Shown piece after piece: positions 1 to 64,000 of a stretch of DNA of 64,000 nt. A model generated the notes under the pieces. It was not told the DNA's origin. It saw nothing but the letters and a program-made list of their open reading frames with translations, and did no database searches. This DNA is from an uncultured Actinomycetota bacterium (lineage in GTDB: Bacteria; Actinomycetota; Actinomycetes; JAHEKZ01). The DNA lies in contig CAVQYR010000001.1 of assembly GCA_963718235.1 (NCBI GenBank), positions 1,504,001 to 1,568,000 on the forward strand, read 5' to 3'. The position numbers were made by a program, and so were the translations under genes. The number at the start of each line of letters is the position of its first letter. The stretch's first letter is position 1.

Positions 1-113
1 CCTACCTGCTCGGGGCGTCGATCGACTTCGTCGACACGATCGAGAAGCAGGGGTTCACGATCGACAACCCCAATGCGACGGGCTCCTGCGCGTGCGGGGA
101 CTCCTTCAACTGA
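1..113 (+). CDS. erpA: Fe-S cluster insertion protein, HesB/IscA/ErpA family (3' end, partial)
   Basis: Frame 3 reads YLLGASIDFVDTIEKQGFTIDNPNATGSCACGDSFN*; C-terminal CxCGxSF motif of A-type carriers. Confidence 0.93.
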   Translation, partial: YLLGASIDFVDTIEKQGFTIDNPNATGSCACGDSFN

Positions 114-263
114 CGTTCGGTTGACGATCCGATCCGGGTCGGGACCGCTGCGCAGAAGTCAGGCCCCGGTTTCCGGGCGTTTCGCCCCGTGGGCAGGTCC
201 GATAGGGGCAGACTGACCGAGGGACCGGGGAGCTCGGCCCGATGCCGACCTGGGGAGTCCGCT

Positions 264-1424
264 GTGCTCACGCCTTCACGACTTGCAGCCGCGCTGTGCG
301 GAACCGTCCTCGTCTTCTCCGCAGTGGCGCTGGTGGCACCGGCCGGAGCCGCCGACCCGGAGGGGACCCCGCAGACCTTCGGCTCGAACACCTTCGGCCA
401 GCTGGGCGACGGTTCGCCGTCCGCCACCGTTCGGACCAGCCCGGGTCCGGTCAGCGGTCTGACCGACGTCACCCAGGTGGCAGGTGGTCGCGAGCACGTC
501 CTTGCCCTGCGCAGCAACGGCACGGTGTCGGCCTGGGGCAGTAACGCGAAGGGCCAGATCGGCGACGGGACCACCGTGTCGACCCGGACCCGCCCGGTGG
601 CGGTACCGGGGCTGAGCGGCATCACCCAGGTGGCCACCGGGCACTACCACTCGCTGGCCCGACGCTCCGACGGCACGGCCTGGGCCTGGGGGTACAACGG
701 CCTGGGCCAGCTCGGCGACGGGACTTCGACGAACCGACGGACCCCGCAACGCTATGGCTCCTTCACCACGGTCACCCAGGTCGCGGGCGGACGTGACATG
801 AGCCTGGTGCTCCTCGGCAACGGCACGGTGTGGTGCTCGGGGAACAACGCGCTGGGGGAGTGCGGCGACGGCACGACGGCCCGGCGACGGTCTCCGGTTC
901 AGGTCCGCGGGCTCACCGACGTCGTCGAGGTCGCTGGTGGGCGCAACCATGCACTGGCCCTGCTGTCCGACGGCACGGTGTGGGCCTGGGGTCTGAACAG
1001 CTCGGGCCAGCTGGGCGACGGCACGACCACCACCCGCACGGTGCCCGTCCAGGTCACTGGCCTGAGCAACGTGGTGGAGGTGGCCGCCGGCGCGAACCAC
1101 AGCCTGGCCCTCCTGGCCAACGGCACGGTGCGGGCCTGGGGCGAGAACTCCCGCGGCAACCTCGGCCTGGGGACGACGGCCGACCAGCGCACGCCGGTCG
1201 CCGTGCCAGGCATCTCCAACGCGGACGTCGTCGAGGCCGGGCGCGACCACACGATGGTGATCACCGACACGGGCGCTCTGTACGTGTGGGGATGGAACGT
1301 CTACGGCCAGGCCGGACTGTCGACACTGGTCAACGTGAAGTCGCCGCGGCTCGTCCCCGGGGTGAGCGGTGCCACCTCGGTGGGTGGCGGCCAGGCCTAC
1401 ACGGTGGTGCTGACGACCGGGTAG
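264..1424 (+). CDS. Secreted RCC1-repeat beta-propeller protein (BLIP-II-like fold)
   Basis: About 7 repeats of WGxNxxGQLGDG...P..V.GL..V..VA.G..H; signal peptide ending AGA-A; GGGGAG SD before GTG 264. Confidence 0.85.
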   Translation: MLTPSRLAAALCGTVLVFSAVALVAPAGAADPEGTPQTFGSNTFGQLGDGSPSATVRTSPGPVSGLTDVTQVAGGREHVLALRSNGTVSAWGSNAKGQIGDGTTVSTRTRPVAVPGLSGITQVATGHYHSLARRSDGTAWAWGYNGLGQLGDGTSTNRRTPQRYGSFTTVTQVAGGRDMSLVLLGNGTVWCSGNNALGECGDGTTARRRSPVQVRGLTDVVEVAGGRNHALALLSDGTVWAWGLNSSGQLGDGTTTTRTVPVQVTGLSNVVEVAAGANHSLALLANGTVRAWGENSRGNLGLGTTADQRTPVAVPGISNADVVEAGRDHTMVITDTGALYVWGWNVYGQAGLSTLVNVKSPRLVPGVSGATSVGGGQAYTVVLTTG

Positions 1425-1472
1425 CCACCGACCAGGGACCGGGAGGCAGCAGGGCTGGCTACGCTGCGGGCC

Positions 1473-2456
1473 ATGCGCATCGCCGTCACCGGGTCCATCG
1501 CGACCGACCACCTCATGACCTTCCCCGGGCGGTTCACCGACTCGCTGGTCGCCGACCAGCTGGACAAGGTGTCCCTGTCGTTCCTGGTGAACCACCTCGA
1601 GATCCGCCGGGGTGGGGTAGCCGCCAACATCGCCTTCGGGATGGGGTGCCTCGGGCTGCGGCCCGTGCTCGTCGGGGCGGTCGGTGCCGACTTCGCCGAC
1701 TACCGCTCGTGGTTGGAACGGCACGGCGTGGACACCGCCTCGGTGCATGTCTCCGACGTCAGCCACACGGCGCGGTTCATCTGCACCACCGACGAGGCCC
1801 AGAACCAGATCGCCTCGTTCTACCCGGGTGCGATGTCCGAAGCCCGAGCGATCGAGTTCGGGCCGATCCTGGAGCGGCTGGGCGGGCTGGACCTCGTGCT
1901 GATCGGGCCGGACGACCCCGACGCGATGCTCCGGCACACCGAGGAGTGCCGGCAGCGGGGGATCCCCTTCGCCGCGGACCCGTCCCAGCAGCTGGCCCGG
2001 ATGGACGGCCCCGACATCCGTCGCCTCGTCGACGGTGCGACCTACCTGTTCACCAACGAGTACGAGGCTGCTCTGACCGAGCAGAAGACCGGCTGGAGCG
2101 GCGCCGAGATCCTCAGTCGGGTGCAGACCCGGGTCACCACGCACGGACCGAAGGGCGCCGTGGTGGAGTCCGCCGATCAGCAGCCGGTCAGCGTGGCGGT
2201 GCCGGTCGAGGAGCGCAAGGCCGACCCGACGGGCGTGGGTGACGGGTTCCGGGCCGGTTTCGTCGCCGGGTTGGCCTGGAACCTGTCGCCCCGGCGCAGC
2301 GCCGAGCTGGGCTGCCTGCTCGCCACGTATGTGCTCGAGACGGTCGGTACCCAGGAGTACCGGTTCGACCGGTCCGGCTTCGTCGAACGGTTCGCCCAGG
2401 CGTACGGCGCCGAGGCCGCGGACCAGCTGGCCCCCCACCTGGTCCGCGTGACCTGA
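1473..2456 (+). CDS. adoK: PfkB-family carbohydrate kinase, actinobacterial adenosine kinase
   Basis: MRIAVTGSIATDHLM, GGVAANIA, DPSQQL, DPTGVGDGFRAG motifs; synteny with ctaC. Confidence 0.88.
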   Translation: MRIAVTGSIATDHLMTFPGRFTDSLVADQLDKVSLSFLVNHLEIRRGGVAANIAFGMGCLGLRPVLVGAVGADFADYRSWLERHGVDTASVHVSDVSHTARFICTTDEAQNQIASFYPGAMSEARAIEFGPILERLGGLDLVLIGPDDPDAMLRHTEECRQRGIPFAADPSQQLARMDGPDIRRLVDGATYLFTNEYEAALTEQKTGWSGAEILSRVQTRVTTHGPKGAVVESADQQPVSVAVPVEERKADPTGVGDGFRAGFVAGLAWNLSPRRSAELGCLLATYVLETVGTQEYRFDRSGFVERFAQAYGAEAADQLAPHLVRVT

Positions 2457-2471
2457 GCGGGGCCTTCGACC

Positions 2472-3218
2472 GTGGTCGACCCAGCCTCCGACCGTCCTGC
2501 GTGGCCGCGGATCCCACCGCCCACGACCTGGCGGCTGCCCGACGCCGGGTCACTGCCGGAGGACCTCGACGGACAGGACCTGGTCGCGCTCGGCGCCGAC
2601 CTCGAGCCGGGGACGCTGCTCGCGGCATACACCCAGGGGCTGTTCCCGATGGGCGTCGAGCATGAGCTCGGCTGGTGGTCACCCGACCCGCGGGGACTGC
2701 TGCCCCTGGATGACCTGGTGGTGAGCCGTTCGCTGCGGTCGGCGTGCCGCCGGTTCCGGGTGACCGTGGACGCCGCCTTCGGCGACGTCGTCGACGGGTG
2801 CGCTCACCCCGACGTCCGAGGTGACCGGGGCGGCCGGTGGATCACGCCCCACTTCATCGCTGCCTACTCCCGGCTGCACGACCTCGGGTGGGCGCACAGC
2901 ATCGAGGTCTGGGACGACGAGGGCGGTCTCGCCGGTGGTCTCTACGGCGTCGCGGTCCGCGGGCTGTTCGCCGGGGAGTCGATGTTCCACCGACGCCGGG
3001 ACGCCTCGAAGGTCGCCCTGGCCGCGCTGGTCCGCCTGCTCGCGGGGGACGGCGCCCAGCGCCTGCTCGACGTCCAGTGGCTGACCCCGCACCTGCAGAG
3101 CCTCGGTGCCTGCGAGGTGCCGCGCGCGGACTACGGGCGGCTCCTCCGGTCGGCGCTGGCCCTACCGCTTCCCGAGGCCTTCGCCCGCCCCTCCCACGGC
3201 CTCGTTATCGAGCCGTGA
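2472..3218 (+). CDS. aat: Leucyl/phenylalanyl-tRNA--protein transferase
   Basis: WWSPDPRG, HSIEVW, GGLYGV, FAGESMFH, DASKVAL, DVQWLTPHLQSLGA. Confidence 0.93.
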   Translation: MVDPASDRPAWPRIPPPTTWRLPDAGSLPEDLDGQDLVALGADLEPGTLLAAYTQGLFPMGVEHELGWWSPDPRGLLPLDDLVVSRSLRSACRRFRVTVDAAFGDVVDGCAHPDVRGDRGGRWITPHFIAAYSRLHDLGWAHSIEVWDDEGGLAGGLYGVAVRGLFAGESMFHRRRDASKVALAALVRLLAGDGAQRLLDVQWLTPHLQSLGACEVPRADYGRLLRSALALPLPEAFARPSHGLVIEP

Positions 3219-3391
3219 CCTGAGGGCGGCGGCACCTCCCGGACCCGGTGGTCAAGACGCCGGGGGCGACATCGCCCCCTACCGGGAAACGCGTCGATCG
3301 CTGCGCTAACGTGTGCTCGGCAACACCCTGGAACCACCGGCTCGGGGCGCCGACACGCGCGCCGTCCGGTCCTCCTCGAAGAAGGCGCCCT

Positions 3392-4270
3392 GTGACCTCG
3401 ACCCGCCCTGCCGGCCACCCCCGCCGGCGGCTTGCGGTAGCCGGCATCGCCGGATCGGTGCTCCTCACCGCCACCGGTTGCTCGATGCAGGATGTCCCGC
3501 CCCAGCTGTCGATCCCCGACCCCGCCTCTGACAGTGGAGAGATCATCTACTCGCTGTGGCAGGGCTCGTGGGTCGCGCTGTGGCTGGTAGGCCTGTTCAC
3601 CTGGGCCCTGATCCTGGGAGCAGCGTTCTGGTACCGACGTCGGCACGGCGAGCACGTGCCGGCCCAGACCCGGTACAACCTGCCGATCGAGGTTCTCTAC
3701 ACGATCACCCCGCTGGTGCTGATCGCCGGCTTCTTCTACTTCACCGCGCGCGACGAGGCAGCCATCACCAAGGTCAGCGACGACCAGGACCTCACCGTCA
3801 ACGTGGTCGGCTACCAGTGGAACTGGGGCTTCAACTACCTCGACTCCGACGTCTTCGAAGCCGGCACGCCGCAACAGCTGCCGACCCTGTACCTGCCGGA
3901 GGACCAGAAGGTCCGCTTCGTGCTCACCTCTCCTGACGTCATCCACTCGTTCTGGGTGCCCAAGTTCCTGTTCAAGATGGACGTCGTGCCGGGGCGGGCC
4001 AACCAGTTCGAGCTGACCCCCACCGAGCAGGGCACCTTCGCCGGCAAGTGCGCCGAGATGTGTGGCACGTACCACTCGCAGATGCTGTTCTGGGTCAAGG
4101 TCGTGAGTCCCGAGGAGTACGAGCAGCACATGCAGGAGCTCGCCGCCGCCGGGCAGACCGGCCTTCTGGCCACCGGGCGGGCCAACGACGATGCACAGGA
4201 CCAGGGCAACACCCGGTTCGGCTCCGGGGGCCAGAACGACCTCACCAACCCGTTGGGAGACCAAGAGTGA
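3392..4270 (+). CDS. ctaC: Cytochrome c oxidase subunit II (lipoprotein)
   Basis: Lipobox LTATGC; GYQWNWGF; CuA ligands DVIHSFW and [12 protein letters not shown]; GAAGG SD before GTG 3392. Confidence 0.96.
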
Positions 4271-6021
4271 CGATCCTCAACGAGCGGGTCACGGAGCCGG
4301 CTCCGCAAGCGGCCAAGCGTCCGATGTCCAAGGGTCGCCTGGTCGTGAGCTGGATCACGAGCACCGACCACAAGGTGATCGGCAACCTGTACTTCATCAC
4401 GTCGTTCTTCTTCTTCCTGGTCGCCGGCGCGATGGCGCTGATCATCCGCGCCGAGCTCGCCTCGCCAGAGCTGCAGTTCGTGTCGCTGGAGCAGTACAAC
4501 CAGCTGTTCACCATGCACGGGACGCTCATGCTGTTCCTGTTCGCTACCCCGCTCTTCTCGGCTTTCGCCAACGCGATCATGCCGCTGCAGATCGGCTCGC
4601 CCGACGTGGCGTTCCCGCGGCTGAACATGCTGGCCTATTGGCTGTTCGCCATCGGTGGGTTCATCGTGCTGGCGAGCCTGCTGACGCCGGGTGGTGCAGC
4701 GTCCTTCGGCTGGACCGCGTACGCACCGCTGAGCGATGCCGTCAGGTCGCCCGGCGTCGGGTCGGACATGTGGATCATGGGCCTGGCCATGGGCGGTCTG
4801 GGCACCATCCTCGGTGCGGTGAACTTCATCACCACGATCGCGGGCATGCGCGCTCCCGGCATGACCATGTTCCGGATGCCGCTGTTCACCTGGACCGTGC
4901 TTCTCACCAGCATCCTGGTGCTGATGGCCTTCCCGGTCCTCGCAGCTGCGCTCATCGTGCTGGAGTTCGACCGGCAGTTCGGCACCTTGGTGTTCGACCC
5001 GAGCCTGGGCGGGGCGATCCTGTGGCAGCACCTGTTCTGGTTCTTCGGGCATCCTGAGGTCTACATCCTCGCCCTACCGTTCTTCGGCATCATCAGCGAG
5101 ATCCTGCCGGTGTTCAGCCGCAAGCCGATCTTCGGCTACAAGGGGCTGGTCTTCGCGACGATCGCGATCGCGGCCCTCTCGGTGGCTGTGTGGGCCCACC
5201 ACATGTTCGTCACCGGAGCGGTGCTGCTGCCGTTCTTCGCCTTCATGACGATGCTCATCGCCGTACCGACCGGCGTGAAGTTCTTCAACTGGATCGGCAC
5301 GATGTGGGGCGGGTCGATCACCTTCGAGACGCCGATGCTGTTCTCCCTCGGGTTCCTCGTGACGTTCCTGTTCGGTGGGCTGACCGGGATCATCCTGGCG
5401 TCGCCGCCGCTGGACTTCCACGTGTCGGACTCCTACTTCGTGGTGGCCCACTTCCACTACACGGTGTTCGGCACGGTCGTGTTCTTGATGTTCGCCGGCT
5501 TCTACTTCTGGTGGCCGAAACTGACCGGGAAGCGACTCGACGAGCGGTTGGGACAAGTCCACTTCTGGCTGTTGTTCATCGGCTTCCAGGTCACGTTCTT
5601 GATCCAGCACTGGCTGGGGGTCAAGGGCTTCCCCCGTCGGTACGGTGACTACCTGCCCGGGGACGGCTACACCTTCATGAACCAGGTGTCCACGGTCGGC
5701 TCGATCCTGCTGGGTCTGTCGACCCTGGTGTACCTCTACAACGTCTGGCGCACTGCGAAGAAGGGTGAGCTCGTCAACACCGACGACCCGTGGGGCTATG
5801 GTCGGTCGCTGGAGTGGGCCACGTCGTGCCCGCCGCCTCGGCACAACTTCACCTCGATCCCCAAGATCCGCTCGGAGTCCCCGGCGTTCGACCTGCACTA
5901 CCCCGAGATCGTCGCCCTCGAGCGAGCCTCGCTGGCCGGTGCCGCCGCGGCACCCGCTGCGGTCGCATCGTCCGACTCGCCGTCCGGCTCGCCGACCGGC
6001 ACCGACGGCAAGGAGGCCTGA
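4267..6021 (+). CDS. ctaD: Cytochrome c oxidase subunit I
   Basis: [33 protein letters not shown]; GTGA overlap with ctaC. Confidence 0.98.
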
Positions 6022-6024
6022 GCC

Positions 6025-6426
6025 ATGCGAGTCACGGGTCGGCTCTTCGGGATCATTGCGGTCTTCTTCGCCCTGATCGGTGCGATCTACTGGTGGTTGG
6101 CCAAGGAGCCCGCGGGGACGGCAGCCCTGGTGTTCACCGGAGGGCTCGGCTTCCTCGTGGCCTTCTACTTCCTGTTCACCGCCGGCCGGGTCGAGCCCCT
6201 GCCGGAGGACGACGAGGAGGGGAACATCGAGGACTTCGCCGGGGAGTACGGCTTCTTCAGTCCGCACAGCTGGTGGCCGCTGCCGATCGGCATCGGGGCG
6301 GGAATCACCGGCGTGGGATTCTGCTACCACTCGTGGTGGCTGATCCTCCTCGGGGCCTTCGTGGTCGTCCTGGGTACGGTGGGGATGCTCTTCGAGTACT
6401 ACGTGGGTGAGTTCGCCCGCGAGTAG
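6025..6426 (+). CDS. ctaF: Cytochrome c oxidase subunit 4
   Basis: EPAGTAAL, PED...G.I...AGEYGFFSPHSWWP, FEYY; follows ctaD. Confidence 0.93.
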   Translation: MRVTGRLFGIIAVFFALIGAIYWWLAKEPAGTAALVFTGGLGFLVAFYFLFTAGRVEPLPEDDEEGNIEDFAGEYGFFSPHSWWPLPIGIGAGITGVGFCYHSWWLILLGAFVVVLGTVGMLFEYYVGEFARE

Positions 6427-6507
6427 AGGTTCAGGTCCAACGGCGGGTCAGGTTCTCACCCTGACTTGCCGATGCTGGGCGAGACCGGTCACCATGTGAC
6501 TTCGCCC

Positions 6508-7698
6508 ATGACGGGGGTTCGTTTGATCGCGGTCCGCTCCGCCCGGATGCGTGCTGGCCTGCTCGGCCTGGCCGCAGCCGCGCTTCTGGCCGCCTGCACC
6601 CCCGCCGGCGCCGAGAGCGACCAGTCGCCTGCTGCGAGCCGGTCGGCCGCCGTGATCAGCATCCGACCCGTCGCCGGAGACGTGTGGCGTCCCGACCGGC
6701 CCATCACCGTCGATGTCGTGGCCGGGACCTTCGACGACGTCGACGTGCGCACCGCCGACGGTCGGGAGGTCCGGGGTCGGCTCAGCCGCGACGGTACCCA
6801 GTGGCGGTCCACCGTCGACCTGCTGCGCTTCGACACCCGCTACGTCGTGCGAGCCCAGGCCCGCGACGAGGCCGGCCTTCTGGCGCGCCGGACCAGTGCC
6901 TTTCGCACCGAGAAGCCCAAGGCCCTCGTCCACTCGTCGATCCTCCCGGGCTCGGGCGCGCTGGTCGGCGTCGGGATGCCCGTGATCGTGACGTTCGACG
7001 AGCCGGTGCCCAACCGCGGTGCGGCCGAGCGCGGGCTCAGCGTGACCGCCACCCCTCGTCAGCCCGGTGGCTGGTACTGGGTCAGCGACACGATGGTCCG
7101 CTATCGCCCGAAGACCTACTGGAAGCCCGGTTCCCAGGTGCGGGTCGACGTCGCGCTCGACGGGGTCAAGCTGGGCGACCGGATCTGGGGTGACGACGAC
7201 GACTCCGTGCGCTTCGACGTCGGTGACGCGGTGGTGAGCACGGTCGACATCGGCGACCACATGATGACCGTGCGGCGCAACGGAGAGGTGATCCGCACGA
7301 TTCCGGTCACCACCGGCAAGCCGGGATGGGACACCAGGGCCGGGACCAAGATCATCATCTCCAAGGACCGCAAGGTCGTCATGGACGCTGCCACGATCGA
7401 CGTCGCCGAGGCAGACCCGGAGTACTACCGGCTCGACGTCGAGTACGCGATGCGGCTCACCTGGAGCGGTGAGTACCTCCACGCCGCACCGTGGTCGGTG
7501 AGCGACCAGGGTGAGGACAACGTGAGCCACGGCTGCACGGGGATGAGCAACGAAGACGCGGCCTGGCTGTACGAGCTGTCCCAGGTGGGTGACGTCGTCG
7601 AGTACGTCGACGGCGTGCGCTCGATGGAGGCGTGGAACGGCTACACCGACTGGGAGATCCCCTGGTCGCAGTGGCGGTCCGGCAGCGCCTTGAGCTAG
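6508..7698 (+). CDS. L,D-transpeptidase lipoprotein with Ig-like domains
   Basis: Lipobox LLAAC; catalytic HAAPWS...NVSHGC; start could be anywhere in 6466-6548. Confidence 0.92.
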   Translation: MTGVRLIAVRSARMRAGLLGLAAAALLAACTPAGAESDQSPAASRSAAVISIRPVAGDVWRPDRPITVDVVAGTFDDVDVRTADGREVRGRLSRDGTQWRSTVDLLRFDTRYVVRAQARDEAGLLARRTSAFRTEKPKALVHSSILPGSGALVGVGMPVIVTFDEPVPNRGAAERGLSVTATPRQPGGWYWVSDTMVRYRPKTYWKPGSQVRVDVALDGVKLGDRIWGDDDDSVRFDVGDAVVSTVDIGDHMMTVRRNGEVIRTIPVTTGKPGWDTRAGTKIIISKDRKVVMDAATIDVAEADPEYYRLDVEYAMRLTWSGEYLHAAPWSVSDQGEDNVSHGCTGMSNEDAAWLYELSQVGDVVEYVDGVRSMEAWNGYTDWEIPWSQWRSGSALS

Positions 7699-7702
7699 TC
7701 GG

Positions 7703-8251
7703 ATGTCTGCCTCGGAGGTCCGGGTGGCCGCCCCAGGTGACTCCCGGTCGCTCGCCACCATCAAGGTGGCCGGCTGGCGCGCGGCGTACCGCGGGCTGCT
7801 GCCCGACTCGGTCCTGGACGGCCTCGACGTCGACCGGACCACCGACCTCTGGGCCACGTCGATCGGATCGCTGACCGCGCCCTCTGGCTGTCTGGTGGTG
7901 CTCGATCGTGACGTCGTCGCCGGGTACGCAGCGTTCGGTCCCTACCGCTGGGAGGAGCCGGACGACCCGATGCTGAGGCAGGCGGGGGAGATCTACGCCT
8001 TCTACGTCGACCCGGGCCGTTGGGGACGCGGTCTGGGCCGCAGGCTCATGACCGCCACCCAGGAGCGCCTGGAGGACGCAGGACTGGACGACCAGGCCCT
8101 GTGGGTGCTCGAGACCAACCAGGCGGGCCGGCGCTTCTACGAGGCCCTGGGCTGGTCCTGGGACGGTGCTCGCGGCGACCGGTGCGAGCTGGACGACGCA
8201 CCCGAGGTCCGCTACCGCAACGCGCGGTCCGGCCCGACAGCGCCGACCTGA
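7703..8251 (+). CDS. GNAT family N-acetyltransferase
   Basis: WRAAYRGLLP, YVDPGRWGRGLGRRL, LWVLETNQAGRRFYEALGW. Confidence 0.9.
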   Translation: MSASEVRVAAPGDSRSLATIKVAGWRAAYRGLLPDSVLDGLDVDRTTDLWATSIGSLTAPSGCLVVLDRDVVAGYAAFGPYRWEEPDDPMLRQAGEIYAFYVDPGRWGRGLGRRLMTATQERLEDAGLDDQALWVLETNQAGRRFYEALGWSWDGARGDRCELDDAPEVRYRNARSGPTAPT

Positions 8252-8281
8252 GGGTCCCGCTGACCGGCCCTCAGGCGCAGC

Positions 8282-9964
8282 TCAGCTGTCGTCGCCCCCA
8301 CGCGGCGCCAGGGCCTTGTCCCGGGAGTCGTCGATCTCATGGTCGTGCTCGGCCATCGCGTCGGCCTCGTGGTGCTGGGCGGCCTCGATCTCAGCGGGGG
8401 TCGGGGCCTGGATGTCGTCGCTGTAGTAGAAGTGCGACAGCTTCGACCGCAGGGCCTTGATCCGGTAGTGGGGGGTCCGGATCCCCTTCGCGTCGGTCTT
8501 GTCGGGCATCGGCAGCGGCTGGAGCCCCTTGCGGCTCTCCAGGACCGACTGCTCGTCGCGACTGATCGGCTGGTGCACCTCGTAGTACTCACCGCTGGGC
8601 AGGCGCTTGACGACTCCGGACTCGTACCCGTGCAGCAGCTTGTCTCGGTCGCGGCGCTGCAGGCCCAGGCAGATCCGTTTGGTGGCGAGGTAGACCAAGG
8701 GTGGCACGACGAAGATGGCGATCCGGAAGAACCAGGTGATCGCGTTGACGTTGAGGGCGAAGACGTTGGCGATGATGTCGTTGCCACCCTCGACCCACAG
8801 CATCAGGTAGAAGCTCAGCGCCATCGCACCGAGCGCGGTTCTCGTGGGTGCGTTGCGCGGGCGGTCGAGCAGATGGTGGTACCGGCGGTCGCCGGTAGCC
8901 CACTGCTCGATCCACGGGTAGAGCGCCATGACCGTGAAGATGATCCCGGGCAGGATCAGCGCGGGGAACAAGATGTTCAGGCTGATCGTGTTGCCGAAGA
9001 AGGGGATCTCCCAGTTGGGCATGAGCCGCAGCCCACCCTCGAGCCAACCGATGTACCAGTCGGGCTGGGAGCCGGCCGTCACCTGGTCGGGAACGTACGG
9101 GCCATACACCCAGATCGGGTTGATCTGGAAGAGACCGCCCATCAGCGCGGTGACGCCGAAGACGACGAAGAAGAAGCCGCCGGCCTTGGCGGTGTACACG
9201 GGGAACAGCGGGAAGCCGACCACATTGCGCTCGGTGCGACCCGGCCCGGGGAACTGGGTGTGCTTCTGGTACCAGACGAGCATCAGGTGCACGGTGATCA
9301 AGGCCAGGATGATCCCGGGTACCAGGAGCACGTGGACGGTGTAGAGGCGGGCGATGAAGTCGTTTCCGGGGAACTCGCCGCCGAACACGAGGAACGACAG
9401 CCAGGTTCCGACCAGTGGGATGGAGAGCATGATGCCCTCCGCGATCCGCAGTCCGGTGCCGGAGAGCAGGTCGTCGGGGAGTGAGTACCCGGCGAAGCCC
9501 TCGAGCAGGGCCAGGGTCAGCAGGCCGACGCCGATGACCCAGTTGATCTCGCGCGGCTTGCGGAACGCACCGGTGAAGAACACCCGCAGCAGGTGGACCG
9601 AGATCGCACCCACGAAGAACAGAGCGGCCCAGTGGTGGATCTGCCTCATGAGCAGTCCGCCCTGGACGTCGAAGCTGATGTCCAGGGTGGTGGCGTAGGC
9701 CTCGGACATGGCCACACCGTTGAGCGGCAGGAAGCTGCCGTCGTAGATGACCTCAACCATCGAGGGCTTGAACCACAGCGACAGGAACGTCCCTGACAAC
9801 AGCAGGATGATGAAGCTGTACAGGGCGATCTCGCCCAGCATGAACGACCAGTGGTCGGGGAAGACCTTGCGCAGGTTCTTCTTCAGGAAGACCGACGAGG
9901 AGACCCGGTCGTCGACCCATCCGTAGAGCGCCCCACCGACGCCGCCCGGCTTGCTCGTACTCAT
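8282..9964 (-). CDS. qcrB: Cytochrome bc1 complex cytochrome b subunit
   Basis: FPDHWSFMLGEI, RQIHHWAA, FRKPREINW, QPDWY. Confidence 0.98.
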   Translation of the reverse strand: MSTSKPGGVGGALYGWVDDRVSSSVFLKKNLRKVFPDHWSFMLGEIALYSFIILLLSGTFLSLWFKPSMVEVIYDGSFLPLNGVAMSEAYATTLDISFDVQGGLLMRQIHHWAALFFVGAISVHLLRVFFTGAFRKPREINWVIGVGLLTLALLEGFAGYSLPDDLLSGTGLRIAEGIMLSIPLVGTWLSFLVFGGEFPGNDFIARLYTVHVLLVPGIILALITVHLMLVWYQKHTQFPGPGRTERNVVGFPLFPVYTAKAGGFFFVVFGVTALMGGLFQINPIWVYGPYVPDQVTAGSQPDWYIGWLEGGLRLMPNWEIPFFGNTISLNILFPALILPGIIFTVMALYPWIEQWATGDRRYHHLLDRPRNAPTRTALGAMALSFYLMLWVEGGNDIIANVFALNVNAITWFFRIAIFVVPPLVYLATKRICLGLQRRDRDKLLHGYESGVVKRLPSGEYYEVHQPISRDEQSVLESRKGLQPLPMPDKTDAKGIRTPHYRIKALRSKLSHFYYSDDIQAPTPAEIEAAQHHEADAMAEHDHEIDDSRDKALAPRGGDDS

Positions 9965-10986
9965 CCGCGCTCCCAGAAACTCGGCCCCACAGGAACTGCG
10001 AAGTCGCCCTGCGCGACCAAGTATCCGTCGTCATCCACGGTTATCGCGAGTTGAGGAAGGTTGCGGGCGGCCGGACCGAAGACCACCTCGGCGCTGTCGG
10101 CCAGGTCGAAGGTCGACTGGTGGCACGGGCAGAGGAGGTGGTGGGTCTGCTGCTCGTACAGGTTGATCGGGCAGCCCACGTGGGTGCAGATCTTGGAGAA
10201 GCACAGGATGCCTTCGTAGTCCCAGCCCTCGCCCTGCTGGGTCTTGATGTCCTCGGGGTCCATCCGGACCAGGATGACCGGTGCCTTGGCCAGCTCGTCG
10301 AGGGTCTTCTCCTCCTCGAGCACGAGGTCGATGCCCTCCGGTACAGCGGAGATCAAGGTGCCGATCGTCATGTCCTGGGGACGGATCGGCTGCTTGGTCT
10401 CCGCAATCAGGATCCGCATGCCCTCGGTCCACATCGTGTGGTAGAGCGTGTCCCCAGGGGCCGGACCGAGGTCGCGCAGCAGCACGATCGCGGGGAGGCC
10501 AGCCATGGCCAGCGCGGCGACCATCGTTCCGCCGATGAAGGGGCGGCGCAGGATCCCGCTCTCCTCCGTGCCGCTGCGGAACTCCTCCATCGTCACGTCG
10601 AGGGCCTCGGGCGGCGGGCCCTCCTTCTGACGCTCGGAGACGATCTCGACGTCGGGCATCAGCTTCTTGGCCCAGTGGATGGCCGCTGCCCCGATGGCGA
10701 ACAGCGCGACTCCCATGGCCAGACCGAGTGCCAGGTTCGCCGCAAGGGTCTCGCCGAACGGTGGGACCCGGATCAGCTCGTCCTTGGGGATCGCGAAGAA
10801 CGCCACGATGAACAGGAGGCTGCCTAACGCCGAGAGCAGGAAGAGCAGGCCGACCTGACGTTCGGCACGCTTGGCCGCGCGGGGGTCGACGTCGCTACGA
10901 CGAGGGCGGTGCTCGGGCATGGGAGACGCACCGGCCGGTACCGGGGCGTTGTCGGGTTCGTGGCCAGACGGGGGAGGAGTGCTCAC
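9961..10986 (-). CDS. qcrA: Cytochrome bc1 complex Rieske Fe-S subunit
   Basis: CTHVGC and CPCHQS Rieske motifs; three N-terminal TM helices. Confidence 0.97.
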   Translation of the reverse strand: MSTPPPSGHEPDNAPVPAGASPMPEHRPRRSDVDPRAAKRAERQVGLLFLLSALGSLLFIVAFFAIPKDELIRVPPFGETLAANLALGLAMGVALFAIGAAAIHWAKKLMPDVEIVSERQKEGPPPEALDVTMEEFRSGTEESGILRRPFIGGTMVAALAMAGLPAIVLLRDLGPAPGDTLYHTMWTEGMRILIAETKQPIRPQDMTIGTLISAVPEGIDLVLEEEKTLDELAKAPVILVRMDPEDIKTQQGEGWDYEGILCFSKICTHVGCPINLYEQQTHHLLCPCHQSTFDLADSAEVVFGPAARNLPQLAITVDDDGYLVAQGDFAVPVGPSFWERG

Positions 10987-11102
10987 CGGGTGTTGTCCTT
11001 GTCCGAGAGGTCGATCGACTCGACTGAGAGGGGCGTGGGGCCGGGGTGGCTGCCGAGCCGACTGAGGGGGCCGGTGAGGAGTGCCGGAGCTGACACGTCA
11101 GG

Positions 11103-11912
11103 TCACCGCGCCTTGACACCGATCCAGACCGCGGCGGCGATCAGGGCGCCGATGCCGACGATCCAGAAGAGGAGCCCCTCGGTGACCGGGCCGAGGCGAC
11201 CGAGGTCGATCCCGCCGGGGTTGGCTTGGTCCTGCAGGCTGTTCACGTAGGCCAGGATGGCCTGTTTGTCCTCGACCCGCAGCGTGGAGTTGGGGAACAC
11301 CGGCATGTTCTGCGGACCGGTGAGCATGGCCTCCCAGATGTGCTTGTCGGTGCTCTCGACCATCGACGGGGCGTACTTGCCGAAGGTCAGCGCACCGCCC
11401 TCGCCAGCGAAGTTGTGGCAGGACGAGCAGTTCGCCCGGAACAGGTTGCCGCCCAGGGCGAGGTCGGCGTCGCTGAAGTCAAGCTCCTCGGCAGTCGGGA
11501 TGGCCGGGCCTGGGGAGAACGAGGCCACGTAGGCGGCCAGGGCCTCGACCTCGGCGTCGGTGTAGATCACCGGCTTGGCCGGTGCCTGAGGACCAGGAGC
11601 GGCCAGCGGCATCCGCCCGGTCCCGACCTGGAAGTCGACTGAGGCAGCACCGACGCCGATCAGCGGTGGCCCGGCCACCGTGCCGTCGGGCTGCTGGGCG
11701 CCCTCGAGCCCGAGGCCGTGACAGGAGGAGCACCCCTCCAGGTACAGCTTCTTGCCCTGGTCCAGCACCGTGCTGGTGGCGTTGTGCGGTGACGCCTCGG
11801 CGCGTCCCGAGCCGGACACCAGGGCGTACAGGCCCCCGACGGCGAGCAGGCCGAGCAGCAGGACGACAGCCGTGGCGAAGGGGCTGCGGCGGCGGGCGAG
11901 CAGTGCGGTCAC
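11103..11912 (-). CDS. qcrC: Cytochrome bc1 complex diheme cytochrome c
   Basis: Two CSSCH heme-binding motifs; GRMPL; LGPVTEGL and C-terminal TM. Confidence 0.97.
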   Translation of the reverse strand: MTALLARRRSPFATAVVLLLGLLAVGGLYALVSGSGRAEASPHNATSTVLDQGKKLYLEGCSSCHGLGLEGAQQPDGTVAGPPLIGVGAASVDFQVGTGRMPLAAPGPQAPAKPVIYTDAEVEALAAYVASFSPGPAIPTAEELDFSDADLALGGNLFRANCSSCHNFAGEGGALTFGKYAPSMVESTDKHIWEAMLTGPQNMPVFPNSTLRVEDKQAILAYVNSLQDQANPGGIDLGRLGPVTEGLLFWIVGIGALIAAAVWIGVKAR

Positions 11913-11958
11913 GAGTGAGTCCCTGGTCGGTGGCTGCGGGTTCGGGGGTGCGCGGTGC

Positions 11959-12564
11959 CTACTGGAGGAAGTAGATGGTGAAGAACAGGGCGATCCAGAC
12001 GACGTCGACGAAGTGCCAGTAGTACGAGACGACGATGGCTCGCGTGGCCTGGTCGTGGTCGAAGCGCCGGGCGACGTAGGTGGTGGCCAGCACGAGCAGG
12101 AAGGCGACCAGCCCTCCGGTCACGTGCGCTGCGTGGAAGCCGGTCGTGAGGTAGAAGACCGAGCCGTACCCCGACGAGGACAGGGTCAGTCCCTCGTGGG
12201 TCAGCTCGGTGTACTCGAACACCTGACCGGACACGAAGAAGGCGCCCATCAGGTAGGTGATGATGAACCACTTGCGCAGGCCGCGGACGTCGCCCTTCTC
12301 TGCGGCGAACACCCCCAGCTGACAGGTGATCGACGACGAGACGAGGACGAGGGTGTTCACCGTCGCGAACACGACGTTGAGCCGCACGTCCTCCGGCGGC
12401 CAGTTGTCGGCGCCGGTGACCTGCCGCACCGTGAAGTACATCGCGAACAAGGCCGCGAAGAACATCAGCTCGGAGGACAGCCAGACGATGGTTCCGACGC
12501 TGACCAGGTTGGGACGGCTCGGGGCCGGAACGTGGGCGGTCGATGCCGCGGTTGCTGTCGCCAC
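11959..12564 (-). CDS. ctaE: Cytochrome c oxidase subunit III
   Basis: [36 protein letters not shown]; start GTG 7 nt after a CATAAT -10. Confidence 0.96.
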
Positions 12565-12637
12565 GGGCGGCATTATGCCGAGGTCGGAGCGGGTTGGACC
12601 CCCCGACCCCCCGACTCGTTTCCCAGGGGTCTGTTCC

Positions 12638-12654
12638 GTGACCGGACCGTGACC
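12638..12654. promoter_or_regulatory. GTGACC-N5-GTGACC direct repeat (MtrA/GlnR-like OmpR box) in divergent promoter region
   Basis: gtgaccggaccgtgacc, 11-bp period, fits GTnAC-N6-GTnAC. Confidence 0.45.
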
Positions 12655-12721
12655 TGGCTCGGCCGCCCGGTAGCCGGTGCCACGCTGCGCCGTCCCGGAC
12701 GAGCCCCGGTAGCATCGCGGC

Positions 12722-13198
12722 ATGTCTTCGGCGAGATCCAGGTCCGCGGCAACCCCCCAGCCGCCCGCTGGGGGTGGGTCGGACGAGCTGACGGTGCTCG
12801 TGTACAGCGACGACGCCACCACCCGGCAGCGGGTCCTGCTCGCGCTCGGCCGACGGGTCGCCGCCGACCTCCCGCCGCTGCAGTTCGTCGAGGTGGCCAC
12901 CGAGTCCGCCGTGCTGAAGCAGGTCCGCTCCGGCGACGTCGACCTCGTGATCCTCGACGGTGAGGCCACCCCGGTCGGTGGCATCGGGCTGTGCCGAACG
13001 CTCAAGGACGAGGTCTTCCAGGCTCCACCGGTGATGGTCGTCCTGGGTCGCCCGCAAGACGACTGGCTGGCCGCCTGGTCGCGCGCCGACGGGGTGGCGG
13101 CGCACCCGATCGACCCGGCCGCCCTGGCCGCGGCCACCGAGCGCCTGCTCCGCGCGTTCGTTCCCGTGGTCGGTGCCGACCTCGCCGTCCGCGGCTGA
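12722..13198 (+). CDS. Single-domain receiver (CheY-like) protein conserved next to trpD
   Basis: [46 protein letters not shown]; TAGCAT-N6-ATG. Confidence 0.85.
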
Positions 13199-13250
13199 CG
13201 GCCCCTTCGCGCCCGTGGCCGATCACGCCACCACACCCGGCCACCCGGCG

Positions 13251-14318
13251 ATGACGACCCCCTCGACCAGCTGGCCCGACGTCCTGTCGGCGCTGCTGGC
13301 TGGGGAGTCGCTGGACGTCGACCAGACCGCCTGGGCCATGGACCAGGTCATGCGCGGGGACGCGACGCCGGCCCAGGTCGCCGGCTTCGTGGTCGCCCTG
13401 CGGGCCAAGGGCGAGACGGCCGAGGAGATGGCCGGGCTGGTTCGAGCGATGCTCGGGCACGCCCACCGGATCGAGGTCCCCGGACCCGTGGTCGACGTCG
13501 TCGGCACCGGAGGCGACCGAGCCCACACGGTCAACATCTCGACCATGGCGGCCCTGGTCGTGGCCGGCACGGGGGCCCGGGTCGTCAAGCACGGCAACCG
13601 GGCCGCGTCGTCGGCGTGCGGTGCGGCCGACGTGCTGGAGGAGCTCGGGCTGGTCCTGACGCTGACCCCGCAGCAGGTCGCCGACGTCGCGTCGCGGGCC
13701 GGGATCACGTTCTGCTTCGCGCAGGTCTTCCACCCGGCGATGCGCCATGCCGCAGCAGCTCGCCGCGAGCTGGGCGTGCCTACGGCGTTCAACTTCCTGG
13801 GTCCGCTGACGAACCCGGCCCAGCCGCAGGCCCAGGCGGTCGGCTGCGCCGATCCGCGGATGGCCCAGGTGATGGCGTCGGTCTTCGCCGACCGAGGGGT
13901 CTCGGCACTGGTCGTGCGCGGGGACGACGGCCTCGACGAGGTCACCGTCACCACGACGACCACGGTGCACGACGTGCGGGACGGCGTGGTCGAGACGCTG
14001 ACCCTCGACCCGCGTGAGCTCGGCCTCGCCTTCGCCGCGCCGGAGTCGCTGCGCGGTGGTGACCGGGCCTTCAACGCGGCCGTCGTCCGGGCGGTCGTCG
14101 AGGGGCGCGAGCACGGCCCGATCCGCGACGCCGTACTGCTGAACGCCGCGGCCGCCCTGGCGGCGTTGGCGCCGTCGGGCCAGCTCGTGCCACGGCTGGC
14201 CGGCGGCCTGGCCGCGGCGGCGCAGTCGATCGACTCGGGAGCCGCAGCCCGGTCGCTGCGTCACTGGGTGGCCACCACCCAGGCCCTCTCTGCTGCAGCG
14301 CACGATCAGCAAACCTGA
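13251..14318 (+). CDS. trpD: Anthranilate phosphoribosyltransferase
   Basis: [38 protein letters not shown]. Confidence 0.97.
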
Positions 14319-14347
14319 TCGTGCGCCGGAAGGAGGGGGAGCGGGGG

Positions 14348-14626
14348 TCAGGTGAGGCCGAGGGAGAAGGCTGCCTCGAGGTCGTGGCGGCTGTAGGCGC
14401 GGAAGGCCACGTGGGTCTCGGTCGAGACCACGCCGGCCACCGCGTTGACGTGCTCGGTGACCACGGTCGCGACGTCGTCGATGCTCGGTACCCGGACCAT
14501 CACCACGAGGTCGATCGTCCCCGTGACGCTGTAGACCTCGCTGACCCCGTCGAGGTCGGCCAGGGCCGCGGCAGCACTCGGTACGGCGTCGACCTGGGTC
14601 TTGACGAACACGATCGCGGTGATCAC
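14348..14626 (-). CDS. Lrp/AsnC ligand-binding domain protein
   Basis: VITAIVFVK, GVSEVYSVTG, TETHVAFRAYSRHDLEAAF; AAGGAG SD. Confidence 0.9.
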   Translation of the reverse strand: MITAIVFVKTQVDAVPSAAAALADLDGVSEVYSVTGTIDLVVMVRVPSIDDVATVVTEHVNAVAGVVSTETHVAFRAYSRHDLEAAFSLGLT

Positions 14627-14687
14627 TGAGGCTCCTTCGGGGCCGATGGCGAGCGGACCGACCCAGGTCATGCTGGCACTGCCGCCC

Positions 14688-16445
14688 TCACTCGGGGAAG
14701 GGCACGACCGGACCCACGGGCGACCCGCTGAGCCTGGCCAGCGTGGCGCCGGCGCCCTTGGCCGGCGACGTCCACCGCCCGTCGACCTGGACCAGGCGCA
14801 CGCCCTCGCTGTCGAGCCAGCGCAGCACGCACTCGGTCTCCTCGGCGGTGGCCGCCGGGGTGGGCCCGGGCCCGGGCTCGGCGGTCTCACCCCCGGTGAC
14901 CAGCGCGTGGACCGTGGGCCACGGGTCGAGACCGCGCTCGACCGCGCCGGTGGCGCTCAACCGGCCGTGCCGCACGACGACGACGTGCCATCCCTGGTCG
15001 GGCGTGGGTCGGGCGGCGACGACCAGCGGCAGGCCGGTGAAGGCAGCCAGCCGCTGACCTCGCGCAGCCGCACGCAGGAAGGTCAGCATCCGGTCGCGGT
15101 GGGTGGCGGCGTCCTCGAACCGCTCGGCGGCCACGAGCGGCTGGATCCTCGCCGTGGTGGCGGTCACCACGGCGTCCGGGTCGAGCGTCATCGCGACCCG
15201 GACGGCCGCGACGTGCCGTGCGTAGGAGTCGACGCTCTCGCCCCCCTCGCACGGTGCGCCGCAGCGCCCCAACCCGGCCAGGAGGCATGCGCTGGTGACG
15301 GTACGAGGGGACAGCTTCGCGGTGCACTGGCGCAGCGGCACCGCCTCGTGCAGCGCTGCCGTGGCCTGCTCGGCGGCGCGGGCCGACCCGAACGGGCCCA
15401 GGTAGGTGGCGCCGTCGTCGCGAACCTGGCGCACGGTCGACAGCCGAGGGAAGGCCTCGACGGTGAGCTTGACGAAACAGACCTTCTCCGGGAACTTCGA
15501 GCGTCGGTTGTACGGCGGCTTGTGCTCGGCGATCAGCCGCAGCTCACGGACCTCGGCCTCCAGGGGCGTGGGGCACGGGATCGCGACGACCTCCTCGGCG
15601 GCGGCCACCATCTCGGCCATCCGCCGCCGTTGCTCGGCGGCGGTGAAGTACTGGCGCACCCGAGCCCGCAGGTCGACCGACTTGCCCACGTAGAGCACCC
15701 GACCGCGACCGTCGCGGAACAGGTAGACGCCGGGGACCGAAGGGATGCCCTCAGCCAGGTGCCGCTTGCGCCGCTGGGCCGGGTGGACCCGGGAAGAGAA
15801 GGTGCCCACCTCCTCCAGCGTGGTGACCCCGTGGCAGCCGAGCCGCTCGAAGAGCCCGTGCAGGACGTCGACCGTGGCGCGGGCGTCGTGCAGGGCGCGG
15901 TGGTCCGGCTCGCTCGTGGCCCGAAACAGCCGGGCCAGCGTGGACAGCTTGCAGTTGGGGGCCTCGTCGCGGGTCAGGGTGCGGCGGGCCAGGCGCGCCG
16001 TGTCGACGACGTCGAAGCGCGGCCAGGGGAGCTCCAGCTGCTCGGCTGCCGCCCGCAGGAAGCCGACGTCGAACGGCGCGTTGTGGGCGACGAGCACGGC
16101 TCCGCGCGCGAACTCCAGGAACGCGGGGAGCACGCTGGCGATCCGCGGCGCTGCGGCGACCATGGAGTCGGTGATCCCGGTGAGCACCGCGATGAACGCG
16201 GGGATCGACTCACCGGGGTTGACCAGGGTCTGGAACTCACCGATCACCTCACCCCCACGGACTTTCACCGCGCCGATCTCGGTGATGCCGCACGAGGCGG
16301 GGGACCCGCCCGTGGTCTCCAGGTCGACGACCACGAACGTCACCTCGAGCAGCGGCGTGCCCACGTCGTCGAAGGAGGTCTGCACCCCGCGGGGAACCGG
16401 GGCGGGCCCGCTGACCGGGGCGGGGTGGGACTCCACGGCGGTCAT
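14688..16445 (-). CDS. DEDDh exonuclease fused to GIY-YIG/UvrC-like nuclease (Rv2191/Cho-like)
   Basis: VVVDLETTG, AHNAPFD, HRALHDA; PGVYLF...LYVGKS, PPYNRRS. Confidence 0.92.
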   Translation of the reverse strand: MTAVESHPAPVSGPAPVPRGVQTSFDDVGTPLLEVTFVVVDLETTGGSPASCGITEIGAVKVRGGEVIGEFQTLVNPGESIPAFIAVLTGITDSMVAAAPRIASVLPAFLEFARGAVLVAHNAPFDVGFLRAAAEQLELPWPRFDVVDTARLARRTLTRDEAPNCKLSTLARLFRATSEPDHRALHDARATVDVLHGLFERLGCHGVTTLEEVGTFSSRVHPAQRRKRHLAEGIPSVPGVYLFRDGRGRVLYVGKSVDLRARVRQYFTAAEQRRRMAEMVAAAEEVVAIPCPTPLEAEVRELRLIAEHKPPYNRRSKFPEKVCFVKLTVEAFPRLSTVRQVRDDGATYLGPFGSARAAEQATAALHEAVPLRQCTAKLSPRTVTSACLLAGLGRCGAPCEGGESVDSYARHVAAVRVAMTLDPDAVVTATTARIQPLVAAERFEDAATHRDRMLTFLRAAARGQRLAAFTGLPLVVAARPTPDQGWHVVVVRHGRLSATGAVERGLDPWPTVHALVTGGETAEPGPGPTPAATAEETECVLRWLDSEGVRLVQVDGRWTSPAKGAGATLARLSGSPVGPVVPFPE

Positions 16446-16452
16446 GGCCTCG

Positions 16453-16474
16453 ACGGTAGGGGCCGGGTCCGACA
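16453..16474 (-). promoter_or_regulatory. PafBC-dependent (RecA-independent) DNA-damage promoter motif
   Basis: Minus strand TGTCGG-acccggcccc-TACCGT, then 7 nt to the nuclease ATG. Confidence 0.8.
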
Positions 16475-16562
16475 GCCCGGGCCCGCCGCGCCGCAGGCAC
16501 CTCGGTGGCGCCCCGGTGGCGCCTCCGGCCGGGCGGTCGACCACCTCGGTAGCCTCACTGCC

Positions 16563-16872
16563 GTGACCGACTCACCCGACGCGGCACCTCAACCCCTCCC
16601 CCGACCGCCCCGACCGACTCCAGGAACCCGCTGGCGCTGCGCTGCGTGCGGCAACCTCACCCGGTTCGACGTCGTCCGCAGCAGCCGGGTGCGGGAGTAC
16701 TGGCACCTGGACCTGTCCGGCGAGCCGACCATCGAGGAGTCCACCGCGCTGGAGGAGTCGGTCGAGGAGGTGACGCTGCCGGTGGTGCGGCGGTGTCGAC
16801 ACGGTCGAGCTGGTCGCGCGCCCGCAGGCCGATCACCCGGTGGGCCCGGGGAGTGTCGGACCCTCCGCCTAG
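16563..16872 (+). pseudogene. Small zinc-ribbon hypothetical protein with an apparent +1 frameshift
   Basis: RWRCAACGNLTRFDV...EEVT, then one extra base near 16776 before CRWCGGVDTVELV...TAG; TAGCCT-N7-GTG start. Confidence 0.7.
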
Positions 16873-16875
16873 CGT
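16854..16875 (+). promoter_or_regulatory. PafBC-dependent promoter motif
   Basis: TGTCGG-accctccgcc-TAGCGT upstream of the 16926 ORF. Confidence 0.7.
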
Positions 16876-16925
16876 CGCGTCCGCACGAGTGGTGGTGGTC
16901 ACCACGCCAGTGACGGAGGCCTTCC

Positions 16926-17243
16926 ATGATCATCGACTGCGCGACCTGCCCGGTCCGGGGCAGCGGCTGCTCCGACTGCGTCGTCGCAGCTGTGCTCCAG
17001 CTGCCCGCGCTCCCCTCCGGGCCACCGGTCCGCACCGGACCGGCCGGCGTCGACGAGCTGCTCGTCCGGGGCGCCGGGCTGCCGGTCGAGGGGGCCTGGC
17101 TGGACGCCGAGGAACGGCGGGCGCTGACCGTCCTCGTCCGGGCCGGGATCGTCCCGGCGATGACGCTGCACGCCGTCCCGGGCGCCCAGGACATGGTCGG
17201 TGTGACCGACGACACACCCCCGCCCAGTCGGCGGGCTGTTTGA
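16926..17243 (+). CDS. Small Cys-rich conserved actinobacterial hypothetical protein
   Basis: MIIDCATCPVRGSGCSDCVV (CxxC-x6-CxxC) and LDAEERRALTVLVRAGIVP; GGAGG SD. Confidence 0.8.
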   Translation: MIIDCATCPVRGSGCSDCVVAAVLQLPALPSGPPVRTGPAGVDELLVRGAGLPVEGAWLDAEERRALTVLVRAGIVPAMTLHAVPGAQDMVGVTDDTPPPSRRAV

Positions 17244-17321
17244 GTTCGTTGCCCGAACGTTACTAAGGTGACCCCCGGGTCATCGTTCGTTGGTCGTTCG
17301 TTCAGAACGGTCACGGTGGCC

Positions 17322-17475
17322 CCCGCCTAGTCCGGTCGAACCCCTGAGGGTCCGTCCGGAGCCGGGGACCCAGGTCCCAGGGGCGAATCGGTTGGCGCCG
17401 GCACCTGCGGCGGCGACCGTAGGGCGCTTCCCCGCCCGAGCCCGTCAGCTCACCCGGTACGCGGTTGAGGGAGAA
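17322..17475 (+). ncRNA. Cyclic di-AMP (ydaO/yuaA) riboswitch
   Basis: GGGGACCCA (17364), GGGGCGAATC (17380), GTAGGG (17419), CCCGAGCCCGTCAGCTCACCCGGTA (17435) in order, upstream of a cell-wall hydrolase; boundaries approximate. Confidence 0.9.
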
Positions 17476-17489
17476 GGAGAGCCGCCTTC

Positions 17490-18569
17490 GTGGCGACCCG
17501 CCGATTCGCATCCGTGCTGCGCCTGCGCAGCACCCAGGTCCTGGCCCTGCTCGTGACGGCTGTCGCCATGACGGTCGTCGTCCCGGCCGTGGGCCACGCC
17601 GACCCCAACCTGACCATCGAGCAGGCCCAGAGCCGCGTCGACGCCTTGTACGAGGAGGCCGAGCAGGCCACCGAGCGCGCCCACACCGCGCAGGTCCAGG
17701 TCGACTCGACCAAGGCCGAGCTCGACCGGGTCCAGCGCCAGCTGCAGCGCGAGCGAGACCAGGTGGCCGCCCTCGACGCGGCCATGGGCCAGTACGCCGC
17801 GGCGCTGTACACCAGCGGTGGCATGGACCCGACCCTGCAGGTGATCCTCGCCGACGACCCGGCCGACTTCTTGTCCCAGGCCGGTGCGCTGGACCAGGTC
17901 GCCCGCACCCAGGACGCCGCCTTCCGCGAGGCCCAGGTGGCCCGCCAGCAGCTGGCCCAGACCCAGGCCGTGGTCGACCAGAAGCTGGCCAAGCTGCGTG
18001 AGCTCGAGGCCCAGGCCGCCAAGGAGCAGGCGGCCGCCGACGCCAAGCTCGCCGAGGCCAAGGACGTCCTGGCGAACCTCAAGGCCGAGGAGCGCCAGCG
18101 CCTGGCCGACCTGGCCGCGCAGCGCGCAGCCGACGCCCAGCAGGCCTCCCGGGACAACATCGCCTCGGTCCCAGCCCCCAGCGGCGGAGGAGGCTCGCCC
18201 GGTTCGGTCGACGGTCGGGCCGGGAGCGCGGTCGCGTACGCCTACGCCCAGCTCGGCAAGCCCTACGTCTTCGGGGCCGCCGGGCCCAGCGCCTTCGACT
18301 GCTCCGGCCTCACGATGGCCGCCTGGGGACAGGTGGGGGTCTACCTGCCGCACGCATCGAGCCAGCAGTACGCGATGACCTCCCGGGTCTCGTCGTCTGA
18401 CCTGCAGCCCGGCGACCTCGTCTTCTTCTACAGCGGGATCTCCCACGTCGGGATCTACGTCGGCGGCGGTGTGTTCGTGCACGCGGCCAACCCGACCGAC
18501 GGCGTGGTCGCCGACCAGCTGTTCAGCAGCTACTGGCAGTCGGTCTACGTCGGTGCCGGTCGGGTCTGA
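17490..18569 (+). CDS. NlpC/P60 (C40) peptidoglycan endopeptidase with coiled-coil, RipC-like
   Basis: Signal peptide, coiled coil, LGKPYVFGAAGPSAFDCSGL, QPGDLVFFY..ISHVGIY. Confidence 0.94.
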   Translation: MATRRFASVLRLRSTQVLALLVTAVAMTVVVPAVGHADPNLTIEQAQSRVDALYEEAEQATERAHTAQVQVDSTKAELDRVQRQLQRERDQVAALDAAMGQYAAALYTSGGMDPTLQVILADDPADFLSQAGALDQVARTQDAAFREAQVARQQLAQTQAVVDQKLAKLRELEAQAAKEQAAADAKLAEAKDVLANLKAEERQRLADLAAQRAADAQQASRDNIASVPAPSGGGGSPGSVDGRAGSAVAYAYAQLGKPYVFGAAGPSAFDCSGLTMAAWGQVGVYLPHASSQQYAMTSRVSSSDLQPGDLVFFYSGISHVGIYVGGGVFVHAANPTDGVVADQLFSSYWQSVYVGAGRV

Positions 18570-18578
18570 CCCCGCGCG

Positions 18579-19838
18579 GTGAGCCGCGCGGGCACCCTGG
18601 TGGCGGCCGCGGCCGTCGCCACGGTTCTGGGGCTGCTCGGGCCCGCTCAGTCTGGCCACGCGTCCAGCCCAGCCACCCCGGCCTGGTTCGACCGATCGGT
18701 GCACGGCGTCACCGATGCCGTGCTGGGGGCATTGGCCACCGGCCAGCTCGACCAGGTGGTGGCCCGCCGGGCCCGGGCCGTGCAGGACAAGGACGCGGCC
18801 GCCTTCGTCGCTGACGCCAGGCCGTTCGCCGTCCCTTCGGCGCGCGCCGCCGCTCGGGGACTGCGCGCGGTTCCCTTCCAGCGCTACGCACTGCGGGTGG
18901 TGTCCGTCACGTCGGACGACGTGCGGGCCGGAGTGCTCGACGGTCAGGTGCGCCTGCGCTACCGCCTGCCCGGTGACACCACGGATGTGGTCCGCGACGT
19001 CGCGGTCGGCCTGCGCCGCGAGGGCGCACGCTGGTCGCTGGCCCGGTGGACCCCCGAGCAGGCCGACCTGTGGGACCTCGGCCCGGTCGCGGTCTCCCGG
19101 CGTGGCGCTGCCCTCGTCCTCGGCTCGGCGCGGACGTTCGACCGGGCCGAGCTGGACGGGCTGGCCGACCTGACCGCTGCTGCCCTGCGTTCCGTGGACG
19201 ACGTGTGGCCGTACCGCTGGGCACGCCGGGCCACCGTGGTCCTCCCGGCCGACACCCGGGCCATGGTCGCCCTGCTCGATGCCGGTTCCGACGTGTCCGG
19301 ACTCGCCGGGATCACCACGGTCGAGCGTGCCCATCGAGGTGTCGCAGTGCGGGTCACGGTCAACCCTCGCTTCTACCCGACCCTGGCACCGGTGGCCCGG
19401 CAGATCGTGCTGCGGCACGAGCTGACCCACGTGGCGCAGTTCGGGCTGGACCGGGCGGGGGTCCCGCAGTGGCTGGTCGAGGGGCTGGCCGAGCACGTGG
19501 GCTACGCCGGCAGCGGGGTGTCCCGGTCCTACGTCGCCGCCGACCTGCTCGGCCAGGTGCGCTCGGGAAACACCCCCAAGCAGCTTCCGGACGACGACGC
19601 CTTCGCCTTCGCGGCGAGCCGGGCGGCGCGAGGGCTGGCCTACCGCAGCGGGTGGACGGCGTGTGAGTTCATCTCCGACACCTTCGGCGAAGCGCAGCTG
19701 ATCCGCTTCTACCGTGCCGTCGCAGCGGGTTCGGGGTCCTCAGCCAGGCGGGTGCGTCAGGCGAGTCGGGACATCCTGTCGCTGACGACTGCGCAGCTCA
19801 CGTCCGGCTGGCAGTCGTGGCTGCGGGAGCTCGCGTGA
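18579..19838 (+). CDS. Secreted peptidase MA-like protein (Rv2189c-like)
   Basis: Signal peptide; LRHELTHVA and PQWLVEGLAEHV zinc-peptidase motifs. Confidence 0.75.
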   Translation: MSRAGTLVAAAAVATVLGLLGPAQSGHASSPATPAWFDRSVHGVTDAVLGALATGQLDQVVARRARAVQDKDAAAFVADARPFAVPSARAAARGLRAVPFQRYALRVVSVTSDDVRAGVLDGQVRLRYRLPGDTTDVVRDVAVGLRREGARWSLARWTPEQADLWDLGPVAVSRRGAALVLGSARTFDRAELDGLADLTAAALRSVDDVWPYRWARRATVVLPADTRAMVALLDAGSDVSGLAGITTVERAHRGVAVRVTVNPRFYPTLAPVARQIVLRHELTHVAQFGLDRAGVPQWLVEGLAEHVGYAGSGVSRSYVAADLLGQVRSGNTPKQLPDDDAFAFAASRAARGLAYRSGWTACEFISDTFGEAQLIRFYRAVAAGSGSSARRVRQASRDILSLTTAQLTSGWQSWLRELA

Positions 19839-21139
19839 CCCCGCGCGCGGCCGCCGTGCTGGTGCTCGCCGTCCTGGTGCCCCTGCTGGCCCTCGCGATC
19901 CTGCTGCTGACGCCGTGGCGTCCCATGGGCGACGTCTCGTCGGCCGACCGCGTGGCCCCCCGGGTGGCGGGCGACTTCACCGAGCAGGAGGTGGCCACGG
20001 GGGAGTCCTTCGCTTCTGCGATCAGGGTTCCGGGCTATCTGGCCCTGGCCACCGGGCTGCTGGTCGGGGCGGTGCTGGGGTTCACGCCGCTGGGCGCTCG
20101 GCTGGTCACCGCGGCGGCGCGCCCGGTCGGGGGCGGCTGGCTGGCCCAGGTGCTGCTCGGCGGGCTGGCGGTGCTCCTGGTCGTGCGCCTGGCCACCCTT
20201 CCGTTCGGGTTCTGGGCTGAGTCCCTGCGTCGGTCGGCCGGCCTGTCGACCCGGTCGTGGGGGGACTGGACGCTCGACGTCGCGAAGGGTTTCGGGGTCA
20301 ACGCGGTCCTGATGCTGCTCATCCTGACCGCGTTGGTCGGGCTGGCCCGGGCTCTGCCTCGGTGGTGGTGGGCTCCGGCCGCACTGGGCGCGGCGACCCT
20401 CGTGGTCGTCGTGTCGTTCGCGTACCCGCTGGTCGTGGAGCCGGTGTTCAACCGCTTCACCCCGATGGCCGACGGTCCCCTGCGGACCTCGCTGCTCCAG
20501 CTCGCCGACGACGACGGTGTCAGCGTCGACGACGTGCTGGTCGCCGACGCCAGCCGACGCACGTCGACGTTGAACGCCTACGTCTCGGGGTTCGCCGGGA
20601 GCCGTCGGATCGTCGTCTACGACACGTTGCTGGACCAGGCGCCTGCCGACGAGGTGCGGCTGGTCGTGGCTCACGAGCTCGGGCACGCCAAGGAGCACGA
20701 TGTGGCCAAGGGCACGGCGTTGGGGGCCTTGGGCGCTGCGGTGACGGTGGTCGCGCTGTACCTGCTGCTGGCCTGGCGGCCGCTGCTCGACGCGTCTGGT
20801 GCGCAGTCGGCCGGAGACCCCCGGGTCCTCGCGCTGGTGCTGTCGCTGATCGCGATCGGGACGTTCGTCACCGCACCCGTCCAGGCCGTGGTGAGCCGTC
20901 AGGTCGAGGCCCGTGCGGACGTCCACGCGTTGGACCTCACCCACGACCCGACGACGTTCGCCCTGATGCAGAAGCGGCTGGCGGTCACGGCGCGCGCCGA
21001 CTTGACGCCGCCTTCCCTGGGCTTCTTCTGGTTCGGGTCGCACCCCACGGCTCCGCAACGCATCGCCTTGTCCCGAACCTGGGCCAACGTCCACGGGGTG
21101 CCCGAGCCGGGACCGCTGCTGGAGGAGGCGAACCGTTGA
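19835..21139 (+). CDS. M48 family (Ste24-like) membrane metallopeptidase
   Basis: DASRRT..LNAYVSG, AHELGH, EARAD, SHPT..QRI. Confidence 0.92.
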   Translation: MTPRAAAVLVLAVLVPLLALAILLLTPWRPMGDVSSADRVAPRVAGDFTEQEVATGESFASAIRVPGYLALATGLLVGAVLGFTPLGARLVTAAARPVGGGWLAQVLLGGLAVLLVVRLATLPFGFWAESLRRSAGLSTRSWGDWTLDVAKGFGVNAVLMLLILTALVGLARALPRWWWAPAALGAATLVVVVSFAYPLVVEPVFNRFTPMADGPLRTSLLQLADDDGVSVDDVLVADASRRTSTLNAYVSGFAGSRRIVVYDTLLDQAPADEVRLVVAHELGHAKEHDVAKGTALGALGAAVTVVALYLLLAWRPLLDASGAQSAGDPRVLALVLSLIAIGTFVTAPVQAVVSRQVEARADVHALDLTHDPTTFALMQKRLAVTARADLTPPSLGFFWFGSHPTAPQRIALSRTWANVHGVPEPGPLLEEANR

Positions 21140-22275
21140 CCCGGGTCCTGGTCGTCACCAACGACTTCCCGCCCCGGTCCGGGGGGATCCAGACCTTCGT
21201 GCACGAGCTGGTGCGCCGGCTTCCGCCCGACGGCGTCGTCGTGTACACGTCGAAGTGGCGTGGCTGGGAGGCGTTCGACGCCGAGCAGGCGTTCCCCGTG
21301 GTCCGCGAGGACACCAAGGTGCTGCTGCCGACCCCCGGTGCGCGGCGTCGCGCGGTGTCGCTCCTCCAGCAGCACGGGTGCGACGCGGTGCTCTTCGGCG
21401 CGGCGGCGCCCCTCGGGCTGCTCGGTCCTTCGCTGCGCAACGCCGGGGCTCAGCGCGTGGTGGCGCTGACCCACGGGCACGAGGCGGGGTGGGCCCAGCT
21501 GCCCGGTCCCCGCCAGGTGCTCCGGAGGATCGGAGACGGCGTCGACACCGTCACGTACCTGGGTGAGTACACCCGCACCCGGATCGCCTCCGCGCTCACT
21601 CCGGCGGCGGCTGCGCAGATGGTGCGGCTGACCCCCGGCGTCGACACCACGGTGTTCCGCCCCGACCCGTTGGGGCGGGCTCGCGTCCGCGCCCGGCACG
21701 GACTGGGGGACCGTCCCGTGGTCGTGTGCGTGTCGCGCCTCATGCCACGCAAGGGTCAGGACGTGCTGGTGCGGGTCTGGCCGCAGGTGGTGCGGTCAGT
21801 CCCGGGCGCCGCCCTGCTCGTCGTCGGGGGAGGGCCCTACCGCAAGCGGCTGCGGCGGATGGTGGCCGACCGCGGTCTGACCAGCGACGTGGTGCTGACC
21901 GGCGGCGTGCCCTTCGAGGAGCTGCCCGCCCACTTCGCGGCCGGTGACGTCTTCGCGATGCCGGCGCGCACCCGCAACCGTGGCCTGGACGTCGAGGGGC
22001 TGGGAATCGTCTACCTCGAGGCCTCGGCCACGATGCTCCCGGTGATCGCCGGGGACTCCGGCGGTGCCCCCGACGCCGTGCTCCCCGAGCAGACGGGGGT
22101 GGTGGTCGACGGTCACTCCGACTCGGCGGTCTGCCAACAGGTCGTCGGCTTGCTCACCGACCCCGAGCGGCGGGCTCGGATGGGGGTTCGGGGGCGGGCC
22201 TGGGTCGAGGAGCAGTGGAGCTGGGACCAGCAGGCGCGGGTGCTGGCCGGCCTGCTCGACCCGGCGTCGCGCTAG
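21136..22275 (+). CDS. pimB: GT4 glycosyltransferase, phosphatidylinositol mannoside mannosyltransferase PimB'-like
   Basis: VLVVTNDFPPRSGGIQ, THGHE, SRLMPRKGQD, EGLGIVYLEA; TTGA overlap. Confidence 0.88.
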   Translation: MTRVLVVTNDFPPRSGGIQTFVHELVRRLPPDGVVVYTSKWRGWEAFDAEQAFPVVREDTKVLLPTPGARRRAVSLLQQHGCDAVLFGAAAPLGLLGPSLRNAGAQRVVALTHGHEAGWAQLPGPRQVLRRIGDGVDTVTYLGEYTRTRIASALTPAAAAQMVRLTPGVDTTVFRPDPLGRARVRARHGLGDRPVVVCVSRLMPRKGQDVLVRVWPQVVRSVPGAALLVVGGGPYRKRLRRMVADRGLTSDVVLTGGVPFEELPAHFAAGDVFAMPARTRNRGLDVEGLGIVYLEASATMLPVIAGDSGGAPDAVLPEQTGVVVDGHSDSAVCQQVVGLLTDPERRARMGVRGRAWVEEQWSWDQQARVLAGLLDPASR

Positions 22276-22339
22276 CGGTGCGGCCCAGGACGCCGGTCGA
22301 GCGGCTGCCGAGAGAGGCGGTCCCGACGGTGGGTGGGGT

Positions 22340-23851
22340 CTAGCCGCCGGAGACGGTGGTCACGACTCGGGCGCGGGTGGTGGGCTGCTGCCACAGCCGC
22401 CAGGTGTCCGCCAGGCTCAGTCCGGCCCAGGCCACGAACGGAAGCACGAGCAGCAGCGGCGCCCACCACAGGTCGGTGAGTGAGACCCCGCTGAACAGCA
22501 ACCCGGTGCACGTCGTCATCCCGGCGAGCTTGACCGAGTACACGACGGTGGCCCCGGGCGGTGCGGGGGTGTCCCGGTTGCCCAGCAGGTCGGCCCGGTG
22601 CGGGTGCAGGACCGACGAGCGCTGGGCGCTGGCGACGACCAGCGCGGTGCAGGCGAGCCCGCAGCCCACGGTGGCGGTCACCTGGGCCACCGACTCCGGC
22701 GTCGGGGCGCGCAGCGAGCCGCTGATCAGCGCCACCCCCACCGCGAGCAGAGTCGTCTCGGCGGTGACGTAGGTCTTCGCCACGAAGGCTGGGCGCATCC
22801 ATCCGGGCAACGTGGACAGCCACAGGGCACCGCTGGAGTCGAGCGCGAACACGTTGATCCCGAACACCAGTCCGGCGCCCGCGGCGACCAGTCCCGGCAG
22901 CAGGACCAGCGACTGCCAGGACAAGGCTGCGGCCGCTGCCACCGCGCCCGGCAGCAGCAGCAGCACGATCAGCCCGCGGCGCAGGGGTGGTGCCCTCCAG
23001 ACGCTCGCCCGGTCGACGGCGATCAGCTCGGCCAGCGGCGACGAGCCGGGTCGCCGGCGGGCGACCCGGCTGGCGCTGGTGAGCCGGTGCTGGTCACCCG
23101 GGCGCCGCAGGGCCCAGGCGCTGAGCCGGCTGCCGGCGTAGAAGGCCAGGATCGACCCCACCACCAGGACGCAGAGGCCGAACCACCAGGAGAGCCAGTC
23201 CCCGCGGTAGCCGGCGACGGCGGTGTTCAGCGCCTGCGTCGTCGGGGAGTGGTTGAGCACCGGCACGGTCAGCCCTGCCCGGGCCGAGTACAGGACGACG
23301 ACACCGAGCAGCGCGGCCAGGAACCAGGTGCCGACCCGGCCGGCCCGTCGTTGCCGCAGGCCGATGATCAGCCAGGCGGTCGCCTGGCCGAGCAGGGTCA
23401 CGCAGGTCACGTAGACCAGCGACGTGGCCACCGGGAGCACGGTGAACCCCGACAGCGGGCCGGCGGCCAGACCCGTGACCACGATCACGGCGACGACGTT
23501 GAGCAACCAGGCGAGGTTGGCCGGCACCAGGGCCAGCGCGGTCAGGAACTGGGTGTGGGCGCGGGTCGGGTAGGCCACGAGCTGGTCGGCCGGGTACAGC
23601 ACGTTTCCTCCCCCGGCGGCCAGGGGTGCGAGAACGGCCAGGACGACGAAGGCCAGGTAGAGGGTCGGTGCGGACACGGCGAGGGTCAACGCCACCTGCT
23701 GGGGGACGAACCCGGACAGAAGCACACCGGAGAGGGTCAGGAGGACAGGCAGGGTGGCCAGGAGCACCAGTCCGATCCGCAGGGGGTGGCTTCGGATCAT
23801 CGTCCAGCGCAGCCTGACCAGGGCCACCAGCTGCGACGACGAGCGGGTCAT
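22340..23851 (-). CDS. ABC transporter permease-like multi-pass membrane protein
   Basis: About 12 hydrophobic segments from MTRSSSQLVAL; ATGA overlap with the ABC ATPase. Confidence 0.75.
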   Translation of the reverse strand: MTRSSSQLVALVRLRWTMIRSHPLRIGLVLLATLPVLLTLSGVLLSGFVPQQVALTLAVSAPTLYLAFVVLAVLAPLAAGGGNVLYPADQLVAYPTRAHTQFLTALALVPANLAWLLNVVAVIVVTGLAAGPLSGFTVLPVATSLVYVTCVTLLGQATAWLIIGLRQRRAGRVGTWFLAALLGVVVLYSARAGLTVPVLNHSPTTQALNTAVAGYRGDWLSWWFGLCVLVVGSILAFYAGSRLSAWALRRPGDQHRLTSASRVARRRPGSSPLAELIAVDRASVWRAPPLRRGLIVLLLLPGAVAAAAALSWQSLVLLPGLVAAGAGLVFGINVFALDSSGALWLSTLPGWMRPAFVAKTYVTAETTLLAVGVALISGSLRAPTPESVAQVTATVGCGLACTALVVASAQRSSVLHPHRADLLGNRDTPAPPGATVVYSVKLAGMTTCTGLLFSGVSLTDLWWAPLLLVLPFVAWAGLSLADTWRLWQQPTTRARVVTTVSGG

Positions 23852-24585
23852 GACAGCAGCGACCGGTAGCGCTCGGCGCCCTGGTCGCCGGCGAGCTCGG
23901 CCACGGGTGCGGCGGCCACCACCTGTCCGCGACGCAGAACCACGGCCTCGTCGCAGGCCTGCACGGCCAGGGGGAGCAGGTGGGTGGAGACCACGACCGC
24001 CGAGCCGTTGGCGCGCAGCTCGTCGATCAGGGTCATGGTGGCCTCGACGCCGATCGGGTCGACCCCGTCGAAGGGCTCGTCGAGCAGCAGCACCTCGGGT
24101 TCGTGGAACGCGGCCAGCAGGACCGACATCCGACGCCCCATGCCGTGGGAGAAGCCCGCGGTGATCCGGTCGCTCTCGCCGCCGAGGTCGAACCGGTCGA
24201 GCAGCTGGCGGGCCCGGGACTGCCAGCCGGAGCCGGTACCCCGCAGTCGCGCAGCCAGCTCGAGGTGCTCCCACGGGGTGGCCCGAGGGATGAGGCCCCC
24301 GACGTCTGGGCAGTAGCCGACCCGCTCCCTCACCCCGTCGGGGTCCGACGCCACGTCGACCCCACCCACCCGAACGCCTCCGGACGTGGGCGGCAGCACC
24401 CCGGCGAGGACCTTGAGGGTGGTCGACTTGCCTGCGCCGTTGCGCCCCACCAGGGCTACCGACGCACCGGCGGGCACCGACAGGTCGAACCCGGACACGG
24501 CAAGGACCGGGCCGAACGACACCGTCAGGCCCGAGACGTCGAGTACGGGGGTCATCGCCGCGTCCATCGGCGCAACCATCGGCAC
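23848..24585 (-). CDS. ABC transporter ATP-binding protein
   Basis: GRNGAGKST, FSHGM signature, LLLDEP, STH. Confidence 0.93.
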   Translation of the reverse strand: MPMVAPMDAAMTPVLDVSGLTVSFGPVLAVSGFDLSVPAGASVALVGRNGAGKSTTLKVLAGVLPPTSGGVRVGGVDVASDPDGVRERVGYCPDVGGLIPRATPWEHLELAARLRGTGSGWQSRARQLLDRFDLGGESDRITAGFSHGMGRRMSVLLAAFHEPEVLLLDEPFDGVDPIGVEATMTLIDELRANGSAVVVSTHLLPLAVQACDEAVVLRRGQVVAAAPVAELAGDQGAERYRSLLS

Positions 24586-24626
24586 GGGGGCGGTCGGTCT
24601 GAACGTGGCGTTCGGACGAACAACGG

Positions 24627-26417
24627 TCAGGAGTACAGCGCGTCGATCTCCTCGGCGAACTCCGCGGCCACGGCTTGGCGGCGCACCTTGAGGGTCGGGG
24701 TGAGATGGCCGGCGCCTTCGGTGAGGTCGACCGGCAGCACGGTGAAGCGCTTGATCGCCTCGGCGCGCGAGACCGCATGGTTGGCCTCGGCGACCGCGTC
24801 GGCGATCGCGGCCCGGATCTCCTCGTCGTCGACCAGCGCGCGTGGGTCGGTGAAGGGTCGGCCGTGCTCGTCGAGCCAGTGCGGCAGCGCCTCGGCGTCC
24901 AGGGTGACCAGAGCAGCGACATAGGGCCGGCCGTCACCGACGACCATGGCCTGGCTGACGAGGGGGTGGGCCCGCAGGCGGTCCTCCAGCGCTGCCGGGG
25001 CGACGTTCTTGCCCCCCGAGGTGACCAGGATCTCCTTGAGCCGACCGGTGATCGACAGGTACCCCTCGTCGTCCAACGTGCCCAGGTCGCCGGTCCGGAG
25101 CCAGCCGTCGGGGTCGATGGCTGCGTCGCTGGCGTGCCCGTTGTTCCAGTACCCACGCATGATGTGCGGCCCGCGCAGCCACACCTCGCCGTCGTCGGAG
25201 ATGGCGACCTCAGTCCCCGGGAGCGGTCGCCCGACACTGCCGATCCGCTGGTGGGTGGGCGTGTTGACGGTGGCTGCTGCCGTCGTCTCGGTGAGGCCGT
25301 ACCCCTCGAGCACGGTGACACCGACACCGCGGAAGAAGTGAGCCAGCCGCGGGCCGAGGGCGGCACCCCCTGAGATCGCCCACGACACGTTGCCGCCCAT
25401 GGCCGCGCGCAGCTTCCGGTAGACGAGGCGGTCCAGCAGCGCGTGCCGGATCCGAAGCGACGTCGAGACCGTCTCGGCATCAAGTGCCCGGCTGTACTCG
25501 AGGGCGACCCGGGTGGCCTCGGCGAAGATCCGGCCCTTGCCCTCGCTCACGGCTCGTTGCTCGGCCCCGCTGTAGATCTTCTCGAACACGCGGGGGACGG
25601 CGAGGACGAAGGAGGGTCGGATCTGCGCGAGCTGCTCGGCCAGCACCCGAGGGTCGGGGCAGTGGGCGACCCGGATCCCCGCGCTGACGCAGGCCACGGC
25701 GATGTCGCGGGCGAACACGTGGGCGAGGGGAAGGAACAGCAGCGTGGAGGCGTCGGGGACGTCGAAGAGCGCGTCGAGGGCGCTGATCGCACTGGCTGAG
25801 TCGAACAGGAGGTTGCCGTGGGTGAGCTCGACCCCCTTGGGCCGCCCCGTCGTCCCCGAGGTGTAGATCAGCGTGGCCAGCGAGCTGCGGTCGAGGGCGG
25901 CACGCCGGTCCGCGAGCGGCGCAGGGTCCTGGCCGGCTCCGTTCGTGGCGAGGTCGTCCACGGCGCCCGCGTCGATCGACCACACCGAACGCAGGTCTGG
26001 GCACCGGGACCGCACGTCGGCGACCAGCTGATCGTGCGCGGTCGTCTCGACCACCACGCCCACGGCACCGGAGTCGGACAGGATCCACTGCACCTGCTCG
26101 GCCGACGAGGTCTCGTAGATCGGCACCGGCACGGCTCCCGCCGTCCACAGTGCGAAGTCGACCAAGGTCCACTCGTAGCGGGTGCGGGACAAGACGCCCA
26201 CCCGGTCACCGGGTTCGACCCCGGCCGCCACGAACCCCAGGGCCACCTGCTCGACCTGCTGCGCCCAGGCCTGCGCCGTGACCGGGTTCCAACGACCGCC
26301 CTGGGGGCGTTCGAACAGGACGAGGCCGGGTCGGGAGCGGGCGATCCGGTGCACCAGGTCGCCGAGGGCGTCGTGCGGGGCTCCGGACACGGGGGCTGGC
26401 GACGACGCGGTACGCAC
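24627..26417 (-). CDS. Long-chain fatty acid--CoA ligase (FadD15-like)
   Basis: IYTSGTTGRPKG, EGYGLTET, LRTGDLG, GKNVAP, TPTLKVRR; GGGAGG SD before GTG 26417. Confidence 0.93.
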   Translation of the reverse strand: MRTASSPAPVSGAPHDALGDLVHRIARSRPGLVLFERPQGGRWNPVTAQAWAQQVEQVALGFVAAGVEPGDRVGVLSRTRYEWTLVDFALWTAGAVPVPIYETSSAEQVQWILSDSGAVGVVVETTAHDQLVADVRSRCPDLRSVWSIDAGAVDDLATNGAGQDPAPLADRRAALDRSSLATLIYTSGTTGRPKGVELTHGNLLFDSASAISALDALFDVPDASTLLFLPLAHVFARDIAVACVSAGIRVAHCPDPRVLAEQLAQIRPSFVLAVPRVFEKIYSGAEQRAVSEGKGRIFAEATRVALEYSRALDAETVSTSLRIRHALLDRLVYRKLRAAMGGNVSWAISGGAALGPRLAHFFRGVGVTVLEGYGLTETTAAATVNTPTHQRIGSVGRPLPGTEVAISDDGEVWLRGPHIMRGYWNNGHASDAAIDPDGWLRTGDLGTLDDEGYLSITGRLKEILVTSGGKNVAPAALEDRLRAHPLVSQAMVVGDGRPYVAALVTLDAEALPHWLDEHGRPFTDPRALVDDEEIRAAIADAVAEANHAVSRAEAIKRFTVLPVDLTEGAGHLTPTLKVRRQAVAAEFAEEIDALYS

Positions 26418-26525
26418 GGCTTCCTCCCAGAGGTCAGTCAGGGACCTCCGGACGCTACCCGGTGGAGGGCCGGCTCGCGCGGGTGACGATTCAAGGGAGT
26501 TCGGCCAGACGCCGACGAAACGCTC

Positions 26526-26969
26526 ATGACGTCTTCCACGCAGCTCGCCTGCTCCCAGTGCGGGGCCCTGGCGCGTCCGGACGCCGACTGGTGCTCGCTG
26601 TGCCTCCACCCCCTGCGCGCACCCGTGGTCGAGGCGCCGCTGGACCCGCTGACCGCGCCGCTCGACCAGCTGGTGGGCGAGCCGGTCGCCGTCCCCGTGG
26701 CCGAGCCGCCCCCGGTGGCCGACCACTGGGCGTCGGAGACCACGGACCCGCCCGGGCCCGTGGCCCCAGCACCTGGACCGCCGGACCCCGACACCGTCGA
26801 GGTCATGCTCGCGATGCTGGCCGCCGAGACCCGCAACGGCGACCCCGTCGCACCCCTGGCCGGAAGGCTCAGCGACAAGGGGACCCGGGTGGCGGTGACC
26901 ATCGCCGGCATCGCCGTGATGACGGTGGTCTCGTTGGCCGTGCTCCTCGTGGTCGGCGCGCTCACCTGA
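26526..26969 (+). CDS. Hypothetical protein: N-terminal zinc ribbon, Pro-rich linker, C-terminal TM anchor
   Basis: CSQC...CSLC; hydrophobic C-terminus. Confidence 0.7.
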   Translation: MTSSTQLACSQCGALARPDADWCSLCLHPLRAPVVEAPLDPLTAPLDQLVGEPVAVPVAEPPPVADHWASETTDPPGPVAPAPGPPDPDTVEVMLAMLAAETRNGDPVAPLAGRLSDKGTRVAVTIAGIAVMTVVSLAVLLVVGALT

Positions 26970-27053
26970 CCGAGGGGCCCGGGACTTCGGCTCGCTAGGG
27001 TTCGACCGTCGGCATTGACACCGCCGTCCGAGTCGAGCCGCTGAGAGGACCCC

Positions 27054-27494
27054 ATGGCCGAGCGAACCACGTCGCACATCTCCATCGCAGCGCCTGCGTC
27101 GCAGATCATGGCCGTGATCGCGGACCTCGAGGCGTACCCGGAGTGGACCGGTTCGGTGAAGTCCGTGGAGATCCTCAGCGTCTTCGACGACGAGGACGAA
27201 CGCCCGGCCGAGGCCACCTTCGTGCTGGATGCGGGGGCGATCAAGGACACCTACACCCTCGCCTACGAGTGGGAGGACGACACCTTGGTCAGCTGGACCC
27301 TGGTCCGCGGCGAGATCCTCACCGCGATGACCGGCAGCTACCGGCTCACCGACAACGGCGACGGCACGACCGACGTCGCGTACGCCCTGGAGCTGGACAT
27401 CAAGATCCCGATGATCGGCCTGCTGCGCCGCAAGGCCGAGAAGGTGATCACCGACACCGCGTTGAAGGAGCTGCAGAAGCGGGTCAGCAGCTGA
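27054..27494 (+). CDS. SRPBCC (cyclase/dehydrase) family protein, Rv2185c-like
   Basis: IADLEAYPEW, DAGAIKDTYTLAY, LRRKAEKVITDTALKEL. Confidence 0.9.
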   Translation: MAERTTSHISIAAPASQIMAVIADLEAYPEWTGSVKSVEILSVFDDEDERPAEATFVLDAGAIKDTYTLAYEWEDDTLVSWTLVRGEILTAMTGSYRLTDNGDGTTDVAYALELDIKIPMIGLLRRKAEKVITDTALKELQKRVSS

Positions 27495-27519
27495 CCCGGA
27501 AGGCCGGTAGCCTCGCCGG

Positions 27520-28713
27520 GTGCGCGTCGTGATGTTCACCGGCAAGGGCGGGGTCGGAAAGACCACCGCGGCTGCCGGCGCCGCCGTGCTCGCGGCCCAC
27601 CGCGGACTCAAGACCCTCGTGCTGTCGACCGACCCCGCACACTCGCTGGCCGATGCCTTGGCGGTCCCCGTCCGGGCCGAGCCGGACGAGGCGCTGCCCG
27701 GCCTGTTCGTGCAGCAGGTCGACTCGCAGCGCCGGCTCGAGCACTCGTGGCGGGAGATCCAGGAGTACCTCATGGCCGTGCTCGACGGGGCGGGCTTCGA
27801 CGCCGTCGCGGCCGAGGAGCTCACCGTGCTGCCCGGGGCGGAGGAGGTCCTGGCCCTGCTCGAGGTGCGTGACCAGGTGCGCTCGGGGCGGTGGGACGTC
27901 GTGGTCCTCGACTGTGCGCCCACCGCGGAGACCCTGCGGCTCCTGGCCCTGCCCGAGGCGCTTCAGTGGTACCTCGACCGGATGGCTCCGGTGCGCCGCC
28001 AGGTGGCGCGCTCGCTCCGGCCGATCCTGGGTCGGATGCTCGACACCAGCGGCGCCCCGGTCCCCGACCCACACGTGCTCGACGCCGTCGGGAGGCTCCA
28101 ACGCGAGCTGGCCGAGGTCCATGAGGTGCTCACCGCCCCTGGCACCTCGGTCCGGCTGGTCCTGACCCCGGAGTCGGTGGTGGTGGCTGAGGCCCGGCGC
28201 ACGCTGACCACCTTGGCGCTGTACGGCTACCGGGTCGACGGGGTGGTCGCGAACCGGGTGTTCCCCCAGGACGGGGCAGACGACTGGCGCGCCGGGTGGG
28301 TGGCCGCGCAGACGCCGGTCCTCGCCGAGGTCGAGGCGTCGTTCGCCCCGCTGCCGCTGTACCGCTCGCCCTACCAGCCGGCCGAGCCGATCGGGCCGGA
28401 CGCACTGCTGGCGCTGACCGAGACGGTGTACCGCGACGCCGACCCGTTCGCCGTCCCGACCGCCCAGGACCTGATGACCGTGGACCGTGACGGCACCGAC
28501 TTCGTGCTGCGCCTGGCGCTGCCTCTGGCCAGCCGCAGCGACCTCGAGCTCACTCGGGTCGCCGACGACCTGGTCGTGACCGTGGGCGCGTACCGGCGGG
28601 TCCTGGCCCTGCCGGGCGCGCTCAAGCGGTGCGAGGTCACCTCGGCGGCACTGGACGACGGCCGGCTCAGCGTCACCTTCCGGCCCGACCCCTCGCTGTG
28701 GAGGTCGTCGTGA
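27520..28713 (+). CDS. ArsA/GET3 family ATPase with HSP20-like C-terminal domain
   Basis: GKGGVGKTT, STDPAHSL, DCAPTAET. Confidence 0.93.
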   Translation: MRVVMFTGKGGVGKTTAAAGAAVLAAHRGLKTLVLSTDPAHSLADALAVPVRAEPDEALPGLFVQQVDSQRRLEHSWREIQEYLMAVLDGAGFDAVAAEELTVLPGAEEVLALLEVRDQVRSGRWDVVVLDCAPTAETLRLLALPEALQWYLDRMAPVRRQVARSLRPILGRMLDTSGAPVPDPHVLDAVGRLQRELAEVHEVLTAPGTSVRLVLTPESVVVAEARRTLTTLALYGYRVDGVVANRVFPQDGADDWRAGWVAAQTPVLAEVEASFAPLPLYRSPYQPAEPIGPDALLALTETVYRDADPFAVPTAQDLMTVDRDGTDFVLRLALPLASRSDLELTRVADDLVVTVGAYRRVLALPGALKRCEVTSAALDDGRLSVTFRPDPSLWRSS

Positions 28714-29027
28714 GCGCCGGGGCCGAGGAGCCCCTCGGGTCCGCGGCGGAGGAGGCCGCCCGGCTGGCCGACGCGGTCGGCTCCTGGCTCAACGACCACC
28801 TGGCCGACGGGTCGTCGTCGTGCTCGGTGTGCCCGGTCTGTCAGCTGGTGACCGTCCTGCGCGAGACGCAGCCGGAGATCGCCGAGCACCTGACGAGGGC
28901 CGGTGAGTCGCTGGTCGCCGCCCTGCGTGCCGCCACCGCGTCGCACGAGCGGGCGTGGGCCCGGCCGGACCGACCGACCGTGCAGCGGATCGACATCGAC
29001 CCGCACGAAGCCGGTCCGGCAGAGTAG
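28710..29027 (+). CDS. DUF5304/SCO2127-like protein
   Basis: EEAARLADA, CSVCPVCQ, PEIAEHL, VQRIDID; lies between arsA-like gene and glkA. Confidence 0.8.
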   Translation: MSAGAEEPLGSAAEEAARLADAVGSWLNDHLADGSSSCSVCPVCQLVTVLRETQPEIAEHLTRAGESLVAALRAATASHERAWARPDRPTVQRIDIDPHEAGPAE

Positions 29028-29033
29028 CCCGCC

Positions 29034-29933
29034 ATGGGGTACACGGTCGGGGTCGACGTCGGGGGCACCAAGGTGGCCGCGGTGCTCGTCGACGCCGCCG
29101 GCGTGGTGGCCGGTCGTACCCGGCGGCCCAGCACGACCGATGACTTCGCCGGGTTCGTCGACGCCATCGCCGGAGCCGTGGAGGACCTCCGGGCGCAGGC
29201 ACCCGTCGACGCCGTGGGTGTGGCCGTCGCCGGGAACGTGTCCGCCGACCGGTCGCGCGTCGTCACCAGCCCGAACCTGCCCCCGCTGAAGGGTCAACCG
29301 CTGCGCGACGAGCTCCAGGTGCGCCTCGGGCTCCCGGTCGTGCTGGACAACGACGCCAACGCGGCGGCCTGGGCGGAGTACCGCTTCGGCCCCTGGTCGC
29401 TGCACCAGGACATCGTCGTCATCACCGTCGGTACCGGGCTGGGCGGCGGGGTCATCCTGGATGGCCAGCTGCGCCGGGGGGCGCACGGGTTCGCCGGCGA
29501 GCCCGGGCACGTGCCGGTGGTCCCCGACGGCCGTCGCTGTCCCTGTGGCGGGCGCGGCTGCTGGGAGCAGTACGCCAGCGGCACCGCGCTGCTGCGCTAC
29601 TTCCGTGACGCCGGTGGGGACCCCCGCCTCGACGGTCCCGCGGTGACCGCCGCAGCGCAGGCGGGCGACCCGCACGCGCTGGCTGCCTTCGACGAGGTCG
29701 GACGCTGGCTGGGCTTCGGCCTTGCGGGGGTCGTCGCTTTGCTGGACCCGGCGTTCCTCGTGCTCGGCGGCGGGGTGGCCGACGCGGGGGAGCTGCTCCT
29801 GGAGCCGACCCGGCTGGGGTTCGCCCGGTCCATGGCCTGGGACACCGACCGGGTGCACCCGGACATCGTGGCTGCGGTCCTGGGCAACGAGGCGGGCGCT
29901 GTGGGTGCCGCTGCCCTGGCCACGTTGCGGTGA
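29034..29933 (+). CDS. glkA: ROK family glucokinase
   Basis: GVDVGGTK, NDANAAAWAE, GTGLGGG, GEPGH, CPCGGRGCWEQYASG. Confidence 0.9.
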   Translation: MGYTVGVDVGGTKVAAVLVDAAGVVAGRTRRPSTTDDFAGFVDAIAGAVEDLRAQAPVDAVGVAVAGNVSADRSRVVTSPNLPPLKGQPLRDELQVRLGLPVVLDNDANAAAWAEYRFGPWSLHQDIVVITVGTGLGGGVILDGQLRRGAHGFAGEPGHVPVVPDGRRCPCGGRGCWEQYASGTALLRYFRDAGGDPRLDGPAVTAAAQAGDPHALAAFDEVGRWLGFGLAGVVALLDPAFLVLGGGVADAGELLLEPTRLGFARSMAWDTDRVHPDIVAAVLGNEAGAVGAAALATLR

Positions 29934-30620
29934 ACGAACCCGGTCGCAGCCGGCTGCGGATCGTGTCGTGGAACGTCCGGTCACTGCGGGACGACCGGGC
30001 AGCCGTGGTGGCCGTGCTGCGCAGCCTCGACCCGGACGTCGTCGCCCTGCAGGAGGCTCCGCGGTTCCTGCGCAGTCGCACGCGGCTGGCCGCGCTGGCC
30101 CGGGAGTCGGGGCTGCTCTACTGCTGCGGCGGTCGGGCCAGTGCGGGGACCGCGCTGCTGACCGCCCTGAGGATCGACGTCGTGCGCTCCTCGGAGGCCC
30201 TGCTGCCGCCCTCCCCGAGGCTGCACCGACGCGGGGTCGCGCTGGCGGAGGTGCGTGCCGGCCGGCGCAGCGTCCGCGTGGGTGGTCACCAGCGTCCACC
30301 TCGGGCTCGACGCCGACGAGCGGGTTCGCCATGCCGAGGTCGTGCGTGAGCTCGTCGCCGCCTACCAGGGCGAGCGCGGCGTCATCGCCGGCGATCTCAA
30401 CGAGCGACCGGGTGGGCGAGCCTGGTCCACGCTGAGCCATGGGTTCGGTGACCCCGGGCGAACCGCCGACGCGCCGACCTACCCCGCCCGGGGTCCGGCG
30501 AGTCGGATCGATGTCGTGTTCGTCCCAGACGGCGTCGACGCAACCAGCCGCGTGGTCACCGGGCCTGCGGTGGTGGCCGCCAGCGACCACTGCCCCGTCG
30601 TGGTCGACGTCGTCGCCTGA
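29930..30620 (+). pseudogene. Endonuclease/exonuclease/phosphatase family protein with an apparent +1 frameshift
   Basis: SWNV, DVVALQEAP in frame 1; SVHLGL, AGDLNE, IDVVF, SDHCPV in frame 2; extra G in GGG at 30280-30282. Confidence 0.8.
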
Positions 30621-30711
30621 TCCGCCGGCGCCGGCCCCTACGGTCGGCGACCGCTTCGCCCGATGAACCGGATGCGTGGTTTGCTACCGGTGGGGACGAG
30701 AGGAGCCGAGG

Positions 30712-32055
30712 ATGGATCTGGCGACCCTCGTTCGCCGGACGCCGCCGCGCCTGCTGCTGCCCCAGACGGCGACCGATGCCTACCCCCCGGACCGCCTGGA
30801 GCTGCTCGCCTCGCTGGCCGTGCCGACCTCGGGTCCGCGGGTCGAGCTGGCCGTGCTCGTCGACCCCGACGAGGGTGTGCACGTGGTGCCGCTCGTGGTC
30901 GAGGGCGAGTGGGTCCGGCCGGCTCGGGCCGGCGACGGTCTGGCGGTGGGCGTCGTCGAGCTGATCGACTCAGGGGCCAGCACCGGCCCCTTCGACATCC
31001 GGCGCCATGACGGGGGCGGCCTCGACCTCGTTGACGCCCGCAGCGAGCAGGTCGTGGCCAGCAGCGACGACACCGAGCGCTGGCTGGTGGCGGACCGGCT
31101 GGTGGTCACCGTGCACCGTCGACCGGCGGTCTACGGCGCCCCGCCGGTCGACCTGGTCGCCCACCTGCTGGCGGCCGGGTTCGGCGGGCTCCGTCGAGAC
31201 CACGGCGACCTGGGGCTGGTGGTCTCCGAGGACCTCCTCGGCGGCCAGGTCGAACTGTCGGCCGGTTGGGTCGGCCCCCTGGCCCACGTGACCGCTGCCG
31301 ACCCTGGCGCGCTGGTGCTGCGCGATGCGTTCACCGCCGCGCTGCTGACCGACATCCGTGGCGGAGGCACGCCGCGTGCAGTGTCCCTCGCGCAGCGCCT
31401 GGGATCCCTCGTGGCTGAGTACCACCTGGCCGGTGCGCGACCCACCCACCATCTGGCCGACCCGGTCACGTCGGCCGACCCGACCGTCGTCGCGTCCTGG
31501 CGCCGCGACACCGCAGACGCCGTCGCCGCCGCGTCGGTCCTGGCCGAGTCCGGCCCGGCGCAGCGGCTGCGTGCCGGGCGCGACCAGGTCCGAGACGCCG
31601 TGCGCTCCTTCGATGAGGCACTGGGCTGCGCCGTGCTTCCCGGTGAGGCACTGCCCGGTCTCGATGCGTTCCTCGCCGACCCCGACGAGACGTTGGTGCT
31701 GCATCCCGACGTGCTCGTCGCGACCCCGCAGGGGCACGCTGCTGCGCAGGACCTGGCCGTCGTCCTTCGGGGGGTCGGACACCTCGCGTGGATGACCCAT
31801 CGGCGGCTGGTGTTCGCCGGCGAGCCGATCCCGGCCGAGCTGATCGCCGACTGGGAGAACGGGGTCCGCGAGACGCTGGTCGACACCTACGTGCGGAACC
31901 TCGAGGATGCTGGTCGCGGCGAGCTGTTCGTGCCGGAGCTGCTGACGGCCTTCGAGGTCCAGGCCGAGTGCCAGGCCGTGGTGCGGGCAGCGCGCACGCT
32001 GTCCACATCGATGGCGGTGTCGGACGCCGCGCTGGCGGCTCTGCTCGCCCCCTGA
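30712..32055 (+). CDS. Glucosamine kinase/maltokinase-like protein lacking catalytic motifs
   Basis: ARAGDG, HLLAAGF, RLGSLVAEYHLA, AAQDLA, LLTAFEVQAEC...AAR resemble actinobacterial GlcN kinase from memory; AGGAG SD. Confidence 0.65.
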   Translation: MDLATLVRRTPPRLLLPQTATDAYPPDRLELLASLAVPTSGPRVELAVLVDPDEGVHVVPLVVEGEWVRPARAGDGLAVGVVELIDSGASTGPFDIRRHDGGGLDLVDARSEQVVASSDDTERWLVADRLVVTVHRRPAVYGAPPVDLVAHLLAAGFGGLRRDHGDLGLVVSEDLLGGQVELSAGWVGPLAHVTAADPGALVLRDAFTAALLTDIRGGGTPRAVSLAQRLGSLVAEYHLAGARPTHHLADPVTSADPTVVASWRRDTADAVAAASVLAESGPAQRLRAGRDQVRDAVRSFDEALGCAVLPGEALPGLDAFLADPDETLVLHPDVLVATPQGHAAAQDLAVVLRGVGHLAWMTHRRLVFAGEPIPAELIADWENGVRETLVDTYVRNLEDAGRGELFVPELLTAFEVQAECQAVVRAARTLSTSMAVSDAALAALLAP

Positions 32056-32071
32056 CGCTTCGCGATCGGTC

Positions 32072-32557
32072 TCAGACCACAGCACCCTGGTCAGGGTCGG
32101 CGTCGTCGGGGGAGTCGTCACGCAACCGGCTGACCAGGACGGCGAACCCGCCGAGGAAGCCACCCAGCAGGATCCCCATCTGCCAGGTCTGCCAGTTCCA
32201 CCCCAGGGCCGAGAGCAGGAAGTAGAGTACCGGCCCGCCGACCGCCCCGACCCACGCGAGCCAGGTGAGCGCGTCGGCGCGAGGCAGCGGTGGAGGAGGC
32301 GGCGGCTGGAACGACTCCTCCGGCTCCGGCTGTGCCTGCGCACCCACTGACCCGCTCACGACGTCGGTCGACGCATCCCCCGAGGGGGTGGCGAGGTCTC
32401 CCCAGCCGCCGGTGTCCTCGCCGGTCTCGGGCGGCTCGGCCTTGTCGTCGGTGGGAGTCGTCGGGGTCGTGGATGAGGTGAATCCGGCGACGATGGCGTC
32501 GAACGCGGCGTCGAGGTCGTCGGGCGGGTCCGACGGAGTGGGCGTCGGGTCAGCCAT
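32072..32557 (-). CDS. Conserved hypothetical membrane protein
   Basis: DLDAAFDAIVAGF, FQPPPPPPLP, two TMs, DPDQGAVV C-terminus. Confidence 0.8.
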   Translation of the reverse strand: MADPTPTPSDPPDDLDAAFDAIVAGFTSSTTPTTPTDDKAEPPETGEDTGGWGDLATPSGDASTDVVSGSVGAQAQPEPEESFQPPPPPPLPRADALTWLAWVGAVGGPVLYFLLSALGWNWQTWQMGILLGGFLGGFAVLVSRLRDDSPDDADPDQGAVV

Positions 32558-33311
32558 CGCCGTCCGCGGGCGTCAGCCGGGCGATGAACCGCAGGCTCTG
32601 CTCGACGATCGTCGGCGCGTCATGGTCGAGCGTGGCCACGTGGAAGCTGTTCGGCAGCTCGATGTCGGTCACGTCGTCAGACCCCAGGTGCGCCAGCACG
32701 TAGGCGGCGTTCGACGGCTCGACGACGTGGTCGACGCTGCTGTGCATGACCAGCACCGGCATGGTGATCGCGCTCAGGTCACGGCGGACGTCGGGCCATG
32801 CCCGGGTCAGTGAGTACAGGGCCTGCAGGGGGAGCCGGTCGTAGCCGACCTCGTCCTGTCCGGGCTTCTTGATGTCGTTGACCACACCGGGCGTCGACCC
32901 GACGACGTGGCGCAGCAGCGGCAGCGCGAGCAGCGCCTTGCTCTCCGAGTGCACGAACGGGTTGACGACGGCGATACCCGTGACCAGGTCGGCGTGCTGC
33001 TCGGCCAGCCGCAGTGTCAACGTGCCGCCCATGGACAGGCCCATGACGAAGACGGTGCTGCACCGTTGGCTCAGCTGGACCAGCGCCCGCTCCAACGTCG
33101 AGTACCAGTCGTCCCACCGGGTGAGGTTGAGCTCCTGCCACGTGGTGCCGTGACCGGGCAGCCGGGGCAGGTCGACGGTGTAGCCGGCCGCGGCCAGCTG
33201 CTCGCCCCACGGACGCATCGACGCCGGTGAGCCGGTGAAGCCATGGCAGAGCAGGACGCCGGTGGGGCCGCCGTCGGCGGACCACGCTTCGGCGGAGGGT
33301 CGGTTCGGCAT
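32550..33311 (-). CDS. Carboxylesterase, alpha/beta hydrolase (YvaK-like)
   Basis: HGFTGSP, LPGHGT, GLSMGG nucleophile, DHVV, SFHVATLD. Confidence 0.92.
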   Translation of the reverse strand: MPNRPSAEAWSADGGPTGVLLCHGFTGSPASMRPWGEQLAAAGYTVDLPRLPGHGTTWQELNLTRWDDWYSTLERALVQLSQRCSTVFVMGLSMGGTLTLRLAEQHADLVTGIAVVNPFVHSESKALLALPLLRHVVGSTPGVVNDIKKPGQDEVGYDRLPLQALYSLTRAWPDVRRDLSAITMPVLVMHSSVDHVVEPSNAAYVLAHLGSDDVTDIELPNSFHVATLDHDAPTIVEQSLRFIARLTPADGDG

Positions 33312-33392
33312 CCACGCATCGTCCCACGGGTCACCCGGGGGCATGATTGCCCGGGTGAGGGACGGACCCTAGGGTTGGGGCCGACGAGAGGA

Positions 33393-34151
33393 ATGGACTT
33401 GCTCTACTGGGTGATGAAGCACGTGCTCCTCGGCCCAGTGCTGCGCCTGCTGTACCGCCCCTGGGTCGAGGGCCTGGAGAACATCCCCGACGAGGGCCCG
33501 GCCATCCTCGCCAGCAACCACCTGTCGTTCTCCGACAGCATCTTCCTGCCGCTGATGGTGCGCCGGAATATCACGTTCCTGGCGAAGTCCGACTACTTCA
33601 CCGGCCGCGACCTCAAGGGCCGGCTCATCTCCTGGTTCTTCTCGGCGGTCGGTCAGGTGCCCGTCGACCGGTCGGGTGGGCGGGCGAGCGAGGCGGCGAT
33701 CAACACCGGGGTGCGGGTGCTGCGCGAGGGCACCCTGCTCGGCATCTACCCGGAGGGGACCCGCTCGCCGGACGGGAAGCTCTACCGCGGTCGAACCGGT
33801 GTCGCGCGGATGGCGCTGGAGGCCGAGGTCGTGGTGATCCCGATCGCCATGATCGACACCGAGAAGATCCAGCCCCCCGGCAAGGTCATCCCGCGGCTGG
33901 GCCGGATCGGCATCCGGGTCGGACGCCCCCTGGACTTCTCCCGCTACGAGGGACTGGAGGACGACCGCTTCGTCCTGCGCTCGATCACCGACGAGATCAT
34001 GTACGAGCTGATGGAGCTGGCCGACCAGGAGTACGTCGACATGTACGCCACGCGGGCCAAGGAGCTCGCGGCCGCACCGCCGCCGCAGGACGAGCCACCG
34101 GGTGGTGAGCCGGCCGACCCGGGTCAGCAGCCGGCCTCAGCGGCGGCCTGA
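33393..34151 (+). CDS. plsC: 1-acyl-sn-glycerol-3-phosphate acyltransferase
   Basis: NHLSFSD, FLAKSDYF, YPEGTRS. Confidence 0.9.
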   Translation: MDLLYWVMKHVLLGPVLRLLYRPWVEGLENIPDEGPAILASNHLSFSDSIFLPLMVRRNITFLAKSDYFTGRDLKGRLISWFFSAVGQVPVDRSGGRASEAAINTGVRVLREGTLLGIYPEGTRSPDGKLYRGRTGVARMALEAEVVVIPIAMIDTEKIQPPGKVIPRLGRIGIRVGRPLDFSRYEGLEDDRFVLRSITDEIMYELMELADQEYVDMYATRAKELAAAPPPQDEPPGGEPADPGQQPASAAA

Positions 34152-34161
34152 ACCGGTCCGG

Positions 34162-35637
34162 TCAGTCGGCTGCCCAGCCCTTGGTTCGCTCGACGGCGTC
34201 GCGCCACCGTCCGTGGGCCCGGTCGTCTCGTCGGCCGGGCGCGAACTCCCGGTCGAGGGACCACGTGCTGGCCAGCTCGTCGGTCGATCCCCACACTCCG
34301 GTGCCCAGCCCGGCGAGGAACGCGGCGCCGAGGCCGGTGGTCTCCACGATCCGGGGTCGCCGAACCGGGACGCCGAGCTGGTCGGCCTGCAGCTGGCACA
34401 GCAGGTCGTTGGCCGAGGCCCCGCCGTCGACGGCGAGGGTGCTCAGCGCGACGCCCGCCTCGGCGGCCATGAGCTCGACGACGTCGCGCACCTCGAAGGT
34501 GATCGCCTCCAAGGTGGCCCGGGCCAGGTGGGCGGCAGTGGTGCCCCGGGTGATGCCGATGATCATCCCCCGGGCCAAGGGGTCCCAGTCCGGCGCGCCG
34601 AGCCCGGTCAGAGCGGGGACGAACACGAGACCGGCGGAGTCGTCGACGCTGCGCGCGAGGGCTTCGGACTGGGCGGCGTCGTCGATGATGCCCAGACCGT
34701 CCCGCAGCCACTGGATCGCGGCCCCGGTCACGAAGATGGCTCCCTCGATCGCGTACGTGAGGCTGCCGTCGGGTGCACCCCAGGCGACCGTGCTGAGCAG
34801 TCCGGCGTGGGAGGAGGCCGGGGCGCTCCCCGTGTTGGTGAGGACGAACGAGCCGGTGCCGTAGGTGCACTTGCTCTGCCCGGGTGAGAACGCCGTCTGC
34901 CCGAACAGGGCGGCCTGCTGGTCACCGGCGATGCCGGCGACCGGGATCTCGAGGCCGAGGAACGCCGCCGGGTCGGTTCGCCCGATGACGCCGTAGGACG
35001 CGACCACCTCGGGCAGTGCCGTCAAGGGAACGTCGAACAGGTCGCACAGCTCTGGCGACCAGGCGCCCAGGTGGATGTCGTACAGCAGCGTGCGCGACGC
35101 GTTCGACGGGTCGGTGACATGGTGCAGCCCCCGGGTCATCCGCGCGACGAGGTAGGAGTCGACGGTGCCCACGGCCACCCGCCCCGCCTGGACACCGGAC
35201 CAGGTGCGGGGGTCGTGGTGTGCCACCCACTGCAGCTTGGTGGCGGAGAAGTACGGGTCGAGGCGCAGTCCGGTGCGGGCCCGTACCCATTCCTCGTGAC
35301 CGTCCTGACGGAGCTGCTCGCAGGCTGCCGCGGTCCTGCGGTCTTGCCACACGATCGCTCGCCGGGGGCTGCCCAGGGTCTCTTTGTCCCAGAAGACGAC
35401 TGTCTCCCGCTGGTTGGTGATGCCGACCGCCGTGACCGCCTCGTCGGTCGCAGCCCGGGCGGCCCGGGCCGAGTCGATCGTGGCCTGCCAGATGTCGTTG
35501 GGGTCGTGCTCGACCCATCCGTCGGCGGGGAAGTGCTGGGGGAACTCCCGGGACGCGCGTGCGGCCACGACACCGTCGGGGGTCACGATGCTCGCGGTGA
35601 CGCTGGTCGTCCCGGCATCGATGGAGAGCACACCCAT
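34162..35637 (-). CDS. glpK: Glycerol kinase
   Basis: DAGTTS, GWVEHDP, ITNQRET, WQDRRT, YFSATK, GDQQAALFGQ, KCTYGTG. Confidence 0.95.
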   Translation of the reverse strand: MGVLSIDAGTTSVTASIVTPDGVVAARASREFPQHFPADGWVEHDPNDIWQATIDSARAARAATDEAVTAVGITNQRETVVFWDKETLGSPRRAIVWQDRRTAAACEQLRQDGHEEWVRARTGLRLDPYFSATKLQWVAHHDPRTWSGVQAGRVAVGTVDSYLVARMTRGLHHVTDPSNASRTLLYDIHLGAWSPELCDLFDVPLTALPEVVASYGVIGRTDPAAFLGLEIPVAGIAGDQQAALFGQTAFSPGQSKCTYGTGSFVLTNTGSAPASSHAGLLSTVAWGAPDGSLTYAIEGAIFVTGAAIQWLRDGLGIIDDAAQSEALARSVDDSAGLVFVPALTGLGAPDWDPLARGMIIGITRGTTAAHLARATLEAITFEVRDVVELMAAEAGVALSTLAVDGGASANDLLCQLQADQLGVPVRRPRIVETTGLGAAFLAGLGTGVWGSTDELASTWSLDREFAPGRRDDRAHGRWRDAVERTKGWAAD

Positions 35638-35795
35638 GCCCGGAGGTTACTGGTCGACGGCACGGTGAACGCTCGGAGTGCCGGGTGTCCTGCGCCCGGT
35701 GGGCGCGACACACTGGTGGCAGCCCCGCCGAGTCGGCTGACCCAGCCGACTCAGCAGGGCACGGATCCTGGCGAGCGGCGGACCGAGGAGTTTCG

Positions 35796-36821
35796 ATGCG
35801 GGTAGGAATGTTGACCGGTGGGGGCGACGCCCCCGGACTGAACGCGGTGATCCGGGCGGCGGTGCGCAAGGGGGTTGCGGAGTTCGGCATGGAGTTCGTC
35901 GGCTTCCGCGACGGCTGGAAGGGGCCGCTCGAGGGTGTCACCTGCACCCTCGACGTGGCGACCACACGCGGCATCCTTCCTCGGGGCGGCACGATCCTCG
36001 GCTCGTCACGGACGAACCCGTTGAAGATCGACGGTGGCGTGGACCGGATCCGGCAGAACCTGCTCGACCTCGGCGTCGACGCGGTGATCGCCATCGGCGG
36101 CGAGGACACCTTGGGTGTCGCGGCCGCGCTGCACGAGCGTGGCGTCGCCGTCGTCGGCGTACCGAAGACGATCGACAACGACCTCGGGGCCACCGACTAC
36201 ACGTTCGGGTTCGACACCGCCGTCCAGATCGCGACCGACGCGATCGACCGGCTGCACACCACCGCCGAGTCGCACCACCGGGTCCTGGTGCTCGAGGTGA
36301 TGGGGCGGCACGCCGGGTGGATCGCGCTGCACTCCGGGATGGCCGGCGGCGCCAACATCATCTTGATCCCCGAGGTGCCCTTCGACCTCGAGCAGGTCAG
36401 CGGCTGGATCCGTTCGCGCACCCAGCGCGGGTACGCGCCGATCGTCGTGGTGGCCGAGGGTGCCCTGCCCACGGGCGGCGACCTGGTCACCAGCGACTCG
36501 CGCACCGACTCGTTCGGGCACGTGCGACTGTCGGGCATCGGCGAGTGGCTGGCCCGCGAGATCGAGGAGCGCACCGGGTTCGAAGCGCGTACGACGGTGC
36601 TGGGCTACGTCCAGCGCGGCGGGACGCCGACCGCGCGTGACCGGGTGCTGGCCACCCGGTTCGGGACCAGGGCGGTGCAAGCCGTTGCCGCGGGTGAGCT
36701 CGGCATGATGGTCGCGCTGCACGGCACCGACCTGGACATGGTGCCGATCCGCGACGCGGTGGCCACGCTCAAGACGGTTCCGCCGGAGCTGTACGCCGAG
36801 GCGGCCACCTTCTTCGGCTGA
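35796..36821 (+). CDS. pfkA: 6-phosphofructokinase
   Basis: TGGGDAPGLN, GGTILGSSR, GGEDT, PKTIDND, MGRHAG, QRGG. Confidence 0.96.
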   Translation: MRVGMLTGGGDAPGLNAVIRAAVRKGVAEFGMEFVGFRDGWKGPLEGVTCTLDVATTRGILPRGGTILGSSRTNPLKIDGGVDRIRQNLLDLGVDAVIAIGGEDTLGVAAALHERGVAVVGVPKTIDNDLGATDYTFGFDTAVQIATDAIDRLHTTAESHHRVLVLEVMGRHAGWIALHSGMAGGANIILIPEVPFDLEQVSGWIRSRTQRGYAPIVVVAEGALPTGGDLVTSDSRTDSFGHVRLSGIGEWLAREIEERTGFEARTTVLGYVQRGGTPTARDRVLATRFGTRAVQAVAAGELGMMVALHGTDLDMVPIRDAVATLKTVPPELYAEAATFFG

Positions 36822-36864
36822 GCCCACGCAGGTCCGTCGAGGCGAGCCTGACTACCCTCGTGCC

Positions 36865-38200
<1,336 letters not shown>

Positions 38201-38217
38201 CCTCGGGGACACGACCA

Positions 38218-38290
38218 GGTTTGCTGGCGCCGAGGTGGGTTTGCCGGCGGTAGGCGGCCAGCAAACCCGGCCGACGATCAGGTTTGCTGA
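38218..38290. repeat. Cluster of four GGTTTGCYG motifs (three direct, one inverted), hairpin-forming
   Basis: Copies at 38218, 38238, 38281 and inverted at 38258-38267. Confidence 0.6.
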
Positions 38291-38364
38291 TCATCGGCTC
38301 ACCAGGGGTGGCTCGGGGTGCCTGGTCCGATTTCCGCTAGGCGGCGGTGCACATCCGGTGTTGG

Positions 38365-39813
38365 ATGAGTTCTGTGCCAGACGACGCGACCACCTTGTAC
38401 CGCGCGGTGAGCGGGCGCGACCCGCGGTTCGACGGGCGGTTCGTGTTCGCCGTGACGAGCACCGGCATCTACTGCCGCCCGTCGTGCCCGGCGCGTACCC
38501 CTCGCCCGGAGAACGTGCGGTTCTACCCCGTTCCGGCGGCGGCGGTGGCCGCTGGCTTTCGGGCCTGTCGTCGCTGCCGTCCCGACGCGGTACCCGGCAG
38601 CCGCGAGTGGGACCACCGAGGTGACCTCGCCGCCCGCGCGCTGAGGCTCGTCGCCGACGGGGCAGTCGATGACGAGGGCGTGGCTGGCCTGGCCCGCCGG
38701 CTCGCGGTGAGCGAGCGGCACCTGCACCGCACCCTCGTGGCCGAGCTCGGCGTCGGGCCGCTGGCCCTGGCGCGCACTCGTCGCGCGCAGACCGCCCGGC
38801 TGCTGCTGGAGCAGACCGACCTGTCGGTCACCGACGTGGCCTTCGCGGCCGGCTTCGCCAGCATCCGCCAGTTCAACGACGTGATGCGCCAGGAGTTCGG
38901 CGAGCCACCAAGTGCCCTACGGCGACGCGGTGCGCTCGCCGACCGCCCGGCCGAGGCCGGTCCGCTGGTCCTGCGGCTCGCCACCCGTCAACCGTGGGAC
39001 GCGGACGCGACGATGCGGTTCCTCGCCGCGCGTGCGATCCCGGGCGTGGAGGAGGTCGACGACGGTGCGTACCGCCGGACCCTGCGCACCGCCGAAGGGG
39101 TCGGCCGGGTCGAGGCCAGGGCCGACTCCGGTCGACTGGCCGTGCGGCTGCTGCTGCCCTCGCTCCCCGCGGTTCGCCCGGCCGTGGCCGCGCTGCGCCG
39201 GCTGTTCGACCTGGACGCCGACCCGCTGGCGGTCGACGAGGCGCTCGGTGCCGACCCGGTGCTGGCCCCCCTGGTCCAGGCCCGCCCCGGGCTGCGCGTG
39301 CCGGGCACCGTCGACGGGTTCGAGCTGGCGGTGCGGGCCGTGGTCGGGCAGCAGGTCTCGGTGGCCGGGGCGCGGACCCTGCTGGGGCGGGTCGTCGCCC
39401 GGTGCGCAGGCGGCGAGGCCGGCGAGGCAGCGGCGCTCGAAGGGCCGAGCCACGCGTTCCCCAGCCCCGCGGTCGTCGCCGCCGCCGACCTGTCCGGGCT
39501 CGGGCTGACCGGCCGCCGGGTCGACACCCTGCGCCGGTTGGCCGAGTGCGTTGCCGACGGGGGGCTCTCACTGGCCCCGGGCGCCGACCTCGCCCAGGCG
39601 CGGGATCGCCTGCTCGCCCTGCCGGGCATCGGTCCGTGGACCGCCGACTACGTCGCCATGCGCGCCCTGGCCGACCCCGACGCGTTCCCGGCCGACGACC
39701 TGGTGCTGCGCCGGGTCGTCACCGAGCTGCGCGCGGACCCCGACCGCTGGCGCCCGTGGCGCGCCTATGCCGCCGTCCACCTGTGGAACCGCCCGACCAA
39801 GGAGCAACCATGA
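38365..39813 (+). CDS. alkA: Ada-AlkA fusion: methylphosphotriester sensor/AraC regulator plus 3-methyladenine glycosylase
   Basis: STGIYCRPSC, FRACRRC, AraC HTH, GQQVS, LPGIGPWTADY, WRPWRAYA. Confidence 0.94.
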   Translation: MSSVPDDATTLYRAVSGRDPRFDGRFVFAVTSTGIYCRPSCPARTPRPENVRFYPVPAAAVAAGFRACRRCRPDAVPGSREWDHRGDLAARALRLVADGAVDDEGVAGLARRLAVSERHLHRTLVAELGVGPLALARTRRAQTARLLLEQTDLSVTDVAFAAGFASIRQFNDVMRQEFGEPPSALRRRGALADRPAEAGPLVLRLATRQPWDADATMRFLAARAIPGVEEVDDGAYRRTLRTAEGVGRVEARADSGRLAVRLLLPSLPAVRPAVAALRRLFDLDADPLAVDEALGADPVLAPLVQARPGLRVPGTVDGFELAVRAVVGQQVSVAGARTLLGRVVARCAGGEAGEAAALEGPSHAFPSPAVVAAADLSGLGLTGRRVDTLRRLAECVADGGLSLAPGADLAQARDRLLALPGIGPWTADYVAMRALADPDAFPADDLVLRRVVTELRADPDRWRPWRAYAAVHLWNRPTKEQP

Positions 39814-40322
39814 GTCTCTCCGTCACCACCTTCAGCACCCCTGTGGCGCCGTGGACGGTCGTCGTCGACGAGCAGGGGGTCGTGGTCGCCTCGGGTTTCT
39901 CCGACGAGCAGGACACGGTCTCCCGCCTCACCGAGACGCAGCGCTCGGGCCTGCGTCGGGTCGACGACGTCGGCGGGGTGTCACAGGCGGTCCACGCCTA
40001 CCTGGCCGGTGACGTCGACGCGCTGGACGTCGTCCGGGTCGCCCAGCCCGGCGGCCCGTTCCAGCAGCAGGTGTGGGCGGTGATGCGCGAGATCCCCGCG
40101 GGACAGACGTGGAGCTACGCCGACCTGGCGACCAAGGCCGGTCGGCCGTCGGCCACGCGGGCCGCAGGGACGGCCTGTGCGCGCAACCTCGTCGCACCGT
40201 TCGTGCCCTGCCACCGGGTCGTGCGCAGTGACGGCACCCTCGGTGGCTACTACTACGGGCTGCCGGTCAAGGAGTGGTTGCTGGCCCACGAACGCCAAGC
40301 GCGAGCCTCCTCAACCGCCTGA
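39810..40322 (+). CDS. ogt: Methylated-DNA--protein-cysteine methyltransferase
   Basis: FQQQVW, RAAGTAC, PCHRV active site; ATGA overlap with alkA. Confidence 0.93.
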   Translation: MSLSVTTFSTPVAPWTVVVDEQGVVVASGFSDEQDTVSRLTETQRSGLRRVDDVGGVSQAVHAYLAGDVDALDVVRVAQPGGPFQQQVWAVMREIPAGQTWSYADLATKAGRPSATRAAGTACARNLVAPFVPCHRVVRSDGTLGGYYYGLPVKEWLLAHERQARASSTA

Positions 40323-40340
40323 CCGGGGCCGCGACCGAGG

Positions 40341-41372
40341 TCAGGCCTCCAGCGCCGGGCGACGGCCGAGCAGGGGAGGCAGCTGGAGCACGGCCTGGGC
40401 CAGTGCGCGGAGGTCACCGTTGACCAGCGCCTGCGCGCCGTCGACCAGGGCCGCCTCCGGCTCGGGGTGGACGTCGACGATGATCCCGTCGGCGCCGACC
40501 GCGATGGCCGCGCGGGACAGCGGGACGACCAGGTCCTTGCGCCCGCCGGAGTGGGAAGGGTCGACCACCACGGGCAGGTGCGACATCGAGTGGGCGACAG
40601 GGACCGCCGAGATGTCCAGCGTGTTGCGGGTCGCGGTCTCGAACGTGCGGATCCCTCGCTCGCACAGCACGATGTCCAGGTTGCCCCGCTGGGCGATGTA
40701 CTCCGCCGCCATGAGCCACTCCTCGATGGTCGAGCTCATGCCGCGCTTGAGCATGACCGGCTTACCGACCGACCCGACCGCCTGGAGCAGGCTGAAGTTG
40801 GCCATGTTGCGTGTCCCCACCTGCAGCATGTCCGCGTAGGAGGCCACGAGGTCGACGTCGTCGGCGTCGACCACCTCGGTCACCACGGGCAGGCCGGTCT
40901 CGGAGCGGACGTCGGCGAGGATCCGCAGCCCGTCCTCACCGAGCCCCTGGAACGCGTACGGGGACGTGCGTGGCTTGTAGGCGCCGCCCCGCAGCAGTGA
41001 GGCCCCGGCAGCCTGGGCCATGAGGGCCGCCTCGAGGGTCTGCCCCGGGTTCTCCACGGCACACGGCCCGGCGATCAGGGTGAACGTGTCCGGTCCGATC
41101 GGTACCCGCCGCTGACCGACGTAGACCGTGGTCATGTCCGGGTGGTGCTGCCGGCTCACCAGCTTGTAGGGCGCGGAGATCCGCACGACGTCACTCACGC
41201 CCAGCATGCCGCGCAGGTCGAGAGCGCCGAACCGGTCGACGTCGCCGACGAGACCCACGATGGTGCGTGAGACGCCGCGGCTCACGAATGCCTCACCCCC
41301 GGCGCCCTCGACCCGGGCCACGACGGCATCGACCTGCTCGTCGGTTGCGCTCGGACTCATCACCACGACCAT
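40341..41372 (-). CDS. aroF: Type I-beta DAHP synthase with N-terminal ferredoxin-like regulatory domain
   Basis: IAGPCAVE, GGAYKPRTSPY, GTRNMAN, LKRG, CERGIR, DPSH; AAGGAG SD. Confidence 0.95.
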   Translation of the reverse strand: MVVVMSPSATDEQVDAVVARVEGAGGEAFVSRGVSRTIVGLVGDVDRFGALDLRGMLGVSDVVRISAPYKLVSRQHHPDMTTVYVGQRRVPIGPDTFTLIAGPCAVENPGQTLEAALMAQAAGASLLRGGAYKPRTSPYAFQGLGEDGLRILADVRSETGLPVVTEVVDADDVDLVASYADMLQVGTRNMANFSLLQAVGSVGKPVMLKRGMSSTIEEWLMAAEYIAQRGNLDIVLCERGIRTFETATRNTLDISAVPVAHSMSHLPVVVDPSHSGGRKDLVVPLSRAAIAVGADGIIVDVHPEPEAALVDGAQALVNGDLRALAQAVLQLPPLLGRRPALEA

Positions 41373-41414
41373 GACTCACTCCTTCTTCGGTAGCGGCGCC
41401 ACCCGGGCTGGGCC

Positions 41415-41449
41415 AACGAAAGAGCCCCGGGCGTTCGCCTCGGGGCCTT
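41415..41449 (-). terminator. Attenuator terminator hairpin in the aroF leader
   Basis: Minus strand GCCCCG-A-GGC-GAAC-GCC-CGGGGC followed by TCTTTCGTT. Confidence 0.8.
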
Positions 41450-41469
41450 GTCGGTGCAGGAGGTGCGCG

Positions 41470-41547
41470 CTACGCCGCATTCACCTGGCTGCCCGTCCGG
41501 AGACCCCGGCTGGGAAAGCCATAGAACGCAAACCACTGACGCTGCAT
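41470..41547 (-). CDS. Aromatic-amino-acid leader peptide MQRQWFAFYGFPSRGLRTGSQVNAA (attenuator of aroF)
   Basis: TATGCT-N6-ATG leaderless start; TGG TTT GCG TTC TAT GGC TTT cluster; stop about 20 nt before the terminator. Confidence 0.85.
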   Translation of the reverse strand: MQRQWFAFYGFPSRGLRTGSQVNAA

Positions 41548-41567
41548 AGCGCGAGCATAGACCACGC

Positions 41568-42425
41568 TCACCGTCCACGCAGGCGCTGCAGGGTGGCCAC
41601 GTCCTGACGGTGGTCGGCCTGGTCGCCGGGGGTCTCGATGACGACCGAGGCGTGCCTCACGGTCCGGTGCCGCAGCAGCGCCCGGAACGGCGCCTCACCG
41701 AGGTGGCCGAGCCCGACGCGTTGGTGCCGGTCGGCGCCTGCCCCGCAGGCGTCCATGGAGTCGTTCGCGTGGACCAGGAGCAGCGGTACACCGCCGGAGA
41801 CCAGGGCCAGCCGGTCGAGGTAGCGGGTCATGCCGCCGCGGGCGGCGAGGTCGTGCCCGGCGGCGTGGGCGTGGCAGGTGTCCAGACACAGTGCCAACCC
41901 CGGGTGCGGCCCGACGAACTGCAGGTACCGTTCGATCTCCTCGAGCGTCGAGCACAGAGACCGACCCTGTCCGGCCATCGGTTCGAGCAGGAGGCTCAGG
42001 CCCAGTCGGTCACCGAGGTCGAGCCGGGGCAGGAGGGCCTCACGGGTGCTGCGCATCGCCTCGTCGTACCGGTCCGCGAGCACCGCCGAGCCGGTGTGGA
42101 CGACGACCCCCCGGGCCCCGATCGCCTCGGCCCGACGCAGCGTGTGGTCCAGTGACTTCACCGACCGGGCGACGACGGCGGGGTCGGGGCTGCCCAGGTT
42201 CACCAGGTACGACGCGTGGACGAAGGCCGGCAGGCCGTCGTCGGTGGCCCGGCGGAAGACGGCGTCCTGCTCGTCGTCGCCTGGGGTGGGAGCCCATCCG
42301 CGGGGGTTCGTCACGAACACCTGCACCGCCTCGGCGCCGATGGCGCGCGCATACGCCAGACCCCGCCGGGCCAGCCCGCCGGACACCGGGACGTGCGCGC
42401 CGACCGGAGGGTGCCCTGGCGGCAC
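41568..42425 (-). CDS. nfo: Endonuclease IV (AP endonuclease)
   Basis: GAHV, NPRGW, HASYLVNL, DTCH, HANDS, DRH, IETP. Confidence 0.92.
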   Translation of the reverse strand: MPPGHPPVGAHVPVSGGLARRGLAYARAIGAEAVQVFVTNPRGWAPTPGDDEQDAVFRRATDDGLPAFVHASYLVNLGSPDPAVVARSVKSLDHTLRRAEAIGARGVVVHTGSAVLADRYDEAMRSTREALLPRLDLGDRLGLSLLLEPMAGQGRSLCSTLEEIERYLQFVGPHPGLALCLDTCHAHAAGHDLAARGGMTRYLDRLALVSGGVPLLLVHANDSMDACGAGADRHQRVGLGHLGEAPFRALLRHRTVRHASVVIETPGDQADHRQDVATLQRLRGR

Positions 42426-44300
42426 CTAGATGATGCCGATCCGCACGACGCTGCCCTTGGGTGCCTGCGTCCCGCCCTTGGGGTCCTGGGACGCGACCCG
42501 GTTGAGGGGGCTGATCCCGAACGGCTCGTAGATGTCCGGGACGAAGCCGGCCGCCTTCAGCTTGGCGATCGCGGTGTCGACCGGGTCGTCGATGACGTCG
42601 GGAACCGTGACCAGGGGCGGTCCGAGCGAGACCACGACGTTGACCGTCGTGCCCTGGGCCACCGAGACCCCGGCCCGCGGGTCCTGACTGATGATCGAGC
42701 CCTTGGCAACCCTGGAGCTGTACGCCTCGTCGCTCTGGCTGATCGTCAGTCCCGCGCTCTCCAGGGTGCGCTGCGCCTCGTCGTAGGGGGTGTTGGTCAC
42801 GTTCGGCACATTGACGGGGGGCAGGCCCTTGCTCACCACCAGGTCGACCGCCGTGTCGGGGCGGACCGACTGCCCCGCCCTCGGCTCGGAGCTGATCACG
42901 CGCCCTTCGGGAACGCTCGAGGAGAACTTGCGGGTCACTGCACCCACCGTGAGGTTGTTCTTCGACAGTGCCGCCCGGGCCTCGTCCACGGTGAGGTTCT
43001 CCAGCCGGGGGACGTCGTAGCGCTCCGGCCCCTTCGACAGGATCAGCACGACCGTGCCGTCGCGGCTCACCCGGTCGCCGGGGGCCGGGTCGGACTCCAC
43101 CACCTGACCCTCGGGGACGATCTCGCTGAACTGCGGGTCGCCGTAGTCGAAGGCGAGTCCGGCCTCCTGCAGCGTGGTCTCGGCTTGCTTGCTGCTGACG
43201 CCGACCACGCCCGGAACGGTCGTGTACCGACCGCTGCCGAGCCACCAGGCCAGCCCTCCCACCCCGACGGCCAGCAGCACGACCAGCAACAGGGCCAGCG
43301 GACCGCGCCATCGCTTGCGGCGTGCCGGCGCCGAGGGCTCTTGGACGGCCGGCGGGACCGCCACCACTGACGTGTCGTGCTGGGTGGGTCGGTCGACGAC
43401 GGCCGTCTGCTGGAGGTCCTCGTCGAGCACGGCCGGTGCGGGCTCGACGACGAGTAGGCGACGGACGGCCTTGACCTGGCTGAGAAACACCCCCGCGTCG
43501 GCGGGACGCCGCTCCGGATCGCGCGAGGTGGCCTGCAGCACCAGCTCGTCGAGGCTCGCCGGGAGGGACGGGACGCTGCGGGAAGGGGCCGGGACGGACT
43601 GGTTCACGTGCTTCGACGCGACATCCCACGCCGTGTCACCGGAGTACGGCGGCTGGCCGACGAGCATCTCGTAGAGCAGGATCCCGGCCGCGTAGATGTC
43701 GGTGCGCGGGTCGACGTGCCCGTGCTGCACCTGCTCGGGTGCGAGGTAGGCAACGGTGCCGAGCAGGAGCCCCTGGGTGGCGGGGGTCGCCGTCCCGCCG
43801 GTGGCTGCCCGCGCCAGTCCGAAGTCGGCGACCTTGACGACACCGTCGTCGCGGATCAGCACGTTCTCCGGCTTCACGTCACGGTGCACGATGCCCGAAC
43901 GGTGTGCCGCGGCCAGGGCCTGCAGCACCGGCTCGAGCACGTCGAGCGCCTCAGCGGGTGAGAGCCGGTGCCGCTGCTCAAGCACGTCGCGCAGGGTCTG
44001 GCCGGAGACGTACTCCATGACCAGGAACACCACGCCGTCGTCGTCGCCCTGGTCGAAGACCGACACGACATGGTTGTCGTTGAGCCCGGCCGCGGACTGC
44101 GCCTCGCGGGTGAATCGAGCCACGAAGTCGGCGTCACTGGAGAATGCCGGGCTCATCACCTTCAGTGCGACTGTGCGGTTGAGGCGGGTGTCCAGCCCCT
44201 CGTAGACGGCTGCCATGCCCCCCCGGGCAAGCAGCTCCGAGACGAGGTAGCGACCGTCGAGTGTCCGGCCCACCAATGGGTCGATCCCCGTCCTGTCCAC
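42426..44300 (-). CDS. pknL: PASTA-domain Ser/Thr protein kinase (PknL-like)
   Basis: ARGGMA, VALK, HRDVKPEN, DFGLAR, YLAPE, TM helix, four PASTA repeats; divergent from Rv2175c-like gene. Confidence 0.92.
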   Translation of the reverse strand: MDRTGIDPLVGRTLDGRYLVSELLARGGMAAVYEGLDTRLNRTVALKVMSPAFSSDADFVARFTREAQSAAGLNDNHVVSVFDQGDDDGVVFLVMEYVSGQTLRDVLEQRHRLSPAEALDVLEPVLQALAAAHRSGIVHRDVKPENVLIRDDGVVKVADFGLARAATGGTATPATQGLLLGTVAYLAPEQVQHGHVDPRTDIYAAGILLYEMLVGQPPYSGDTAWDVASKHVNQSVPAPSRSVPSLPASLDELVLQATSRDPERRPADAGVFLSQVKAVRRLLVVEPAPAVLDEDLQQTAVVDRPTQHDTSVVAVPPAVQEPSAPARRKRWRGPLALLLVVLLAVGVGGLAWWLGSGRYTTVPGVVGVSSKQAETTLQEAGLAFDYGDPQFSEIVPEGQVVESDPAPGDRVSRDGTVVLILSKGPERYDVPRLENLTVDEARAALSKNNLTVGAVTRKFSSSVPEGRVISSEPRAGQSVRPDTAVDLVVSKGLPPVNVPNVTNTPYDEAQRTLESAGLTISQSDEAYSSRVAKGSIISQDPRAGVSVAQGTTVNVVVSLGPPLVTVPDVIDDPVDTAIAKLKAAGFVPDIYEPFGISPLNRVASQDPKGGTQAPKGSVVRIGII

Positions 44301-44419
44301 AACGGGCCAGTCTAGGTTGGCGCGCGCGACGATCCGGGCTGCGCCATCCCGGGTGTCGCATGCAGCCGTGGCCCTGCCGTAGCGGTGGTGGGGCGAGCGG
44401 TCATGGCAGGCTGACCACC

Positions 44420-44806
44420 GTGACGTCGACCTCCGCCATGGACGAGCCGGCCGCCGCTGACGTCGATCAGCTGGTCGGGGACTGGCTGACCCTGCCCGAC
44501 CTGGCCGAAGCGCTGGGGCTGGACATCCTCAAGGTGCGCCAGCTCGTGCGCGACCGCCGCGTGGCGGTGGTCCGACGGGGGGAGCGGCGGATCGTGAGTG
44601 TCCCGGCTGCGTTCGTGCTCGACGGTCAGCTCGTCAAGGGTCTGACCGGTCTGCTGACGGTACTGGCCGACGGTGGGTTCCAGGCCAACGAGGCGCTGCG
44701 CTGGATGTTCACCCCGGAGGCCACGCTGCCCGGCACCCCGATCCAGGCGCTGCGGGAGAACCGCGGCACCGAGGTGCGTCGACGCGCCCAGGCCCTGGCG
44801 ATGTGA
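44420..44806 (+). CDS. Rv2175c family DNA-binding protein
   Basis: WLTLPDLAEALG, VKGLTGLLTVLADGG, LPGTPIQALRE, EVRRRAQALA. Confidence 0.9.
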   Translation: MTSTSAMDEPAAADVDQLVGDWLTLPDLAEALGLDILKVRQLVRDRRVAVVRRGERRIVSVPAAFVLDGQLVKGLTGLLTVLADGGFQANEALRWMFTPEATLPGTPIQALRENRGTEVRRRAQALAM

Positions 44807-45162
44807 CCGTGGGTCACTGGTCCTACCTGGCGGTGCTGGCCTTCGTCGTGGTCGGCAGCGGCTGGCTGGAGCTGGTGCTGCGGACCAGGGTCTACCGCAG
44901 GTGGCGCCGGCTCGCACTCGCGGTCGCGCCCGTGATGGCGGTGTTCGTCGGGTGGGACCTGTATGCCATCGCCCGGGGGCACTGGACCTTCGACGCCGAG
45001 CGGACGAGCGGGATCGAGCTGCCCGGCGGCGTGCCGCTGGAGGAGCTGCTGTTCTTCGTCGTCGTGCCACTCGCGGCGATCCTGACCTTGGAGGCCGTGC
45101 GCTCGGCGAAGGGCTGGACCGTCGGCGACGAGGCACCACCGGCCGACCGTTCGACGACATGA
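44803..45162 (+). CDS. Lycopene cyclase domain protein (heterodimeric CrtYc-type)
   Basis: GWDLYAI, PLEELLFF motif; GTGA overlap with the upstream gene. Confidence 0.88.
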   Translation: MTVGHWSYLAVLAFVVVGSGWLELVLRTRVYRRWRRLALAVAPVMAVFVGWDLYAIARGHWTFDAERTSGIELPGGVPLEELLFFVVVPLAAILTLEAVRSAKGWTVGDEAPPADRSTT

Positions 45163-45587
45163 CCTACACCCAGCTCGCGCTGCTCGCCGTTGCAGCAACG
45201 GTCGTGCTCGACCTCGTGGTCCTTCGCACCGCACTGCTGAGGCGCCGGGTGTTCTGGGTCTCCTACGCGATCATCGTCTTCTTCCAGCTGGTGACCAACG
45301 GCGTGCTGACCGGCTTCTCCATCGTCCGCTACGACGGCGACACGATCGTCGGCGGAGCCGAACCGGTGTTCCTCGGGTCGGGGCGGATCGCTTTCGCTCC
45401 CGTGGAGGACCTGCTCTTCGGGTTCGCGCTGGTGGTCTCGGCCATGGCCGGGTGGGTCTGGTGGGGCCGCCGCGGGGTGCAGCGGGTTCCGGTGGCCGGC
45501 CCACCCCGCTGGCGTGACCGGTCGGACGACAAGGGGGGTGCCTCAGGTGCCCCGGCGCGCCCACACGGCGCGCCCCCACGCGGGTAG
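45159..45587 (+). CDS. Lycopene cyclase domain protein (CrtYd-type)
   Basis: FFQLVTNGVLT, PVEDLLFGF; ATGA overlap. Confidence 0.88.
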   Translation: MTYTQLALLAVAATVVLDLVVLRTALLRRRVFWVSYAIIVFFQLVTNGVLTGFSIVRYDGDTIVGGAEPVFLGSGRIAFAPVEDLLFGFALVVSAMAGWVWWGRRGVQRVPVAGPPRWRDRSDDKGGASGAPARPHGAPPRG

Positions 45588-46457
45588 GGCCACACCGACC
45601 CGGCGGGGGACCGACACCGTGGCCCGCCGGTCGAACACCTGGTAGTCGATCCGTTCCACCTCGTCGACGATGCCGCAGTACAGGACCCGTGCCGCCTCGA
45701 TGCACGGCCGGCTGGTCGGGTCGAGCAGCGCGATGCCGGGTCGTGCCTCCTGCTCGAGCCGGCGAACCCTGGCGATCTGGAAGCGCAGCAGCTGACGTAC
45801 CCGGTCGTCCACGACCCGGCGCTCCAGGTCCTGGCGCGTGAGGTCGAACCGGCGCAGGTCCTCCAGTGGCAGGTACACCCGGCCGCGGTCGAGGTCCTCG
45901 CCGACGTCGCGCACGAAGTTGGCCAGCTGGAACGCCGTACCCAGCTTCATCGCGTACGCGTACGCCGCGTCGTCGAGCGGCTCGAGCACCGAGACCATCT
46001 GCAGCCCGATCACCGCGGCCGACCCGTAGACGTACTCGTACAGGTCGGAGTAGGTGTCGTACTCGGTGACCGTCAGGTCCATGGCCATCGAGCGGAGAAA
46101 GGCCTCGAAGTGATCCCGAGGAATGCTCCAGCGCCGCACCGTGTCGACCACCGCAGCGCCGATCCGGTCGTCGCTGGACCCACGGTCCAGGTCGTGCAGG
46201 AACTGCTCGCCCCACGTGGTCAGCTGCTGGGCCTTCTCCTCCGGGCTGAACGTGCTCGCCAGGTCGTCGACGATCTCGTCCGCGTACCTGGCGAACCCGT
46301 ACAACGCATGGACGTAGGGGCGCTTGGCCGCAGGCAGGAGCAGCGTGGCCAGGTAGTACGTCTTGCCGTGCTGGGAGTTCAGCCGCCGACAGGCCTCGTA
46401 GGAGTCGCGCAGCAACGCGTCGTGGATGCCAGCGGCGTCCAGCTCACGTCGGCTCAT
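45543..46457 (-). CDS. crtB: Phytoene synthase
   Basis: KTYYLAT, YADEIVDD, YVYGSAAVIG, FQLANFVRDVGEDLDRGRVYLP. Confidence 0.95.
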   Translation of the reverse strand: MSRRELDAAGIHDALLRDSYEACRRLNSQHGKTYYLATLLLPAAKRPYVHALYGFARYADEIVDDLASTFSPEEKAQQLTTWGEQFLHDLDRGSSDDRIGAAVVDTVRRWSIPRDHFEAFLRSMAMDLTVTEYDTYSDLYEYVYGSAAVIGLQMVSVLEPLDDAAYAYAMKLGTAFQLANFVRDVGEDLDRGRVYLPLEDLRRFDLTRQDLERRVVDDRVRQLLRFQIARVRRLEQEARPGIALLDPTSRPCIEAARVLYCGIVDEVERIDYQVFDRRATVSVPRRVGVALPAWGRAVWARRGT

Positions 46458-46471
46458 GAGACCATCCTGCC

Positions 46472-46864
46472 GTGCGACGTCACGGGCTGGCGGTCTGGAT
46501 GCTGGCGCTGCTGCTCAGCGGTTGGCTCACCGCCGGCTGTGCGACCGGCGCCGGCCAGTCGTCCGACGAGGCGGGAGTGTCGGGACTGCCTGTCGTCGCC
46601 GTCGAGGATCTGCCGGTCGAGGCGCAGGAGACTCTTGAGCTGATCGACGAGGACGGTCCGTTCCCGTTTGACCAGGACGGCGCGCAGTTCCAGAACCGCG
46701 AGGCGCTTCTGCCGTCGCGCCCCAGTGGCTACTACCGCGAGTTCACCGTGGTGACGCCGGGTTCGTCGGACCGCGGAGCCCGTCGTATCGTGTCTGGTGA
46801 CGACGGCGATCGCTACTACACCGACGACCACTACGCATCGTTTCGTGAGGTGATCACGCCATGA
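46472..46864 (+). CDS. Guanyl-specific ribonuclease (RNase Sa/barnase family), lipoprotein
   Basis: LTAGC lipobox; FQNRE..LP, YYREFTV, RGARRIV, YYTDDHY. Confidence 0.92.
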   Translation: MRRHGLAVWMLALLLSGWLTAGCATGAGQSSDEAGVSGLPVVAVEDLPVEAQETLELIDEDGPFPFDQDGAQFQNREALLPSRPSGYYREFTVVTPGSSDRGARRIVSGDDGDRYYTDDHYASFREVITP

Positions 46865-47289
46865 CCGTGAGTCTGGTGCTCGCCGGAGAGCGACGAGGGG
46901 TCTTTCGCCTCGACGGCCCCACGAACGGGCTGATCGACGCTGCGCGCGACCGCGGATGGCACGTGGTGACCCTCGACACGGATGGGACGGTCGACAAGGA
47001 AGGCTTCATGACGGCCGTCGACGACGCGTTCGACCTCCCGGAGTGGTTCGGGCGCAACTGGGACGCCCTCGATGAGTGCCTTCGGGCCTTGGACCTCGAC
47101 GAACCAGACGGCGTGCTCGTGCTCTGGGAGAACTGGGACGGGTTCGCCGTCGCCGACCCGGACGCCTTCGAGACCGCCATCGAGGTGTTCCGCGACGCCA
47201 CCGTGGCCTGGCACGACGACGGGACTCCGGGCGCAGTGGTGCTGCGAGGCGACGGTCCGGAGACCGACCTGCCGTCCCTGACCCGCTGA
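46861..47289 (+). CDS. Barstar family ribonuclease inhibitor
   Basis: FDLPEWFGRNWDALDECL; ATGA overlap with the RNase; acidic. Confidence 0.9.
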   Translation: MTVSLVLAGERRGVFRLDGPTNGLIDAARDRGWHVVTLDTDGTVDKEGFMTAVDDAFDLPEWFGRNWDALDECLRALDLDEPDGVLVLWENWDGFAVADPDAFETAIEVFRDATVAWHDDGTPGAVVLRGDGPETDLPSLTR

Positions 47290-47295
47290 CCGCGG

Positions 47296-48798
47296 CTACC
47301 GCCGTAGCGCACGGGACCGGTAGGTCGGGTCAGGCCCCGTGATCCGCTCGGCCGCCAGCCGCCCGGAGATGAGGACCATCGGCACACCGACGCCGGGCGT
47401 CGTGCCCGAGCCGGCGAACACGACGTTCTGGCCCCAGATGTTCCTCGGGCGGAACGGACCGGTCTGGGCGAAGGTGTGCGCGGAGGCGAACGGTGAGCCT
47501 GCTGCCATTCCCCGGGCGCCCCAGTCGGGTGGGGTGATGGCGTGCTCGACCTCGATCGCATCGGTGAACCCGACGTAACCGCGCGCCTCGAGCGTGGCCA
47601 GCATGTGGTCGCGGTAGCGCGGGAGCTCTCGCTGCCAGTCGATCGTGGACTCGAGGTTGGGCGTGGGGAAGAACACGTAGTACACGTGCTGGCCCGCGGG
47701 GGCCAACGACGAATCGGAGTAGGTCGGGTTCGTCACGAGGAACGACGGATCGGACATCAGCTGCTTGTCGTGGATGAGCTCCTCGAACACCTGGCGCCAG
47801 GCATGTCCGAAGTGGATGTTGTGGTGGGCCAGTTTCGAGTAGCTCGCCGACGACCCCACCAGCTGCAGGTAGCACGAGGGGGAGTACGCGAGACGTCGCA
47901 CGTTCCACGGTTCACGACCCAGCAGGTCCCGGTAGGCGATCGGCAGGTCGGGGTTGAGGACGACGACGTCGGCCGCGATCCGCTCTCCGGCGTCGGTGTG
48001 CACGGCGACGGCGCGGTCGCCCACCAGCTCCACCCGAGTGACCTCGGTGTCGTAGCGGAACTGCACCCCGTGCTTGGTCGCGGCCGCCGCCATGGCAGCA
48101 GGCACTGCGTGCATGCCGCCCTTGGGCGCGTAGACCCCGGCGACGGAGTCCATGTAGGCGATGACGCAGTACAGCGCCAGCGCCTCGTACGGCGACATGC
48201 CGGCGTACATGGCCTGGAACGACAGCACGCGCTCCAGGCGAGGGTCGCTGAGGTAGGAGCGCACCTTGGGTGTCATCCGGCGGAACGCGCCGAGCGCGGC
48301 CAGCCGGGCGAGGTTGGGTGTGAGCAGGTCGAGGGGTGAGTCGATGTTGCGGTCGATGAAGTCGGTCATCTCGTGGCGGTAGAGCGCCGACACGAAGTCG
48401 ACGTACCTGCGGTAGCCGTCGGCCTCGGCGGGGCCGCACACGGCGGCGACCTCCTCGGCCATGGCGTCGACGTCGGCCTTGACGTCGAGGCTGGAGCCGT
48501 CCGGGAACCACGCCCGGTAGAGCGGGTCGACCGCGGTGAGCTCCAGCCAGTCACCCATCTCCTCGCCGACACAGTCGAAGGCGTCGGCGATCAGGTCGGG
48601 CATCGTCAGGACTGTGGGGCCGTTGTCGAAGGTGAACCCACCGTCGCTGATCACGCCTGCGCGTCCACCGGGCACCGTCTCCCGCTCCAGGACCGTCACG
48701 CTGCGACCGGCACCGGCCAGGCGAAGCGCCGCCGACAGGCCCGCCAGGCCGGCTCCGACCACGACGATGTGGTCGGTCCTTCCGGTGACTTGGCGCAT
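47296..48798 (-). CDS. crtI: Phytoene desaturase
   Basis: VVGAGLAG, FDNGPTVL, AHTFAQTGPFRP, PGVGVPMVLISG. Confidence 0.93.
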   Translation of the reverse strand: MRQVTGRTDHIVVVGAGLAGLSAALRLAGAGRSVTVLERETVPGGRAGVISDGGFTFDNGPTVLTMPDLIADAFDCVGEEMGDWLELTAVDPLYRAWFPDGSSLDVKADVDAMAEEVAAVCGPAEADGYRRYVDFVSALYRHEMTDFIDRNIDSPLDLLTPNLARLAALGAFRRMTPKVRSYLSDPRLERVLSFQAMYAGMSPYEALALYCVIAYMDSVAGVYAPKGGMHAVPAAMAAAATKHGVQFRYDTEVTRVELVGDRAVAVHTDAGERIAADVVVLNPDLPIAYRDLLGREPWNVRRLAYSPSCYLQLVGSSASYSKLAHHNIHFGHAWRQVFEELIHDKQLMSDPSFLVTNPTYSDSSLAPAGQHVYYVFFPTPNLESTIDWQRELPRYRDHMLATLEARGYVGFTDAIEVEHAITPPDWGARGMAAGSPFASAHTFAQTGPFRPRNIWGQNVVFAGSGTTPGVGVPMVLISGRLAAERITGPDPTYRSRALRR

Positions 48799-48807
48799 GG
48801 TTGGAGG

Positions 48808-49869
48808 CTAGACGCGACGGGCGGTGGCTGCGACGGCGAGCTGGGCCAGCACGTCACGGGCCGGATCGGCCACGGGCGCGAGCGACGCCAGGGCTCGATC
48901 GGTGAGCGACTCGATGAGCGACTCGACCTCGGCCAGGGCGCCCGTCTCGACGATGACGCTGCGCAGCTCCTCGATCCCGCGCGGGCTCAGGTGTGGGTCG
49001 CCGAGGTGACGGAGCACGAGGCTCTCCTGGGCCGGGGTGGCGCGCTGCAGCGCGACCGCGACGAGCACCGTGCGCTTGCCCTCGCGCAGGTCGTCGCCCG
49101 CCGGTTTGCCGGTCTCCGTCGGGTCACCGAAGACGCCGAGCACGTCGTCACGCAGCTGAAAGGCCTCGCCCAGTGGAAGGCCGTAGTCGGAGTAGGTCTC
49201 CACCAGGGCGGGCGGGGCGCCCGCCAGAGCGGCGCCGAGGTGGAGTGGGCGCTCGACGGTGTACTTGGCGGCCTTGAACCGGGCCACCAGCATCGCTCGC
49301 TCGACGGACCCTCCGCCGCGCGCCTGCTCGAGGAGGTCGAGGTACTGACCGGCCATGAGCTCGGTGCGCATGTGGTCGAACACCGGCTTGGCCCGCAGCA
49401 GTGCCTCGGCCGGGAGGCCGCTGCCGAAGAACAGCTCGTCGGACCAGGAGAGTGCCAGGTCGCCGAGCAGGATGGCCGCCCCGACGCCGAACGACTCCGG
49501 CGAGCCGAGCCACTGGGAGCCACGGTGCAGCCCGGCGAAACGGTGGTGCACGCTGGGCTGACCCCGTCGGGTGTCGGAGTCGTCCATCACGTCGTCGTGG
49601 ATGAGCGCGCAGGCCTGCAACAGCTCGAGCGCAGTTGCGGCGGCGACGATCGCGTCGTCGTCGGCGGCTCCGGCGCCGCGCCAGCCCCAGTAGCAGAACG
49701 CCGGCCGAAGTCGCTTGCCGCCGGCCAGGAGCCCGGTCAGGGAGTCCATCAGGGGGCTCAGGTCGTGGCTCACTTCGTCGAGGCGGGGCACCTGGGACTG
49801 AAGGAAGTCGTCGAGCCGCTTCTGCACCCGGTCGCGCAGCCCCTCGGCGTCCAGAACGGAACCCATCAC
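48808..49869 (-). CDS. crtE: Polyprenyl (geranylgeranyl) diphosphate synthase, IdsA2-like
   Basis: GGKRLRP, HDDVMD..DTRRG, GQYLD, FQLRDD, DLREGK; TACGCT-N6-GTG start. Confidence 0.9.
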   Translation of the reverse strand: MMGSVLDAEGLRDRVQKRLDDFLQSQVPRLDEVSHDLSPLMDSLTGLLAGGKRLRPAFCYWGWRGAGAADDDAIVAAATALELLQACALIHDDVMDDSDTRRGQPSVHHRFAGLHRGSQWLGSPESFGVGAAILLGDLALSWSDELFFGSGLPAEALLRAKPVFDHMRTELMAGQYLDLLEQARGGGSVERAMLVARFKAAKYTVERPLHLGAALAGAPPALVETYSDYGLPLGEAFQLRDDVLGVFGDPTETGKPAGDDLREGKRTVLVAVALQRATPAQESLVLRHLGDPHLSPRGIEELRSVIVETGALAEVESLIESLTDRALASLAPVADPARDVLAQLAVAATARRV

Positions 49870-49939
49870 GTAGCGAGCGTAGTCGCGGGTGTTCGGCCCC
49901 GCAGGTCGGTGCAGCCCCACGCCTACCTAGGGTTGTCGC

Positions 49940-50854
49940 ATGGCTCACGCAGTTGCGCCCGTGCCCGGTGGGGCCGCCACGGTGGCCGAGCTGGTCGCGT
50001 CGGGGCGACACTCCTGGTCCTTTGAGTTCTTCCCACCCAAGACCGACGAGGGCGAGCGGCAGCTGTGGCAGGCCCTGCGTGAGCTCGAGAGGCTGTCGCC
50101 GACGTTCGTCTCCGTGACCTACGGCGCGGGGGGCTCCACCCGTGACCGCACCGTCCGGCTCACGGGGGAGATCGCGGCGACGACGACCTTGACGCCGGTG
50201 GGGCACCTCACCTGCGTCGGAGCCTCGGTGGCCGAGCTTCGACGGGTGGTCGGCCACTATGCGGCTTCCGGCGTGAGGAACGTGCTGGCGCTGCGCGGCG
50301 ATCCTCCCGGCGGGCTGGGCACGCCGTGGCAGCCCCATCCGGGCGGGCTCGAGCACGCCGACCAGCTGGTGTCGCTGGTGAAGTCGCTCGGAGACTTCTG
50401 CGTCGGGGTCGCGGCCTTCCCCGAGGGGCATCCGGAGTCTCCCGACCTCGACTCCGACGCCAGGCAGCTGGCCCGCAAGGTTTCAGCGGGGGCCGACTTC
50501 GCCGTGACGCAGTTCTTCTTCGAGCCCGACCCCTACTTCAGACTCCTCGAGCGTGCGGCTCGTCATGGCTGCACCGTGCCGATCGTTCCCGGCCTGATGC
50601 CGGTCACCAACGCGTCTCAGATCAAGCGGTTCGCCGAGCTGTCCGGCACGTCGATGCCCCCATGGCTGCTCGACCGGCTCAGCGACGTCGAGGACGACCC
50701 GGTCTCGGTTCGCTCGCTGGGCGTCGAGCTCGCGACGGACCTGGCCAAGCAGCTGTTGGACGGCGGTGCGCCAGGGCTGCACTTCTACACTCTCAACCGC
50801 TCGACAGCCACGCGCGACATCTACGCGAACCTGGGTCTGGCGCACCGCCCCTGA
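49940..50854 (+). CDS. metF: 5,10-methylenetetrahydrofolate reductase
   Basis: SFEFFPPK, SVTYGAGG, HLTC, ALRGD, TQFFF, HFYTLN. Confidence 0.96.
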   Translation: MAHAVAPVPGGAATVAELVASGRHSWSFEFFPPKTDEGERQLWQALRELERLSPTFVSVTYGAGGSTRDRTVRLTGEIAATTTLTPVGHLTCVGASVAELRRVVGHYAASGVRNVLALRGDPPGGLGTPWQPHPGGLEHADQLVSLVKSLGDFCVGVAAFPEGHPESPDLDSDARQLARKVSAGADFAVTQFFFEPDPYFRLLERAARHGCTVPIVPGLMPVTNASQIKRFAELSGTSMPPWLLDRLSDVEDDPVSVRSLGVELATDLAKQLLDGGAPGLHFYTLNRSTATRDIYANLGLAHRP

Positions 50855-50868
50855 CCGCAACACCGTCG

Positions 50869-52362
50869 CTAGGCAGGGCCGATCTGCTGGGCCACGATCG
50901 CGGCACCCAGCCCGACCAGAGGCAGCCCGCCGCCAGGATGCGCCGAGCCGCCGACCAGGAACAGGCCGGGTACCGGCGAGCGGTTCGCCGGGCGCAGGAA
51001 TGCCGCCCGCGGCCCGTTGCTCGACGTCCCGTAGATGGAGCCGCCAGGGGTCCTCGTGTCGTGCTCGAGGTCGGCCGGGGTGCGGACCTCCCGCCAGAGC
51101 AGCCGGCCGCGAAGGTCGGTGCCGCGGGACGCAAGGACCTCCAGCACGCGGTCGGCGTACCGGTCGGCCAGGCCCGCAGCCGTCCAGTCCGTTCCGCCGG
51201 CCGGGTCGTGCCGGGGTGCGTTGACCAGGACGAACCACGACTCGTGGTCGGCGTCCGGACGCATGGCGTCGTCGTCGGGGACGCAGGCGTAGACCGTCGG
51301 GTCGTCGACGAGGCGACCTCCGAAGACGGCGTCGAACTCGGCGTCGTAGTCGTCGGGGAACCACACGTTGTGGTGCTGGATGCGCGGTGTGCGCCCCTTC
51401 ACCGCCAGAAGGAGCACGAAGCCGGCCAACGACGGCGTGGTCCGGCTCAACGCCTGCAGGGGTCGACGGCCTCGGTCGTCGTGCAACAGCTCCCGGTACA
51501 CCGTCGACGCGTCGGCGTTGGCGATGACGATGTCGGCTGGCACCGTCTCACCGCTGGCCAGGCGTACCCCACTGACCGCGGTCGGGTCGGTGTCGATCGC
51601 TGTCACGTCGGTGTCGAACGAGAAGGTGATGCCGCGCTCGACACAGCGGTCGAACAGCGCGTCGGCGAGGCCGCGCACCCCACCCCCCACATGCCACGCG
51701 CCGAACGTCTGCTCCACGTACGGGACGACGGCCAGCACGGCTGGTGCCTTGCGGGGATCCGACCCGGTGTACGTCGCGTACCGGTCGAGCAGCGTGCGCA
51801 GTCGGGGGTCGGTGAGGTACTGGCGGCCGACCCCGCGAAGCGATCGCCACGGGGCGATGGTTCGCAGGTCGGAGACCCGGCGGCTGTACCTGACCAGGTC
51901 CCTTGCCCTCAGTGGGCTCTCGAGGAAGGGCACCCGGGTCGCGGCCCACATGGCGCCGGCCCGGCGGCTGAAGGCGCTCCACTGGGCGCCCGCGTCGCCG
52001 CCCAGGGCGTCGTCGAGGGCGCGGGCGACCCGGGCGTGGTTGGCGCCGGGCAGCACGGCCGATGCTCCATCGGCCCAGCGGTAGGCGAACGCGGGGTCCA
52101 GCGACTGGAGGTCGAGGTTGTCCTCCAGTGCGGCGTTGGCTCGTCGCAGCGCAGTCTTGAGGAACAGGTCGCGGTAGACAGCGGGGAGCGTCACGAGCGA
52201 GGGCCCGGTGTCGAAGACGAAGCCCTCGCGGCGGTAGCTGCCGACCTTGCCACCATGGGTGCTCGACGCCTCGAGCACGACGACGTCGTGTCCCTGGGCC
52301 GAGACCCGGGCTGCGGCGGCCATACCGCCCATGCCTGCACCGACCACGACCACGCGTGCCAC
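50869..52362 (-). CDS. CrtI-family carotenoid desaturase (probable CrtD-like 3,4-desaturase)
   Basis: VVGAGMGG, FDTGPS, RYATYTGSDP, GSIYG, HPGGGLP; near cruF and crtA. Confidence 0.85.
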   Translation of the reverse strand: MARVVVVGAGMGGMAAAARVSAQGHDVVVLEASSTHGGKVGSYRREGFVFDTGPSLVTLPAVYRDLFLKTALRRANAALEDNLDLQSLDPAFAYRWADGASAVLPGANHARVARALDDALGGDAGAQWSAFSRRAGAMWAATRVPFLESPLRARDLVRYSRRVSDLRTIAPWRSLRGVGRQYLTDPRLRTLLDRYATYTGSDPRKAPAVLAVVPYVEQTFGAWHVGGGVRGLADALFDRCVERGITFSFDTDVTAIDTDPTAVSGVRLASGETVPADIVIANADASTVYRELLHDDRGRRPLQALSRTTPSLAGFVLLLAVKGRTPRIQHHNVWFPDDYDAEFDAVFGGRLVDDPTVYACVPDDDAMRPDADHESWFVLVNAPRHDPAGGTDWTAAGLADRYADRVLEVLASRGTDLRGRLLWREVRTPADLEHDTRTPGGSIYGTSSNGPRAAFLRPANRSPVPGLFLVGGSAHPGGGLPLVGLGAAIVAQQIGPA

Positions 52363-52397
52363 GTCGGCGAGCGTACGGGCCCGGTTAGGGTCGAGCC

Positions 52398-53870
52398 GTG
52401 ACGACCCCCGGTACCGACGACGTCCTCGACCCGCTCGGCCTTCGCGGAGACGCCCCTCTGCTCGATGGGTACCTCACCTACCTGGAGACCGAGGTCACCC
52501 CGCTGCACACCCCCGGGCACAAGACACGCACCCAGCGCATGGGTCCGGTTCTGCAGGGAGACGTGACCTTGTACGGAGGTGTCGACACGATCCGGGGGAG
52601 CCACAAGCTGCTCGAGGCCGCCGAGGCGAAGGCCGCGCTGCTGTGGGGCGGCGACTGGTGCCGGTTCTCGGTGGCCGGCTCGACGCACGCCAACCAGGCG
52701 CTCTCACTCGGTGTCGCCAACCCCGGCGACACGGTGGTCGTCAGCCGCATGCTGCACCGCTCGCTCCTGCTGGGTCTGGTGCTCGCGGGGCTGAAGCCGG
52801 TGTGGGTCACTCCCGACGTCGATCCCCACGTGGGGCTGCCCGTCGGAGTGCGCGCCGAGCGGGTCGCAGCAGCGCTCGAGCGGAACCCCGACGCCAAGGC
52901 GGTCTTCCTGGTCGACCCGTCCTACGTGGGCACGGTCAGCCACATCGAGGACCACGCGGAGGTGGCGCATGCCTTCGGCATTCCGCTCATCGTCGACCAG
53001 GCGTGGGGCGGTCACTTCGGCTTCCACCCCGATGTCCCCCCGCATGCGTTGGAGCTGGGGGCCGACGCGATGGTGACGAGCGTGCACAAGGCGCTCACCG
53101 GCTACACGCAGTCCGCGCTCGTCGTGGCCCGCGGGGAGCGCTTCGACCTGGACCGGTTGGAGCGGGCGTTCGACGCGACGCACACCACGAGCCCGGCTGG
53201 CCAGATCGTCGGGAGCATCGATGCCACGCGGGCGCTGCTGGCGCGCGATGGACGCGAGCTGCTGGGGGAGACGGTGCGCATCTGCAACCTCGGCCGCGAC
53301 CGCCTTCGGGGCGTCCCGGGCCTTCAGGTCGTCGATGCGAGTGTCCTGCCACCCGGTACCAGGTTCGACCCGACGAAGATCGTGCTCGGGGTCGCGGGCA
53401 CGGGCGTCGACGGTGTCCAGCTCGACGACGACCTGAGTGAGGTGGGGTACCCGATCGAGTACTCCGACCGGGACACCGTCGTCGCCACGTTGTCGATCTT
53501 CGACGGCGAGGTCGACGTGCTGGGGTTCGTCGACGCCTTCGCCAACGCACTCACCCGGCGACGTGGTGAGGGGAGCGGACGGGCGCGCACCGTTCGCCCC
53601 CATGTCGCCTGGACGGTCGAGCCCGAGACCGTCATCCGCCCGCGCGACGCGTTCTTCGCGGTGCACGAGACCGTGAGTGCGGAGGACGCCGTCGGTCGGG
53701 TGTCGGCGGAGATCGTGGCCCCGTACCCGCCCGGTGTCCCGGTCCTCGCCCCGGGCGAGCGGGTCACGGCCGCCACGATGCAGGCGCTGCACGACGTCAA
53801 GGCCGACGGAGCGATGGTGCGGTACGCCGCCGACCCGTCGCTGGCGACGCTCCAGGTCGTGGTCGAGTGA
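52398..53870 (+). CDS. PLP-dependent Orn/Lys/Arg decarboxylase-like protein, copy 1
   Basis: HTPGHK, GSTHAN, HRS, DQAWG.HF, TSVHK (PLP lysine), TTSP, PYPPGVPVL. Confidence 0.88.
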   Translation: MTTPGTDDVLDPLGLRGDAPLLDGYLTYLETEVTPLHTPGHKTRTQRMGPVLQGDVTLYGGVDTIRGSHKLLEAAEAKAALLWGGDWCRFSVAGSTHANQALSLGVANPGDTVVVSRMLHRSLLLGLVLAGLKPVWVTPDVDPHVGLPVGVRAERVAAALERNPDAKAVFLVDPSYVGTVSHIEDHAEVAHAFGIPLIVDQAWGGHFGFHPDVPPHALELGADAMVTSVHKALTGYTQSALVVARGERFDLDRLERAFDATHTTSPAGQIVGSIDATRALLARDGRELLGETVRICNLGRDRLRGVPGLQVVDASVLPPGTRFDPTKIVLGVAGTGVDGVQLDDDLSEVGYPIEYSDRDTVVATLSIFDGEVDVLGFVDAFANALTRRRGEGSGRARTVRPHVAWTVEPETVIRPRDAFFAVHETVSAEDAVGRVSAEIVAPYPPGVPVLAPGERVTAATMQALHDVKADGAMVRYAADPSLATLQVVVE

Positions 53871-55342
53871 CCGGCGAACCTGCGCAGCCGGAGGTGCCCG
53901 CGCCCTCGTCGGTCGACGACCCGAGGGCGCTGCGCGGCGCCGCCCCGCTGCTCGACGGGTGGCTGGGCTTTCGCCAGTCAGAGTCGGTGCCGTGGACGAC
54001 ACCAGGACACAAGGGGCGCACCGATCTCGTCGGCACGGTCGTCGACGGAGACCTCCCGCTCTACGGCGGCGTGGACACGATCCGCTCTCGACATGGCCGT
54101 CTCCGGGAGGCGGACCGTCGGTTGGCGGCGCTGTGGGGCGCCGACTGGGCCCGCATCTCGGTCGGCGGCTCGACCCACGGCAACCAGGCGCTGTGCCTGG
54201 CCGTGGCCAAGCCCGGGGACCGGGTGGTCGTCAACCGCAACCTGCACCGTTCGATGCTGATCGGACTGGTGCTGGCGGGGCTCGAACCGGTGTGGGTCAC
54301 GCCCGACGTCGATCCGCACGTGGGGCTGCCCGTCGGTGTTCCGGTCGAGCGCGTCGCGCAGGCGCTCACCGACCACCCGGACTGCGCGGCGGTGTTCCTG
54401 GTCGAGCCGGGGTACACCGGGACCCTGAGCGACGTCGCCGGACACGCCCGGGTGGCCCACGAGCACGGCGTCCCCCTGGTCGTCGACCAGGCCTGGGGTG
54501 CGCACTTCGGGTTCCACCCCGACCTGCCTCCTCACGCGCTGCAGGCAGGAGCCGACGCGCTCGTCATGAGCGCGCACAAGACCCTTCCGGCGTACACCCA
54601 GGCGGCCTTCGTGATGGCGATGACCACTCGGATCGACCCGGACCGGCTGCAGCGTGCGTTCGACGCACTCGACACGACGAGTCCGTCGGGAACCATTGCG
54701 GCGAGTGCTGACGCCGCCCGAGCGCTGCTCGACCGTGACGGGCGCGACCTCCTGGACCGGTTGCTGGCGCTGGCTCGCCGGGCCCGCAGCGAGCTGGTGG
54801 CCATCGACGGCCTGGTGGTCGTCGACGACACGATGCTGGGCGGCGCCCGGATGGACCCCGCGAAGGTGGTGCTGTCTCTTGCCGGCACCGGGGCTGACGG
54901 GCTCGCGGTCGAGGACGACCTGGTCGACTCCGGCCATCCGGTCGAGATGGCCGACCGCGACACGATCGTGCCGCTCCTGACCATGGCTGACGACGAGGCA
55001 TCGATCGACTCCTTCGTCGAGGCCCTTGCCCGGTCGGTGGAGCGACGCAGGGGCACGCCCCGGCACGTCGTCCCGTCGCCCTCGTGGACGGTGCAGCCGG
55101 ACACGGTGATGGCGCCGCGCGACGCGTTCTTCGCCGACCACGTCACAGTCGCGATCGACGACGCCGTGGGGCGCGTCTCGGCTGAGCTCGTGGCCCCGTA
55201 CCCGCCGGGGATCCCCGTGCTGGCGCCGGGGGAGCGGATCACCGCCGAGGCGGTGGCGAGCCTGCACCAGGTGATGTCGGAGGGAACCCAGGTCCGCTAC
55301 GCGGCGGACCCGAGCCTGCGCACGCTGCAGGTCGTCGCCTGA
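53867..55342 (+). CDS. PLP-dependent Orn/Lys/Arg decarboxylase-like protein, copy 2
   Basis: TPGHK, GSTHGN, HRS, DQAWGAHF, SAHK, TTSP, PYPPGIPVL; GTGA overlap with copy 1. Confidence 0.88.
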   Translation: MTGEPAQPEVPAPSSVDDPRALRGAAPLLDGWLGFRQSESVPWTTPGHKGRTDLVGTVVDGDLPLYGGVDTIRSRHGRLREADRRLAALWGADWARISVGGSTHGNQALCLAVAKPGDRVVVNRNLHRSMLIGLVLAGLEPVWVTPDVDPHVGLPVGVPVERVAQALTDHPDCAAVFLVEPGYTGTLSDVAGHARVAHEHGVPLVVDQAWGAHFGFHPDLPPHALQAGADALVMSAHKTLPAYTQAAFVMAMTTRIDPDRLQRAFDALDTTSPSGTIAASADAARALLDRDGRDLLDRLLALARRARSELVAIDGLVVVDDTMLGGARMDPAKVVLSLAGTGADGLAVEDDLVDSGHPVEMADRDTIVPLLTMADDEASIDSFVEALARSVERRRGTPRHVVPSPSWTVQPDTVMAPRDAFFADHVTVAIDDAVGRVSAELVAPYPPGIPVLAPGERITAEAVASLHQVMSEGTQVRYAADPSLRTLQVVA

Positions 55343-55357
55343 GCGCGACCCCTGGGT

Positions 55358-56482
55358 TCAGGGCAGCGGTCGGCCCTTCCACTGCAGCACTCCCCGGCGA
55401 CGACCGATCAGCGATCGGGCGACGAGCCAGTCGAACACGAGGATGCACGCCGGATGCGCCAGGGCGTCCGGCCACGGCCGGGACTCGACCCGGCGCGCGA
55501 CGAGCAGCCGTCCGGTGACCCCGGCGGCGTACCCGACCCACCCCGCCCGGGACCCGGTGAGGGCGGCCACGGGCGGCAGGACGTACATCACGGTGAGCAC
55601 GGCGGCGACGCCCGCGGCACCCCACGGCGAGCCGAACGCGGCCCACAGCGACTTGGTGTACCCGGCCTCCAGGTCGTGCCATCCGTCGTACATGCGACAG
55701 GTCGCCTGACGCGTGCCGTCGACGACGACTCCGTGCCCACCGGCGCGTTTCACGGCCGCGAGCAGGGCGACGTCCTCGACCACGTGACCTCGAACGCCCG
55801 TGTGACCCCCAGCCCTGGCGTACGCCCCGGCGTCGACCACGAGGAACTGGCCGTTGGCCGCCGCCAGCGAGGGGCGGGCCGAGCGCTCGGCGAGTCCCAG
55901 GGGGAGGAAAGACAGCCACGACCACTGCAGCAGAGGCTGGATGAGGCGCTCGCTCACGCTGCCGGCGACCTGCCGGGGGTAGGGGGAGACGAGGTCCAGG
56001 GCACGCGCGCGCATCAGCTCGACCGCCGATGCCACCGCGGTGGGCTCGAGCACGACCTCGGCGTCGACGAAGACGAGGACGTCGCCGGTGGCGCGCTCGG
56101 CGAGGCGCTGGCACGCCCACGCCTTGCCCGTCCACCCCGGGGGCGGCTCGTCTGCACCCTCGATCAGGTGCACCCGCGGGTCGTCGTCGACGTGGTGCCG
56201 CACGATCTGGTCGGTGCCGTCACTGGACCGGTCGTCGAGCACCCACAGGTCCAGCGCGACCAGGTTGCGCTGTTCCCGGATCGCGGTCAGGCAACGGCCG
56301 ATGCTCGCCGCCTCGTCGCGGGCGGGGACCAGCACCGAGACATCCTCGGTGACGCTTCCGGGCGCCGCGGACGGGCGCCGGAGCCGGGTGAGGTTCCACC
56401 AGGTGTGCACCGTCGTGGCCACGGCCGCCGCCGCGGCGAGCTGCACCAGTGCGGTCAGGGCTCCGCGTCGGAGTCCGGTCAC
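55358..56482 (-). CDS. GT2 glycosyltransferase, carotenoid glycosyltransferase-like
   Basis: VLVPARDE, DDRSSD, GWTGKAWAC, FVDAE, ANGQF, EDVAL, CRMY, WKGR; coupled to cruF. Confidence 0.85.
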   Translation of the reverse strand: MTGLRRGALTALVQLAAAAAVATTVHTWWNLTRLRRPSAAPGSVTEDVSVLVPARDEAASIGRCLTAIREQRNLVALDLWVLDDRSSDGTDQIVRHHVDDDPRVHLIEGADEPPPGWTGKAWACQRLAERATGDVLVFVDAEVVLEPTAVASAVELMRARALDLVSPYPRQVAGSVSERLIQPLLQWSWLSFLPLGLAERSARPSLAAANGQFLVVDAGAYARAGGHTGVRGHVVEDVALLAAVKRAGGHGVVVDGTRQATCRMYDGWHDLEAGYTKSLWAAFGSPWGAAGVAAVLTVMYVLPPVAALTGSRAGWVGYAAGVTGRLLVARRVESRPWPDALAHPACILVFDWLVARSLIGRRRGVLQWKGRPLP

Positions 56483-57270
56483 AGCCGGTTGGTCCACGCG
56501 GTGACCGCGAAGGGAACGGCGACCAGGCCCATGACCACGCCACCGATCAGGGCCACTGTCGGTCGGTCGAAGAAGACAGCGGCACCGATGACCGAGGAAA
56601 CGTACGCCCACAGGTACAGCACCGTGGGCTGACCGATCGACACGTTGCGCCGGGGGAGCAGCAGGGTCAGGCCCATCAGCACGGTACCGACCACGAACCA
56701 CCCGGCGAAGTTCATGGCCGGAATCGCGTCGATGCCGGGCAGCTGTGTCGATCCGCCGGCCCAGGTCCAGGCGCGCAGCTCGACCATCATCGGGTCCAGG
56801 AAGAGGTCCCAGCCCATCATGGAGAGCCCACCGAGCAGGGCGGCGAACCAGCGGGCCTGGGTCAGCGTGGTCGCAGCGACGTAGGTGGGGTACAGCATCA
56901 TCGTCCAGGCCAGCGGGACGACCACCGGCACCCCCGCCAGCTGCCAGCCCAGCGCGCTGCCGTAGCTGTAGTCGCCGAACGGCAGCCCGGTGCGGGTGCC
57001 GACCACCTCGGCCAGCAGCCCGCCACCGGCGGTGATGGCAACGAGCCCGAGCGCCCAGCCGACTCCGCGGTGAACCAGTGCATGGGTGACGGAGGCGGCG
57101 AAGAAGACGACGACCGTGACCACGGCCAGCCGCGCCCGGTCGGCTACGTCGACCAGGGGAAACGCGATCTGCAGGGCGACCACCGCGGCTGCGAGCAGCC
57201 AGACGACGCCCAGCGCCAGGCCACCGGGTCGGTGCGTGGGCGCGGGCCCGGTATAGGTGCGCAGGCTCAC
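56479..57270 (-). CDS. cruF: Carotenoid biosynthesis membrane protein (CruF-like 1',2'-hydratase)
   Basis: EVVGTRTGLPFGDYSY, VPLAW, WDLFLDP, NFAGW. Confidence 0.85.
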   Translation of the reverse strand: MSLRTYTGPAPTHRPGGLALGVVWLLAAAVVALQIAFPLVDVADRARLAVVTVVVFFAASVTHALVHRGVGWALGLVAITAGGGLLAEVVGTRTGLPFGDYSYGSALGWQLAGVPVVVPLAWTMMLYPTYVAATTLTQARWFAALLGGLSMMGWDLFLDPMMVELRAWTWAGGSTQLPGIDAIPAMNFAGWFVVGTVLMGLTLLLPRRNVSIGQPTVLYLWAYVSSVIGAAVFFDRPTVALIGGVVMGLVAVPFAVTAWTNRL

Positions 57271-57281
57271 AGAACGCGAGT

Positions 57282-57863
57282 CTAGGCGGTGCTCCTGGCC
57301 TGTCTTCGGGCACGCCAGCGTCGTCGGATCACCGACCACAACGTGATGACCACGGCCAGTCCGGTGGCCAGCAGGACCGCAGCGATCGCCGCGGCGACCC
57401 ACGGAGCGACGAACGACAAGGCGATGACGCCGGCGACGACGATGTCCTCCAGAACGCTGACCACGATGTTGCTGGCCGGTTCGGGGGAGGTGTTGACCCC
57501 GAGTCTCATCCCCGCCTTCACGACATGGGTGGCGAACGCGGTGAGACCGCCGGTCGCACCCAGGAAGGCCTGCTCCAGCGTCGTGGCGTCGCCAGCGATC
57601 AGGAGGGCGATCACCGTTCCCGCTGTCGGCCTGATGACCGTGTTCACGGCGTCCCAGGTCGAGTCGACGTACGCGACCTTGTCGGCCACGAAGTCGATGG
57701 CGGTCAGGACCGCGGCAGCGATCAGGACGTCGGTGCGGGTGAGCGCGTCCGGAACGGCGAGGTCGGTGAGCCGACCCGCCAGCCCGGTGAGCAGCACCAC
57801 CAGGTACGGGTTGATGCCACTGGCCCAACCGCTGGTGAAGACCAGGGGCAGCAGGTCGGTCAT
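57282..57863 (-). CDS. DUF4126 family membrane protein
   Basis: GWASGINPY, FVADKVAYVDSTWD, NTSPEPASN...LED. Confidence 0.88.
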   Translation of the reverse strand: MTDLLPLVFTSGWASGINPYLVVLLTGLAGRLTDLAVPDALTRTDVLIAAAVLTAIDFVADKVAYVDSTWDAVNTVIRPTAGTVIALLIAGDATTLEQAFLGATGGLTAFATHVVKAGMRLGVNTSPEPASNIVVSVLEDIVVAGVIALSFVAPWVAAAIAAVLLATGLAVVITLWSVIRRRWRARRQARSTA

Positions 57864-58561
57864 GGCGTCACCGGGTTTCCGTCGAAGGTGCCGCTGACCG
57901 ACTCGACGGCGAACCGGGCGAACAGCTCCTCGGCGTACCAGCCACTGGCCCGGGTCTGTTCGATCACCTGACGATGGTGCGGGTCCCGGTAGGCGAACGT
58001 CGACAGGTCGCCAGCCGAGCGCCAGATGCTGAAGGTGCCCTGCAGCCCGAGGGGCGCCTCTCCCACGCCGACGGCCAGGACCAGGCCGTTCTGGCGATGG
58101 AGGGCCTCGACCACGGGAGGCACCGAGGCCCAGAACCTACGGGCCAGGGTGGGCTTCAGCCGAGCCCTGGTCAGGGCCGCAACCGGTCCGTCGGTCGCTG
58201 CGGCTGACGGCGTCCCGAACGGCTCGCGGCCCGACCATCGTCCGGTGCTGGCCAGGGGGGTCAACCGGACCTGCAGGGTCTCCTGGCTGCGTCGTCGCCA
58301 ACGGGCGCTCAGTGCCGAGGACTCGAAGGACTGCATGGCCGAGCGGCTCGACCACACGGTGAGCAGACCCCAGTGATGCAGGTCGGCGTCGCCGACGGTG
58401 AACGTGCGTCCGCTCCCGGTCCCGAGGAGCTTGGTGAACGAGGCGCCGGGGATGCGTCGGGCGGCCCGCCGGTCGGTGGCCATCGCGAGGACGGCCTCCG
58501 GCACGCGGACGGTCGACACACCCCAGAGGTGAAGGGTGACCGCTGCCGGTGAGTCCGCCAC
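57860..58561 (-). CDS. crtA: Spheroidene monooxygenase-like protein
   Basis: FTKLLGTGSG, GRWSGREPF, ALTRARL, GEAP...QGTFSIW, AEELFARF. Confidence 0.85.
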   Translation of the reverse strand: MADSPAAVTLHLWGVSTVRVPEAVLAMATDRRAARRIPGASFTKLLGTGSGRTFTVGDADLHHWGLLTVWSSRSAMQSFESSALSARWRRRSQETLQVRLTPLASTGRWSGREPFGTPSAAATDGPVAALTRARLKPTLARRFWASVPPVVEALHRQNGLVLAVGVGEAPLGLQGTFSIWRSAGDLSTFAYRDPHHRQVIEQTRASGWYAEELFARFAVESVSGTFDGNPVTP

Positions 58562-58592
58562 CCGCCCAGCGTAGATGCGTACGCTCGTTGTT

Positions 58593-59999
58593 GTGACGAC
58601 TCCGACGGCGTCCGACCTCGCGGCAGCCACACCGGCCTCCCGTGACCGGTACGTCGACTTCCTGCGGGTCGCCGCCCTCGGATCGGTGATGCTCGGCCAC
58701 TACCTGATGGCAGGCGTGCTACGGGGCCCCGACGACCAGGTGATCGTGACCAACAGCCTGGTCGAGGTTCCTCCCGCGAGGCTGCTCACCTGGATCTTCC
58801 AGGTGATGCCCGTCTTCTTCGTCGTCGGCGGGTTCTCCAACGCGACGGCGCTGCACTCACTTCGACGTCGAGGGGGTGGCTACGCCGACTTCGCGCTGAG
58901 CCGCTGCCGCCGGCTCCTGGAGCCGACCCTGGCCTTCGTCACGTTCGCGGTGCTGGCTGCGGTCCTCGTGGAGGTGTCCGGGCCCACGAACGCCTCGGTC
59001 GAGTTCGCCCTGCGACTCATCGGTCAGCCGCTGTGGTTCGTGGGGATCTACCTGTTCGTGGTGGCCATGGCACCGTTCATGCTGCGTCTGCACGAGCGGT
59101 ACGGCCTGCCGGTCGTGGTCGTGCTGGTGGTCGCGGTGGCCGTCGTCGACGTGCTTCGGCTCGGCTTCGACGTGCCGCTGATCGGCTACCTCAACTTCCT
59201 GACCGTGTGGCTGGCGATCCACCAGATCGGGTTCTTCTACGCCGACGGTCGGCTGCTGCGGACCCCCGTGGCCTGGTCGATGGCCGTCGGAGGGGGAGTC
59301 GTGGCGGTTGCCCTGGTCGGGCTGCTGCCCTATCCGTTGTCGATGGTCAGCCTCCCCGGAGAGTCGGTCTCCAACCTGGCGCCACCGTCGCTGGCCCTGC
59401 TGGCCCTTGGGGTCGCCCAGATCGGCATCCTCGTCCTGGTCCGCGACCCCGCGAACCGCTGGCTGTCCAGGCGTCGGGTCTGGACCGTGGTGGTTGCCGC
59501 CAACGGCGTGGTGATGACGACCTTCCTCTGGCACCTCACGGCGATCGTCGTGGTCAACGCCGTGATCGTCGAGACCGGGCTTCCCACGCCGGCGATCGGA
59601 TCGGTCGCGTGGTGGTTCGGCCGGCTCCTGATCCTCCCGCTGGTCGTCCTGGTGCTCGCCGGGCTCGTGGCGGTCTTCCGTCGCTTCGAGGCGCCTCACC
59701 CGACGGAGGTCCCGGACCCACAGCTCAGGCACCCGCACCGTGGCGGTTGGGCGGTGCTGGGGCTGGTGCTCGCGACGTTCGGGATCCTGGGGTTCTCGAT
59801 GACCGGGTTCACCGGGATCACCACGTTCGAGACCCAGACCCTGGTGGTGGTGCCTGTGACGCCGTTCCTCAACCTCGCCCTGCTGCTGTCGGGCTGGTGG
59901 ATCGTGCAGTTCGCGGCTGCGCCGCGGCGGCGGTCTGCTCGATCAGTCGGACCGTCTGCTGGGGCTGGTCCCACATCGGGACATGACCACAGTCGCTGA
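58593..59999 (+). CDS. Acyltransferase family 3 membrane protein
   Basis: RDRYVDFLR, GH, QVMPVFFVVGG, PLWF, SNLAPPS, FLWH. Confidence 0.88.
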   Translation: MTTPTASDLAAATPASRDRYVDFLRVAALGSVMLGHYLMAGVLRGPDDQVIVTNSLVEVPPARLLTWIFQVMPVFFVVGGFSNATALHSLRRRGGGYADFALSRCRRLLEPTLAFVTFAVLAAVLVEVSGPTNASVEFALRLIGQPLWFVGIYLFVVAMAPFMLRLHERYGLPVVVVLVVAVAVVDVLRLGFDVPLIGYLNFLTVWLAIHQIGFFYADGRLLRTPVAWSMAVGGGVVAVALVGLLPYPLSMVSLPGESVSNLAPPSLALLALGVAQIGILVLVRDPANRWLSRRRVWTVVVAANGVVMTTFLWHLTAIVVVNAVIVETGLPTPAIGSVAWWFGRLLILPLVVLVLAGLVAVFRRFEAPHPTEVPDPQLRHPHRGGWAVLGLVLATFGILGFSMTGFTGITTFETQTLVVVPVTPFLNLALLLSGWWIVQFAAAPRRRSARSVGPSAGAGPTSGHDHSR

Positions 60000-60708
60000 G
60001 CCTGACCCACCGGGCATGGCGGGGGGCCATCGACTGCTTCTGGCAGTCGGGGTCGGGAAGGATCCGGTCCTGGTCGCCCCACACGACGGTCACGGGAACG
60101 TCGACCGGGACGGCGTCCGGGTCGAGATGTCGACGGTGGGTCCCGGCCAGAGCCGCGGCCCAGCCGCGGGCCGACGCATGGGCCCGGACCGCGTCGATCG
60201 CAGTGTGCTTGTCGAGCTGGGCCGGGTTCGCCGACGCCGACCAGAACCCCAACGTGCGCAGGGCGCGTGACTGCAGCAGCGTGGGGGCCAGTGGTGCGGC
60301 AGCCCGGGCGGCCCACCGGTTCACATGGGCGATCACCGGCACGACCGTGGTGTCCCACAGGCCGGCTGGCGCCAGTGCCGTGACGCTGTACGCACGACCG
60401 GCCACAGCCAGCTCGAGGGCGATCCAGCCTCCCAGGGAGTTTCCCGCGACGTGCACGCGGGGAAGGGACAGGTCGTCCAGAAGTGCGGCCACGGAGGCGG
60501 CGATGCCGGCTGGGGTTGCGTCAGCCCCCGGCGCGAAGGGTGGTGACTCGCCATGGCCTGGTAGGTCGATGGCGATCACGTCGAATCGCTCGGCCAGCTC
60601 TGGCAGCACCGGGTCCCAGACGCTTCGGCTGCTGCCGAGGCCATGGAGCAGGACGAGCGGCTCTGCGCCGTCCCCGGCTCGGCGTGGTCGTTCGTGGGCC
60701 AGCACCAT
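59869..60708 (-). CDS. Alpha/beta fold hydrolase
   Basis: LLHGLG, DLPGHG, GNSLGG, WGDQD, CGHVPMWD. Confidence 0.9.
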   Translation of the reverse strand: MVLAHERPRRAGDGAEPLVLLHGLGSSRSVWDPVLPELAERFDVIAIDLPGHGESPPFAPGADATPAGIAASVAALLDDLSLPRVHVAGNSLGGWIALELAVAGRAYSVTALAPAGLWDTTVVPVIAHVNRWAARAAAPLAPTLLQSRALRTLGFWSASANPAQLDKHTAIDAVRAHASARGWAAALAGTHRRHLDPDAVPVDVPVTVVWGDQDRILPDPDCQKQSMAPRHARWVRLSDCGHVPMWDQPQQTVRLIEQTAAAAQPRTARSTSPTAAGRG

Positions 60709-60770
60709 GGCTCCATTCTCTCCCGACTGCTTGTGGGCAGCGTCGTGGGTCAGACGTCTACCCTTGGGCG

Positions 60771-61202
60771 GTGCCCACGACCGCAGCGCTGCCGGCGGTC
60801 CGTCATCTCGTCCGGGCGCGAGACCTGGCCGACGCCAGCTTCACCGAGCCCCTGACCGTCGACGACCTGGCGGCGGCGGCGTGCCTTTCCCGGGCGCACT
60901 TCAGCCGGGAGTTCCGTCGCGCCTTCGGTGAGACGCCGTACTCCTACCTGCTGACCCGACGGCTCGAGCGGGCGGCGACCCTGCTGCGCGGCACGGACTA
61001 CTCGGTGGCCGACATCTGCATGCGCGTGGGCCTCACCAGTGTCGGGTCGTTCACCTCCAGCTTCCGTCGCGCGTACGGCATGACCCCCACGCAGTACCGC
61101 GCATCGTTCCCGTCGGCCGCCGCCCTCGCCATGATCCCGCTGTGCGTGCTGAGGGCCTATGGCCGCCCGGTGATCCGCACGATCGGAGAAGACGTCGGGT
61201 GA
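60771..61202 (+). CDS. AraC family transcriptional regulator (HTH only)
   Basis: RARDLAD, LSRAHFSREFRRAFGETP, RRLERA, GSFTSSF; TACCCT-N6-GTG. Confidence 0.9.
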   Translation: MPTTAALPAVRHLVRARDLADASFTEPLTVDDLAAAACLSRAHFSREFRRAFGETPYSYLLTRRLERAATLLRGTDYSVADICMRVGLTSVGSFTSSFRRAYGMTPTQYRASFPSAAALAMIPLCVLRAYGRPVIRTIGEDVG

Positions 61203-61250
61203 GCGACCCTCGTACCGTCGAAGCCGAGGACCCGACGAGTGGAGGACACG

Positions 61251-61673
61251 ATGATCAAGATCAGCACCACCCAGCTCTGGGTGCACGACCAGGACGAGGC
61301 ACTCGCCTTCTGGACCGACCAGGTCGGTTTCGAGGTGCGCGAGGACGTCACCGTTGCCGAGCTGGGCAACTTCCGCTGGCTGACGGTCGGTCCGGCCGGC
61401 GGGGACCAGATCGCCATCGTCTTGATGGCCATCCCAGGGCCGCCGGTCATGGATGACGCGACTTCGGCCCAGGTGGCCGACCTGACGGCCAAAGGGTTCG
61501 CCGGCACGGTCTTCCTCGAGACGGACGACGCCATGAAGGCGTACGAGGAGCTCTCGGCCCGCGGAGTGGAGTTCACCGAGAAGCCCACAGCGCAGCCCTA
61601 CGGCGTCGACTGCGGGTTCCGGGACCCATCGGGCAACAGCGTCCGGCTCACCCAGCGCACGCCGATGGGCTGA
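61251..61673 (+). CDS. VOC (glyoxalase/bleomycin resistance) family protein
   Basis: VHDQDEALAFW, RWLTV, PYGVDCGFRDPSGN; GGAGG SD. Confidence 0.92.
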   Translation: MIKISTTQLWVHDQDEALAFWTDQVGFEVREDVTVAELGNFRWLTVGPAGGDQIAIVLMAIPGPPVMDDATSAQVADLTAKGFAGTVFLETDDAMKAYEELSARGVEFTEKPTAQPYGVDCGFRDPSGNSVRLTQRTPMG

Positions 61674-61693
61674 GCCGCGTAGCCTTCGGCGCC

Positions 61694-62221
61694 ATGACTG
61701 AGCTGGACCGCTTGGCCGTGCGCGACTGGCCGCCGCATGTCACCGACGGCGAACGTTCCATGCTCAACGCATGGCTGGAGTTCCACCGGGCCACGCTGGC
61801 CGGCAAGTGCGCGGGGCTGAGCAGCGAACAGCTGAGAACGCGGTCGGTGCCGCCGTCCACGCTGTCGTTGCTCGGTCTGCTGCGACACATGACCGACGTC
61901 GAGCGTTACTGGTTCCAGTCGGTGTTCGCAGGAGCGGAGGCGACACCCCACTACTGGACGGAGGCGAACCCGGACGCGGACTTCGACGACGTTGACGTGG
62001 CCGATGTCGACACCGACGTCGCACGGTTTGACGACGAGTGTCGGACCTCGCGACGGATCGCCGAGGGCGCGGCGTCGCTCGACGTGGTCGGCGTCAGCCA
62101 GCGGGACGCCCACGACGTGTCCCTGCGGTGGATCCTCGTGCACATGATCGAGGAGTACGCACGGCACAACGGGCATGCAGACCTGCTCCGCGAGCGGATC
62201 GACGGGGCCGTCGGCGACTGA
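61694..62221 (+). CDS. DinB/DUF664 family protein
   Basis: LSLLGLLRHMTDVERYWF, HMIEEYARHNGHADLLRERIDG. Confidence 0.92.
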   Translation: MTELDRLAVRDWPPHVTDGERSMLNAWLEFHRATLAGKCAGLSSEQLRTRSVPPSTLSLLGLLRHMTDVERYWFQSVFAGAEATPHYWTEANPDADFDDVDVADVDTDVARFDDECRTSRRIAEGAASLDVVGVSQRDAHDVSLRWILVHMIEEYARHNGHADLLRERIDGAVGD

Positions 62222-62255
62222 CGTCGACCGGTCGGCCGTTGCTAGCATCTGGACC

Positions 62256-62495
62256 ATGAGCCATGTCACCGTCGAGTCGGCGGACCGGTCCTGGACCGTC
62301 ACGAAGGTCGTTGCCGTCGTGGTCGCGATCCTCACCGCCGGCTACATGCTCCCGTGGGCGATCGCCGCGGTGCGCGACGTGCCGCACTGGTCGGTGTTCT
62401 GGGTGAACCTGCTGCTGGGGTGGACCATCGTCGGGTGGATCGTGGCCCTGGTGATGGCGCTTCGGGCTCAGCGCCGGGTCATCGTCACCGAGTAG
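62256..62495 (+). CDS. Superinfection immunity protein domain membrane protein
   Basis: YMLPWAIA...NLLLGWTIVGWIVALVMA; TAGCAT-N7-ATG. Confidence 0.82.
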   Translation: MSHVTVESADRSWTVTKVVAVVVAILTAGYMLPWAIAAVRDVPHWSVFWVNLLLGWTIVGWIVALVMALRAQRRVIVTE

Positions 62496-63408
62496 CCGGA
62501 CCCTTGCTCCGAGGCTGATGGGACGGCTGACCGTCACCCTGGCCTCGGGCCAGGGTCATCGCGCCCAGAGCGCTGATCACCATCACGGCGCCGATCACCT
62601 GACGCAGGTCGAGTCGCTCGCCGAGAAGCGCCCAGCTGAAGATCAGGCCGAAGGCGGGAACGAGCGTGAGGTACATCCCGGCGCGGGTTGCCGTGGTCAG
62701 CCGAAGCCCGGAAACGTAGAGCCAGAAGGCCACGCCGTAGTAGAGGATTCCCGCAGAGATGGCCGCACCTACCTCGAGCGAAGTGGCCTGCCAAGACGGG
62801 CCCTCCTGGAGGCCAACGACCGTCAGAACCGTAGCTGCGAAGAGCAGCGCCACTACCTGCTGCGCCCACACGATCGACAGTGAGCCATCCGTCAGGTGCA
62901 TGCGACGCAGCAGAACCGAGTACAAGGCACATGCGGTAACCGCAGCGAGGGTGAGGGTCACACCCCACGGGGAAGCCGGCCCCGTGGGGGTGCCGATGAT
63001 CAGAGCGACGCCGAGCATCGCCAGGGCCATGACGATCAGTGTGCTCCGGCCGGCCCGCTCGTGAAGGACGAGCAGCGCCAGCAGGACCACGAGTAGTGGC
63101 TCGGTCGCCCACAGTACGACCGAGACCGAAGCGTCGATCCGGGCCAGGCCGAGCAGCCCCAGGGCGTAGGCGACGCCCGGATTCAAGGCTCCGAGGAGGG
63201 CGGCTCTCCGATTGACGACTCGCAGCTGCGAGGTCTGTCCGGTGAGCCGGAGCAGGAGTGAGAGGAACATCACGCTGCAGACCAGCTGGAAGGGCAGCAG
63301 CGTGAGCGGGGTGAACCCGGACAGCGCGTACTTCGTGAGAACCGTGCCCAGGCCCCAGCACAGCATCGCCGGGACCAGAAGGGCAGCACTGCGTGAGCGA
63401 ACGTTCAT
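62485..63408 (-). CDS. EamA/DMT family transporter
   Basis: About 10 TMs in two repeats; CWG...TK, LHER, LLGERL; AGGAG SD. Confidence 0.9.
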   Translation of the reverse strand: MNVRSRSAALLVPAMLCWGLGTVLTKYALSGFTPLTLLPFQLVCSVMFLSLLLRLTGQTSQLRVVNRRAALLGALNPGVAYALGLLGLARIDASVSVVLWATEPLLVVLLALLVLHERAGRSTLIVMALAMLGVALIIGTPTGPASPWGVTLTLAAVTACALYSVLLRRMHLTDGSLSIVWAQQVVALLFAATVLTVVGLQEGPSWQATSLEVGAAISAGILYYGVAFWLYVSGLRLTTATRAGMYLTLVPAFGLIFSWALLGERLDLRQVIGAVMVISALGAMTLARGQGDGQPSHQPRSKGPATR

Positions 63409-63453
63409 GGGGGCTCCTGCTTGTGGACGGACAGCGGATGGACGCGTGGCGCG

Positions 63454-63531
63454 TCAGTGGTCGCTGTCGCAGGTGCTGTACCCAGGCGGGCAGGCGGGAC
63501 GGCGACGCCGTCTGGGCTGCCCGGGTTTCAC
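63454..63531 (-). CDS. Candidate leaderless uORF MKPGQPRRRRRPACPPGYSTCDSDH upstream of the DMT gene
   Basis: TACGCT-N7-GTG; AGA CGG CGT CGC CGT run; stop inside a hairpin that extends to the DMT SD. Confidence 0.5.
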   Translation of the reverse strand: MKPGQPRRRRRPACPPGYSTCDSDH

Positions 63532-63550
63532 GGTGAGGAGCGTAGTCCGT

Positions 63551-64000
63551 TCAGGCACCGACGTCGGCGGCTTGGCCTCCGGTGATGCGCAGCAGCTCGT
63601 CGTAGCTGGTGGGGAACACCGTGTAGGGGTGTCCGGCTGCGGCCCAGACCACCGGGAAGTCGGCGAGGTCGACGTCGATCAGGGTGCGCAGCGGCTGAGG
63701 GTGTCCGACCGGGGCGACCCCGCCGATAGGCATGCCGGTGTGCTCGCGGACGAAGTCGGCGGTGGCCTTGCCGACGCGCTGCGCCCCGACCAGGGAGGCA
63801 ACAGCGTGGACGTCGACCCGGTGCCCGCCGCTGGCCAGGACGAGCAGGGGAGCGCCGTCGGCGTCGAAGACCAGGCTGTTGGCGATCGCGGCGACGTCGC
63901 ACCCGAGCTGGGCGGCGGCCGCGGCCGCGGTGGGTGCGGCCTCCTGCAGGGCGACGACCTCGCCGGAGACCCCCAGGTCGCGCAGCTGGGTGGTGATCCG
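63551..64000 (-). CDS. YbaK/EbsC family aminoacyl-tRNA deacylase (5' partial)
   Basis: TAAAAAAQLGCDVAAIANSLVF, VREHTGMPIGGVAPVGH, VWAAAGHP. Confidence 0.92.
   Translation of the reverse strand, partial: RITTQLRDLGVSGEVVALQEAAPTAAAAAAQLGCDVAAIANSLVFDADGAPLLVLASGGHRVDVHAVASLVGAQRVGKATADFVREHTGMPIGGVAPVGHPQPLRTLIDVDLADFPVVWAAAGHPYTVFPTSYDELLRITGGQAADVGA

Follow-up and report, generated by a model that had tools for sequence, protein, structure and literature searches.

A putative leaderless attenuator with tryptophan, phenylalanine and tyrosine codons precedes a type I-beta DAHP synthase gene and is conserved among actinomycetes

Main finding

The aroF gene of an uncultured actinomycete is preceded by a short reading frame crowded with Trp, Phe and Tyr codons, followed by a terminator-like hairpin and a U-rich tail. 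We interpret this arrangement (with a probability of roughly 0.85) as transcription attenuation mediated by the ribosome in the classical manner of trpL and pheL, here on a leaderless transcript and with the gene of a type I-beta DAHP synthase under its control. Judging from the sequence features described below, aroF would very probably be switched on only when Trp, Phe and Tyr run short. The elements found in the window (the whole 64,000-nt stretch of DNA that was analysed) are, in the direction of transcription:

41554..41559 (-), putative -10 box TATGCT (TANNNT type), read from the sequence, 6 nt 5' of the ATG
41553-41548 (-), spacer CGCGCT between the -10 box and the ATG
41547-41545 (-), start codon ATG, opening the leader peptide frame
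41470..41547 (-), leader peptide frame MQRQWFAFYGFPSRGLRTGSQVNAA, 25 codons plus stop
41515..41535 (-), sensor codons TGG TTT (GCG) TTC TAT (GGC) TTT, i.e. W5, F6, F8, Y9 and F11
41477..41529 (-), P1 hairpin (predicted anti-antiterminator), from minimum-energy folds, -28.3 kcal/mol for nucleotides 19-76
41501..41513 (-), putative antiterminator strand with core CGGGGUCU at 41508-41501, a near copy of the terminator 3' arm
41423..41447 (-), predicted terminator hairpin GGCCCCG-A-GGC / GAAC / GCC-CGGGGCU, folding at -19.4 kcal/mol
41415..41422 (-), U-rich tail CUUUCGUU, directly 3' of the hairpin
41379..41384 (-), Shine-Dalgarno AAGGAG of aroF, 6 nt 5' of the aroF ATG and outside the terminator hairpin
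40341..41372 (-), aroF, DAHP synthase type I-beta with N-terminal ferredoxin-like domain, 343 aa (Pfam)

Leader frame and putative promoter

The aroF product matches Pfam DAHP_synth_1 (E = 1.5e-79) and DAHP_snth_FXD (E = 9.3e-19), and its gene is the sole PF00793 gene of the genome, in which no second class I DAHP synthase gene is present. The leader frame reads ATG CAG CGT CAG TGG TTT GCG TTC TAT GGC TTT CCC AGC in codons 1-13 and CGG GGT CTC CGG ACG GGC AGC CAG GTG AAT GCG GCG in codons 14-25, and closes with TAG (41472-41470, minus strand). The positions that the first-pass annotation had given for the -10 box, ATG, frame, stop, hairpin and U tail all proved right on reading the minus strand, as did its statement that five of the seven codons from 5 to 11 are aromatic and cover all three end products. 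It had further described TTT and TAT as rare in this GC-rich DNA, which the genome bears out: the leader uses TTT for two of its three Phe codons and TAT for its sole Tyr codon, and across 755 long frames of the same genome Phe is encoded by TTT at 154 of 8414 codons, and Tyr by TAT at 214 of 6032.

The singularity of this frame was assessed by scanning the 3.17 Mb genome for a TANNNT box followed, after 5-9 nt, by an ATG or GTG that opens a frame of 8-45 codons. The scan returned 130 leaderless-type short frames, among which at least four aromatics within seven codons were encountered only in the aroF leader (which has five), while eight candidates held three. A Trp leader was also sought upstream of trpE in the same genome, and none was found there, trpE lying directly after hisI.

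The leader frame is probably translated from the very 5' end of a leaderless RNA, and TAnnnT is the -10 consensus reported for Streptomyces lividans (PMC8079986). A generic scanner that needs an E. coli-like -35 element returned no sigma-70 consensus promoter at the aroF leader, and its terminator rule (5 T in 8) did not call the hairpin, whose U tail at 41422-41415 is imperfect; we attribute both blanks to consensus rules that misfit actinobacterial promoters and imperfect U tails. Searching positions 40800-42200 against Rfam release 15 (E up to 10) retrieved chance-level matches only (E > 5, well below gathering scores).

At 41571 an in-frame GTG shares bases with the stop codon TGA (41570-41568) of the upstream gene, a member of the AP-endonuclease family, so that a 33-codon frame is formally possible.

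Conservation of the leader among actinomycete aroF loci

The first-pass annotation had proposed aligning the regions upstream of related aroF genes in search of short frames rich in Trp, Phe and Tyr. We compared 109 orthologous aroF loci (29 from related genomes and 80 from named GenBank records, spanning several actinomycete orders), and scored as positive those with a leaderless frame holding at least three aromatics in seven codons. Such a frame was present in 63 of the 109, a count that overstates its statistical weight, as related sequences are not independent; by chance, frames with at least three aromatics are expected about nine times per 6.3 Mb of strand. Among the positives are Streptosporangiaceae, Actinomadura, Spirillospora, Nocardiopsis, Microbispora, Nonomuraea and Planotetraspora, as well as Frankiales and Nanopelagicales MAGs and the family of the window's organism. 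The remaining 46 loci (3 of which have less than 130 nt of upstream DNA) carry no aromatic leader frame and include records of Streptomyces, Nocardioides, Jiangellaceae and Jatrophihabitans; relaxing the search by dropping the TANNNT requirement revealed no further aromatic frame in their intergenic DNA. Two relatives from the same family retain the frame, P1 and the terminator with fewer aromatic codons (two in L003, one in L005).

In all 63 aromatic leader frames a TANNNT box stands 5-8 nt (nearly always 6-7) before the start codon, and box, spacer and start together form the only conserved 5' feature among the leaders, a regularity that argues for the leaderless start put forward in the first-pass annotation. 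The gene upstream varies by genus, and the leader stays with aroF. Trp, Phe and Tyr are all present in 54 of the 61 distinct leader peptides, in an order that is not conserved (e.g., WFAFYGF, AYYWFT, FWFWFGY, VYFFWFD, AWSFWYG); a retained composition with a free order fits a sensor rather than a functional peptide. The rare codons are strongly enriched in the leaders: TTT makes up 71 of 112 Phe codons (63%) there vs 10 of 371 (2.7%) in the adjacent aroF genes, and TAT 42 of 95 Tyr codons (44%) vs 6 of 305 (2.0%). The aromatic frame before aroF is not due to chance.

Terminator, P1 and the alternative pairing

The terminator hairpin of the window lies 50 nt upstream of aroF. A hairpin with a U-rich tail, as described for the window in the first-pass annotation, recurs in 62 of the 63 loci with an aromatic leader, the 10 nt after the stem containing a median of 6 U vs 2.2 expected from the composition of the leaders; the hairpin lies anywhere between 7 and 100 nt from aroF. 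In 51 representatives the core GCCCCG/CGGGGC shows little or no variation, and covariation (AU, GC, GU) is seen at two outer pairs. Such near-invariance across orders would be expected of a core that has to pair with two partners, of which one is part of a reading frame. RNAalifold recovered the terminator alone from the 51-sequence alignment and nothing useful from a 17-sequence sub-alignment of the frame, because the arms of P1 are offset by 1-2 columns between lineages. P1 and the antiterminator were consequently judged by shuffle controls on single sequences.

The 5' arm of P1 spans codons 7-14 (F8, Y9 and F11 included) together with the antiterminator strand, and its 3' arm occupies the remainder of the frame. 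The part of the window's leader that begins at its first aromatic codon and ends at the stop folds with a z-score of -1.83 against shuffles; the relatives have a median of -1.65, with 41 of 51 below -1.

The core CGGGGUCU (41508-41501) can form eight pairs, one of them G-U, with AGGCCCCG (41448-41441), and this is the antiterminator pairing that had been suggested from the letters alone. Constrained folding recovered it when a ribosome was modelled on W5, F6, F8 or Y9 and the terminator 3' arm was absent, and an equivalent was found in 49 of 49 representatives. The best duplex between leader and terminator 5' arm reaches -15.1 kcal/mol in the window, where the energy gain of the antiterminator is -11.4 kcal/mol vs -6.4 +/- 2.8 for shuffles (2 of 40 as good). 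Modelling a ribosome on the aromatic codons gave 6-15 nt of terminator 5' arm paired to the leader in 49 of the 50 representatives folded (the single exception, L054, being a locus in which the hairpin was wrongly picked), and the pairing is absent in all 50 when everything up to 10 nt past the stop is masked. The gain has a median of -14.2 kcal/mol vs -7.7 for shuffled leaders (49 representatives), is matched by at most 2 of 40 shuffles in 36 of the 49, and the best duplex begins 0-9 nt past the aromatic cluster in 45 of them.

These energies show that the alternative pairing exists, and not that it depends on stalling: when only a 28-nt ribosome footprint on the stop codon was modelled the antiterminator still formed in 40 of 49 representatives, with no ribosome at all it formed in 31 of 49, and stalled and unstalled states are not separated by folding energies alone. 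At equilibrium and with the 3' arm present, the window's terminator exceeds the antiterminator in stability by 4.0-7.2 kcal/mol under every stall mask, therefore the switch would have to be kinetic. A ribosome stalled on the last aromatic codon (F11 here) would cover the antiterminator strand, which starts 1-9 nt beyond.

Public RNA data

The only public RNA run that contains part of the window, a metatranscriptome (X1) stored as contigs, shares a fraction of 0.13 of the sampled words, and most of its pieces are less than 90% alike to the window and come from other organisms. A single 166-nt contig is identical over 41301-41463, bridging the terminator and the start of aroF, and the stretch 41474-41596 is uncovered. 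Contigs of this kind reveal neither starts, ends nor strand, and the library may include DNA, so we give the run no weight for or against the attenuator.

Proposed mechanism

We envisage that transcription begins at or beside the ATG at 41547 and that the AUG at the 5' end is bound directly by a 70S ribosome. With charged tRNA-Trp, tRNA-Phe and tRNA-Tyr plentiful, the ribosome would travel to the stop at 41470, P1 (41529-41477) would re-form behind it and lock CGGGGUCU away, and the terminator (41447-41423) with its U tail would fold, such that most transcripts would end near 41415. Should any one of the charged tRNAs become scarce, the ribosome would stall on W5, F6, F8 or Y9 and cover the lower 5' arm of P1; in the absence of P1, the freed CGGGGUCU could pair with AGGCCCCG (41448-41441) as soon as the latter emerges, before the terminator 3' arm is made, and with the antiterminator in place RNA polymerase would read on into aroF. 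The rare, wobble-read UUU and UAU codons probably slow decoding and so raise the sensitivity of the sensor.

Alternative explanations

The short frame might act as a sensor and yet exert its control through translation or mRNA stability, in the manner of the mycobacterial leaderless sensory frames, which are described as working by sequestration of a ribosome-binding site (bioRxiv 10.1101/834739). The imperfect U tail of the window and the blank returned by the generic terminator scanner would agree with such a model, which we nevertheless regard as quite improbable, given that a U-rich tail follows the hairpin in nearly all relatives (the U counts given above), that the aroF Shine-Dalgarno (41384-41379) sits 31 nt past the last tail base (41415) and outside the hairpin, and that a distance between hairpin and aroF as variable as 7-100 nt misfits a conserved masking of the ribosome-binding site. 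It is likewise unlikely that we are dealing with a genuine attenuator that is not leaderless, its frame being read by translational coupling from the GTG at 41571 on a transcript reading through from a kinase/endonuclease operon. The GTGA stop/start overlap (41571-41568) and the open 33-codon frame speak for it; elsewhere, however, the frame opens with an ATG or GTG located 6-7 nt past a TANNNT box without extended in-frame coupling, and other genera have a different upstream gene (the end of a PASTA kinase, or unrelated frames).

Highly improbable, in our judgement, is a coincidence (or another function altogether), in which the hairpin would simply end the transcript of the upstream gene, and the frame would be either a chance product or a small functional peptide. 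Spurious open frames are plentiful in GC-rich genomes, and the hairpin, about 120 nt past the stop of the upstream gene, could end that transcript too. Against this stand the uniqueness of the frame in the genome and its association with aroF in different orders, irrespective of which gene lies upstream, the conservation of aromatic composition and not of peptide sequence, the restriction of rare-codon enrichment to the sensor codons, and the location of the terminator-arm mimic directly after the aromatic cluster.

Comparison with known systems

The closest known system is aroR-aroF of Corynebacterium glutamicum, and the window's element would work like aroR. We refrain from placing it in the aroR family because the regulated enzymes belong to different subclasses: the C. 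glutamicum aroF enzyme is of the E. coli-like type I-alpha, while the window's gene encodes a type I-beta enzyme with a ferredoxin-like domain. The aroR-aroF leader is an attenuator on a DAHP synthase gene with a Phe-Tyr-Phe motif (Mentz et al. 2013, PMC4046766; PMC11802643). It shares with the window's element an actinobacterial host and a short leader with aromatic codons immediately 5' of the DAHP synthase gene, and in C. glutamicum the aroF operon is transcribed more when the ribosome stalls. The AroR leader is reported to contain no Trp, and to respond to Phe and not to Tyr limitation (PMC11802643); the window's leader and 54 of the 61 relatives' peptides contain Trp too. The novelty suggested in the first-pass annotation must therefore be narrowed, since an attenuator on an actinobacterial DAHP synthase gene was already known; what stands is that the non-subscription literature searched yielded no description of a leader with Trp, Phe and Tyr codons before the gene of a type I-beta DAHP synthase.

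The leaders of the trpL and pheL attenuators of E. coli, unlike the window's, are translated from a Shine-Dalgarno site within a 5' untranslated region, and each sense a single amino acid. Their choice between conformers is kinetic, the terminator being more stable than the antiterminator, as would have to hold for the window's leader. A ribosome at their stop codon covers the antiterminator strand; the window's stop, in contrast, lies about 30 nt past that strand, so that re-folding of P1 behind the ribosome would have to be what sequesters it. The parts list is otherwise the same, comprising leader sensor codons, anti-antiterminator, antiterminator and intrinsic terminator (PMC11802643).

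Leaderless leader peptides are the norm in actinobacterial attenuators (PMC8079986). The leaders of S. lividans TK24 given there (trpL, leuL, ilvL and others; 12-29 codons, transcribed from the start codon) resemble the window's in their TAnnnT box, hairpin and U-rich stretch and, probably, in their leaderless start; of the eight listed, none stands before an aro gene or combines Trp, Phe and Tyr (PMC8079986). The poly-Cys frames of mycobacteria (Canestrari et al., bioRxiv 10.1101/834739) are, as the window's frame would be, actinobacterial leaderless short frames that read amino acid supply by ribosome pausing; their control is translational and unmasks a ribosome-binding site, whereas the window's element has a terminator hairpin and U tail well upstream of that site. 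Seliverstov et al. 2005 (PMC1262725) make no mention of aroF/aroG, aroH, pheA or tyrA, and Naville and Gautheret 2010 (PMC2965389) none of aroF/aroG. The proposed mechanism is classical, and its widespread actinomycete version is without an entry in Rfam release 15.

With only slightly better than even confidence, and as one joint proposition, we also lean towards a wider view: that a large, uncatalogued family of leaderless tri-aromatic leaders gates those type I-beta DAHP synthases that carry a ferredoxin-like domain in many actinomycete orders; that in it a single ribosome integrates the charging of three tRNAs; that the rare UUU and UAU codons are deliberately used to tune sensitivity; that the leader adds a Trp signal without counterpart in the Phe/Tyr-binding allosteric domain; and that the near-invariance of the terminator core across orders is the footprint of a three-way pairing constraint in which one partner is coding.

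Significance

DAHP synthase is the entry to the shikimate pathway, and the control of its level in high-GC actinomycetes beyond Corynebacterium is poorly documented in the papers searched. The attenuator proposed here is conserved and definable from sequence in Streptosporangiales, Nocardiopsis, Actinomadura, Frankiales-type MAGs and the family of the window's organism, whose annotations would gain a small gene that they lack and an RNA element acting in cis that Rfam does not list. In producers of aromatic compounds the leader would be a brake that clearly invites removal, a step already taken with aroR in C. glutamicum strain engineering (PMC7356990), and the contrast in TTT and TAT usage between leader and gene illustrates cleanly how codon choice tunes a ribosomal sensor in nature. 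Because the ferredoxin-like domain binds Phe or Tyr in the Thermotoga maritima enzyme (PMC5526877), feedback of Trp supply on the window's DAHP synthase may occur through the leader alone.

Organisation of the aroF leader

By reading the minus strand of positions 39800-41900 we recovered every element that the first-pass annotation had placed ahead of the DAHP synthase gene (promoter box, start codon, frame, hairpin, tail and pairing strands), all at the same coordinates.

Features of the leader locus (box, frame and hairpin read from the sequence)
41559-41554, minus strand: -10 box TATGCT, then six bases and the ATG at 41547
41547-41470, minus strand: leader frame of 25 codons, MQRQWFAFYGFPSRGLRTGSQVNAA, ATG at 41547 and TAG at 41472-41470
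41508-41501, minus strand: strand CGGGGUCU, complement of AGGCCCCG at 41448-41441
41447-41423, minus strand: terminator hairpin GGCCCCG-A-GGC/GAAC/GCC-CGGGGCU
41422-41415, minus strand: tail CUUUCGUU, directly 3' of the hairpin
41384-41379, minus strand: Shine-Dalgarno AAGGAG preceding the DAHP synthase gene
41568-42425, same strand as aroF: upstream AP-endonuclease-2/xylose-isomerase-like TIM-barrel gene
42426-44300, same strand as aroF: upstream PASTA Ser/Thr kinase gene

The DAHP synthase gene starts fifty bases past the leader element and encodes 343 residues (Pfam DAHP_synth_1, E 1.5e-79; DAHP synthase ferredoxin-like domain, E 9.3e-19). At its 3' end two plus-strand frames converge on it, one Ada/AlkA-like (38341-39813) and one for a 6-O-methylguanine-DNA methyltransferase (39810-40322, Pfam DNA_binding_1), which indicates that aroF is monocistronic with its leader. 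On the other side, the -10 box begins at the ninth base after the stop of the AP-endonuclease-family gene (8 nt gap); an in-frame GTG at 41571, overlapping the TGA of that gene (GTGA, 41568-41571, minus strand), could lengthen the leader frame by 8 codons. A 166-nt sediment metatranscriptome contig is identical to 41301-41463, spanning the terminator and the aroF start (the contig shows neither strand, ends nor RNA origin).

Uniqueness in the genome and conservation among relatives

The genome (3.17 Mb, 70% G+C) was scanned on both strands for TANNNT followed, after 5-9 bases, by ATG or GTG and a frame of 8-45 codons. In its 755 long frames the combined share of W, F and Y is 6.5% of codons. 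At least four aromatics per 7-codon window occurred in exactly one of the 130 leaderless-type frames, the aroF leader, which directly precedes the sole class I DAHP synthase gene of the genome.

Of 41 related genomes searched at the protein level, 28 encode the enzyme (29 full-length loci), and a scan of a species-representative genome collection supplied 80 further named loci (109 in total). The conserved W/F/Y frames upstream of aroF that the first pass had proposed to look for, taken here as leaderless-type short frames that have three or more aromatics per seven codons and lie within 400 bases upstream, were present in 63/109 loci (two positive loci from unpublished genomes, L017 and L019, are included in every count, and no count hinges on them). 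Of the 46 negatives, three had less than 130 bases of upstream DNA, and in two of these the leader tail or terminator was still visible at the contig edge. Four of the 46 (L003, L005, L034 and L089) carried a frame of the same build with just one or two aromatic codons. The upstream DNA of the remaining negative aroF loci, among them those of Streptomyces, Nocardioides, Jiangellaceae, Jatrophihabitans, and of some Frankiales and Marmoricola records, held no comparable frame, even when the promoter requirement was dropped. Two of the four, from same-family relatives, keep the leaderless frame, the long hairpin within it (P1) and the terminator: L005 (2626-2694, minus strand) shares the MQRQ start and the length but retains a single Phe, and L003 (1371-1430, plus strand) has Tyr and Phe as its only aromatics. 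They are natural 'codon-swap' variants in which most aromatic codons have been lost.

Composition of the leader peptides

The 63 loci encode 61 distinct peptides, with W in 58, F in 59 and Y in 59; all three occur together in 54, which bears out the coverage of the three end products first noticed in the window. Their order varies (WFAFYGF in the window; AYYWFT, FWFWFGY, VYFFWFD, AWSFWYG, NFWRFYGY and RWYGF in relatives), as is predicted for a codon sensor, but not for a functional peptide. The rare TTT and TAT codons likewise recur: TTT accounts for 71/112 Phe and TAT for 42/95 Tyr codons of the leaders, as against 10/371 and 6/305 over the opening 999 bases of the neighbouring aroF genes (154/8414 and 214/6032 in the long frames of the window's genome). 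Hence, the rare codons are a family trait and no accident of the window.

Putative promoter and terminator, and competing structures

In all 63 leaders the start codon follows a TANNNT box, nearly always after 6-7 bases, a layout outlined for leaderless actinobacterial transcripts (PMC8079986; bioRxiv 10.1101/834739). A GC-rich hairpin and U-rich tail lie 3' of the leader stop in 62/63 loci, with a median of 6 U (2.2 expected) in the ten bases past the stem. In an alignment of 51 representatives less than 90% identical and drawn from several orders (A1), the stem core GCCCCG/CGGGGC (columns 137-142 and 159-164; 41446-41441 and 41429-41424 in the window) showed little or no variation; two outer pairs alternated between AU, GC and GU. 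Such near-invariance is unusual for an intrinsic terminator, and may reflect pairing of the core with two partners, one of them inside the reading frame.

Between the first aromatic codon and the stop, every one of the 51 representatives folded into the single long hairpin P1 (median z -1.65 against dinucleotide shuffles; 41/51 below -1 and 16/51 below -2; in the window -28.8 vs -23.5 kcal/mol, z -1.83), whose upper 5' arm is a near copy of the terminator 3' arm. The best duplex between frame and terminator 5' arm had -12.6 to -34.1 kcal/mol (window -15.1) and began 0-9 bases past the last clustered aromatic codon in 45/49 representatives. When RNA up to the terminator loop was folded with a ribosome on each aromatic codon (masked to 10 bases past the A-site codon), 6-15 bases of the 5' arm paired with the same leader segment in 49/50 representatives (the fiftieth had a mispicked hairpin), an equivalent of the pairing originally read from the window, CGGGGUCU with AGGCCCCG; masking through the stop plus 10 bases left it in 0/50. 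Engaging the 5' arm gained a median of -14.2 kcal/mol, vs -7.7 for shuffled leaders, with at most 2 of 40 shuffles equally good in 36/49 representatives (window: -11.4 vs -6.4 +/- 2.8 kcal/mol; 2/40 as good).

Once the terminator was complete, its conformer was more stable than that of the antiterminator in the window leader, whichever stall mask was applied (-48.9 vs -44.9, -47.1 vs -43.1 and -47.1 vs -39.9 kcal/mol); in the E. coli trp leader the terminator is likewise the more stable structure, and the choice is kinetic. A footprint model (ribosome of 28 bases, RNA behind it free) gave antiterminator pairing in 40/49 representatives when the ribosome sat on the stop codon, and in 31/49 when none was present. 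Thus, the energies show a competing pairing and its location, not selection by stalling. A ribosome stalled on W5, F6, F8 or Y9 would cover the lower 5' arm of P1 and free the antiterminator strand; behind an unstalled ribosome, P1 would re-form and trap it. On the last aromatic codon (F11 in the window) the ribosome would cover the antiterminator strand itself; some aromatic codons may be unproductive.

Genomic uniqueness, conservation at 63/109 loci, codon bias, the terminator and the competing pairing together support the attenuator proposed at first pass, and we regard it as very probable (about 0.85) that the window element is a functional, classical leader-peptide attenuator.

Comparison with described leaders

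Leader-peptide attenuation is a textbook mechanism, and leaders sensing several amino acids are known. No Trp/Phe/Tyr leader ahead of a type I-beta DAHP synthase turned up in openly searchable full text, including term look-ups in the comparative papers PMC1262725 and PMC2965389, and no Rfam 15 model matches. The nearest described system, in Corynebacterium glutamicum, already has a leader peptide before a DAHP synthase gene: Mentz et al. 2013 (PMC4046766) predicted the aroR leader of aroF, which, according to summaries in PMC11802643 and PMC7356990, was characterised by Neshat et al. 2014, carries Phe-Tyr-Phe, and induces its operon on Phe, not Tyr, limitation. By analogy, the window element would work alike; it differs by its Trp and by the class of enzyme that it would regulate. 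Leaderless leader peptides with a hairpin and U stretch are reported in Streptomyces lividans for trp, leu, ilv and other genes (PMC8079986), whereas the mycobacterial poly-Cys short frames, as presented in bioRxiv 10.1101/834739, act at translation instead of by the transcription attenuation read here. The tri-aromatic aroF leader is widespread yet uncatalogued, and its two family traits are the union of all three aromatics and the rare wobble-read codons.

Aromatic supply in the window's genome

In the same genome trpE (anthranilate synthase component I; locus L114) starts 8 bases past the stop of a hisI-like frame, and neither a Trp-rich leader frame nor a terminator was found before it at this hisI-trpE locus (L114 about 380-800; G000:C1:1620500-1620930). 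Hence, the aroF leader may be the one route by which Trp supply feeds back on transcription. At a distance of 3 kb from aroF there is a type II DAHP synthase gene (Pfam DAHP_synth_2; 36880-38173, plus strand), its match split over two frames near 37775-37791, at a CCCGGGCCGG run (profile positions 5-311 and 306-438). The split reflects either a real frameshift or pseudogene, or an assembly error of homopolymer type. Should it be real, no intact DAHP synthase would be left but the attenuated type I-beta enzyme.
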